64,000 nucleotides of DNA from positions 55,366,001 through 55,430,000 of the forward strand of contig CM060734.1 of assembly GCA_030704615.1 (NCBI GenBank). Reading direction: 5' to 3'. Shown here piece after piece: positions 1-64,000 of the stretch. Position numbers and translations under genes: made by a program. Within the stretch, counting starts at the first letter, position 1. The number at the start of each line of letters is the position of its first letter. Under the pieces are notes generated by a model, which saw only the letters and a program-made list of their open reading frames with translations, ran no database searches and was not told the DNA's origin. Source of the stretch: Takakia lepidozioides (taxonomy: Eukaryota > Plantae > Bryophyta).

Positions 1-770
1 CCAATCTTCTCGTGGACTACGAGATCCACAGTTCCCCCACCCACATCCACAACCAAGAATCGGTGTCCTGATGTCAATTTGAAGTCTTCGAGTTTGAGCT
101 GACAATAAACCGAGGCTGCCTCCGGTTCCAAGACGATCATAGCAGGGTAGGGACTGCCTCCACTAGTAGGAGGACAAAGAGGTCCCTGGACCATTCCAGA
201 AACCTCTAAGCACGTCTTCATCTGCTGTTTCGCGTGATCGTTCCAGATGACGGGAACTGTAACACACCACTGTATGTCATCCTTTGTTAGATGACCTCCG
301 AATCTGGTCTGAACCTCTTGCAGAATAAACTCTGACAACTTGATCAAGTAGTCAGAGATTGCTCTTTGAGAGCTAATGCCTGGAGGTAGTGGTTCAGCTG
401 AAGAGGGTCCCAGGCCATCCCCAGCGAGGTGTAGTTTGAACCTGGTCAGAAAATGCCCCACTGTCATACCCATATCTCTTTCGGCATTTTCAGAGTCGAT
501 GCTCACTTGTGCTGCCCTTGAATACTTCACCATCGCCGGCCACCCCCAATCAACGAGCTCAAAAGAGTCCGGAGTCTCCCCTGGCATGTAGAAGAGGCTT
601 GATTGCGTCTTGCAATACCGCGAGCCTCCTGCACTAGCCTGCATAGGCCAGTCATGGAATGTGTAAATTTTATCGGGCTCAGACCTATGAGAATACGCAA
701 ATCCTGAGAACGTTGTACCAAAATCAAGACCAACTATGATCTTTGCTTCCTCTACCACTACTAGATCCAT
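1..770 (-). CDS. HSPA12-type Hsp70-like protein, 5' part (runs off the left edge of the window)
   Basis: Absent from the ORF track because it is truncated. Manual translation from ATG 770 gives MDLVVVEEAKIIVGLDFGTTFSGFAYSHRSEPDKIYTFHDWP...CKTQSSLFYMP...WGWP...FLTRFKLHL...WCVTVPVIWNDHAKQQM...VLEPEAASVYCQ...FLVVDVGGGTVDLVVHEKI. The frame is open, has no intron, and is a clear paralog of 7171-9060. Confidence 0.9.
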   Translation of the reverse strand, partial: MDLVVVEEAKIIVGLDFGTTFSGFAYSHRSEPDKIYTFHDWPMQASAGGSRYCKTQSSLFYMPGETPDSFELVDWGWPAMVKYSRAAQVSIDSENAERDMGMTVGHFLTRFKLHLAGDGLGPSSAEPLPPGISSQRAISDYLIKLSEFILQEVQTRFGGHLTKDDIQWCVTVPVIWNDHAKQQMKTCLEVSGMVQGPLCPPTSGGSPYPAMIVLEPEAASVYCQLKLEDFKLTSGHRFLVVDVGGGTVDLVVHEKI

Positions 771-1354
771 TGCAATGGCTGCTCGTGCTCGCAAACTTGG
801 CGTCCTAACACTGGACTCCTTCTCCCTCTCGCTCTACTCTCTTAGTGACTAATCTCACCCTCTCTCCTAAGTGATCTGGACTCCCAATTGCTGAGTGTAT
901 ATCGTCAACGGGAGCTCTGAACGTATTTAAGTATGAACTAAGGCCGGCTCCAGATTTACAGTACAAAGGTTCACTGATTGTCTGAAGTCACAGAAATGAT
1001 TGCGAAGTAAGCTGCCAGCACCTAGTTAAAAGGTTAACTTTAAAGATGAATTGTAGGGGTGTTAGACCGGCCCAGTTACTCTGGAAATCCTTGGCGATGT
1101 ACAGCTAACATACTAATCCACTAATCTTTTAGTTCAGCAGGCAACTTCAATCCTGGTGAGAAAGTTTTGAAGAAATACTTCCAGATTGAGCTCCGGGGGG
1201 ATCAGCCCAGCAAGCTCTGTCTGAGTCATGATGTTATGCGCCACCATCGAGAACGTCGAGAGTGCACATCACCTGGCGGCGCCGCGCTGGAGCTAGTCGG
1301 GCCGTCTTTGTTTCTCAAGTGTCAACTTTTTCGCAAAGTGGCGTACTAGTGTAA

Positions 1355-1545
1355 TCATCATGAAAGCCAAAAAAGCCCATCTCGTAAGGAGACCTAGATC
1401 TTCTGTTTTTGGGTTTGGCTGCGGACAGTGCAGAGTCACTCCAGTACAGCAGCGATCGCGTTGTCTAACAGTTAACTGCGAGCTGCAATCTGTTTGATAG
1501 CTAACCACTTCAGTACTTCGGCGGCCGTCGCACCGCATTTCACCA
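1355..1545. repeat. Dispersed ~190-bp non-coding repeat, copy 1
   Basis: Shares blocks such as cagtacagcagcga, ctaacag.taactgcgagctgcaatctgtttg and ccacttcagtactt.ggcggccgtcgcac with 14716-14910, in the same orientation. Confidence 0.8.
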
Positions 1546-3042
1546 TCTGGACTTCAAGTTAATTAGGCAAAATCGGTAGGTGTTCTGGCTCGACTGAAAT
1601 CATTCCACAGCAGCGTAATGTCGCCCTTGGGGCCAGGACCTTGACCTCAGTTGGTTGGGCATTATTGACCCTCATTCGCAGATCCCGGCACTTCTAACAG
1701 AGTGGATCTCAATTAATTCCCCGGTAAATTGGAAAGCGATGTTTGGCATTAAGACAGGGATCCTAAAATCTCTGGTTTCCAACTCGTTTCCTGTCGAAAC
1801 AAGTTTGTAAGCTACCGTATCTTGCCAGTCAATGCTTGCATGTTGGATATTGTCAACCATGCTCGGTCTGCTCTCTGTTGTTACTTGAAACATTGGAACA
1901 TTGCTTGCTGGACTGCCCTTTCGCAAATCACATCTAGAGGCTCTGGCTCTATCTTTGTTCCTTGCAAATGTGTGCAAAGAACGGAGAATGCTGGAGCTGG
2001 CATAGTTGCTAGATTGTCTCCAACTGAAGAGAATTGGCGCAGTTGCGATGGTTTGAAATGGTAGCCTGTTTTTACAGACTCAGAGACCTACAGACTATCA
2101 TTCGCACTGGAAACATGCTGTCCTCTGGGAATTTGATTTGCCTCTTCTGTGATATGTATCTGCAATATTAGACCTGTGCCCACTTCTGTCATACACTGAT
2201 CAATCCCTTCCCAGGTGATACAAATCATCTCGAGCTCACAGACGATAGAGCACCACGATAAAGTAGATAAATTATGAGTCTGCAGGATTAGCTCGCACAA
2301 CTCAGGTAGCTGGGGGAATCACTTGCACATGTATTTCATTACAGTTGTTCATCTGTACGGATTTTACATCACACCAAAGGAAAACATTAAGATTCGCCGT
2401 GAAAGGGATGGAGATGGGAGCAGTGGTAGACAATTTTAGTATTGGAGCTGCTTCGGAAAGTAGGCCAACTGGACGATATAGGCCTACCTCGCTTGAAAGA
2501 ATGGCCGCTGCATGAAAGTCGATATTATCATGCGAGCTGCAGATGATACAAGTTACTTAAGGTCCAAAGTTAACTCGTACAATTAGCGCTTTTCGAGTTA
2601 CATATGTAACCTTTGGGTTCATTACTAAGGGTGAAGGAAACTTGTATTGATTCTACCTCAGTTTCTGTATGCACATCATGATCTGTAAATTTCGTCAATT
2701 CTTCCTGCCATTTTCTCTTCCAAGATTTTCCAGATGGTAGATCAGGGGCCGGTGTATAGTATCAAACCTGGTAAAGCTTCCAACACAAGTCATCAAAACA
2801 TTCAAATGTTCAGTCATTTACAAAGATTCTGTGGCTGATTTGTGAGATGTCTTTTGCACCTGCACATCAGGCTACCGCACCAACTATACTGGAAAATTGG
2901 CCTGGATTTGGATACTAAAATCGCCTAGCCATACAGCCAATTCTGAACACTCGAACAGAAACCAAGCTTATCAGATCTCTCTGTTGTTCAAACCTCAAAT
3001 GCAAGCTCGCCTTAGTTGCCCTACATCAGCTCTCCAGCTCAA

Positions 3043-5278
3043 TCAGCAAGTGATGAAGCGTCCATCAATGAGACATAGGGATTTAGGAGGTGGAACTACG
3101 CTGTTGAGATAAACTTGGGCTTTTATCACAGAATTCCGCACATGAAACCCGGGAGTAGTCATAAAAGCGACCTTCTGCGACCGTTTCTCGTGATCTTCCA
3201 TCGGAACAATAGAGTCCAGGAACTCGCCATTGAATGGTGTATCACGTCCAACCCTGAATATGCTTGCAGGCGGCTCAAAGGAGAACGCCAGTTTATGGAC
3301 CAGCCACACTGCCCTGGCAACTTCTACAAACGTTTCAAAGAAATGGTTATTTGCTGGTTTCTTCCCCTGCGAGATTTCTGTCCAGAGTTGCGAATTTCCA
3401 GGCATTGCGGTTTGTAGGTCGTTGGAAATGACTTGCACAAGCTTTCTCGTAACGAACTCTCCAAACCGTCCCTCCCAATAAGTTGTGCTCGACGATTTGT
3501 TCTGTGTCATTTCTTGGTAGCTTCTAAAACAGTCAGCTCGGTGTTTCTTTGTATCCAAGGCCACACACATATTGAATGGATCCACATCAAAAAAATCGTT
3601 CTCAAAGCCTTGAAACATATGCAAGCATGTCCACCACTCCCAAACATGCTTCAGATTAATATTCCTTGCGAAATGGACTCCCGGGAGATGGGCCATTAAA
3701 AGGCAAGCTTCCATGTGGAACGTCGGATCGTTTTCTCTCAGCTTCTGATATAGAAGCCTCGTAAAAGTCTTCACGGCTATCTGCACTTCTTTGATACCGT
3801 CCCCCAGCATGCGAGGATTGGCATGAGCATCGATGTAGGAACCGCTTGTGACGGACTGACTGGCAGTCTTGCGCTCAATCTGCTCCATCTGCCTCTCCAA
3901 CGTTTCTTTCTTGGAGGTCAATTGGCTATTGCACATCTTCAGAGTTTCAACCTCTTCAACTTTTTCCTCCAGATGTATCTCAAGGTTATGAAGTTGGTTC
4001 CCACGAGCTTCTAGGTCCATGTTTAGCCGACTAACTTCTGCTTCCGCCTTTCCACGCTGCGCGTTTGAAGTTTGAAGGGCCTCAGTTTGCTGTGTATATT
4101 TGCTGGCCCATTCCTTTTCACTCTGTTCAAGCGTAGCGACCTTCATCGTTGCCACAGAAAGATCCGTGCGAAGGGATGCCAGATTCGATTCACGCTCTTT
4201 CTCCCTCAAGATAACTTCAGCTTGAAGGCTTTCGTGTTGCTTCTCCAGCCATGTCAGTAACATGGCAATCAGAGAGCTGTTGAACCGATGATCGGTTTCA
4301 GGTCCTCCAGGAGTTTGCGTCAACAGGAAAGTTGCAAAACTGGAAGCTGCTTTAAACCCACCTCCCCTCGATAAGTTACTGGAACGTCCTCCATGGTCGA
4401 CCATTTCAGAATCTGGTCTCCCTGTCAAAGGATCATTCTGCTGTGTGTGAGTAAGTGAATATGGGGCTATAGCAGGTCCGGTGTCAATGTTGCAGATGAC
4501 CAATTCACCAATCGTGCAAGCATGGACGGGTTCTTCTGTCTGTTCGGTGCCAGAGGCCTTTTTCTGGTTTCTCAAACCCCCAGAATCTCTCTGTCTAAGG
4601 CTTTCAACCTTTCTCTGCAGGTCACACATCAACAAGAAATTCGGAAACTCTGATCTTAGACGATCTGTGCACTAGGACATATCACCTGGATTAAAATATA
4701 TACGTTAAATTTTAAAAGCAACAGACTCTGATCGTGGGTCTAGGCAGGTCAGGATTGAGGACGTGTGTTAAAACAATTTAACTCTATTGATCAATCTACA
4801 GAGTTTCCTGGGAATACATTAGTACATGTGCATGTAGAAGATGCTACTAAATGCTTCCCGGCGATATTCAGCTGTCATGCAGTAGCTTGGGACATGTAAA
4901 GAGCGTTCAATGTCACCGCTCGATTGTATATGCTCGAAATTATAGTGTTCAGCCGCATTAGGTTTTAGTACATCAGCTCTGAACTTCGTGTGTCTAGAGT
5001 TTAGCTTGGTTAGAGCTTGGTGCATTCAAAGTTCGGGGAAAATGTTCATAGGACTTGTAAGTGGTTGGTTATAGTTCAGCGAGTACCTCAGCAGTATTCT
5101 CAGGAGAGCAGACATAGTCTAAATTAGAATTTGCAGACGTATCGAATGTCAGTGCGTTGACATGGACCACTGCTCTCATGCTCAGCGGCTGCTGGGAGCT
5201 GGCGAACTTTAAAGTGGCTGTGCTGCTTGTCCGTTTGCTTCCTCCCATACCCATGGACTCGCGATCTCCTGGCTGCAT
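3043..5278 (-). CDS. Coiled-coil protein with a GIL1/IRK-interacting-protein (DUF641-family-like) C-terminal domain. Probable exons 5278-5087 and 4671-3043.
   Basis: The 530-aa ORF has a long heptad-rich E/K/Q/L region followed by family motifs (HVWEWWTCLHMFQGFEN; FVEVARAVWLVHKLAFSFEPPASIFRV; VAFMTTPGFHVRNSVIKAQVYL). A GT donor at 5086 and an AG acceptor at 4673-4672 join the 5069-5278 ORF in phase 0. An AG directly before ATG 5278 suggests a further upstream exon. Confidence 0.75.
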
Positions 5279-7170
5279 CTACAGAATACCTCCATGCAGA
5301 AATGATAATTTTAGTTTATGATTCCATATCAATATTTGATCTGAAGAAAAGATTTCAGAAGATGCTATCTAGAGGTAGCCCAGCCAAATTAGTACCACTA
5401 TTCTAGCTGGGACGTAATGTGCATGCATGTTCATGTACTATAGAAGTTTCATGTACAGACGAGTAAGATCCCAGGTCTCTTGGCGCTGCTAGCAGTTGGA
5501 CATGATCTACTCTTAGATAGCTAGCGTCTCTTACGGAGAAGCAGGACTTCAGGCAATTGCGAACAATCTAACACACTGAAAAGTGTCTGAAGTCAGGAAA
5601 AATCTTACGACTTCAGCACTACACAATATCAGGGTGATGGATATAAAATGAGATCAACTGCATTGATAGACACCGAGCTCTAGAAGAAGTATAGAGCATT
5701 AGGATGAGAACGAGGACCAGCTTGCAAGTAGAGAACAACAAACCTGGCAGCAGGCATACAAGGTTGATCAATGCCAATGTCCAGATCTTGATCAGTCAGT
5801 GCAGCCCGGTGACGAAGAAAGACGTAATGGCAGGGATCATCCTTTCAAGCCTCCTTTTAGCCGGCCAAAGGTTGTCAACTTTGCTGCCATTGCCAGAAGC
5901 CCTCGAGAGCACTCATTGCAGTTTTGTAACACTAATTCGCTGACGAGATCAAATGCGGCGGCTTACGACGCCTCACTTTGCAGCATCATTTTTTTTGCCC
6001 AGGTGACAGACTTCCGTCTATTTAGAAGGCAATGGGTTCGAGTACATTGCCAATTGATCGTGTACGTCCTCGCTAAATTGGCAACTGATGAGCATTCATC
6101 TTCCCCTCACGATTGAGACGTAGCTGGGATCACCTTCCAAAGTTCCACTCGACCCTAACTAGCTAGCCCGCCCAATGATTTCCTCGAGAGAAAGATTTCG
6201 TTCACATCATCATCAGATCTATTCCCAGTGAGTATTTATGATTGCGAATCCGGGTACATTGTATCATCTGCGCCGCTAAAGAGCGAACGTACAAGTTATA
6301 TAATTATGTACAATGCCTCGGCCGCCGATGTCCAGACGCCTCTCGATCGCCAGCCAAATGTGGGCTGCAACATCGTGTCAACTCGTGTGAGTAAGATCAT
6401 ATAAGATCAGGGCCTATATCGGGCATGCCCGTATACTGATTTGAGCACATTGCATAACTTCATAAACTTTTGTGAGGTCGCAACTCTTGGAGTGGGAATT
6501 TCAACAACTCGATTCAAACAGAATCTTATCGATCGACCCGTTCGCGGGGTGAACTTTGACTTGTAGTGATAGGCCGCCTGTTACTTTTGAAAGAACTTTT
6601 TTTTGGGCGGTGACGTTTTGGATCGCCCGCCGTAGCTCTAAATCGATCGAAGTTGCATGAGCAGCTGCCGCCGAATCGCATTTGACAACGTTACAACTCA
6701 TATTCACTGAATTGAAGGCGTGACCGCTAGGTGCTGTCCAAGGGGCCGGACATTTAAATCTGGAGCTATGAATCTTGCAATTTCATGCAAGTTCCTGGAA
6801 AGGCTGCTAGAGCACTAAGTTGGAGAAGCTGCCAAGGTCTGACGTCACAAGTTTTAATCACGAGTACTTATGTACATGTACATCTATGTCTCTACTGTCC
6901 TATCCGGGTAACAATCATGTGCAGCTAGTACCACTGCAGCTAGGTCCATTGCAGGCACCAGATAGCTTCATGTAAGTTCTTAAGGTGCCTATAAATTGTT
7001 CAGGGGTGCACATACTTTCAGAGCTAATCGACCACAGAGAAGAACCGTAAGACCCAAGTCCTAGCAGTGGGTGGGTGCAGAGGGTTCTGAGCGTCCTCGT
7101 CGATCGTTAGAACCATTCAGAGGGCAGAAGGGATTCGAGCGATCAGAGTGAAGAGTGTGCTAATTAGATC

Positions 7171-9060
7171 ATGGCCGATCTGGCTATGATAGAAGATGCA
7201 AAGGTGGTAGTGGGGCTAGACTTTGGAACAACGTATTCCGGATTTGCGTATGCTCTGAGGTCGGAGCCTGAGAAGATCTACACATTCTATGACTGGCCTT
7301 TGCAGGCTAGGTGCGGAGGTATGCCATATTGCAAAACGCAGACCAGTTTATGGTACATGCCTAGTCCGACCACTCCCGGCTCCTACGAGCTCTGCGACTG
7401 GGGTTGGCCTGCGTTTTTCAACTACAATCTGCACACAGCAAGCTCTCCGAGCGGCCAGTTATCGAGAGCGACTCAAGTTTCGACGAGCCAACTAAGTAAC
7501 GTTTTCGAAAGAATCAGTCTACAGGCTGCTCGTAGCAGCAGCGCCAATCCCGCAGATGTAAGTCATGTGCTGTCCTCCGGCCACTTCCTCACCAAATTCA
7601 AGCTCCATCTGGCTGGGCCAAATGCGGGGCCTTTGTCTGCAGTTGACTTGCCAGAAGGCCTAACGGCTCAGAGAACCATCTCGGACTATCTGACCAAATT
7701 GTCTGAGCTTATTCTGGAAGAGTTGCAGAACAAGTTTGGTCCTCACATAATGAAGGAAGACATCCAGTGGTGTCTAACTGTTCCCGCAATATGGGATGAC
7801 CATGCCAAGAAGCAAATGAAAATCTGTGCCGAAATTGCTGGATTGGTTCAGGGCCCACGCTGTCGAGCAAAAAGCAGGAGCCCTCACCCTCTGCAGATTG
7901 TGTTGGAACCAGAGGCAGCATCCGTTTATTGTCAGCTCAACCTGAGCAGTAATCACCAATGGAGTATGGGAAACAAGTTCATGGTTGTAGATGCTGGCGG
8001 CGGCACTGTGGATATCGTTCTTCACGAGAAGTGCGGTCCTGCATCAAGTCTGAATGTCAGGGAGCTGAAACAGAGCACTGGTGGGCTATGCGGGGGAACA
8101 TATGTCGATGAGGCTTTCTTTGCCTTTCTTGAACGCCAGATCAGTTGCTTTAAGAGATTCGCCAAAGAAAACCCTTCGGCGAAGATATCTCTTTTGCAAT
8201 CGTGGCAGACAATCAAGTATGCATTTGACGGAGAGCAGGCTGGATTTGATCTGGAGCTCCCTCCCAGGCTTGCATCGATGTTGGAAGATGGAGATCATGG
8301 GAAATCAAGTCTGCTCCAGGCCAGCATTATCAGACGTTCCTACGACGAAATTGACCTCAGCAACGGAGTAATGAAGAGTATTTTTGATCCAGTCATAAAG
8401 CAGATTCTCGATCTCATTGATGACAGCATGGTGTGTGACCTCAATGCCATCATGGTCGTTGGAGGGTTCTCAGAGTCCCCATATCTCATGAAAAGAATCA
8501 GGGAGACATTCGCAAGAAGAGTTACTACGATTGTGAGCCCTCCACATCCCGGTAGCTCTGTCTGCTGTGGTGCAGTCACAATGGGCATTCGTGCCAACGT
8601 TGTCATGTCCAGAATCTCAAGAAAGACATACGGTATGTCGGTAGCTGATCTTTTTAAATATGGCACTCATCGCAACGACTACAAGTTCACCAACGATGGA
8701 GTCACCTACTGTCGCAACCTGTTTTCCGTGTTTGTGAAGAGAGGAGATGAGGTTCCAGTGAACTACACTGTAACCCACAGTGATCTAAGTCCATGCAGCA
8801 AACACCAGAGCACCGTACGTATTGAGCTGTACTCTACAACTAGTAGGGATCCAGTCTATGTCACTGACCCTGGAGTTGTCAAAGAGGGGAGTTTCTCAAT
8901 GAGCATTACAAGCCATGCAGCTCTGGGCGTGCGACCACTTATTGCAGTGTCCATGTATTTTGGCCGCTCTGAAGTTCAAATTGAAGCTGTGGGGACAAAT
9001 TTTGGTAGCGGTGAGAAGGAAAGCATGCTTCCTGTGAAGTTTGATAGAGACTTTGTGTAG
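7171..9060 (+). CDS. HSPA12-type Hsp70-like (actin-fold ATPase) protein, intronless, 629 aa
   Basis: Motifs VVGLDFGTTYSGFAY, WCLTVPAIWDDHAKKQM, VLEPEAAS, FMVVDAGGGTVDI, GGLCGGTYVDEAF, VVGGFSESPYL and RISRKTYG are HSPA12-like. There is no EEVD/KDEL and no helical lid, so it is not a canonical cytosolic or ER Hsp70. Confidence 0.9.
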   Translation: MADLAMIEDAKVVVGLDFGTTYSGFAYALRSEPEKIYTFYDWPLQARCGGMPYCKTQTSLWYMPSPTTPGSYELCDWGWPAFFNYNLHTASSPSGQLSRATQVSTSQLSNVFERISLQAARSSSANPADVSHVLSSGHFLTKFKLHLAGPNAGPLSAVDLPEGLTAQRTISDYLTKLSELILEELQNKFGPHIMKEDIQWCLTVPAIWDDHAKKQMKICAEIAGLVQGPRCRAKSRSPHPLQIVLEPEAASVYCQLNLSSNHQWSMGNKFMVVDAGGGTVDIVLHEKCGPASSLNVRELKQSTGGLCGGTYVDEAFFAFLERQISCFKRFAKENPSAKISLLQSWQTIKYAFDGEQAGFDLELPPRLASMLEDGDHGKSSLLQASIIRRSYDEIDLSNGVMKSIFDPVIKQILDLIDDSMVCDLNAIMVVGGFSESPYLMKRIRETFARRVTTIVSPPHPGSSVCCGAVTMGIRANVVMSRISRKTYGMSVADLFKYGTHRNDYKFTNDGVTYCRNLFSVFVKRGDEVPVNYTVTHSDLSPCSKHQSTVRIELYSTTSRDPVYVTDPGVVKEGSFSMSITSHAALGVRPLIAVSMYFGRSEVQIEAVGTNFGSGEKESMLPVKFDRDFV

Positions 9061-9588
9061 CTGTGCAGCTGCAGACACGATCAGTGCACAGTTTTTCTTG
9101 GAACCTTGTTTCTCTTGAGCATGATCGATGGACTTGCTGCAGTTTCTAAGTATATAAGTACTTGGTTAATGTCTAGAAGTTTTGTTATCTACTGCACAGT
9201 TTGCCGGACGATTCCTTGCACTGTACGTTCGTAACATTCTGAGCTGATCTTCTGGACAGTTTTCCATGAATTGTCAAGTAGATATGCACACGCAGTCTTG
9301 AATGTTCTGCGTACATCAAATGTATGACACTTGTTAAATACTCAGCTCTGCTTTTACTCATTAAAAGTGGTGGTAATTGTTGTGATATTCTAGCATTGGC
9401 GGTAATTCTTCTATTAGGTTTATATTGGAAAATTAGTGCAAGAATTGAAGTGTTTTGTGATGGGTCTCAGAACTTGTAGTTCTTATTAAACTATGAGTCA
9501 TGCCTCGAAGATAAATAATGACATGGTTTGTCTTAAAGTGATACTTTGTATTTCTAGTTTTAGGATGTATATGAGCACCCTTTATATG

Positions 9589-10355
9589 GCCTCTCATTTT
9601 TGAATAATTGGGAATTTAAGGCGCACGTGCCAGGCAACGGGCCCATGCACAGACGTGGAGGGCGTGGGATGTCGGGCGCACCCGCGACCACCTGGGAGGG
9701 TCCGGGTGTGCTCGCAGGTTGGGTCTGTTGTCAGGTCGGGTCTGCTGACAGGTCGGGTCGGGTCCCCTCACTGCTCACAGGTCGGGTCTCCTCACGGGTC
9801 TTGGGTCCAACTGAATGGTCTGCTCGTCGCGCCGCAGCCCGTCTGCAGCTCGCCCGTGGGACTTAGAAATTTTTGCGGGAGAACTCGCCCATCAAAAAAA
9901 GGATCATTAATACACGTGAGCGCCAGCTAGAATTAATACACATTTGGCACAACCAGATTTGAACCCACAATCTCAGAGGTACCACTCAATGCACCCAACC
10001 ACACTACCCGCTGCTTGCTAATACCCCAACATTTTTTTTCTCTCATAACCTAGAACAGCAGCAGTCAGCCCCAACGACACCCAGGGTCAGGCTTGCGGAC
10101 CTTACCTCGCGGGAGACCCACCCGAGCTGAGTCTTGCCTAGCTGAGTCTTGCCTAGGGCCTGTGGACTATCTGGTGGCAGACCCACCCGGCCGAGTCTTG
10201 CGGCGGAAGACCATCCCTGGGGCAGACCTAACGTCGAGGCAGACCCACCCAGGCCATGTCGTGGGTCCCGAGGGGGCCACCCACGTCCGTGAGTGGGGCC
10301 CGCTACGTGGCGCACATGCGAGCCTTAAACTCCCAATTATTCAACAATGAGAAGC
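9589..10355. mobile_element. Non-autonomous Mutator-like element (MITE), 767 bp
   Basis: TIRs gcctctcatttttgaataattgggaatttaaggc and gccttaaactcccaattattcaacaatgagaagc. A 9-bp TSD CTTTATATG lies at 9580-9588 and 10356-10364. The arms are GC-rich with GGGTC/GACCC motifs and there is no transposase. Confidence 0.85.
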
Positions 10356-13100
10356 CTTTATATGAGTCATTTGTTACGGGAATTTGCGGTAACTTTTTGT
10401 TTCTACTCTCGAAGTCTCTGTACAGTTTTTGTTTGATTTGCATCACAGTTTCTATCTGCGATATGGACATGGAATCTCAACACAAGAAACATCCATTACA
10501 CGAAGTGGGTCATGGGTAGAAAGTACTTTGGAATCCGTCACTAATTTTGCAACCAACTTCGAATATTTAAGCTGAAAGTAAAGATTTTGAGTCAACTGTT
10601 GATTGTGCACAACAGTCAGTGTGAGCTGTCTATGGGGTGATCAGAATTCATGTTAATTGAATCAAACAACAGCGGTGATGTAATGGAAGATTAAGGCCTA
10701 GTGGATTTGTTGACAAATGCGGACACTCATGAGTGGGCATGCATGAAGAAAATCTTCATGTGTTGGGATCGAAGCATTAGCAAAACAAATGGCGCTGATA
10801 CCACTTTTTCCAGATGGACAGTTGTTTTTGTCAGCTTTGCTCGATGAGAATCCCAGTGTCAGAATACTTGCACGCTTTGGGCCTTCTTTGTTGCCTGCTA
10901 ATAAGAAGTTAATGAACTGTATTAAAATCACGAACTCGATGGCTTGATTGGAAGGTCTTTTACAGAGAGAAAGGTCTACATACTATCATCTCGACAGGGA
11001 AGTTACATGCTGTCTTCATACGGCGCCAAAGTCGTGCGCTTAAATTTGAAGTTCAACATAGAAATCTGATAAGCTTGCTCGGTTTCTTTTCGGGTGTTCA
11101 GAATTGGCTGGCGACTTCACCATGACCAATTGGTCCCAATTTTCCTATAGTTTGTAGGATATGTCCAGGCCGTGCGAAAGACACTGAAGTCACAAATCAG
11201 ACACAGAATGTTTGCAAATGACTTCATGAATGTTGTGCTGATTTCTGTTGGAAGCTTTATCTGGTTTGATAATAGAAACAGGCCCCTGATCTACCAGAAA
11301 ATCTTGGAACAGAAAATGGCAGGAAGAGGTTACATCATGATAAGCATGAGGGAACTGCGGGACAACTGATCAGTTCCAGTTTTGTTCACCCTTCGTAGTG
11401 AGACCAACGGTTACAAATTTAACTCGAATCTCACTCGAATGCGCGTTAAGAATGAACTTTCGACCTTCGCTTGCAGTATATATCATTTGCAGTGCATCAC
11501 AATATTTATCCACTTTCTGATGCAGTGCATCGGCTACGGTTCTTTCAAGGAAGGTACCCACTTTCCTAGGTAATGTTCCTAGAGACGTAACATCGGTGAA
11601 ACAAGCAGTTGAATTTTTGTAAACTGCAATTCGAGAGGCAATTGTGACCTATATACCTCCACTCTAAATCTGGGCGTACCTTATTTGTTGTGCACAATGA
11701 TGATGAAAAGCCTCTAAACGTTATATCACAGTCGGCTTACTTTTCAAAGTGCCAGCCCTAAGACTTAATTGATGTGCACATTGATGATGAAAGAAAGTCT
11801 AGAGCTAAATGTTATATCACAGTCGGCTTTCTTTCTCCAACTGAAGAACACTTCTTCTTCTATTTTTGCCAATATTGGAGGCGAGAGGTGCAAGAAGAAG
11901 GTGCAGATGGAGAAGCGAGGCGGGGTTTACATACAATGTTCAAGCAAGGGAAGCTGAAGAGAAGGACCCCACATTCAACAAGAGCATCTGACACAGGCTC
12001 AACTCCGAGCAGTCTGTTTAGCGCCTGTTTAGTAATTCCACCCAACTTCATGACCGCTGAGTCAAACAAGCCAACTAATCATGATTAGCACGCCAGATTA
12101 GCCATCGGATTTTAAGATCACCTCCATTTCTATATAGAAATATATGTGCACATTAAAAATGCTCAATTCTAACTTGTGTGCTTCCTCCGAGCACCTCTCA
12201 ATTGTTATTTGTTGCCATCCCAAAGACTGACCTGGGTTCTTGGCTAGTTCTTGGTAGCTCATTTTTAAAACCTTGGACCATGATGGGCTGATGTCAATAC
12301 TGATAAGTTTCCTAAACGCTCACTACACACACCTCCTAAACAAAATTAGCAGCTGCATGAATGAAGGATCATTCGATCATCCCCAACTGCACGGTTGACC
12401 TTGTGGGTGATGTTTAATTCACAGGGGTCAGCTCTCAGATTAGCAATTTGGTACAGAGTCAGAATAGGCTACTTGTGGGCATTCTATTGAGAGTAGCAAA
12501 CTAATTTGTTGCGGCTAATTCCAAGCCTACATGTTAAACAAGAGGAGATGATTATGCGGAGCTCCACAATAGGTCCTCGCACTAAGCTGATTCACTACTT
12601 TTAAACTAGACCGTCCACATTCATAGGGAAAAATAACTGGAAGTGAGAGTATTATCTTTCATTTCTCTTCTTCTAGAGTTAGAACTAATCGACTTCATAA
12701 CATCAGAAGGCCTTGGCTTTACAAAGTGGCATTCTGAAGAAGTTTAAGATAGTAGATTAAGCAAAATTAGGCTAGACTCTAGAGGTTGCAAGGAATTGAA
12801 GACTGGGAAAGTGAGTCGCCTAAAAAGAAGGCAAAGTTGTTGGGATACCTTCACGATTCCAGGAGAATATTGCTCTAAGCATCGCCCACCTCGCCACCCA
12901 ATTAGCTGCTCAACTCTCAGCTTCAATGGCCGCAGCCCTGGCATGTTACTGTTTTAATGACGAGTGGCACCTCAAACATTTGGCGGTGCGGTGGGTAAAG
13001 GTGTGCAAGCTGCCAACCCGGCTCTTGTATAAACACCACCTCTCTCACCTCATCTCTACCTGACTGCATTTCTGACTGCAGGTCCTCAGATCTCTTAAAC

Positions 13101-13888
13101 ATGGATGTCCGAAACAAACGTGTCGCCGCTCTCGGGTTCTGCCTCGTGCTGGTGGTACTGGCCTCCATGGCGGCCGAAGCCAGTGCAGCACAGTGCAACC
13201 TCAATTCCCTTTGGCCATGCTACGGCGCTGTGCGAGGTGCGCGCGTTGGTGTTCCCACGCCCAGCTGCTGCAATGCTGTGAGAACCGTGGACCCGAACTG
13301 CTTATGTCGGCAACTGTTGTCTGGAAGCTACCCCAGCCAGATGATCAACAATGCCCTGCAGCTCCCCAAGAAATGCAATCGATATAACCTCGCTGGATTC
13401 AGATGCGGACGTGAGTCTCTTCCTTTCTATGCATTTTTGTACTTGAACGTGAGGTATGCATGGCTCTTTTCGACGTGGGTGAGGTGGAACTCGCGAAGTT
13501 CTGCAATCATGTCGAGAAGTTTTCCACTGCTCATGATCATCAGTAACTTTTGATGGTGAGTTAGTATAGATTAGTAGAGGAATGCAGGCATACTTTACAC
13601 GCCTGGATCTCAAGTAATTTTGACAGGGCCTACATTGGAGGCTTCACTCTATAATGTCCTGTAGTTCATATTCTGTCGGTACCCCTCATCTTGTTCACAA
13701 CCAGAGACGTGTAGTTGCGACGATTGACCCAAGGTGCTGAGGCTACATGTCCATGATCTGCTCCTGAAATGCTGTCTTAGGTTCGGATTTGTATTACGTT
13801 GGAGATTCCGTTTTCACCATGAGAATATTAAGTTCTAAATGTTGGTTGCCCCGTGCTCCTGTATGCAGGATACACCGTGCCACACTAA
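13101..13888 (+). CDS. Non-specific lipid transfer protein (type D-like). Exons 13101-13410 and 13869-13888.
   Basis: Signal peptide plus 8-Cys motif (C..C..CC..CLC..C..C). The GTGAGT donor is 4 nt after the last Cys codon, and the spliced end reads RCGRYTVPH*. Confidence 0.9.
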
Positions 13889-14715
13889 GTGCATCGCACT
13901 CGAAACCAGCGGAAGCAACAGAGGGCCAGAGCTCAGGTGTCTAGAGCTCTTTCCAACTCTTGGCGGCCATTGTATTCCAGACTGGACTGTAGGTCTCTTA
14001 TGGTAAAGATTAATATATTGGAGCTCGCATCATACCTACTTAGATCGAGCTGCTTTTAGATTTAAAGCAGGACTTCGCTGGTTGATTTATGGGAGATTTA
14101 TGGTTGTCTGCTGAGCAGTGCTATGAGTGTCATCACAAATCATTATCTAGATCTATTATCCTACAATGGCTGTCCAGAGCAGCCTGTTTGCACGATATAT
14201 AATAAACAGGCTCACCTGCAGTTTTTCCAGACAGTGTCGTACTTGAATTTGAGTTCACTCCGGCTTTATTTTATTTTTCAAATGTTCTGCAACTGGTTCT
14301 GGGATCCAGGCCTCCCTTACCTGCTTGTTAGCTCCATAGTGCTAAGAAGAATGGGCCAAGTAGATTCCAAAGGCACAACTAGGGCCGGGATAGGAGATGA
14401 AACTACTTCCACAAATATGCTATTGAGACTGAAACTTTACATATAAGCTTGCACTCATCAGAAATATCATACAATCAATATACCAGTTGGTCATTATCGG
14501 TATTGCATTTACAGTGTCCTAATACAACATGCTGTTCATATGCATCTCCGCACTACTATATAAGCACGGTCCTTAGTCGTGCAGAGAAACATAATTACCA
14601 AGCCCAAGCCCTGTAGTGATGAGAGCTTGCTTGTCTGATAGTATCAAGATGCATGTACACCAGCAACTAACTAAGCAAGAACCATAGCAACAACAGAGGT
14701 ACTGCACACTTTGAT

Positions 14716-14910
14716 ATCATGAAAGCCGAAGCCCACGTACCTGGTAAGGAAACCTCCAGGATAGATCTTAGAACTGCTTTCGAGTTTGGCTGCAGAGTCA
14801 CTTTGACAGTACAGCAGCGAAATCTTGCGTTTTCTAACAGATAACTGCGAGCTGCAATCTGTTTGGTAGCCACTTCAGTACTTGGGCGGCCGTCGCACTG
14901 CATTCCACCA
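14716..14910. repeat. Dispersed ~190-bp non-coding repeat, copy 2
   Basis: Homologous to 1355-1545, with indels. Confidence 0.8.
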
Positions 14911-15231
14911 CATGATGAGTCCGTGCGACCTGCTGAGTTTACTAATGTCTCTACTTAATCTCTCTCTCTCTCTCTCTCTCTCCGCGGACGTTATAAAAAG
15001 GACACGGCGGACGTTATAAAGTACCCAAGGTTCATTTCATTTCTCTCTGCCTCTGCCTGTGATATCGTGGACTGTCTCTAACGAGTTCGCTCTCTCTTGT
15101 AGGATCCAGAGCTCTACGGAGTGTGCACATGAGTTGATCTTAGTGTAGGTTCACACTGTTAGCTGCAGGCAGAGTTTTTTCAAGTACACGTAAGATGTAG
15201 CATAGTTCCTTAGAAGTGGTTGGAGGCGGCT

Positions 15232-16455
15232 ATGGGTGGGGGCTCAATCACTGCAGAAGAGTTGGCGGAGGATCTCGCTGCCTGGTGCGTCGTGGAGTAC
15301 TCTGAAGAGGAAACCCGTGAATATTGTGCCCTTGGAGACATATGGGCAATTTTGCAGGTAACTGTTTGAGGCATGTCGATGAATTTTCTTCTCCTTCGTC
15401 AAGATTAAAAGGTTGGTTTTGTACATTGAATGATCCTTCCAGGTACCAGCAATTCTGCGTTCAATACAGAGACGGAAGCTATTGATCAGTTGGAACATAT
15501 ATATATGCAGTTTTTGACACGCTAAAAGTTCATTGAGCGCTTGGTCAATTGTGTGTCGCTGCTCCGATAGAACCAGCCAATACTTCAAGACAGTCCTTTT
15601 TATAAGATTTTAGTCTGTTCTAGGTTGCTTCTGTATCTCCCTGGTTAACGATGCGTTAATCTCTGTCATCACACACAAGTGACATTCTTCTGTGCAGGAG
15701 AGTGCGGGCCAAACCAGCTGTATTTAGAAAAGATGCTTCCTGTAATCAGAAAACACGGTTTGAACATTTGCAAGTAGAAGGCTCTACCAATATAGCTCCA
15801 TCCGACGGCAAGGGACTGCCTGCATACACCGTGGAAAACAATCCGGGATTGGATCATCGTAAGGCTCATGAGCTACTAATGGGAGAAAATCCGAAACTGC
15901 TTGTAACTGAGGGAAATTGTCTGCCAGAAACCTTCGCACCCTCTGAGGATGTTGCGAGCCGGCCAACAGAGGGAGAGAAGGAGATTCAAGAATCATGGGC
16001 CCTGCAGAACTTGGATCAGCTGAAGGATGAGGATGCTAACTGTTCAAAGGCAGGTGCAGCAGCTATGCAACAGTCTCCGAGAGTTGGGGCAGTACATGAG
16101 GTGCCAACCTTTGACGTTCAAAGCACAACGTCCCACTGAGAGCGTAGCGGTGAACAACTCGCCGCATACATCAGTCGTCACAGATGCTTCGAAGTCATTA
16201 ACTGCTTGCCAGACTTCTGCAATCAAGGAATTTCGAAATGAGAAATTAGCTGCGTCGAAGCTTCTGAAGAGAGACGATGTGCCAGGATCAACCTGGCAGA
16301 AGAGTCGAGGCATGTCCGGCAAGCTTGGCCAGGACAACTTGGGTTTAAACACAGAAAGAAACATTGGGCGCCCTTATCCAAACACAAATCCAGAGCATTC
16401 GCAGGCCGGGTGGACGCTGCTAGCTGAAGCCAAGGCGATGCATCTAGGCGTTTAG
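15232..16455 (+). other. Possible uncharacterised or degenerate gene
   Basis: A (CT)n tract lies upstream. An exon-like stretch MGGGSITAEELAEDLAAWCVVEYSEEETREYCALGDIWAILQ ends at a CAG|GTAAC donor (15357), and an acceptor at 15697 precedes overlapping low-complexity ORFs 15702-16139 and 16027-16455. The phases do not join cleanly and no family is recognised. Confidence 0.3.
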
Positions 16456-17877
16456 TCGTTTGCAAACTTGTAACTGAAGGACTGTTGAAGGATTTTTGCA
16501 GGTTACTCAGTCCTCACTCAGTCGTCTCCTGGTGTGGAGTCTGCACTGACACACCTCATGCACTACAGTGCTGGACTGCCCTGGAGATTTTGCGGAGTCT
16601 TTTGGTATAGTCCTCCCATCATCGAATTCATGATCCATAATTTTGCAAGTGTTCCACGAAGGCGCAAGATGTGTCCTTTCTGATGAACTCGACATGACTC
16701 ATCTCAATCAAATCGCACATATGAATGCGAGCTCCATAAGTATGCCACATTCACCAGAATTCTGTATACATTAACATATCAGCTCCTTGCACCGTGCAGT
16801 GTACTGTAATGCATGAACGTGAAACTTACCTACCTGCATACATTTCCTGCACCCTGCGTTCTAGCTTAGGACATTGTATATCCCATCTGCACTTAGGATA
16901 ACACCTCATTTCTGCCTAGAGCGTGTCTTGAATTCTTCTCTTTAAACCCAATCCAGAGGCACCACTCATACCCCTAAATTCACAAGCCACAAGAATGGGC
17001 CTTCAAAGGTATGTTGGGACCAATTTGAAAGCCTATGGGGCATCCATAAGGGAAAGAAAAGCTGGAGTTGCAGATGGCCCACACTGGCACTTGCTGATTC
17101 CAAAATGCTGCAGACCGCTCACAAGAAAGTGCAGGTGGCAGTGAAGTCTTTTTGCATACTCCTTCATCAGAAGTTGATGCTGCCAGCAGTTTTCAGTCGT
17201 GCAAGGAGATACTCCAACAACCCCAGAATGTAATCCAAACTTGTTGCATGAACTGCCTTGGGAAACTTGTTCCTGCAATGGTTAATGAGACTGCCATGCA
17301 TTCATGTTGCAATGATCTAAGAAGGAAATTCTTGGAACTCTTGACAAATTATAAACAGGAGTTGCCAGTACCGTCACCTTTTCCACCACCTCAGTCATGT
17401 GAGAGATTATTAAGAGGGGTGCGCCAAGACCATTGTTGGTCTTTTACATGAAACAAGCTGCTCTGAAATATTACAGTAGTCCTACTCCCTTCTCTCTGCC
17501 TCTCCATCCAAACTTAACACAATATCTATCCACTAAATCTCCGCAGTGAGACAGCTGGAGAGGCATATCGGCTGGAGGCAACTCATGTCGACTCGAATGT
17601 TGTACCTTATTTTCAAAGAGAGCACAGTATAGTGACAGTTCTACAGATAGCCGAACAGTCACAACGTAACCATGCCTCGTGTAATAGGATGAATAGGTTT
17701 GCTATCAAGATACCTAAGAATCAAATAATTTCAGCTAAAAGCTGTGTGTCTCAGTGCTTTACCTTCACCATGTAGCAGTAAGAGAGAACTCATGAGTCCT
17801 AGCCAGTATATATACGAGCTTCGTTCCCTACAAATGACATATTTAGATTACCAAACAAGAAAGCTGTGAAGACAGCC

Positions 17878-19437
17878 CTAAGTTCTGTCACTCCTGGGGG
17901 TTGCCCATTCAACGCGCAGGATGAGATTGTCATATCCATAACCGTCCAGCTTGGTGATGGCTCGGATTGCATCATCCCTGCACAACCATTCCATAAACCA
18001 ATCAGGAAACTTGAGGACCTTGGGCAGCCAGCACAGAGGACCACAGCATGACAAGACACCAACGTTGATTGGTTGATTGGTGAAGTCTTAGCAACAAACC
18101 ACCATCACATCAGTCGCTCACATGTGACCTGTGTCTCTAAGAGAGTTAATGCTGGGAGACCACCATCTACATGCCTAAGAATTAGAGGTGGGGCAACAAA
18201 CAGGTCTTTCTACTCAAGTGGAGGCACATGACCAAACACAACAAAACCAAAATCACAAAAGAAACACACCTGTTGACGAAATTGATGAAGGCAAACCCCC
18301 GACTGAGCCCCGTTTCCCGATCAAATGCAACATATATGCGAGAAATGGCACCAAACGGTCTAAACAGCTCCTGGAGATCCTGTTCCCGGGTGTCCTCAGA
18401 CAGATTCGTGACCCGGATAGAGTTGTCGTCCCTTCCCCTGCGCATACTCTCACCCTCATTTCCTTTAGCCCCTCCTCGCATACTGGGAGGCACATAGGAT
18501 CCCTTCCCAGGTCCTCCTCCCACAGCACCACCTGGACCTCCCAGGTCGTCATCAGACGGGGGCTTTTCGCCGCCAACTGCAAAACCCCTGGTGGCTGCCA
18601 GCTCCTTGAAGGGGCACTTGGATGTCCAGTGGTCTCCCTTCTTCCCACACGTCCTGCAAACAATGAGTGACGCATTCCCAAGGCTTGCCAGATCAGCACC
18701 TTTCTCTGGCTCTTGCTTGACACCAGCTGGCCTTGTCCTCTCTAAGAATATCTCCTCTGTAGAAACCACTGTGAGGTTCTCAGATGCATTCTGGCCAAGG
18801 GCATCACCAAATTTCTTGAGCTGGCGCCTACGGATTGCTGCTGGGTTGAGCTTCTTCACCTGAGAAACAAACATGAGGGAATTAAAGCCAAACCCGAATA
18901 GCTTCCTTACTAACATCCAGGTTGAATCCAAGGCCATGCTGTACTACAATCTTAGAGCGTTTTACACATCCTCTACTCCAATGATCCTGCATAATTGAGG
19001 GTCTGCTCAACTTCTTAATGCTGTAACAGCATCTACAAGGCTTTCAGACACATACCAAGAGCATGCCTGGATGAAGGTGAGCGTCATGCCTCAAGTGAAA
19101 AAGAAGTTAACATAAGGTAGCCTGTACAAGGCTTACTTCACACCTGTGAACAATGCTCAAAAGTCTCTATTGCTACACATCGCTCATGGTCTCAGACCCC
19201 AAATGGTTCAGGATTTTTGTAAATCATGTGGACTAACTCGGTACCACATACCTGCTTCTTGACGCGCACTGTCTTGGTAACCTTGATTCGCACGCCATCA
19301 TCGTTCTTCCTCCACTCTATTATGATCTTCACTCCCTTCTCATCAGGCCCGATCACTTGTGTGGGCGGCAAGACGCCCTCAATTCCTTCGTCCTCCTCTG
19401 CAGCATCTCCCCACCTGAAATCCCTTCTGCCTCCCAT
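17878..19437 (-). CDS. TIF3G: Eukaryotic translation initiation factor 3 subunit G. Exons 19437-19252, 18859-18270 and 17977-17878.
   Basis: N-terminal RWGD...LPP...GPDEKG, zinc knuckle CRTCGKKGDHWTSKCP, RRM SIRVTNLSEDTRE...RGFAFINF, and last exon DDAIRAITKLDGYGYDNLILRVEWATPR. Splice phases are consistent. Confidence 0.95.
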
Positions 19438-20104
19438 CTCGCAACCTCGAAACCTTGCAATCTACCCCGGACTAACTCTCGCTCGCACTACTGTAAATGC
19501 GAGGAGGACTGATGCGACCCCACTGGGTCATAGGCGGGTTGCCCGGCTTTCAGTGGGGTCACCCGAATTTAGCCCTCTCGGAACCACGGAAGCGACATGA
19601 GCCTCTCCCGCCAATTTCACACGAGACTACTGGAGCGAGAAAAAAACCAAGGACTTCACTTCGAAGCTGGTACTCATCTGCTTGTTTCTTGCAATTGCAG
19701 AGGAAGATCGAAGTTGGGACACAGACACAGACGGAGAACTGTTTTGCTTAGAGACATTGTTTGTGTCGTGTTTGTTATTGACAGGAGTGTCTACTGCTGC
19801 CTTCCTGTTACAAGTCCCCTAGTTTCGTTTATCGCAGCTTCTCCCCTTCTTCTTGGGGAAATGTGTCAGGCAGTCTGAGGATTAGGTTGAGCTCAGCGAC
19901 TATCTTAGGCGTAGAGTGTTTATGAGGGATGTGTTGTAGCGGGGCATTTGCTTTATTTGGCCGATGAGTTTTTGTGTACAGATTGCCATCCTGTGATCTC
20001 TTCCGGTGGACCCACATGCTTACAGGTTAGCTTAACTTCAGAGCAGACACGGACAGAGAGTGGTTGATTGGAAGCGTTGTTGGAGGCACAGAGAGGAGTG
20101 AGAA

Positions 20105-23100
20105 ATGTTGTGGGTAGACAAGTACCGGCCGCGGACGCTTGACAAAGTGATGGTGCATGTCGAGGAAGCCCAGCATCTGAAGAATCTGGTGAGAACTTTG
20201 CATCTTTGCAAAATGCTGTCTTGATCTCAGGAGGTTAACTACAGCGAGCACGTTGCGAAATCTACATGGATAGGTTTGTAACAAGTGCGCAAGGTAACTA
20301 GAAATGCTGCGAGGCTCGAATGTTATCGACTTTCCTCTATGTTCTAGAGGTGTCAAGGATAAGGAAGGACCACAGAGGGCTTTGATTGCCGACCTACTGC
20401 AGCGTGTGGCATCAGACCCCATATAGCATTTCAATTTTCACAGACGAACTTACGAAGGCTGGCCATTTTGCTATCGACACCAGACCTGCACCACAGTGTA
20501 GCAGATTGATATACAACTAAAGCATGTGCAGGTTGTCTGTTTACAATGAGATAAGACCTGATGTGTTAAGCTCATATGGAGGGACGGACCGATCTTTGCT
20601 AAGAAAGAATGAAAGACACTTTATGTAGCTGATTGGGAGTCCAAATGGGTTATGGTACAAACGCACACAGAGGTGTAGAGAAAAGATACTTTATAACGCC
20701 CACAAGGTGCCGTGAGGGCCAGTAAACAACAGGAAGTCCTCATCAAAATACACCAATCAAAGACAATGACAACCTGCAAGACAGTTTGGGTCTCACAAGG
20801 CCTATGCCAAACAATGGGAATCTGTAGAGAGAGTGTGTTGAGGGAGAAAGAGATGAATGATGTTCTCTGTGTGGTTGACAGACAGCACAGGGAGATTGTC
20901 CACACTTGCTGTTCTATGGTCCCACTGGGGCGGGCAAGAAAACCCTCATTATGGCATTGCTCCGAGAGATGTATGGCATCAGTGCTGAAAAGGTTTCTCT
21001 CTCTCTCAACCAACGTCTTATGATTACATTCTCTCTCTCTCTCCCTCTCTCTCTCTAATCTGGGGTAGAATATTTCAGGTGGAATAAAGTGATTTTTTCC
21101 TATGGATATCCTGAAACTGACAAGTATATACTTGCATCAAAATTCATTCCCTGGCTAGGGCCTTGTGGAATTTATTGAGTACCCTTTTGCTGGTTTGAAT
21201 TTAGGGTTTCAGAATCCTTACCCTGCAATTTAGTACTCATTTACAAAAGTTGTTTGAGTATGAATGACGACTACCTGAAACTACAGGCAAAGTGTTGGGC
21301 TTACCGCCCATAAAGTGTCTTTCATTCCCGTCGCAGTACACCCCATTCGGACTATGGTGGAAGAGTTGGATTTGTCTCAGTTTTTCAGGGAAGTATTTGT
21401 GTTTATGCTACTTTGATGAAAGGGAATTATCCTCATAGAGAAGTACTATGCTCGGCCATTTACTCTGGGCAGAGATCTGTATGGTTTTAAGCAAGCACTG
21501 GTTTGCTTACGTAAAGGCAAAGGCTGACTTGGAGGTCACTGACCTACAGTCCACATGCTAAAAAGCACGAATTTAGGTTTTTCAGAAATCCCAGTATGAC
21601 AGTACAGTGAATAAGAATATTGTTCAGTATGATGTCTGTCACTATGGAGGAAGGTGGTTTTTTGAAGGGTTTCTAACAAACTCCACCACCCACCTCAACA
21701 AATCAGGAGCAAGACTGTGGTTTAGGAGAAGGGTGATTGGGCCTTGCAATGCAAGGCTGTTTTGTCCTGGTGTAAAAAAAAACTATCTGATCTGGTCAAG
21801 TCTCAAGGTCAGATGGTGGGGTCAGTTGAATCACAGGTCTAATACCAGATACCCTAAGATGATCGACTCTACTTCTTGGAAGCAAGACTATTTGGTTAAA
21901 CAGGCTAAAAGTCCTGGCAGAAAAGGGTAGAAGAGATTTTCAAGTACCTAGATATTAGGCGCAAAGCTTTGACCCTACTCGACAAAGCTGACCTGGAGGC
22001 TGTAGTGTCTAAAGCCATGTCTGATGGCCGAACGAGGTCTGATGAAGATGAAATCATTGTTTGGGTCTTCTCACCAGAGGATGACCCTCTACAAGTCTAT
22101 GAAGGATATTGTCCCTGTGCCTCAGTTCTTCAACTTTGACAATCTTGAGGCTGAGCCTAAGGTCCTGCCCCGTAGGGGTTTAATTACTCGGCTGCATATA
22201 GATACTTGTGTGAAGGCTTTCTAGAGGATATCTGGAAAGCCCAAACTAATTGTTTATACCAAGGTAACTCCCACTACCGGAGTGAGCCCCTTACAATGGT
22301 AGTGTCTGTTCCCTTTTGTTCTGCTCAAACTGGCGCAGGGTCTCTGGCCACAAGGCTATGGTAAACGACGTCTTATGAGTATATTCTCTTGGCTCCCTTC
22401 AACCAGACTGTCAGAGTATGAGTGCCATCAGATTGCAGGATAAGCACATGTGCCCTAGTGAACTGAATCCTGCAGTTGCCTCTGGGATTGTTAGCATACT
22501 ACTGGGAGTATGCTTGCCCTTGAGAGTATGTCATAGCCCACATTTGCAACGAGTGGTCATTGAGTGCATTTCTTTAAGTTGTGCCCTTTTCTCACTAGGC
22601 TTTTGTTGAGTTTTCTATGGCTTATGTCCTATAGTGTATGCAACATCCCTGTCCATGGGAACCATCGATGAGTACGTCTGCTCAGTCTCTCTCCCTGTGG
22701 GATGTGTGCAATGGCGTCCCTAAGCCCCTTCCAGAATTTTGAGTGTGTATCGCTTGCTTGGCTGCAGGTGAAGGTGGAGAACAAGCCCTGGAAGGTTGAG
22801 GTATAGATTGAACCGAACCTATAGATGCTTTGCATGTTTGTGGCTTGGAACAGACGATTGTTTGTGGCTGACTTACCATGTTGCATTTCATAGTATTTTA
22901 TTTTGTTTGCGTCAGTTGTGGACTCATTTCAAATTAGAGCAAGCCCATCAACTGGATGTGTCTGACACAGAGGGCTAATAGGGAGCTCTTGCAGGCTGGG
23001 ACTCGCAAGATCGAAATAGAGTTGACAACAGTATCAAGCAACCACCATGTGGAGCTTAATCCCAGTGATGCCGGCTTCCAGGACAGATATGTGGTACAAG

Positions 23101-25736
23101 AAATCATAAAAGAGATGGCTAAGAACCGGCCTCTTGACGTGGTGGGAAACAAAGGCTTCAAAGGTCAGATCTTTGTGTCCTTTCCAAATTCTTGCTGTAT
23201 TCTTTTATTCATTTATGGACATAACTTGGAGAGACGGATGCAGCTAAGCTCCAGTAATACGTGAAGATTGCCGAGGGAAACGCTGCTTGTCCTAGGCTGT
23301 TGAGCCTAGGACAAGCAGCAGATGGGCGGGGATGGGTGTGATTTCTGATTTGGTTGTTATGTTGCAGTGTTGGTTCTGAATGAGGTGGATAAGCTGTCAA
23401 AGGAGGCCCAACATTCACTGCGCCGCACTATGGAGAAATATAGTTCTGCATGCCGACTGGTTCTGTGTTGTAATAGTGCCTCCAAGGTCATTGAAGCTGT
23501 GCGGTCACGATGCCTCAACGTCCGTATCAATGCGCCCTCTAATGATGAGGTGGGTGTGGATGATTATGTGAATCGCATCAGGAAATGAGCAGTGACCATG
23601 TGCGAAATAAAACAGACGCCGTTTTAGGCTTCGTTAAGGTAAGACATGCATTCAGGACTGGGTGGTTTAAAATCAAGCACTTCCTTCTCCTCCAGTTGAT
23701 TCAATTTGTTCTTGATAATCCTCTTCTATGTCCGTGCGTCATGCAGATTGTTGATGTGCTGCTTTTTATAGCAAAGAAGGAAAGTTTGCAGCTGCCACCT
23801 GAGCTTGCTGGCCGTATAGCTCACCATTCCAATCGCAACCTTCGCCGAGCCATTCTTTGCCTTGAAGCTTGCAGAGTGCAACAGTGTGTCCCCTTCCCCT
23901 TCCCTATAATGCACATTGATAAATACTGCATACTTATCTGCACTGTTTCTATTGCATGTATTCCTCTGCAAGAAATGGGGTGTCTTTTCTTCTGTGCCTA
24001 ATGTCTGAAGGCCACACAGGTAGTGCTTTTTTGTTTATCTTGTAAACAGTTTAACTGCAGTGGAGACTTCTAGGTAGGAGTGGAAGCACAGACGGGTATG
24101 ACAAACGCTGGCTTATTGGCAGGTACCCTTTCACACAAAATCAAGTGGTGCAGACAACTGATTGGGAGCAATATATAGTGGAAATTGCATCAGACATAGT
24201 CAATGAACAAAGTCCCAAAAGGTGATGGCCACGATCGTTATGGAAGTGGAAGTGGTGAAATATGCTAAAATATGGCCCAACCTGGCAGGATGGTTTAGTG
24301 TCCAGTGACTGACGATTTAACCATCAGCCTCGACAATTCTAGATAGCATGTTGTCCATTCCATCCGTATTGTATCCTTTTGTTAGATAGATATTACTGTA
24401 ACCTCAAGTTTCACACTAGAGTTGACAATGACTCACAACTCGGGACATTCTGGGTTCAGGCTTTTCATGGTGAGAGGAAAATTTTATGAACTGCTTGTCA
24501 ACTGCATACCTCCTGAAGTCATTCTCAAGGTTAGCCATCTCTCTCAGTGTCTACAGCCACAAGGCCATTGCTAGCAGAGTCTAGTGAATTCATCATTTTC
24601 TTGTTTCGGCTCTCTAGTTTGACAAGATGGGACTTACATAATGGGTGGGTGCAGAGGTTACTGCTGGAGCTAATGAAGAAGCTGGACTCAGAGCTAAAGC
24701 ACGAGGTTTGCCATTGGGCCGCCTTTTATGTAAGCCAATGCTGCTCAATGTAACAATGTGTTGTATAATTCCAACTTTTCCTCTCAAAGATGCCAGTGGT
24801 GGCTGGTGGGAAGGCATTCCCACCTGTCAACATTAGTGTTGACAGAGGTTGTGGCTTGATCTACAGTGGACAATTAACGCAGACTCCAGAGTTTTGAGCA
24901 ATGCATCTTGTGCCGAGACGCTCTTCAGTTGGAATCCCCTAGCTATCAGTTTGGCAAGTCATTGGTCATTGGCCCCACCCACCATAGCTTAAAGGGCAGC
25001 ACAGGCACATGGACTGACCAAGCACTAGCCTATCTGTTGAGACCTATTATATGTTGAGTTAAACTAATTTTCAAGAACCTCTCTGATTTTCCCCATCTGT
25101 TGCTTGTCAAAATAAAAGCAACAACTTTAGATCGTGCTGTTCAATGGGTCCGGATGCACGACGTGCACCTAACATCTCAGGTCCTTTGTAGAAACCATCG
25201 CCATTCTACCTGGCTGCATAGAGGCTAGTGAGATATTGATTTGTTCTATGCCATCAAGTCTAATGAAAGATTATTTTGTTGTTGAATTGTCTGAGCAGGA
25301 GCACCGCATGCAAATGGGGCAGAAGGCAATTTTCCATCTTGAAGGTTGTATATTGCGTGTGCCATGAACTCCTAGATGCATGAGCAGAGTAGAGATCGTG
25401 AAAATACAGAATAGAAAACAGTTTTATGTTGAAGGACCTGTCTTGCCACAGAGAGAGAGAGAGAGAGAGAGAAGACTTCGGGTATGCGTAACTAACAGTT
25501 ACTTCGGCTTCTGGCTGTTGCGCCCTTTTCTCTAGCCATTATGAGGTCATCAGCATTTGACACAGGTAAAATTCATTGCATTTGACACAGGAGTACCAAA
25601 CTATATCACTCCTTAGCATGTTGGACACCTATGCTGATATGTATACCCATTTGTATGGTTGGCTGGTCTGTGTGCAGCGTTCGTGGCCAGATTCATGAGC
25701 ATTTACAAGAAATTTCTGATCGCCACATTTGGGTGA
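20105..25736 (+). CDS. RFC3: Replication factor C small subunit (RFC3/38-kDa type, yeast Rfc5-like), about 11 exons
   Basis: Exons translate to MLWVDKYRPRTLD, CPHLLFYGPTGAGKKT, HVELNPSDAGFQDRYVVQEIIKEMA, VLNEVDKLSKEAQHSLRRTMEKYS...VRSRCL, NRNLRRAILCLE, YELLVNCIPPE, EHRMQMGQKAIFHLE and AFVARFMSIYKKFLIATFG*. Confidence 0.95.
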
Positions 25737-26310
25737 AATGGAAGTTAGCGTCCAATTTCCTCCTCTCTACCTCTGACAGCACCTTTCGGTTGTTTTTAAA
25801 CTTAGTGTTTTTAAACTTCATATGGAATTTGAAGTGCTGAATGAGGTAGGCAGTGGTTTCTAGCAATAAGGGTGTGGTGGGAAGAAACCTAGTATAGGTG
25901 CTTATGTGCCAGGAGAGGCTTACTTGGCCAAAAGAGAAAAGTATTTGGGAGGCAGGAAGTGAAATGTGGGACTACATTTTCAGACAATACCACTGCAGAT
26001 AGTATCCTCCATCCAGTCCCCTTAGAAAATCTGTTGGTGCATGGGATGGTTTAGCTTTGGAAGTGCTGCCTGAGTTTGGCTAGAGATCTTGAAGGGTGCA
26101 CGAAAGTCATGGCCCTGAAGCACGACATAGGGTAGAAGCACCTTTCATGGCACATGTTCCTCATGGTAGTATTCAAAAGTACACCCATGGTGTAACAGTA
26201 TCCCCATTTTTGGAACTGGTTAGGCTGGGGGTGCCAGGGGTAGGCATAAACTTACCCAACGAGAAATGAACTACAATTCACCATCTAACCCATTGCTTAC
26301 ACTCAAATTA

Positions 26311-27922
26311 GGCAAATAGAAGAGGCCCGGGAGTTGAATGCGCCCGGGCCCGGTAAGCGTACGTGGCCCGCCGCTCACCCGCAGCCGCGCCCCCCTAAGT
26401 CTGGCGCCTCAGATCCGCGCGGTCACCGCGTCGACGCCCATGTCGTGGTAGGCCCCACGCAGTCTAGAGTCCCTTTTTCTGTATAACTAACATTAAATTC
26501 GTGCAACTTGTAATGTTGCAGCATGCAGCCCAGTGGTGCAATCGCTCCTTCCTATTTGCTGAAGTGTCAGGGTCGAATTTGAACAGTTCTGCAACTACTA
26601 AGGCTTTTTGCGCTGCTACTTCAAAAAAATTATAAGTCCCGAGTCCATGCCCATCTTCACGCATAGTCACACATTTATGGAAATATATGAGAAATATAGG
26701 GTTGTGGGCCCGGTCTCAGGTTGACATACTTTCAAATCTCATGTAATATGCAAATGCATGAGAAATATATGGACATGCATGTTCCCGATAAGCTCCCAAT
26801 CTTTGTAATTTTGCTACTTCAAAAAAATTGTAAGTAGTTACATGGTGACTATACTTGGATGACCATCTTCGAAAATAGTCATACAGGAAAAAATGTATGG
26901 TCAGGCATGACTACATGAGCTGTCTTCATGCACAAGTCTTGAATGGTATATATTATAATTATGTATGACAAGTATATCATACTTCAAACCATGTATTTCC
27001 ATGCAGTATCAATACTTTATCTCTATGCATAAAAATCTTGTTCTCACGGGTTCAATTTACAATGGATGAGATGGTGACTATGAATCTTCATATCTATACT
27101 CATATCATTCTTTTTATTTTCAATAGTTGCAAAGTCATACATGATTTGAATGGGTTCATATAACAATGAATGAGATGATGAGTATGAATCTTAATATCTC
27201 TACTAATAGAATTCTTTTATTCTTATTACTTGAAAAATAAATTTGCATGTGTCATACATGGAATACATGACATCTGGTATTATTTTCATGCACAGTCATA
27301 CATAAGAAATCAGTTGCATTGTCATACATACATACAGACATACGATGTGATGTGTGTCCATGCAAGACTTCTGTCTGAAGACAACTGATGTATTTCGATG
27401 CATGACCATTTATTTCTCATGTACGACTATGCAAAATGAGCATTTAAACTTGGAACTTTTTTGAAGTTGCAAAATCAAACAAAAACTCTAGTATTATCTG
27501 ACATCATACACTAATTGGTACCCGAACCTGAGACCCCACATGCATGACCATGTATTTCTCATGTATTTTCATACATGTATGACTATGCGTGAAGATGGGC
27601 ATCGACTCAGGACTTAGAATTTTTTTGAAGTAGCAGCGCAAAAAGCCTCAGTTGCAGAACTGTTCAAGTTCGACCCTAAGACCGAAGTTTTCAGGATAGA
27701 GCGATCGCACCACTAGGCTGCGTGCTGCTACACTCCATGTAGCGGGAATTTAATGTTAGTTATACAGAAAAAGGGACTCTAGACTGCGTGGGGTCTACCA
27801 CGACATGGGCGTCGACGCGGTGACCGCTCGGATCTGAGGCGCCAGACTAGGGTGGGCGGCGGACCACGTGCGCTTACCGGGGCCGGGCGCATTCGACTCC
27901 CGGGCCTCTTCTATTACTTGCC
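26311..27922. mobile_element. Non-autonomous Mutator-like foldback element, 1612 bp
   Basis: Long TIRs of about 400 bp (ggcaaatagaagaggcccgggag... / ...ctcccgggcctcttctattacttgcc). A perfect 9-bp TSD CTCAAATTA lies at 26302-26310 and 27923-27931. The interior is AT-rich and non-coding. Confidence 0.92.
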
Positions 27923-28115
27923 CTCAAATTATCCTAGGTAGATGAACCTTCCTGAAAATTGTCCCAACTACAAAATGATGCGACACATAAAGAGCTTTCT
28001 AATGATATCTTCATTTTCAAAAATGGTTAATGGTTAAAATCCAAGGTACCAAAAGCCCACATGTTTTACCCTCAAATTGCTGCAGGTATAATGCAAGATG
28101 AGGGGAAATTTTCAT

Positions 28116-32278
<4,163 letters not shown>

Positions 32279-32634
32279 CTTCAGATACAAAAGAGCGACG
32301 GATAAAATGAATCAAAGAGATGGAGATGTTGGAGATGTAAGCTAAACGACAAGCCGCTCCAAGCAGACAATACGTAACCAACGATTCGCTCGTATCTATT
32401 GATTCAAGGATGGTTCCGTTGGTGTTCCTGTTTGGGTTTTCCAGCGGGCCTGCGCATAATTAGCCGAAGCCGACCACAGCTCTCGGGCATTCTGCCAAAC
32501 TAACGGAGAGGCAAAAATGACCCAACGAGGGAAGAGAAGGGAAGTGGTAGGACGGATGTTCTTTTGGTTGTCACGCCCTGTTTCAAAATAGGAAAGCTCC
32601 TGACACTTTTAGGAGGAGCGGGCATACGGTATGA

Positions 32635-35481
32635 ATGTGGAGATCGTACTATGGGCGCATGCTCTTTCACATCAGAGTTGAAGGGGCCTCCAAAGACAGG
32701 CCTGCAGTGTTCGGTATGCTGACTTCCTTACCGCCCAATTTATCAAGCCCAGAAAACATGTTGAATGTCAAAACACCTGTCTGCGTGAAGAATATTTTGC
32801 AAGGACGGAATTTGGTTAATCTCTTACACATCTCTATGTCGGAGATATGGGAGCTGCACTCGAAGCAATTTTGTTGTCACTGCAAATTATTATGCAGGGT
32901 AGGCGCGTTTCAACTTTGGAATCAGATGCAGTTGTCAGCTAGGAAGCAGAGTTGCAAGGAGGCAATTAACATGTCCACGATCGCCGTTGCTTCTAGTAGA
33001 TGCGGAAGAGACACACAGAAGGGTAAGGGACGCAATAGGGAACCTTCTGGCATTAGCTTGGATATGATGACAGTATGCAAGGAAGGCCGATTAAAGGAGG
33101 CAGTGCAGCTTTTGGATCTAATGGACCAACGAGGCATTCAGGCATATACCGATTTGTATACCTGTCTCTTGCAAGGATGCGTCAAGAAGAAATCCCTGAC
33201 GATTGGCAAGCAGGTCCATGCCCACATTATCAAATCTGGATTCGAGCTAGACGTGTTTTTAGGGAACAACCTTGTTAGCATGTACACCAAGTGTGGGAGT
33301 GTTGTGGATGCGCGCCAAATTTTCGACAAAATGCCAATTCGAAATGTGGTATCCTGGACAGCGATTATATCAGGATATGTTCAGCAAGGGCATGATACAG
33401 AGGCTCTGGAACTCTTCCGGGAAATGCAACAGGAAGGTGTGAAGCCGGACAAATTTACTTTCAGTACTATCCTCAACGCTTGTACAAGCCCAGCTGCCCT
33501 GGGACAGGGCAGGCATGTCCATGTGCTCCTCATCCAATCTGGATTTGAGTTAGACATCCATGTGGGGACTGCCCTGGTCAACATGTATGCCAAGTGTGGA
33601 AGTCTGGTGGATGCACGTCAAGTATTTGACAAAATGCCTATTCGAAATGTGGTCTCATGGACTGCTATCATTTCAGGATTGGCTCAGCAAGAGCACGGTG
33701 AGGAGGCATTTGAACTATTTTGGCAAATGCTTCGAGAAGGTTTAAAGCCTGACAAGGTCACCTTCGTTAGTATCCTCAATGCATGTGCAGGTGCAGCTGG
33801 TCTGGAACAGGGGAAGAGGATCCATTCCCACATCATTGAAGTTGCTATCGAGTCGGATATGCGTCTGGAGAATGCACTTGTCAGCATGTATACCAGGTGT
33901 GGGAGTGTGGTGGATGCACAACAAGTTTTCAAAAAGATGTGGAGAAGAGATGTGGTCTCATGGACACTGATGATAGCAGGATACGTTCAGCTTGGTCACA
34001 CGAAGGAGGCGTTTGATCTTTTTCGGCAAATGCAGCAGGAGGGGGTGAAGCCTGATACAGTTGCTTTGAAAAGCATCCTAAATGCATGTGCTAGTCCAGC
34101 AGCTTTGAGACAGGGCAAGTATATCCATGCCCACATCATCAACAATGGAATTAAGTCAGATATCCGTCTGGAGAATGCCCTCATCAGCATGTATTTCAGG
34201 TGCGGGGAAGTAGTAGATGCCCGACAACTGTTTGACAAAATGTCAGAACGAGATGTGGTCTCATGGACAGTAATGATTGCAGGATATGCTCAGCATGCTC
34301 ATGGTAAGGAGGCATTTGATCTCTTCTGGGAAATGCTCCGAGAAGGCATGAAGCCTGACAAGGTTGTGTTCGTTGCCATCCTCAATGCATGTGCCAGCCT
34401 AGGTACCCTGGAGCAGGGAAAGCGGATCCACACCCACATTATTAAAGCTGAGTGTCCATCAGATGTCATTGTGGGAAACGCCCTTATTGACATGTATGGA
34501 AAGTGTGGGAGTCTAGAGGATGCACATTATGTGTTCAACGAGATGCTGGAAAGAGATGTGATCTCCTGGACTGCAATGATTCTAGGATATGCTCAGCATG
34601 GGCGTGGCAAGGAGGCCCTTCAGTTCTTTCAACAGATGCAACAGGAAGGGATGAAGCCAGACACAGTTACATTTATTGGGGTTCTTTCTTCCTGCAGCAA
34701 TGCAGGTCTAGTGGATGAAGGCCAGTATTATTTCCACTCCATGAGCAGGGATCATGGTGTTACCCCAACAGTGGGGCACTATGGCTGCATGGTTGACCTT
34801 CTTGGCCGTGCAGGACGCTTGGATGATGCAGAGGACTTGATTAAGAAAATGCCATTTGAACCAGATGCTTCTTTGTGGGGAGCCTTGCTCGGTGCCTGCA
34901 GGGTTTATGGAAATGTGGAACTAGCAGAACGTGCGGCCAAATTTACGCTCAGACTCGAACCACAAAATGCAGGGGTGTATGTGCTGCTATCAAACATCTA
35001 TGCAGCTGCTGGCAGATGGGATAATGTGGTAAAGGTTAGAAAAGTGATGGAGGAGAGAGGTTTGAAAAAGGATGCAGGGCGTAGCTGGATTGAAGTCAAT
35101 AACAAGGTACATTCATTTGTTGGAGAAGATAGATCACACCCACAAACACAGGAAATTTATGCCGAGCTGGAGAGACTAACGGAGCAGATGAAGGAGGCAG
35201 GATATGTGCCTGACACCCGCTTTGTATTGCATGATGTCGATCAGCAGCAAAAAGAACTGGCTCTTTACCACCATAGTGAAAGGTTGGCCATTGTTTTTGG
35301 CCTGATTAGCATGCCTCCCGGAACACCTGTCCGCATCACCAAAAACCTTCGCGTATGTGGTGATTGCCACACTGCCACTAAATTCATTTCCAAGATTGTT
35401 GGGCGAGAAATTGTTGCCAGAGATGCCAACCGCTTTCATCACTTCAAGAATGGGGCCTGCTCTTGTGGGGATTATTGGTGA
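32635..35481 (+). CDS. PLS-class PPR protein with E/E+/DYW domain (organellar C-to-U RNA editing factor). The true start may be a downstream Met.
   Basis: Intronless regular L-S-P triplets, then P2-L2-S2 and E1/E2. The tail reads KKDAGRSWIEV...HSERLA...KNLRVCGDCH...CSCGDYW, with the zinc-deaminase residues intact. Confidence 0.96.
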   Translation: MWRSYYGRMLFHIRVEGASKDRPAVFGMLTSLPPNLSSPENMLNVKTPVCVKNILQGRNLVNLLHISMSEIWELHSKQFCCHCKLLCRVGAFQLWNQMQLSARKQSCKEAINMSTIAVASSRCGRDTQKGKGRNREPSGISLDMMTVCKEGRLKEAVQLLDLMDQRGIQAYTDLYTCLLQGCVKKKSLTIGKQVHAHIIKSGFELDVFLGNNLVSMYTKCGSVVDARQIFDKMPIRNVVSWTAIISGYVQQGHDTEALELFREMQQEGVKPDKFTFSTILNACTSPAALGQGRHVHVLLIQSGFELDIHVGTALVNMYAKCGSLVDARQVFDKMPIRNVVSWTAIISGLAQQEHGEEAFELFWQMLREGLKPDKVTFVSILNACAGAAGLEQGKRIHSHIIEVAIESDMRLENALVSMYTRCGSVVDAQQVFKKMWRRDVVSWTLMIAGYVQLGHTKEAFDLFRQMQQEGVKPDTVALKSILNACASPAALRQGKYIHAHIINNGIKSDIRLENALISMYFRCGEVVDARQLFDKMSERDVVSWTVMIAGYAQHAHGKEAFDLFWEMLREGMKPDKVVFVAILNACASLGTLEQGKRIHTHIIKAECPSDVIVGNALIDMYGKCGSLEDAHYVFNEMLERDVISWTAMILGYAQHGRGKEALQFFQQMQQEGMKPDTVTFIGVLSSCSNAGLVDEGQYYFHSMSRDHGVTPTVGHYGCMVDLLGRAGRLDDAEDLIKKMPFEPDASLWGALLGACRVYGNVELAERAAKFTLRLEPQNAGVYVLLSNIYAAAGRWDNVVKVRKVMEERGLKKDAGRSWIEVNNKVHSFVGEDRSHPQTQEIYAELERLTEQMKEAGYVPDTRFVLHDVDQQQKELALYHHSERLAIVFGLISMPPGTPVRITKNLRVCGDCHTATKFISKIVGREIVARDANRFHHFKNGACSCGDYW

Positions 35482-36459
35482 TGATAGATGGAAAGCCATA
35501 AAATAGCACCCTGCAAATGTCTGTGTGTTATGCTCAGTCGTGACTTCCTCATTTGTCAACCTTGCTCAATGGTGGAGGAATGATTACACCATGCATGTCC
35601 AGCTGAGTTTCAACTGCCAGTCCTAAGGGTATGGTTCAATATATACACATTGGATGACAGCTCTATTCTTACAGGTCATGGTATGAGTTGAGGAGGCTTT
35701 CGAAGCGCAGTGATTTGGGTTCCTTGCATATCATCCCTAGTCCTGGACCTGCGGACTTATGCAGCTAACCATCTCAAGGATATGGTCAAAGCTTCTCAAA
35801 GTCGCCCAAGTTTCTGAAGACCCCACTCGACCAACTTGGCTGCACTTTGAATCAAATGGAATCAGAAAATGGATCTTACAGACGCTTCATATCTTGGGAG
35901 TGGCTATTTACCAAAGTCATAACTTGTCTGAAGGTGAGTTATTACTGATCACTCTTAGTTAAGTTCCCAATAGAGTTGGTGCTGTGTGGACTGTTAGTCC
36001 GATCTTGGCAGAAAACGCCATGGATTAGCATGCTGCACTATTTCTTCAGGTGGCATAACGATGGTTCTCTACAGTCTTTTCTACATTCCTGGTAAGATTG
36101 GCCGGTATGCTGGTTTACTGGCTTGTTGGGATGCACCCATGTGAACCGTGATGGGGACATGTGATGTGAACGAGGGACGAGGATAAGTGCTGGTGCTCAT
36201 CGTGGGAAGGGAGCTGTCTCAAAATTCCATGTTTTCCCACCATCCGAGTGCAAATCTGGGTTGGGTGATCCATCTGCCAGAAACCCATGTGGCAATTCTT
36301 GGAGTTTGTTCTCTGGCCATTATGTGTCGGGGAATGAACTACAAGCATAGATCATGTGCTTAGCTCATCCCACACCAGGGGTTATTCTTTCAACTGTGGA
36401 ACGGATAGAGGGGGTTGAGATCTGAGATCTATGTGCAGAGTCTCCATACCCACAATCAG

Positions 36460-39400
36460 ATGAGCCGTCGGCTAGGTGAAGGGCGTAGGTCCCCCACGAG
36501 GCCTCGAATTTCGTGGATATCATTGCTGCTGGTGGCAAGTGGGCTGAGTTTTCTTTACGTGGCGTTCTTGGGTCCCCTACGACAGCTTCCAGGAAAGGAC
36601 CATCCGGTCAGGCTCCCCTTCACTCAACTTCGTTTTTCATTTCATTTCATTTTCGAGGTGGGGGTTGATGAAAAGGGGAGATTTGGGAATGACATTCCCA
36701 AATTTTTAGGGTTTCTAGATGCCTTAGAGATCCTCTCATAGTGGCAAAGCGTGTGGGCAATGATCTATTTCCCATCCCCCCCCCCTCTCTCTCTCTCTCT
36801 CTCTTTGACCCGGATCAATTGTTTATTCCAAGGTAAGTCTTACTATCGGTGTCAGCCCCTGACAAAGGGAGGTTCTGTCCCTTTGTGTTCCGCTCACACT
36901 GGGCGCAGGGTCAATGGCCACAAGGCTACGGCAACATCTTATGATTACCTGCTGTGGATGGTATAAGTTTTCTCTGTTTCTTCTTAATCTCATGAGACAA
37001 CACATAAGATCATGGCAGTGCTCAGAGGGTTTCTTTCCCTTGCTACCTCTCTGCAGATTAAAACTGCTTTGCCAAGAAGCCGATTGGATTAATTTTTTCA
37101 GCCCAAGGCTTGCAACAATTGTACTAGCTGTCTGTAAATTTACCTTTATGACTTGCATTTATGTGGTGGCTCCTTGCCTTCCTTGTCACTCGGCTTTACT
37201 CTGAAGCCCTCAATCATGCACAATGGCTCACTTAAGAAAGAGAATAATTTATGATGGCCACTGGGGTCACATAGGACCTCTGTAACAGTTGAACTGAAAG
37301 GAAAGAAGAAATTAGTCTCTGGTAGGACAAAGTGGAACACCGAAGATCGAGGCCTGTACTTAATGTGTTGACCTTCTGCCAGTGCTTGAGCATAGATATG
37401 TGAGAGTGAATAATTCCAACTTGATCCATTTATTCTTGACCCTCGTCCACCATAACGGCTTGCTCAAATTTGTCTTGTGCCCTTTCAGTACAATTCAGTT
37501 TTTGTATAGAATATTGTACTGGTTTCACTTATCCCGTACCGTACTGCAGATGAGTGATGAAGGGCAGAGACTTGGGAGAGTGAACATGACAGCAGAGATG
37601 CTGAGCACTACCTCTGTTGCACGACAACTAGGTGATCAGATGACAGTGGCGAAGGCCCCGGCAGTGTCCCAAGCTTCCAAAGAGTTCTATCCACATTCTG
37701 TTCTTGCCAGTAATGATACCGGCTGGTAACATTGGCTTGCTTCCACCTGACCAAATCAAATACATTCATACCAAAGGCCCAACCACAAGAATCAGGGTTG
37801 AAATCGGATCGTAGCTTGGGATGTGAGAAGTTCAAGTACTTGTGAAAGCGATGGAAGCTTTCCAGGCAAGTCTCTATGGCACCATTCACATTGCCATGTA
37901 AGGTGATGGAGAACAGTTCTGTGAGGTCACACTGAACAACCACATCATCATCGAGGAACACCACCTACGACCAAAAACAACAAATATGAAATCTTGTATA
38001 GAAACTGAGAATGGCTTGAGTAATATATCATAGATTCAGAATAGAATGCAATCCTGGTCAAAGCTCCCCAAATATACACAAAGATGAGACCTTGCAGCTA
38101 AGAGAAGACAAAGCCAAAAGAAAGGAAAAACACAAGTTACATGCAACTAGAATCGACGTGATATGAACTGTCTGTTTCACTGATGATTTGCCAGTTAACT
38201 TTTACTCTCTTGGCAGGACCATGTTCCTGTTAGCCCATCCTGTCTGTTCGCTTACATAAACTTGAGAGCTTGCAACCATGCCTGGATTGGAACATGCCCC
38301 TTTTGCTTCGAACCTCATTCACTAAGAATTGAACACTAAAAGATCGGGCACTCCTATGATCTAGAATGTTACCTTGTTTAGTGCTGGATACACCTCAGGG
38401 ATGTAAAACCGTAAATGATTTAGCATTGACAAGTACTTTGGGTTACGAAATTTGAGTGTGCTTTTTGAGTCTTGCCCAGCACCCCTGAAGTAATAGCTTC
38501 GAGTTTCAGCATCTTCTAGCTGCTTCAACACTGGGACATATGATGAATTGAGCCATGTATAGTCATCGATGTTCTGGACTTCAACTGTTGCTCCCCTGTA
38601 AGACCAATATAACCCAACACTGACTCTTTAGTGACTGACTGAAATAATGACGACTTCGCTTACTTCCATACCTGAGTTACTCTAGGATCTTCCAAGTATA
38701 AATCGCAGTGTTGCTGTGCTGTTTTGCTGTTTCCTCCAGCTGTACCTAACCATGCATTGGAATTCGACCTACAGACTTGCTGCTCAAATGGTATTTCCAT
38801 TACCCACCTGACAAGCATTCATGCTTGTGTAGGAATCTTCATCCATGTCTTCTAGACCCAGAAAGAGTGAACATGTATGTATATCACACATCACTGGGCG
38901 TAAAGAGGCAATGATTCCTTCAAACAATTATTTGCTGAAAAATGCAAAGGTTATCAACACCCAATCCAGATAGCCTCAGCACCCACATCAGCATGGTACG
39001 GAATATGCATCCCCAACTAACAATGAGGCAGACCAAATGATCGGTGCAGAAGACAACATTCTTGAGTGCTGGTGGGAACTTTTGCAACCTGCTTCAACTG
39101 TCTGTAGCACATATGGAGGCACACTTGTGTCATATCATGGGGCTGTGATGAACCACACCTCCATGACAACCAACCTCATGGCACATGGCCACTCTATCAA
39201 AGCTGGAGGACATTCCTAATACATGCTATACATAATTATTGGATAAGTGATGATTGTACCTGAACTCATTTACCACAAACCATGTCTGCATGGCCCCATA
39301 ATTCATGTGGTCAGTCACCACGTGAAACACCAGCTCATCAGGGTGCCGAGAATTGCAAATGGTTGAGTTCACAACGACTGAAGTAGCCAAAACATTGTCT

Positions 39401-40395
39401 GAAAAAACGCAAAAATGGTAGAAGCTGTTGTCCGTGAGCTTTGGTGAATTCCGGACCTGTTCGACTGATTTGTGTATTGTCAGTCGCATGCCCAGGCAAT
39501 GCAAGCTCTTGGGAACCGCCTCAGCTGCTAGCTGCCCAAACACTGTGCTTTGTACAGCTGCCGCATTCGCTCGCTCCTCCAAAGCCTACATCATAAGCCT
39601 CGTTTGCTCATATCTACTTCATGCTTAGATCTCCAGTGGTATCAATGCACATCATGATCTCTAGTGTGGTGACAATGCCAGCCCTTAAAATTAGCACTAA
39701 GGTAGAAGACCTCCAGAATTTGACCACTGAACTCAAAATTGCAGTGTGTGCTTTTGCCACCCAAACCCTCTTTAATATTGCCAAACACCGAGTACAATCT
39801 TGGGCTGCACAGTTCCCCACACACTCTCATCAAACTCATTGTTGACTTCAAACTTCACCTCTGGTCAACACAAGCTAGCTACACTTCTGAACCCGAAAGC
39901 TCTTTGCATGTGTAGTTCAAAACTATCTTGCCCCAGACCCAATAGGACAGGTCTCAAACCTGTGAGGGAGATGCTTGCCCAATCCCCCCAACTGACACAA
40001 GGTGGTGTCGGATAGGCATTGGGAATCCCTTTCCTCTCTCAGGTCCAACAAAAAGGTTCTATCTTAGTAGACGTTCTTTTTCTTTCTGAATAGCCTGTTA
40101 ATAGAATGTCCTCAAAGACCAATACCTCGCCCAAAAACGGAATGACCTACCTGTATTTGTGCTTTGAGCTTCATAATCATTGTAGCGCTGTCATAGTGAA
40201 GCTCCTTTGCATGGGCAATGAGTGCTGACATCTTCTTTATCACAGGCCCAGCATCCTTTCCAGAGACAGTGGTGCCTCGCAAGGCGGCCTCAGATGAAGC
40301 CCTGGTTAAAGTCAGCGATGAGTAGGTATAAGCCATTGTGGGAGCGCTATGTAAATTATGGGCAAGCATATGTGCAGCAATGCAACATTCATTGA
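36460..40395 (+). pseudogene. GAUT10-like duplicate disrupted by an internal inversion (37659-40294) and deletions
   Basis: Exon 1 and the start of exon 2 are on +, the middle exons are on -, and the last-exon tail is back on +. About 83 bp and 132 bp are lost at the two junctions. There is also a 24-bp in-frame deletion (RLTIHKS vs RLTMEWAMDPQLHKS). Confidence 0.9.
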
Positions 40396-41810
40396 TTCTG
40401 TGTGTCTGATGGTCACCCGATGGTCATTCATCTCTGTTGTCATTGTGAGCTGTCCCCTTGCACGCAGAGAGAGAGAGTGAGAGAGAGTTTTACCAATGCT
40501 AGGAAAGAACATATCTCGCTTGGAAAAACAGCCTCCCCACCGCATTAGAAAATGGACATCATCGTACATCCTCATGCGCTGCAGATAACTTCAAGGTACT
40601 TATTAGAACTGGAAAAACAGGGGTTTTACACGTGCCTGTATCGAATAATTGTATCTGAGGCAGCTTCAACACAAATCATCACTCCGTTCAGTTGGTATTT
40701 CCATATAAGCGTTTTAGTAGCAAATGAGAGTTATCACTTCCAATGGACATATGATGAACAACGGTATTTATATGTCCTGCACACTTTCCTCACATGTATC
40801 TGCGTGTAATCTAACTCAAGCTTCATTCCATTTTTTGTTCGAAGACCTTTCTGCACATCAAGGAGGTCAGCACGCCTCATCCACCGACTATCCATCGGGT
40901 ATTCATGACTCGCTGTTAGCTCAGCGACTCTTGTTGTAAGGAATTATGATATGAAGCAACACGTACTTGGCCAAGTGAGAGGAGCATGTGCGGAAGAATT
41001 TCGATTAGGGTTTGAGGGAATCGGCTCAGGATCTAACTGAGTACAGTCCTGAGGAGGATGATTTGGGCTTAATCAACTAGTGTTTATGTATTGGAGATTC
41101 CTGTGACAGATCTGCCATAGCTCTGACACCGACAGTGTAAAGTACATTGTTGCGATGGTCTGATTGACGCTATCTAGATGATTGACGCTATGAGAACGCT
41201 ATCCATGACCATCCGAACAGAGCTGTCCACGCTATTATCCACGTTAATCAGTGAAGAGACCTCGAATGATCCTGAGAGCTTACAGGTATTACGCTCATAC
41301 ACCAAGGTAGATTGTATTCACAATCATACACAGAGATTCTCGCAAACTCATACACATCACTCTATTCATCAGTACATTTCCAATCCGTAGATCAGAGCTC
41401 GCCCTTCTTTACTTCTAGTCTACCATCCTAACGTCATTGCCTCTTTGAGAGCCGTTGATTCCGTTGATATCAGACTTAGGAAGATGTAGGCGTTTGTACA
41501 GAGTTCTGAATCCACGCTATGATCTTCGAGGTGCATTTTATATTCATCACGGAAGTTCACATCTCAACGAGTGCAGCTGACAACCCAATCAACCCGTTAC
41601 CCAAGATGTCGAAGCTCAATTGCTATACATTTACTTGTACTCAATTGGAAGTACAAAATGTCGGACGTGACAAATACAAGTGTCAACTTCCTAGTCCCAG
41701 CGTTTCTCTAGCGAATGTACACAATCTGGACAATAGAAATTCCACGTATCTACGCCAATTTGTACAGTGTACATTGTCCCGACGATGACTAAAATCTGAT
41801 GGCTTGCAAG

Positions 41811-43015
41811 TTACATGGGTCCGTAGACGGGGGCATGGAGGAACAGCTCAGTGACGATGAGAGAGAAGAAGCCGATCATGGCAAGACGACCATTCCAGCG
41901 CTCAGCCCTGGCGTTGAAGGGACCGAAGCTTCGGGCGTCGGTGGATTCTCCATTCATGATTGGCACCAAGGACGCGTATGTGAGCAGTTGCACAGCAATC
42001 AAGAAATATACGAGTCCAGTAGTTCCGGGGTTGAACAGCTGCTCCAGAACTGTCAATCCGGTCATCTTCTCTGCAACAGCCGCCCACACGAATCCCACCA
42101 TAGCCTGCAATGTGCCACCGAAAGAGCTTTCAGCTATAGACATTACTGTACAGAAACAAACTGGATCGCAGAAGTAAGCAGTAACGGTGTCAAGCATTGA
42201 TGTCAGACGGGGGTAACTTATTCAGCTATGTACGAACCTCGCACTTCTGTTGGAGTATATGAGAATCTACATCTTCCTTACAGTGATTCATTGACTTGGT
42301 AGTAAGTAAGCGTGTATATAATTTTAGGAATCATGATTCTAAAGATTGAATTCAAGCCTGCAGATTCTTTCAAATGTCATGCACGAAACCCACATCCCGC
42401 TCCACAATCCCGCGTGCATAAAAGGTGGGTGTCTAGAGAAGATGATGTGGAAGTTTGAAGATCGACGCCAGATACGATATTGACCGTCATATTGACCAGA
42501 AGTCGGTCGTAGATGCGATTACAGTGACTACATAGGGTCCTGAACAGTTAAACTGGGCATTTGTGAGGGGCTAGAGACGAGGACTTATCCGAAAGACAGC
42601 TTACCAAACGTCCATTGATTGTCTCGGGTGCGGCTCCATCGAATGCAAACACGCTTGAAAATCCCTTGCTTCCTGTCTCGGGCCTCCTCTCCACTTCAGG
42701 GCGTGGATAGAGCGACCCAGAGTTTGGCGTCGCTCCAAACACCGACCGCTTCTCCGATTCATTAGTTTCTTGGTTGGTAAGTATCTCATCCCTGGTAATG
42801 TCTTTCTTGGTGACCTTGTCGACTGCGTCCTTCACACCTGCCAATGGTCCCTCACCAGCCTCGCACCGCACTCTTCCGGCAAGGGAGGTCAGTAACCTGG
42901 GAGAGCCTGCAGCTAACCGTGCGCTTCCTATTTTGCTAAACCTAGTGGACTGCATAGGCAAAGCCTGGAGGCCTCCAAGCTGGGCAGTAGCAGTGTGCGA
43001 AATTATGGATGCCAT
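41811..43015 (-). CDS. ELIP: Early light-induced protein (LHC-like, 3 helices), copy A. Exons 43015-42605 and 42104-41811.
   Basis: Transit peptide plus two chlorophyll-binding motifs, FAFDGAAPETINGRL|AMVGF and AERWNGRLAMIGF. The intron is phase 0 and the spliced product is 234 aa. Confidence 0.92.
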
Positions 43016-45735
43016 CTGCTCGAGTCAGACAACAAATGCAGAGCTGCGAATGCTGGAAGCTAACTGAGGAGAGTGACTTGTTGAAGCTGACTAGCGGAGA
43101 AAGTGCAGACGGGGAGTAGCACTCGAAGAATGTTGCAGACGATGCATTGTAGTGAGACGGAGCAGAAGTATATGTAGAGTGTCTGGGTCAGGTGAAACCG
43201 AATTACTTTCCAGATCACTTCTTTGACGTGTCATGCAGTAAGGAATCCAGCACGTAGAATCTGTGCGCTTTCACGAGAGTGAGAAAATGGGCGGTACTGT
43301 CGCGATGGATTCACTTTCTGCGCAATATTTTCCCACGTGTCCGCCCAGTTTTGCAGAAGCTGAATGTTGAGGAGGGGAGCGGCCACGCAGCGCGTACACT
43401 TTACACATGGCCCGCCCCGCATTTTAGTGATTGCTCGACTGTCTCTCAATTTATGAAATGTGGGTTTCAGTCCCTCCCGACAGGATTTGTAAGAGCGTGG
43501 ATGCAAGCTTCTGTTCTGACTTGTTCGTTGGAGCACAGCTCGCTTGGCTTGATAGAAAGAGGTCAGATCTCACCGTGAGAAACGCTCACCAACGCAGCAA
43601 CGTCGACACACGTGCTTCACCGACCCAAAGGGGTGGTGAATATAAACCGGTGCGCATGAATGGCTAGGATAACGCCACCGTAGCTACGTGTAATCCTACT
43701 GAACTATCTATAGCCTTTGTTAGCACCCAACTCCTACCCCTGCCTGTGAATCGGAGTGTCTTAGGCTGACCAGCGGCAGTTGGCATTAGTGTTTCAACAC
43801 TGGCAGTTCAGTACTGTCCAGATCCATAGTACGCAATGACGCCTGCTGTTCAAGGCTCATGGGTCACCGGCCAAGGGAAGGGGGAGAAGATGAGGTAGTA
43901 GTCAGGGGCAATTTGCATGAGATGTTCAATAGCAGTGGGAATGCAGCACAGAACCTGCAACCTGCGTTGGATCACTCTTGAAAAAAGTATTCGCCGCACC
44001 TAAGCAAACCTAGTCAGCACCTGGTTTGATTTTGGCATGTTGTTAATGAAGTCTCCTGCCTGAGCTAATCGCCCTGCACGGCCAAGAAGGTTTGACACGA
44101 TGCAGGAAAATTGCTCCAATGCAGGTGTGAGGCATGATGTCGGCTCATGGAAACAAAGTAGTGATGGCCCTCATCTACTAGGGCCGTATGGCTACATGCA
44201 GAGGGAAGAACAGACATAAAGGCTGGATTTAAAATGTGCCGGTTTGAGTTCGGTAAAAACTGAAAAACGGAAGCTTTTGCGACCATATCTGTTCGAGAGA
44301 GGATGAGAGAGAGAAGGTGACAGCCCCTGTTGTTTCTGTGATTAGGATTCCAGGATTGAGCATTGTGATTAGAAACCTAGGCAAATGTTGCATATGGTGG
44401 CTAATTAACTTGCATAGCTCGTAAGTACTCATAGTCCTACGTTTGTGCGGTGGCATCTAGAGAAACACCATGGACTTCAACAGCTCTTCAACAGGCAGCT
44501 TATACAGGATTGGGGGCTCAAGGAATTTGCCGATCACAGTCCACCACTTATTCTGATTTTGTGGTTTTGGGGGCACACAAATTTTCCTTATGACCGTTGG
44601 CTATCGCATTCACATGAGGGCAGATTCCCTCTTGCTACAGAATTTTCCAATCAACCAGTACAACATACTTCATGTGCATTCAATTTATAAGATTCTTTAA
44701 GGCCCTAGACCAGCCTCGAAACCCTAGATTGCATTAGTTCGCCTGATGAGTATTCTCATTCTTCCATTTACATGCGTGTGGAAGATATATCAGTCCTTCA
44801 GGTGCAGCAGACATAGTATGTGAAAATGATTGAGTGTCAATCCTGCTGTCAATCAATCTATTACAACCCTAAAACAAATGATACATATCAGTTTCATTAA
44901 AGCCAAGTTCTTCGCCGGTTGCCTCCAAACTTCTTTGCATTAAACTTCAAGATTGAGAGTTCATCTCTACACTTCACCAATGTAGACTAACACTGAGACT
45001 TTATCAAAATTCTGAATCACCTCCCTTGAGCCTACAAAGAGTTGTAGAGCTGGACTCCTTGACCAGGACAAATGTCACTTCAGAGACTGGAGATTCCTTA
45101 GACACAGAGCCAGTGGCATGAAAGTAACAAGAGCACTACTTAAGCTTCTCATGGTCCAATCTCCAAAGCCAACTTATAACTGCCCTGGCGGATCTTCAAA
45201 AAATACACCTCTCCACACAATAAGTAACAGACAGTTGCTGGCCCGTGTTCTGACCCTTGTGGTAAGCTCTTGCAAGGTAGAGACTAAGAATTCTGCTATC
45301 AAAGTGCATTTCTGAAGTTTTGTTGATTTCTCTTGTGTGGAGTATATTGCCTTGGTCTTGGTCTACCCAGGTTAGTTTGGCAGCAAAGCTGTATAGTACG
45401 GTGCCTTGTATACATGAGGGTGTGAATAGGAGTGCTCATTGTTTTTTGGAGCAATTAAAGATAGGCAAAACGACAGAAGACGAAAGGCTATAGTCAGGCA
45501 AAAATTTTACCGCTAGGCCTCTGACCTCTGTAAAGAGGCAAGCTCTACACCCCTTTCTACTACCATGTGAGTTTGACTGGCTACTGTGGTGTGGAATGTA
45601 GAATATGGGAGAGATTTATAAGCGTATGCTAAGTTGTGAGGCCCACAAAGGATTGATCCAGCAGACGAGATAGCATCTCATAAACTGTCAATGGTGCCCT
45701 AGAGCAAACACTACGTATACCTGCTTGATCTTGCA

Positions 45736-46374
45736 TCATGTTCCACCTTCCGTCCTTTGTGGCATGTGCCATTGACATGGTCGTGTTGTAGGAGATGTCA
45801 TACCTGGGCCGATTTGTCGTAGCGGCGCCAGTAAAGATAACTGCTGTTGTTGCAGGTGGTATGTTGTCATACGCACCAGTAAAAGCAGCCGCTGCTGCAG
45901 GTGGTATTTTGACATCACCTTGTTTGCCTGACAGATTTCGTCTCTTCCGTAGCTTTCCTCCAAGGGTGAACCTGAATTTTGTTTTACGGTCAGGGCTATC
46001 GCAAAGTCCACTTCGACATTCAGCGAGGCTGGCTTTTGTTGATAGATCCAGTAGAGGAACTTAATGTTTTCAGAAAAACAGCGAGGACACTTCTTCTCAC
46101 CTAGATGCAGGACCAGAAAAGCTGCAAGAGGGGCGTCTCCATCTCCATGACTGTTTCTTTTTCTTTTCTTTGTTGGTGTAGCCACTTGTGCTTGAGCGCC
46201 ATCCAACTCTCCTGCATGGGGATGTTGCACGTTGGCTACCCCCAAGAAGTCACCTTCATCAACTTCCATACAACTCTCCAGCTCGCTCTCAAGCAACATC
46301 GAAAAATTTATCTCTCCAAGGTCATCGACCTCTACAAGACCTCTATTGTGTTCCAGTTCTTGCGCCATGGTCAT
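45736..46374 (-). pseudogene. Degenerate Dof-like zinc-finger gene remnant
   Basis: NLS-like KKRKR, then CPRCFSENIKFLY. NKSQPR and ECRSGLC follow in other reading frames. The Dof consensus is CPRCxSxxTKFCYYNNYxxxQPRxxCxxC. Confidence 0.55.
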
Positions 46375-48085
46375 ATTGATCCCCCCTGGACTCCAACTCC
46401 AAGTCAGATGCCTGTTTCAGATCCACTGGCCCACCTCCAATATACATGTTGCTAGGCTCCTCATGACCCATCACAAATTTTCTTCACGCTCCACGCTAGC
46501 GAGCAGATATGCACGATGGGTCGTCACTAGTCACAAATCTTCTTCACGCTTCATCATCCAGATCGTGGTAACTTGTTTTGTTACTCTAGGCAGAGAAGTT
46601 ACGACGATCTGGATATTGAACATATGTGGATCGATCGGAAAACAAGGGTTGAGATGAGTGCAGCACATCAGATCCAAGTTACTTGAGATACCACAGTATA
46701 GGCTCATAACTCATATGTAACTACTCGGAGTACATACAATTGCTTACCCAGTTCACTAGCTAAAGTAGATCACAGCAATGTTGAAGGAAAGAACAACCGC
46801 TCCACATCTTACACCGTTAGATTCGGCGCTTACGCATCGCCTGGCGTTGGATCGGGGCTTTATAAGGAGCTTGTTTGGGGTTCAAATCCGCACGGCGAAC
46901 TATAAATGATGCCTAAGTTTTCGAGGCTGGTCTAGGGGCCTTTTAAAGAATCTTGAATGCGATAGCCAACGGTCATAAGTAAAATTTGTGTGTGCCCCCA
47001 AAACCAGTAAGGAAAGGGTTAGATCATCTTCAGCAAACTATTACAATCGCTCACCTCTGTGGGGTCTCTTCCTTTTGTGCTTCATATCAAATGCCTGCTT
47101 CTTAGGTTACATAACTTAACTCAGTTCAATGTGGTCATATCCACATAGGAGTGACTAGACAAGTATCATTAACATTCCCCCTTCAATTTATACTGTACTG
47201 TTGAAGAGCTGTTGAAGTCCATGGTGTTTCTACACCACAGCACAAACGTAGGACTATCAGTACTTACTCTATGCAAGTTAATTAGCCACCATACGCGACA
47301 TTTGCCTAGGCTTCTAAATTCAATGCTCAATCCTGGAATCCTAATCACAGAAACAACAGGGACTGTCACCTTCTCTCTCTCTCTCATTCTCTCTCGAACA
47401 GATATGCTCGCAAAAGCTTCCGTTTTTCAATTTTTACAAAACTTCAAACCGGCACATTTTAAATCCACCCTTTATATCTGTACTTCTCTCTGCATGTAGC
47501 CACAGGGGCCTAGTAGATGAGGGCCATCACTACTTTGTTTCCATGAGCCGACATCATGCCTCACACCTGCATTGGAGCAATTTTCCTGCATCGTGTCAAA
47601 CCTTCTTGGCCGTGCAGGGCGATTAGCTCAGGCAGGAGACTTCATTAACAACATGCCAAAATCAAACCAGGTGATGACTAGGTTTGCTTAGGTGCGGCGA
47701 ATACTTTTTTCAAGAGTGATCCAACGCAGGTTGCAGGTTCTGTGCTGCATTCCCACTGCTATTGAACAAATTGCCCCTGACTACGTACTACCTCATCTTC
47801 TCCCCCTTCCCTTGGCCGGTGACCCATGAGCCTTGAACAATTTCACAATTGCTGCAGGCGTCATTGCGTACTATGGATCTGGACAGTACTGAACTGCCAG
47901 TGTTGAAACACTAATGCAAACTGCCGCCTGTCAGCCTAAGACACTCCGATTCACAGGCAGGGGTAGGAGTTGGGTGCTCACAAAGGCTATAGATAGTTCA
48001 GTAGGATTACACGTAGCTACGGTGGCGTTATCCTAGCCATTCATGCGCACCGGTTTATATTCACCACCCCTTTGGGTCGGTGAAG

Positions 48086-48476
48086 CACGTGTGTCGACGT
48101 TGCTGCGTTGGTGAGCGTTTCTCACGGTGAGATCTGACCTCTTTCTATCAAGCCAAGCGAGCTGTGCTCCAACGAACAAGTCAGAACAGAAGCTTGCATC
48201 CACGCTCTTACAAATCCTGTCGGGAGGGACTGAAACCCACATTTCATAAATTGAGAGACAGTCGAGCAATCACTAAATTGCGGGGCGGGCCATGTGTAAA
48301 GTGTACGCGCTGCGTGGCCGCTCCCCTCCTCAACATTCAGCTTCTGCAAAACTGGGCGGACACGTGGGAAAATATTGCGCAGAAAGTGAATCCATCGCGA
48401 CAGTACCGCCCATTTTCTCACTCTCGTGAAAGCGCACAGATTCTACGTGCTGGATTCCTTACTGCATGACACGTCA
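48086..48476 (+). promoter_or_regulatory. G-box/ABRE cluster upstream of ELIP (mirrored at 43224-43614)
   Basis: CACGTG at 48086 and 48361, TACGTG at 48444 and GACACGTCA at 48468 all lie within 600 bp of the ATG. This fits bZIP (HY5/ABF) regulation of ELIPs. Confidence 0.55.
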
Positions 48477-48684
48477 AAGAAGTGATCTGGAAAGTAATTC
48501 GGTTTCACCTGACCCAGACACTCTACATATACTTCTGCTCCGTCTCACTACAATGCATCGTCTGCAACATTCTTCGAGTGCTACTCCCCGTCTGCACTTT
48601 CTCCGCTAGTCAGCTTCAACAAGTCACTCTCCTCAGTTAGCTTCCAGCATTCGCAGCTCTGCATTTGTTGTCTGACTCGAGCAG

Positions 48685-49889
48685 ATGGCATCCTTAATGT
48701 CGCACACTGCTACTGCCCAGCTTGGAGGCCTCCAGGCTTTGTCTATGCAGTCCACTAGGTTTAGCAAAATAGGAAGCGCACGGTTAGCTGCAGGCTCTCC
48801 CAGGTTACTGACCTCCCTTGCCGGAAGAGTGCGGTGCGAGGCTGGTGAGGGACCATTGGCAGGTGTGAAGGACGCAGTCGACAAGGTCACCAAGAAAGAC
48901 ATTACCAGGGATGAGATACTTACCAACCAAGAAACTAATGAATCGGAGAAGCGGTCGGTGTTTGGAGCGACGCCAAACTCTGGGTCGCTCTATCCACGCC
49001 CTGAAGTGGAGAGGAGGCCCGAGACAGGAAGCAAGGGATTTTCAAGCGTGTTTGCATTCGATGGAGCCGCACCCGAGACAATCAATGGACGTTTGGTAAG
49101 CTGTCTTTCGGATAAGTCCTCGTCTCTAGCCCCTCACAAATGCCCAGTTTAACTGTTCAGGACCCTATGTAGTCACTGTAATCACATCTACGACCGACTT
49201 CTGGTCAATATGACGGTCAATATCGTATCTGGCGTCGATCTTCAAACTTCCACATCATCTTCTCTAGACACCCACCTTTTATGCACGCGGGATTGTGGAG
49301 CGGGATGTGGGTTTCGTGCATGACATTTGAAAGAATCTGCAGGCTTGAATTCAATCTTTAGAATCATGATTCCTAAAATTATATACACGCTTACTTACTA
49401 CCAAGTCAATGAATCACTGTAAGGAAGATGTAGATTCTCATATACTCCAACAGAAGTGCGAGGTTCGTACATAGCTGAATAAGTTACCCCCGTCTGACAT
49501 CAATGCTTGACACCGTTACTGCTTACTTCTGCGATCTAGTTTGTTTCTGTACAGTAATGTCTATAGCTGAAAGCTCTTTCGGTGGCACATTGCAGGCTAT
49601 GGTGGGATTCGTGTGGGCGGCTGTTGCAGAGAAGACGACCGGATTGACAGTTCTGGAGCAGCTGTTCAACCCCGGAACTACTGGACTCGTATATTTCTTG
49701 ATTGCTGTGCAACTGCTCACATACGCGTCCTTGGTGCCAATCATGAATGGAGAATCCACCGACGCCCGAAGCTTCGGTCCCTTCAACGCCAGGGCTGAGC
49801 GCTGGAATGGTCGTCTTGCCATGATCGGCTTCTTCTCTCTCATCGTCACTGAGCTGTTCCTCCATGCCCCCGTCTACGGACCCATGTAA
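48685..49889 (+). CDS. ELIP: Early light-induced protein, copy B. Exons 48685-49095 and 49596-49889.
   Basis: Near-identical inverted copy of 41811-43015. I see 4 amino-acid differences, and the splice sites are intact. Confidence 0.92.
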
Positions 49890-51270
49890 CTTGCAAGCCA
49901 TCAGATTTTAGTCATCGTCGGGACAATGTACACTGTACAAATTGGCGTAGATACGAGGAATTTCTATTGTCCAGATTGTGTACATTCGCTAGAGAAACGC
50001 TGGGACTAGAAAGTTGACACTTGTATTTGTCACGTCCGACATTTTGTACTTCGTAAATGTATAGCAATTAAGCTTCGACATCTTGGGTAACGGGTTGATT
50101 GGGTTGTCAGCTGCACTCGTTGAGATGTGAACTTCCGTGATGAATATAAAATGCACCTCGAAGATCATAGCGTGGATTCAGAACTCTGTACAAACGCCTA
50201 CATCTTCCTAAGTCTGATATCAACGGAATCAACGGCTCTCAAAGAGGCAATGACGTTAGGATGGTAGACTAGAAGGCGAGCTCTGATCTACGGATTGGAA
50301 ATGTACTGATGAATAGAGTGATGTGTATGAGTTTGCGAGAATCTCTGTGTATGATTGTGAATACAATCTACCTTGGTGTATGAGCGTAATACCTGTAAGC
50401 TCTCAGGATCATTCGAGGTCTCTTCACTGATTAACGTGGATAATAGCGTGGACAGCTCTGTTCGGATGGTCATGGATAGCGTTCTCATAGCGTCAATCAG
50501 CTAGATAGCGTCAATCAGACCATCGCAACAATGTACTTTACACTGTCGGTGTCAGAACTATGGCAGATCTGTCACAGGAATCTCCAATACATAAACACTA
50601 GTTGATTAAACCCAAATCATCCTCCTCAGGACTGTACTCAGTTAGATCCTGAGCCGATTCCCTCAAACCCTAATCGAAATTCTTCCGCACATGCTCCTCT
50701 CACTTGGCCAAGTACGTGTTGCTTCATATCAGAATTCCCTTACAACAAGAGTAGCTGAGCTAACAGCGAGTCATGAATACCCGATGGATCGTCGGTGGAT
50801 GAGGCGTGCTAACCTCCTTGATGTGCAGAAAGGTCTTCGAACAAAAAATGGAATGAAGCTTGAGTTAGATTACACGCAGATACATGTGAGGAAAGTGTGC
50901 AGGACATATAAATACCGTTGTTCATCATATGTCCATTGGAAGTGATAACTCTCATTTGCTACTAAAACGCTTATATGGAAATACCAACTGAACGGAGTGA
51001 CGATTTGTGTTGAAGCTGCCTCAGATACAATTATTCGATACAGGCAAGTGTAAAACCCCTGTTTTTCCAGTTCTAATAAGCACCTTGAAGTTATCTGCAG
51101 CGCATGAGGATGTACGATGATGTCCATTTTCTAATGCGGTGCAGAGGCTGTTTTTCCAAGCGAGATATGTTCTTTCCTAGCATCTCTCTCTCTCTCTCTG
51201 TCTCTGTCTCTGCCTGCAAGGGGAGAGCTCACAATGACAACAGAGATGAATGACCATCAGCCACAAAGAA

Positions 51271-54200
51271 TCAATGAATGTTGCATTGCTGCACATATGC
51301 TTGCCCATAATTTACATAGCGCTCCCACAATGGCTTATACCTACTCATCGCTAACTTTAACCAGGGCTTCATGTTCCCATTGAAATGGACAACAGCCCCC
51401 TTTTCTATCACCTTGCTATCAATATTTGGATCATACCCGAGTCCCAAGACGTGCCACCATCGATCAAGGGGCTGCATAAGTCCATAGAAGGTCAAAAGAC
51501 CAGGCGGCAGTGTCCCAAGCTTCCAAAGAGTTCTATCCACATTCTGTTCTTGCCAGTAATGATACCGGCTGGTAACATTGGCTTGCTTCCACCTGACCAA
51601 ATCAAATACATTCATACCAAAGGCCCAACCACAAGAATCAGGGTTGAAATCGGATCGTAGCTTGGGATGTGAGAAGTTCAAGTACTTGTGAAAGCGATGG
51701 AAGCTTTCCAGGCAAGTCTCTACGGCACCATTCACATTGCCATGTAAGTTGATGGAGAACAGTTCCGTGAGGTCACGCTGAACGACCACATCATCATCGA
51801 GGAACACCACCTACGACCAAAAACAACAAATATGAAATCTTGTATAGAAACTGAGAATGGCTTAAGTAATATATCATAGATTCAGAATAGAATGCAATCC
51901 TGGTCAAAGCTCCCCAAATATACACATAGATGAGACCTTGCAGCTAAGAGAAGACAAAGCCAAAAGAAAGGAAAAACAGAAGTTACATGCAACTAGAATC
52001 GACGTGATATGAACTGTCTGTTTCACTGATGATTTGCCAGTTAACTTTTACTCTCTTGGCAGGACCATGTTCCTGTTAGCCCATCCTGTCTGTTCGCTTA
52101 CATAAACTTGAGAGCTTGCAACCATGCCTGGATTGGAACATGCCCCTTTTGCTTCGAACCTCATTCACTAAGAATTGAACACTAAAAGATCGGGCACTCC
52201 TATGATCTAGAATGTTACCTTGTTTAGTGCTGGATACACCTCAGGGATGTAAAACCGTAAATGATTTAGCATTGACAAGTACTTTGGGTTACGAAATTTG
52301 AGTGTGCTTTTTGAGTCTTGCCCAGCACCCTTGAAGTAATAGCTTCGAGTTTCAGCATCTTCTAGCTGCTTCAACACTGGGACATATGATGAATTGAGCC
52401 ATGTATAGTCATCGATGTTCTGGACTTCAACTGTTGCTCCCCTGTAAGACCAATATAACCCAACACTGACTCTTTAGTGACTGACTGAAATAATGACGAC
52501 TTCGCTTACTTCCATACCTGAGTTACTCTAGGATCTTCCAAGTATAAATCGCAGTGTTGCTGTGCTGTTTTGCTGTTTCCTCCAGCTGTACCTAACCATG
52601 CATTGGAATTCGACCTACAGACTTGCTGCTCAAATGGTATTTCCATTACCCACCTGACAAGCATTCATGCTTTGTGTAGGAATCTTCATCCATGTCTTCT
52701 AGACCCAGAAAGAGTGAACATGTATGTATATCACACATCACTGGGCGTAAAGAGGCAATGATTCCTTCAAACAATTATTTGCTGAAAAATGCAAAGGTTA
52801 TCAACACCCAATCCAGACATCAGCATGGTACGGAATATGCATCCCCAACTAACAATGAGGCAGACCAAATGATCGGTGCAGAAGACAACATTCTTGAGTG
52901 CTGGTGGGAACTTTTGCAACCTGCTTCAACTGTCTGTAGCACATATGGAGGCACACTTGTGTCATATCATGGGGCTGTGATGAACCACACCTCCATGACA
53001 ACCAACCTCATGGCACATGGCCACTCTATCAAAGCTGGAGGACATTCCTAATACATGCTATACATAATTATTGGATAAGTGATGATTGTACCTGAAATCA
53101 TTTAACACAAACCATGTCTGCATGGCCCCATAATTCATGTGGTCAGTCACCACGTGAAACACCAGCTCATCAGGGTGCCGAGAATTGCAAATGGTTGAGT
53201 TCACAACGACTGAAGTAGCCAAAACATTGTCTGAAAAAACGCAAAAATGGTAGAGGCTGTTGTCCGTGAGCTTTGGTGACTTCCGGACCTGTTCGACTGA
53301 TTTGTGTAGTTGGGGGTCCATTGCCCACTCCATTGTCAGTCGCATGCCCAGGCAATGCAAGCTCTTGGGAACCGCCTCAGCTGCTAGCTGCCCAAACACT
53401 GTGCTTTGTACAGCTGCCGCATTCGCTCGCTCCTCCAAAGCCTACATCATAAGCCTCGTTTGCTCATATCTACTTCATGCTTAGATCTCCAGTGGTATCA
53501 ATGCACATCATGATCTCTAGTGTGGTGACAATGCCAGCCCTTAAAATTAGCACTAAGGTAGAAGACCTCTAGAATTTGACCACTGAACTCAAAATTGCAG
53601 TGTGTGTTTTTGCCACCCAAACCCTCTTTAATATTGCCAAACACCGAGTACAATCTTGGGCTGCACAGTTCCCCACACACTCTCATCAAACTCATTGTTG
53701 ACTTCAAATTTCACCTCTGGTCAACACAAGCTAGCTACACTTCTGAACCCGAAAGCTCTTTGCATGTGTAGTTCAAAACTATCTTGCCCCAGACCCAATA
53801 GGACAGGTCTCAAACCTGTGAGAGAGATGCTTGCCCAATCCCCCCAACTGACACAAGGTGGTGTCGAATAGGCATTGGGAATCCCTTTCCTCTCTCAGGT
53901 CCAACAAAAAGGTTCTATCTTAGTAGACGTTCTTTTTCTTTCTGAATAGCCTGTTAATAGAATGTCCTCAAAGACCAATACCTCGCCCAAAAACGGAATG
54001 ACCTACCTGTATTTGTGCTTTGAGCTTCATAATCATTGTAGCGCTGTCATAGTGAAGCTCCTTTGCATGGGCAATGAGTGCTGACATCTCCTTTATCACA
54101 GGCTCAGCATCCTTTCCAGAGACAGTGGTGCCTCGCAAGGCGGCCTCAGAGAGCAACAGCTGGGCAACCCGGATTTGAGCACTCAATTCCCATGCAAACC

Positions 54201-55077
54201 CATAGTTGCTATTCTCCTTGGCAATCACCGCAAGGGCCTTCGCCACTGTCATCTGATCACCTAGTTGTCGTGCAACAGAGCTAGTGCTCAGCATCTCCGC
54301 TGTCATGTTCACTCTCCCAAGTCTCTGCCCTTCATCACTCATCTGCAATACGGTACGGGATAAGTGAAACCAGTACAATATTCTATACAAAAACTCAATT
54401 GTACTGAAAGGGCACAAAACAAATTTGAGCAAGCCGTTATGGTGGACGAGAGTCAAGAATAAATGGATCAAGTTGGAATTATTCACTCTCACATATCTAT
54501 GCTCAAGCACTGGCAGAAGGTCAACACATTAAGTACAGGCCTTGATCTTCGGTGTTCCACTTTGTCCTACCAGAGACTAATTTCTTCTTTCCTTTCAGTT
54601 CAACTGTTACAGAGGTCCTATGTGACCCCAGTGGCCATCATAAATTATTCTCTTTCTTAAGTGAGCCATTGTGCATGATTGAGGGCTTCAGAGTAAAGCC
54701 GAGTGACAAGGAAGGCAAGGAGCCACCACATAAATGCAAGTCATAAAGGTAAATTTACAGACAGCTAGTACAATTGTTGCAAGCCTTGGGCTGAAAAAAT
54801 TAATCCAATCGGCTTCTTGGCAAAGCAGTGCTAATCTGCAGAGAGGTAGCAAGGGAAAGAAACTTTCTGAGCACTGCTATGATCTTATGTGTTGTCTCAT
54901 GAGATTAAGAAGAAATAGAGAAAACTTATATCATCCACAGCAGGTACTCATAAGACGTTGTTTGCCGTAGCCTTGTGGCCCAGTTTGGGCGGAACACAAA
55001 GGGACAGAACCTCCCTTTGTCAGGGGCTGATGCCGGTAGTAAGACTTACCTTGGAATAATCAATTGATCCGGGTCAA

Positions 55078-55111
<34 letters not shown>

Positions 55112-55445
55112 GGGGGGGTGTGGAGGGTGATGGGAAATAGATCATTGCCCACACGCTTTGCCACTATGAGAGGATCTCTAAGGCATCTAGCAACCCTAAA
55201 AATTTGGGAATGTCATTCCCAAATCTCCCCTTTTCCTCAACCCCCACCTTGAAAATGAAATGAAACGAAAAACGAAGTTGAGTGAAGGGGAGCCTGACCG
55301 GATGGTCCTTTCCTGGAAGCTGTCGTAGGGGACCCAAGAACGCCACGTAAAGAAAACTCAGCCCACTTGCCACCAGCAGCAATGATATCCACGAAATTCG
55401 AGGCCTCGTGGGGGACCTACGCCCTTCACCTAGCCGACGGCTCAT
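51271..55445 (-). CDS. GAUT10: Galacturonosyltransferase (GT8), GAUT10/11-like. Exons 55445-55299, 54342-54007, 53441-53092, 52441-52219 and 51810-51271.
   Basis: N-terminal TM anchor, then ARQLGDQMTVAKA...FAWELSAQIR, AAEAVPKSLHCL, HFCVFSDNVLATSVVVNST, FRNPKYLSMLNHLRFYIPE, VVFLDDDVVVQ, LWKLGTLPPGL and HFNGNMKPWL. All splice phases are consistent. Confidence 0.93.
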
Positions 55446-56967
55446 CTGATTGTGGGTATGGAGACTCTGCACATAGATCTCAGATCTCAACCCCCTCTAT
55501 CCGTTCCACAGTTGAAAGAATAACCCCCGGTGTGGGATGAGCTAAGCACATGATCTATGCTTGTAGTTCATTCCCCGACACATAATGGCCAGAGAACAAA
55601 CTCCAAGAATTGCCACATGGGTTTCTGGCAGATTGATCACCCAACCCAGATTTGCACTCGGATGGTGGGAAAACATGGAATTTTGAGACAGCTCCCTTCC
55701 CACGATGAGCACCAGCACTTATCCTCGTCCCTCGTTCACATCACACGTCCCCATCACAGTTCACATGGGTGCATCCCAATAAGCCAGTAAACCAGCATAC
55801 CAGCCAATCTTACCAGGAATGTAGAAAAGACTGTAGAGAACCATAGTTATGCCACCTGAAGAAATAGTGCAGCATGCTAATCCATGGGCTAAAGATGAAA
55901 CCCAGCTTCAGCTTTCAGCAATCCACCAGTCTCAACGTAGCAGCTCCTGTCTTTAAACTCATGCCCTTCCCAATTTCAACCGCGAATCACGACAAACGAA
56001 TCAACTGCGATTGTTCACTCATTTTTCGGTAAACCCAGAGCATAACGGATTGCAGAGAAGACGAAGAAGTAGCAAGCAAACCAAAGGGAACGGCCCATGT
56101 ACTCGATTGGCAAGAACTAAAAGTGTAGCCCAGGACTGAGGATTTCGGCAATATCTTGGCTATACCAATAAGTGCGCTACATACCTACGACGCAGGGCGC
56201 GTACAAATAATTTTAGACCAGTCTCTTGTGCATCTACATTCCTAGAGACTACAGTCTTGTCTTCAGTAAAATCTTAGATGGACAGTTTAGACAGACGAAT
56301 TAGTCCTCCATAGCAACCGGCATTCTTTCTTGGGCAACAAACCTAAGGACCTAATCACGCATTGTGTTCTAAAATTTGAGAATCCTGTTGCACCGTCCAA
56401 TGGAAGGAGGCAGGGCAATGGGTTCCTCTCTATGTTAACTGGTATGTTTTCTCTCCTGGGCGCATCACGACGAGTCGAGCATGGTCAAGGAAGAAGGATG
56501 CCAGCGTATAGGCTGTAATGCAGCTTCTCGCCTGGCAACTCTGCCGTTATCCCCCGGGGGTAGGTGATTTCATTTGTCTGTTCCTCCGGCAGTATCTCCT
56601 CTCTGCTTGCATGTGGATGTGTGTGAGAGCTACTTGAACGCAAAGAGCAATAAAGTCTCTGGGAAGCCCTTGAAGCATAGGTGATAATATTCTTAAAATA
56701 AGTGCTCATCACGAAGGTATGTCTGCTTTCGATCTGGCACGCCAGGTAAAAATTCAGAGAGCTGATGTCTCCATGCACAACACTACAAGACGGTTTGTGT
56801 GTTGTGGGTTGGAGGCCTGGCGTGGTTGCAATCTGCTGCTTTTAGCTCCCACACATATGGGTAACCTGACTACTCAATTTTGCACTAAATATGCAGGTCG
56901 TGCTCCGGGAGATTATATTTCCGAGACCCTTTGAGATTGTTACTTTGAAAGTTCGTAAGAATATGGG

Positions 56968-59305
56968 ATGTTTGAGACATGCAGGATGTCAGGGTTGACT
57001 CACGTACAATTCTGTGTTGGGCATCAGACTGATGTGAGGGATAGTAATTCTACCATCACCACTAGTGGAGCAAGAGATTTTCTCAGCAAGAATTCAGTGA
57101 GCATTTGTGGCGATGTGAGGATACTATGCAACGCTGGACGACTGAAAGAGGCAGTGAGCATTCTGAACCAAGAAGTCATCTGGGCTGATTGCAATACTTA
57201 TGTTTGTGTCTTGGAGGAGTGCATCAATATGAAAGGCCTAGCAGAGGGAAAGCAGGTGCATGCCCACATTATCCAAAGTGGTCTCAAGGCAAATGTCTTT
57301 CTCCACAAGACCCTTTTGAAAATGTATGCCAAGTGTGGGAGCATGGTGGATGCACACATAGTGTTCAACAATATGCCTGAACGAGATATTGTTAGCTGGA
57401 ATATGATGATAGCAGGATATGCGAAGCATGGGGATGGTAGGGAGGGGTTGCAAATCTATGAGCAAATGCAAAGGGAAGGGGTGAAGCCCAACAGGATTAC
57501 TTTTACTTGTGTTCTCAATGCATGTACCAGCCTATGCGCTCTGGAGAAGGGCAAAGCAGTTCATGCTGACATGATCAAGTCTGGAATTGCACGAAATATC
57601 GTTCTGGAAACTGCCTTAATAAACATGTATGCAAAATGTGGAAGCATGAAGAATGCCCATAAATTGTTCAATAATATGGCTCAACGAGATGTGGTCTCAT
57701 GGAACGCTATGATTGCAGGATACTCTCAGCATGGGCGTGGTATGGAGGCTGTTGAGGTCTATGAGCACATGCAACAGGAACAGGTGCTGCCGGACAGGGT
57801 CACATTCATTTGTGTCCTTAATGCGTGTGCCAACTTAGGAGCCCTGGACAAGGGCAAACAGATCCATGCTGCCATCATCAAAGCTGGAATTGGGTCAAAC
57901 ATAAATTTGGAGAATACCCTTGTGGACATGTATGGGAAATGTGGAAGCATGGAGGATGCTCTTCGAGTATTTGACAATATGGCTCGGAGAGATGTAGTCT
58001 CATGGAATGCCATGATCACAGGATTTGCTCAACATGGGTGTGGCATAGAGGCTTTTGATGTATTTGAGCAAATGCAACGGGAATTTGTGAGACCTGATAG
58101 AGTCACGTTCATCTGCGTTCTCAATGCGTGTGCCAGTCTAGGAGCCCTGGAAAAGGGCAAAGAGGTACATGCTCACCTGATCAAATCTGGGATTGTGTCA
58201 CATATTACTTTAGAGACTGCCCTTGTTGATATGTATGCCAAATGTGGGAGCATGGAGGATGCGTCTGAAGTCTTCAACAATATGGCCCAACGAGATGTGG
58301 TCACATGGAGTGCAATGATTGCAGGGTGCGCCCAGCATGGGTGTGCTAGGAAGGCTTTTGAGATGTATGAGCAAATGCAACTGAAAGGGGTAACACCCAA
58401 CCAGGTTACATTTCTTTCCGTTCTCAATGTGTGTGCGAACCTAGGAGCCCTGGAAAAGGGCAGAGAGGTCCATGCTCACATCATCAAAACTGGAATCATG
58501 TCAGATTTAAATTTGGACACTGCCCTTGTTGACATGTATGCCAAATGCGGGAGCATGGACGGTGCTCATGAAGTGTTTGACCAAATGGCTAAACGAGATG
58601 TGGTCTCCTGGAACACCATGATTGCTGGATGTGCCCAGCATGGGTGTGGTAGGGATGCCCTGCAACTATTTGAGAAGATGCAGCAGGAAGGCTTGAAGCC
58701 AGATGGAATAACATTTATGTCTGTTCTCTCTGGATGTAGCCATGGGGGCCTAGTGGATGAAGGCTGTCATTATTTTACTTCTATGAGTCAAGATCATGCT
58801 CTCAATCCTACAGTGGACCATTTTGGCTGCATAGTTGACCTCTTCGGCCGTGCAGGGAAATTGGATGAGGCAGAGGACTTCATTAATAAAATGCCAACCA
58901 AACCAGGTGCTGGAGTGTGGAGGGCCTTGCTTAGTGCCTGCAGGAAAAATGGGGATGTAATAAGGTAGCAGAATTTACTGCAAAAGGTGATCTACAACAT
59001 GCTTAGTTTATGTGCTGCTATCGAACCTCTATGCTGGGACCATTCTTGGGAAGATACAGTACAGGTGACAAAAATGGTGGAGGAATTATGATGGAAGAGC
59101 AAGGCGGCACCTGCATAGAAACTGACAACCAGTAGGATCCGTTGCGTGTGACAGACAAATTACATCCACAAATCGAGGAAATCCATAGTACGCTGAACAG
59201 ATTGCCTGGCAAATGAAAGAGGTCAGGTATGTGCCCAATATACACTCTGTATTGCATGAGTTGGAGCAAGAGCAACAGGAGTCTTCTCTTTGCCATCATA
59301 GTGAG
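56968..59305 (+). pseudogene. PLS-class PPR gene with an intact repeat array (ORF 56968-58968) but a frameshifted E/E+ region and a DYW domain cut off after HHSE
   Basis: The ORF stops in E1 (KNGDVIR*). Downstream frames carry VYVLLSNLYA, HPQIEEIH and QMKEVRYVPNIHSVLHELEQEQQESSLCHHSE, followed by a stop and unrelated sequence. Confidence 0.85.
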
Positions 59306-59892
59306 TGATACAAGCATCATCCATACACAAATGGGTCACTTCAACGTGAAGGTAGAAAGTCTGGAATCTGTCTATTTTCTAACCAAAGCTGAAAGAAAAG
59401 ATTTTGTAATTGATTGCAGTCGTCAATGTGAGCTGTGGGTGATCACAAGCCATGTCAAGCAGGAAATTACAGAAGATTAGGGCAGAGGATTTGCTGATAA
59501 ATGCCAGTTACAAGTGGGCATAAAGAAAATCTTCACCTTTGGCTGTTCAAAGTTTTACACCTGAAAAGAAATCCTCAAAAGGATTGATGAAGCGCAAAGA
59601 TTGCAAAACTGTCGTGGCACGGAGTCCTTGGATTTATGTGAAAAAACACGAGGCTTATTACATGAGAGGCTTCAAATCACACATAAGTGATGGCACAGAT
59701 TTCTGGTTTATCATTTTGCAGCCATTCTCAAGGCTCATAAGAACTCACAAAACACCATTGAGCTGGAATATAGTACATCTAGAGACCCAACCCGAATGGA
59801 AACAATAGGGATGGTGTCAAGTGCTCTATTCTAAAAAACAAATTCATAGTTTTAGAAACTATGACATGATCACGAAAAGCCTACAATGTGCT

Positions 59893-62800
59893 CTAAGGTT
59901 TGACGATGTTCTCATTTGACACCATATGTGCGGAGTCCTTGGCAAACACCCCCTTAGTAGAGTTGCTCTTGAGGGTGCCCATCAACTTGTCACACATAGT
60001 ACTGTGCACCTCTTCCTTGTATTTGTACAGATGGGCGCAAATTACAAAGGCAATGAAGTTGAGCACACTAATTCCAGCCAAAAGCCAAAAGTAGTAGTCC
60101 ATGTGGCCAAGATTTATGAAGTCAGAGATCCAAGAAGTGAGTAGGTTATGTTTCCCTGTGTATTTCTTGACAATTGTCACCTTGAGACTCCCCAAGTAGG
60201 CACCTAGTCCTAAGGTGGTTGCAAAGAAGGCAGTGCCCATGCGCCGCATGCCGTGGGGTGCTTGGTCGTAAGAAAACTCCATCTGTCCAATGGATGCAAA
60301 AACCTCCGCAAGTCCAATAAGGCCGAAGTGTATGGAAAGCCACCATGCAGACATGAGAACAATTCCTGCAGGATTGTTCTCATAACCGTGCTCCCATGCT
60401 AGCTGCACAAAAGCATCCCCAAAACTCATTAACAAATGTTTTAGCAAATGCAAAGAGGGATGCATATATGTATTGAAAGTTCTATCTTTTTTGTCAGGTA
60501 GAAGTATCTCTTACCACATGTCAAACATCCAATGCAGTGGAATGACATCCATCATTTGGTGTGCACATCACAGCAGTTTGTCTCTAGTTGAACATTGAGC
60601 TGCTTTCTGCTAAGGTTGTGTTTACATCTGTCTAAGAGGACATTCTTACCTGCCGCCGTTTTCTCTCCACTAGTGCAGCAATCACTGCTGCAGCGATAGA
60701 GATAACAAGACCCACACCGACTCTTTGAAGATAAGTAATACCCCGGGGATGTCCAGTGAATCGTCGTATGAAGGGCACTAACACTCGATCATAGAATGGC
60801 AAGAACAACAACACACCAAGTACGGAGGCCACCCCTATAGACGCTGCTGGAACTGTGAGATGCCCCGCCTTCCGTTTCATCAGTGATAGATTGTTGTCCC
60901 GCAAAGTTGGTTATTTGAACAAGGACTGTGTTAAGAAAGATGGAGGTGGCCCATATTGGTATCATGCGCACAATGGTCTTCAACTCCTCCACCTACCAGA
61001 TAAATAGAGCATGAAACAAAAGCATGAACAAGTATAAGTGTAACTTGATAACACAATTCCAAAAATTTCATTGCAATATAATTGATTGTCATTTTTATTC
61101 AAGCCACTCTTTACTCTTCATTGCAACTTGGTTGGCTGCATAGGGCAACAATCAACACAACTCACGTAGATTGAATCCAAGTCTATGTTGGTGTCGCAAT
61201 GGTGAGCTCAAACTTACACTATTTATTTTCCACAGTCATGCCATATATATGAAACGAGACTCAATTTGGAGACATAGTGGAAATGGGGACACTGAAAACA
61301 TCCTTATCTCGAGCAAAAGTGGCAAAACTTGACATGCCTTCCAACGAACGCCTACCACAAAGACCATTCTGTTTGTGTACATCAGTCAAAGAGCACATTG
61401 CACCTGAGTGACTGTGCATAGTCTCCAAGGGTTCACTCCAATGTCCCCTAGATCACACACTTTGTCCTTAGCTATCTCCACGGCTGCTTTGTCCAAAAAT
61501 CTGCAAAAGAAAAAGATGACAAACCAATTGTCGTTCTCTGAACATGAGTCGTAGCATCCAGTTGAGATCCACAGTACAGCAAACCACTAGGACTCTCTTA
61601 ATGGCAAGGTTCCATGCTCTAAATTTAAAAATTATAGGCAAATCGCGAATGATTCAAGATGTTCTCTTCAGGAATGACTTACCGAAAGCTTTCAGTGTGA
61701 GCAAACTTGCGGCTACCAACAATGGCTGATTCCTTGTCATACACCTCATACAGGGATTTGGCGTCAGATGGCAACTCAACTCTCCACTTCCTGAATGAGG
61801 CGACCAACACTTGAACTATACGGGTGAGAGGACTGCCGCTTGGCAGTTTATGTCTATAAAAAGGGGTGCCTATGTTGGAGACGCCCATGGCTAGCGCCAA
61901 AACCCCAAAAGCAAATCCCCAGCTCTTAGTGGAGATCGACACCACCGCTGTCATTGACAAGAATGCACCGACGGTAACCATGAAGTAGAAATAATTGAAG
62001 AAATGTCCAAGTTGAAGCTTCTCCTTGGGGTCCTCTGTATCGAATTGGTCAGCCCCGAATGATGAGACACAGGGTCGGATCCCTCCAGTCCCCACGGCCA
62101 TAGTATACAATGCCGCATACAAAAAGGTCAATTGAGACTTTGTTGCACTGTCACACATGCCAAGGTACCGCTTGAAGTCGTTACAACCAACATCTGAGGG
62201 CCTCATGTTCGGCAATGTGGCAGAAAGAGTCACAGAGTGAGACCCTGCAACAATATGATTCACTTAATTATCCTTTTCCAAATGACACTTCCAAATTCAA
62301 TTGCCACAAATCAAATGAGCCGGTAACGCCATTCTCCCCTCCTATTGGGCTTTCACCAACGCATGGGGGTGAATTCCTACATTTATCATTTATTTCAAGG
62401 AAGAAGGGGGAGAGGGAAGAAAAAACCGTTGACTGTGAAAAGAGGCTTTGTACTGAAATTAGGCATAAGATTCAGTAAATGCAGTACAATGTCCGTTTTG
62501 AGGAAAGGTATGTATGATGATTGAAAGTTACTTACTAGCAAGTAAATCATTGAGAAGATACCAATCGTCCAGAAGCAACCTAGATAGGCATCAGCAAGGA
62601 AGGCGCCCACCAAAGGTGTGAGTGCGCCAGTGCCTACCACATTGGTGATCAGGGTAGCCCCGATGGGAACTGAATGTGCATCTCATAGTACAAGTAGAAT
62701 AAAAACTTCATTACAATCCCAAAGTAGGCCATTCTCTCGGCTGTCTCATTGCCTGCACAAAGTTTCAATATGCAACACAAGTCTTTTAGAAGCTCGCCCC

Positions 62801-63364
62801 AAATTCCCATGATTATTATATGTATTTGGTAACTGAGTGACAACACTTCTTTGGCCACACACTATGCGTTTGAACCCTATGGGCGCCTTTATGTAGAATA
62901 CAACACTTCCAGTATCCTCATAACTTATAAGAACCGAGTTATAAAAAGACTTGCATCTAGGTCTGTTAGTTGACCAACAAATTAATGGACTAGCTCAGTT
63001 CCATTGTGGCTTAAAAAGATAGAGCCTTGCACTTGTAAGTTATTGCTTGTAAGTGGAACGTAACATTACCAAAAATGAAGATAGCAGCTCGGCAACCACC
63101 CGTCTTGGATGTGTTCAACATTAGTCGACCCCGGACGTCAACAGCAGAGTTTCCGATGATATACTCGTCTACAAATTTAGGATCTGTTGGGATGGTCATG
63201 GGCCTCTCATAGTCGATTGGTGGCAAGATTTGTTCAGCTCGCTTACCAGTTCCGTTTGACAGGACCGTGACTGATAGGTTCTGGCTTCCATTGGCATCAA
63301 AACGTGGTGCCAATGTTGGGCAACGCGAGAGATGATACTCTCTGATTTGACCCTGCAGCATCAT
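59893..63364 (-). pseudogene. NRT1/PTR family transporter, NPF6.1-like, with two apparent frameshifts
   Basis: Motifs SKTGGCRAAIFIFG|NETAERMAYFG, GAFLADAYLG, GGIRPCVSSFGADQFD, WRLCTVTQ|VEELK, LQRVGVGL and EFSYDQAP. The frame changes within exons at ~62657 and ~60890. Confidence 0.8.
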
Positions 63365-64000
63365 TTTGCCCCACGTCCTTGCTTGAACTTGACTGCCAAA
63401 ACACCCACAAATTACTGATGATCAGTGAGGTTCAATTCTTTTTTCATCTCTGTGTTTCCACTTTGTAGTACATGGCCCTGGGTGCCCCGTGGATTTTTTG
63501 TTTCTGTTCCTTGGAACCAGATGAGGTAACCATGTGGCATGAATTCTTTCTCCCATCTTTCTGGGTATAAAATGCAGTCCCAAAATATCATGTCCAACTA
63601 AGATGGCCGATCAATTGGGTCACCCATAAACACATAAGTGGATTCACTCCAAGCAAGAACGAAACAAGTTAGCACTGCAAAGCTAGGATCGACACTCCAT
63701 TCAGAAAGAAGAGGCTCAAGTGCTAGAACGTCTCAGAAGCAATTAGACCCTTCATACACCAGAAGTGGTCATTATGCTGCGCCAGTCCACGGACCCCAAG
63801 GTAATGTACCCCATGGCCAACACCAAAGACCAAATGATCACTACCCACCATAATTATATTGCTTCGTTGCTTCTTCAAAGCTGCACTTCACACCTCCAAC
63901 ATCCCGCAAGTATCTGCCCTTGGATCAGGACGTGAGGACCTGCTCACCGTACTCTTGAAAGATTACACCCTCCCCAAGAGAGATAAAGATAAAGATAAAG

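Follow-up and report, generated by a model that had tools for sequence, protein, structure and literature searches.

Two Hsp70-like genes flank a gene for a GIL1/IRKI-like, predicted coiled-coil protein near one end of the window, the 64,000-nucleotide stretch of Takakia lepidozioides DNA that we analyzed. This arrangement raises the question of whether the middle protein is a dedicated, GrpE-like partner of its atypical Hsp70 neighbors, as had been proposed in a sequence-only reading of the locus. We addressed it by examining the gene models, the predicted fold of the partner and the neighborhoods of related genes in other plants, in fungus-like contigs and in bacteria.

Gene models and the two Hsp70s

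Open frames and Pfam agreed with the positions proposed for the three genes. Hsp70 A is represented by its 5' part (positions 1..770, minus strand), which begins with the ATG at 770 and stays open for 256 codons to the window edge, and Hsp70 B (7171..9060, plus strand) is an intronless frame of 629 amino acids. Between them lies the main coding exon of the partner (3043..4440, minus strand), an open frame with a PF24994 match. The minus-strand frame is open over 3043–4671 (listed as an open reading frame of 3043–4635), its first in-frame ATG is at 4404, and the GrpE-like C-terminal motif quoted in the sequence-only reading was located in it. Inspection of splice sites pointed to a putative first coding exon of 64 codons with a phase-0 donor (5087..5278, minus strand); the putative splice from 5278–5087 to 4440 has a canonical donor and acceptor and is in phase. 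Comparison with members of the GIL1/IRKI family revealed no similarity in this putative exon, and searches with the partner used the main exon alone as query, the exon at 5278–5087 being left unjoined.

The partner and Hsp70 B genes are divergent, as had been claimed, and the intergenic stretch between them (5279..7170) contained no notable repeats. The claimed spacing of ∼1.9 kb depends on the gene model because the start at 5278 rests on the putative exon; with the start at 4404, the gap is 2.8 kb. The two divergent genes may share regulation. A 12-nt word common to the regions upstream of Hsp70 A and of the partner was dropped because 9.6 kb is expected to contain ∼3 pairs of this kind by chance.

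Hsp70 A matched the Pfam HSP70 family weakly (E = 0.0055) and an HMM of plant HSPA12-like proteins at E = 6.5e-104, and it is 56% identical to Hsp70 B over their overlap; Hsp70 B matched Pfam HSP70 at E = 1.5e-9. The closest relatives of Hsp70 B (40–52% identity) come from mosses, liverworts, lycophytes, ferns and Klebsormidium, one of them being named 12A-like, and seed plants were missing from the named rows of the best 120 relatives, which is not a test of their absence. A quick tree placed A and B beside Ceratodon copies. The HSPA12-like label rests on database names and architecture, the tree being one without any named animal sequence. Both the HSPA12-like and the GIL1/IRKI-type families are multi-copy in non-seed plants.

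Comparison with DnaK showed that the phosphate-1, catalytic Glu and phosphate-2 motifs are retained in Hsp70 B, whose linker is altered and whose sequence stops at about DnaK residue 508, before the alpha-helical lid, which is thus absent. Its DnaK family score was 33 bits against a cut-off of 822. The low score, the altered linker and the missing lid together ruled out a canonical DnaK/Hsc70 identity.

The partner protein and its C-terminal fold

The partner matched PF24994 (GIL1_IRKI_C) with E = 1.3e-8 and 35.1 bits against a cut-off of 27, the match lying at about 3109–3261 on the minus strand. This C-terminal domain is common to the GIL1, IRK-interacting, COST1-CHIQUITA and RTA9 proteins, and the whole domain also matched a DUF641-containing cluster structurally (TM 0.89). 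The partner differs from GIL1/IRKI/COST1 proteins in that its main exon gave no Pfam match to DUF641 (PF04859). Searches found 303 relatives, and in a tree of the partner family the protein grouped with Sphagnum and Ceratodon proteins with 99% SH-aLRT support, the Hsp70-linked moss copies and other linked partners lying outside the 66-row clade that contains the GIL1-annotated proteins. The partners described for seed-plant members of the family are RHD3 and S40 rather than Hsp70s (PMC13189119, PMC12697904). COST1, a seed-plant DUF641 protein, is a dimer that binds the NTPase RHD3 2:2 (PMC13189119), which by analogy supports dimerization and NTPase binding by the partner. The sequence-only reading had extended its proposal to the whole GIL1/IRKI family; this extension is weaker, since the position of the linked copies outside the GIL1-annotated clade and the GTPase partner of COST1 (PMC13189119) speak against it. 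Word-indexed homologue searches that took the partner as query yielded no useful hits, no natural Hsp70-partner fusions were present among the retrieved proteins, and the partner fold had no viral structural matches.

The main exon encodes three successive parts. The long predicted coiled coil (3870..4260, minus strand), recognized by composition only, is a proline-free stretch of about 135 amino acids, rich in E, K, Q, R and L, that gave weak coiled-coil/myosin-type matches. The helical domain (3367..3852, minus strand), delimited by structure comparison of the predicted model, is common to fungal, bacterial and Mieap-like relatives. The C-terminal GrpE-like unit (3097..3366, minus strand), one helix followed by a beta-domain, was recognized from the predicted model and fold searches.

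The 252-aa globular part was predicted at pLDDT 90.7, and when its model was compared with 48,161 chains, GrpE ranked 1, 2 and 5 at Z about 5, in alignments that took in 106–111 of the 252 residues and ran from first helix to last strand. Modeled by themselves, the last 90 residues reached pLDDT 91.4, and their top four matches among 48,161 chains were all GrpE (Z 6.8, 5.7, 5.5 and 5.3, the next being 2.8); these alignments covered 75–83 residues at rmsd 3.6–6.4, with Z below 8. In Foldseek, the top 12 rows for the 90-residue unit were again all GrpE (prob 0.82–0.97, TM 0.45–0.55, E 0.09–0.7), whereas the 252-aa model was uninformative (GrpE at rank 19, E = 0.85), and the fold was resolved with the isolated C-terminal unit alone. 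The GrpE-like C-terminus proposed from the motif was therefore recovered by two fold searches.

Sequence comparison gave a weaker signal. Pfam GrpE (PF01025) was weakly matched by 10 of 108 family members (best E = 0.0011), any other stray family being matched by one; the partner in the window stayed below the PF01025 gathering cut-off with no match, and PDB sequence searches with it found no GrpE. Direct alignment with E. coli GrpE was marginal (P = 0.027, with 1 of 100 shuffles scoring higher) and had the register that the sequence-only reading had proposed. Because the fold of the GrpE beta-domain, a rare one, occurs here together with the order of the parts and the weak sequence signal, we favor common ancestry with GrpE for the predicted C-terminal unit.

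The partner is not a simple GrpE. It is about twice as long, and the first helix of its helical domain aligns with GrpE while the next ∼130 residues have no GrpE counterpart; this insert, the marginal similarity and the missing PF01025 match ruled out such an identity. The insert could mask the face that in GrpE binds DnaK. Nucleotide exchange by GrpE requires G122 (10.1101/2025.10.21.683677); in a low-identity alignment, the partner family has a near-invariant Phe opposite this residue. The proposal of a divergent GrpE-like partner for atypical Hsp70s thus gains from the fold and from the recurrent linkage described below, and is qualified by the large insert and the marginal sequence match. 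Mieap had also been named for comparison, and a likeness was observed: Mieap/SPATA18 (PF16026) has a coiled coil, as predicted for the partner, and a structured C-terminal region, and it matched the plant domain at TM 0.56 and a bacterial partner at 0.66. Mieap is described as a mitochondrial quality-control and condensate protein, in a paper that mentions neither GrpE nor Hsp70 (PMC10845071).

Recurrence of the gene pair

For the plant survey, we took nine Hsp70 relatives, picked without knowledge of their neighbors, and examined the flanking 10 kb in both directions. Three of the nine loci had a partner, and the other six had no mate within 10 kb. The locus of the moss Ceratodon repeated the trio of the window, orientations included. 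In the liverwort Calypogeia and the alga Klebsormidium, the two genes were head-to-head, and both loci had another copy of the partner close by. For assumed backgrounds of 0.5–5%, three of nine corresponds to p about 1e-5 to 8e-3, with the loci related by descent and the counts therefore not independent. Starting from the partner side, we found an Hsp70 in tandem on one moss contig and no Hsp70 mate within 10 kb at one Sphagnum locus. By locus tags, a second Ceratodon strain has an adjacent pair, and at three further Calypogeia loci the accessions of the pair are 2–5 numbers apart. One Ceratodon strain has no partner within 10 kb, whereas in the other strain the partner is the next gene. The linked land-plant Hsp70s lie within one subclade of the Hsp70 tree.

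Scans with the Hsp70 alignment retrieved full-length bacterial relatives (E about 1e-85 to 1e-120 against the plant profile), and at seven of eight bacterial loci, Frankia umida being the exception, a partner lay directly downstream of the Hsp70. The downstream proteins have a related C-terminal motif, and a coiled coil was present wherever it was looked for. Three gammaproteobacterial partners matched the plant profile in hhalign (prob 85%, E = 6e-6), and when an HMM of the gammaproteobacterial partners was run on 15,458 translated segments, the hits that came next were the plant partners. For Parabeggiatoa, the Atlas model of the partner matched GIL1_IRKI_C at TM 0.66–0.67 and MIEAP at 0.66, as well as fungal and actinobacterial clusters. 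The actinobacterial partners lie farther from the plant profile (prob 6%); their link to the family runs by way of the gammaproteobacterial partners (prob 88%) and a combined profile. On held-out Streptomyces plasmids, a profile built beforehand found the partner directly downstream in four of four cases (E 1e-4 to 1e-7), the cassettes consisting of two genes only, so that 11 of 12 bacterial loci have a partner. Candidates at three further loci (L022, L032 and L044) fitted by eye, were missed by the combined profile and were left out of the counts.

Related partners were also present on four eukaryotic-looking metagenome contigs, head-to-head with the Hsp70 on two (L017 and L018) and in tandem on two (L028 and L031); the contigs are labeled fungal on the grounds of split reading frames and the taxa in the Atlas, not by direct assignment. 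The plant domain matched clusters from Mucoromycota, Ascomycota and Basidiomycota (TM 0.66–0.68), and fusions of the partner fold to a G domain occur in fungi. Some bacterial operons (L040, L041 and L015) contain dynamin-like or other GTPase genes; L040 encodes a DO-GTPase, which most bacterial loci do not have. No J-domain gene was seen consistently at the loci, and PADLOC defense models gave just weak JetC/LmuB matches over coiled coils. Recurrent linkage of HSPA12-like and GIL1-like genes, on which the sequence-only reading had made its proposal depend, was therefore observed in Ceratodon, Calypogeia, Klebsormidium, fungus-like contigs and bacteria. With homologous pairs in the last two groups, the module is not specific to plants.

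A candidate function and its alternatives

The partner is predicted to consist of a coiled coil, a helical domain and a GrpE-fold head, the ATPase motifs of the Hsp70 are intact, and the adjacency of the two genes is conserved. As in DnaK-GrpE and mortalin-GrpEL1, an Hsp70 gene has as its neighbor a gene whose product, here a predicted coiled-coil protein, terminates in the helix and beta-domain of GrpE, and the ATPase motifs are conserved as in DnaK. The pair differs from DnaK-GrpE in that the Hsp70 is HSPA12-type, lidless, altered in its linker and far below the DnaK family cut-offs; the partner is longer by its helical insert and below the Pfam GrpE cut-off; and the eukaryotic genes are linked in the nucleus. 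We infer that the pair acts like DnaK-GrpE, yet it fails strict membership of both families. We consider it somewhat probable that the locus encodes a dedicated HSPA12-type Hsp70 ATPase with a GrpE-derived regulator, probably a nucleotide-exchange factor, that serves defense or membrane remodeling more likely than bulk folding.

On this reading, the locus would be a copy of an old two-component module in which an HSPA12-type Hsp70 has its own GrpE-derived partner. By comparison with DnaK-GrpE, the partner would dimerize through its coiled coil, dock on the nucleotide-binding domain of the neighboring Hsp70 or Hsp70s as GrpE does on DnaK, and control their nucleotide state, ADP release being the step it most likely promotes. 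Where the trio occurs, a single partner may serve both Hsp70 paralogues. Points against an exchange-factor role are the ∼130-residue insert, the apparent replacement of G122 and the many unlinked copies. More weakly, the switch could be used in defense, stress or membrane remodeling, often beside dynamin-like GTPases. A weak hint of defense comes from the patchy distribution of the genes, their local expansion, their carriage on plasmids and their occurrence in several filamentous bacteria (compare PMC7159879). The DO-GTPase GAP1-N2 conflict systems offer a precedent in which an Hsp70-GrpE pair was recruited to predicted bacterial immunity; they differ by GAP1, FNIII and often DnaJ fusions, share the DO-GTPase with L040 and not with most of our loci, and were described in a paper that mentions neither HSPA12 nor Mieap (PMC7159879).

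The partner could instead work with the Hsp70 as an adaptor, inhibitor or sensor, for example as a GTPase or membrane tether or as part of an immune guard/effector couple. The GTPase genes in L040, L041 and L015, the fungal G-domain fusions, the 2:2 complex in which COST1 stimulates the dynamin-like GTPase RHD3 (PMC13189119), the helical insert and the apparent loss of G122 would all fit such a role. We regard it as rather unlikely, given that the constant neighbor is the Hsp70 and not a GTPase, that the Streptomyces cassettes have two genes only and that the fold retained is that of an Hsp70 exchange factor.

Linkage itself has two further explanations. The genes may be co-regulated and inherited as a cassette, an old operon that later became head-to-head and possibly spread laterally, with the interaction lost in this plant; many unlinked copies of both families, the concentration of land-plant linkage in one Hsp70 subclade and the difference between the two Ceratodon strains are in line with this. 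Passive synteny rarely preserves adjacency over such distances. Here the genes have stayed adjacent in head-to-head, tandem and trio arrangements even as they were duplicated repeatedly in moss, liverwort, alga and fungus-like contigs; this makes an inert cassette distinctly improbable. Chance adjacency of two expanded families combined with convergent resemblance to GrpE would draw on the many copies of both families in non-seed plants and on the moderate structural scores. With three of nine plant loci linked at the p values given above, 11 of 12 bacterial loci linked and GrpE chains alone scoring above background, it is largely refuted and highly improbable.

A 2026 review states that the function of HSPA12 is unknown, names no dedicated co-chaperone for it and holds that eukaryotes retained no cytosolic GrpE (PMC13580251), and COST1/DUF641 proteins have been called plant-specific, with structural counterparts outside plants being sought (2026, PMC13189119). 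In the literature covered, which mostly lies outside subscription journals, we found nothing that connects GIL1/IRKI/COST1 proteins or Mieap with GrpE, or that connects either of them with HSPA12; this suggests that the pairing of HSPA12-type proteins with this partner in plants, fungi and bacteria, and the fold link, are undescribed. The results suggest that a GIL1/IRKI-type protein is a long-overlooked partner of HSPA12-type chaperones. The locus thereby offers a testable candidate partner for HSPA12-type proteins, a possible descent of the GIL1/IRKI C-terminal domain from GrpE and, for COST1/DUF641 proteins, candidate counterparts outside plants, Mieap included; the two-gene bacterial versions are small and would make an easy biochemical test.

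More tentatively, and leaning slightly against it, we raise the possibility that GIL1/IRKI/COST1 and Mieap belong, together with unnamed proteins of fungi and bacteria, to a single superfamily of GrpE descent that ancestrally regulated HSPA12-type Hsp70s. If this were true, eukaryotes would have kept a non-organellar GrpE-Hsp70 system as a gene pair, for cell-autonomous defense or membrane remodeling, and animal HSPA12 would have its missing co-chaperones in the Mieap-like proteins.

Partner genes at a Ceratodon locus and at further loci

We compared a Ceratodon locus between two strains. In one of them (M758_4G090500/090600), the coiled-coil partner with the GrpE-like C-terminus is encoded by the next gene, whereas at the corresponding locus of the other strain (L001), which is free of assembly gaps, no partner was found over a distance of 10 kb. 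These data point to a possible presence/absence polymorphism of the partner between the two strains.

Inspection by eye revealed coiled-coil neighbours of HSPA12-like genes with a partner-like C-terminus at three more loci, L022 (7013–8564), L032 (400–1785) and L044 (7495–8535); the profile searches did not pick up these candidates.

Other genes and repeats in the window

Immediately downstream of Hsp70 B lies a GC-rich stretch with short GGGTC-type repeats (~9620–10350), possibly a small transposon. Two near-identical, duplicated genes spaced ~6.1 kb apart (42548–43015 and 48685–49152) look by eye like early light-induced proteins. An ORF between them (45736–46374), again judged by eye, seems to contain one half of a Dof zinc finger, the first, with unrelated sequence after it, and is possibly broken. 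Also by eye, two PLS-type PPR genes were recognized, one ending in DYW (32635–35481) and the other with an early stop within its E region (56968–58968).

Gene runs and plasmid cassettes

In Ca. Parabeggiatoa (L040, 2560–12493), an operon-like run encodes an unknown 683-aa protein, an HSPA12-like protein, the GrpE-like partner, a dynamin-like GTPase and a DO-GTPase, and looks like an undescribed conflict system. In L015 (2892–12604) and in L025, a high-GC run combines a dynamin-like gene with genes for another long Hsp70-like protein and for an unknown ~407-aa protein, followed by the HSPA12-like gene and its partner; by eye, the ~407-aa protein has a GrpE-like C-terminus. On a fungus-like contig (L035, 2–3361), a divergent Hsp70-like domain appears by eye to be fused to ankyrin-like repeats, and this fusion gene stands head-to-head with an HSPA12-like gene.

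Four Streptomyces plasmids (L051–L054) each carry a minimal cassette of two genes, Hsp70-like and partner (229–244 aa), with Abi or HNH genes close by in two of the four. These two-gene cassettes are suitable test objects.
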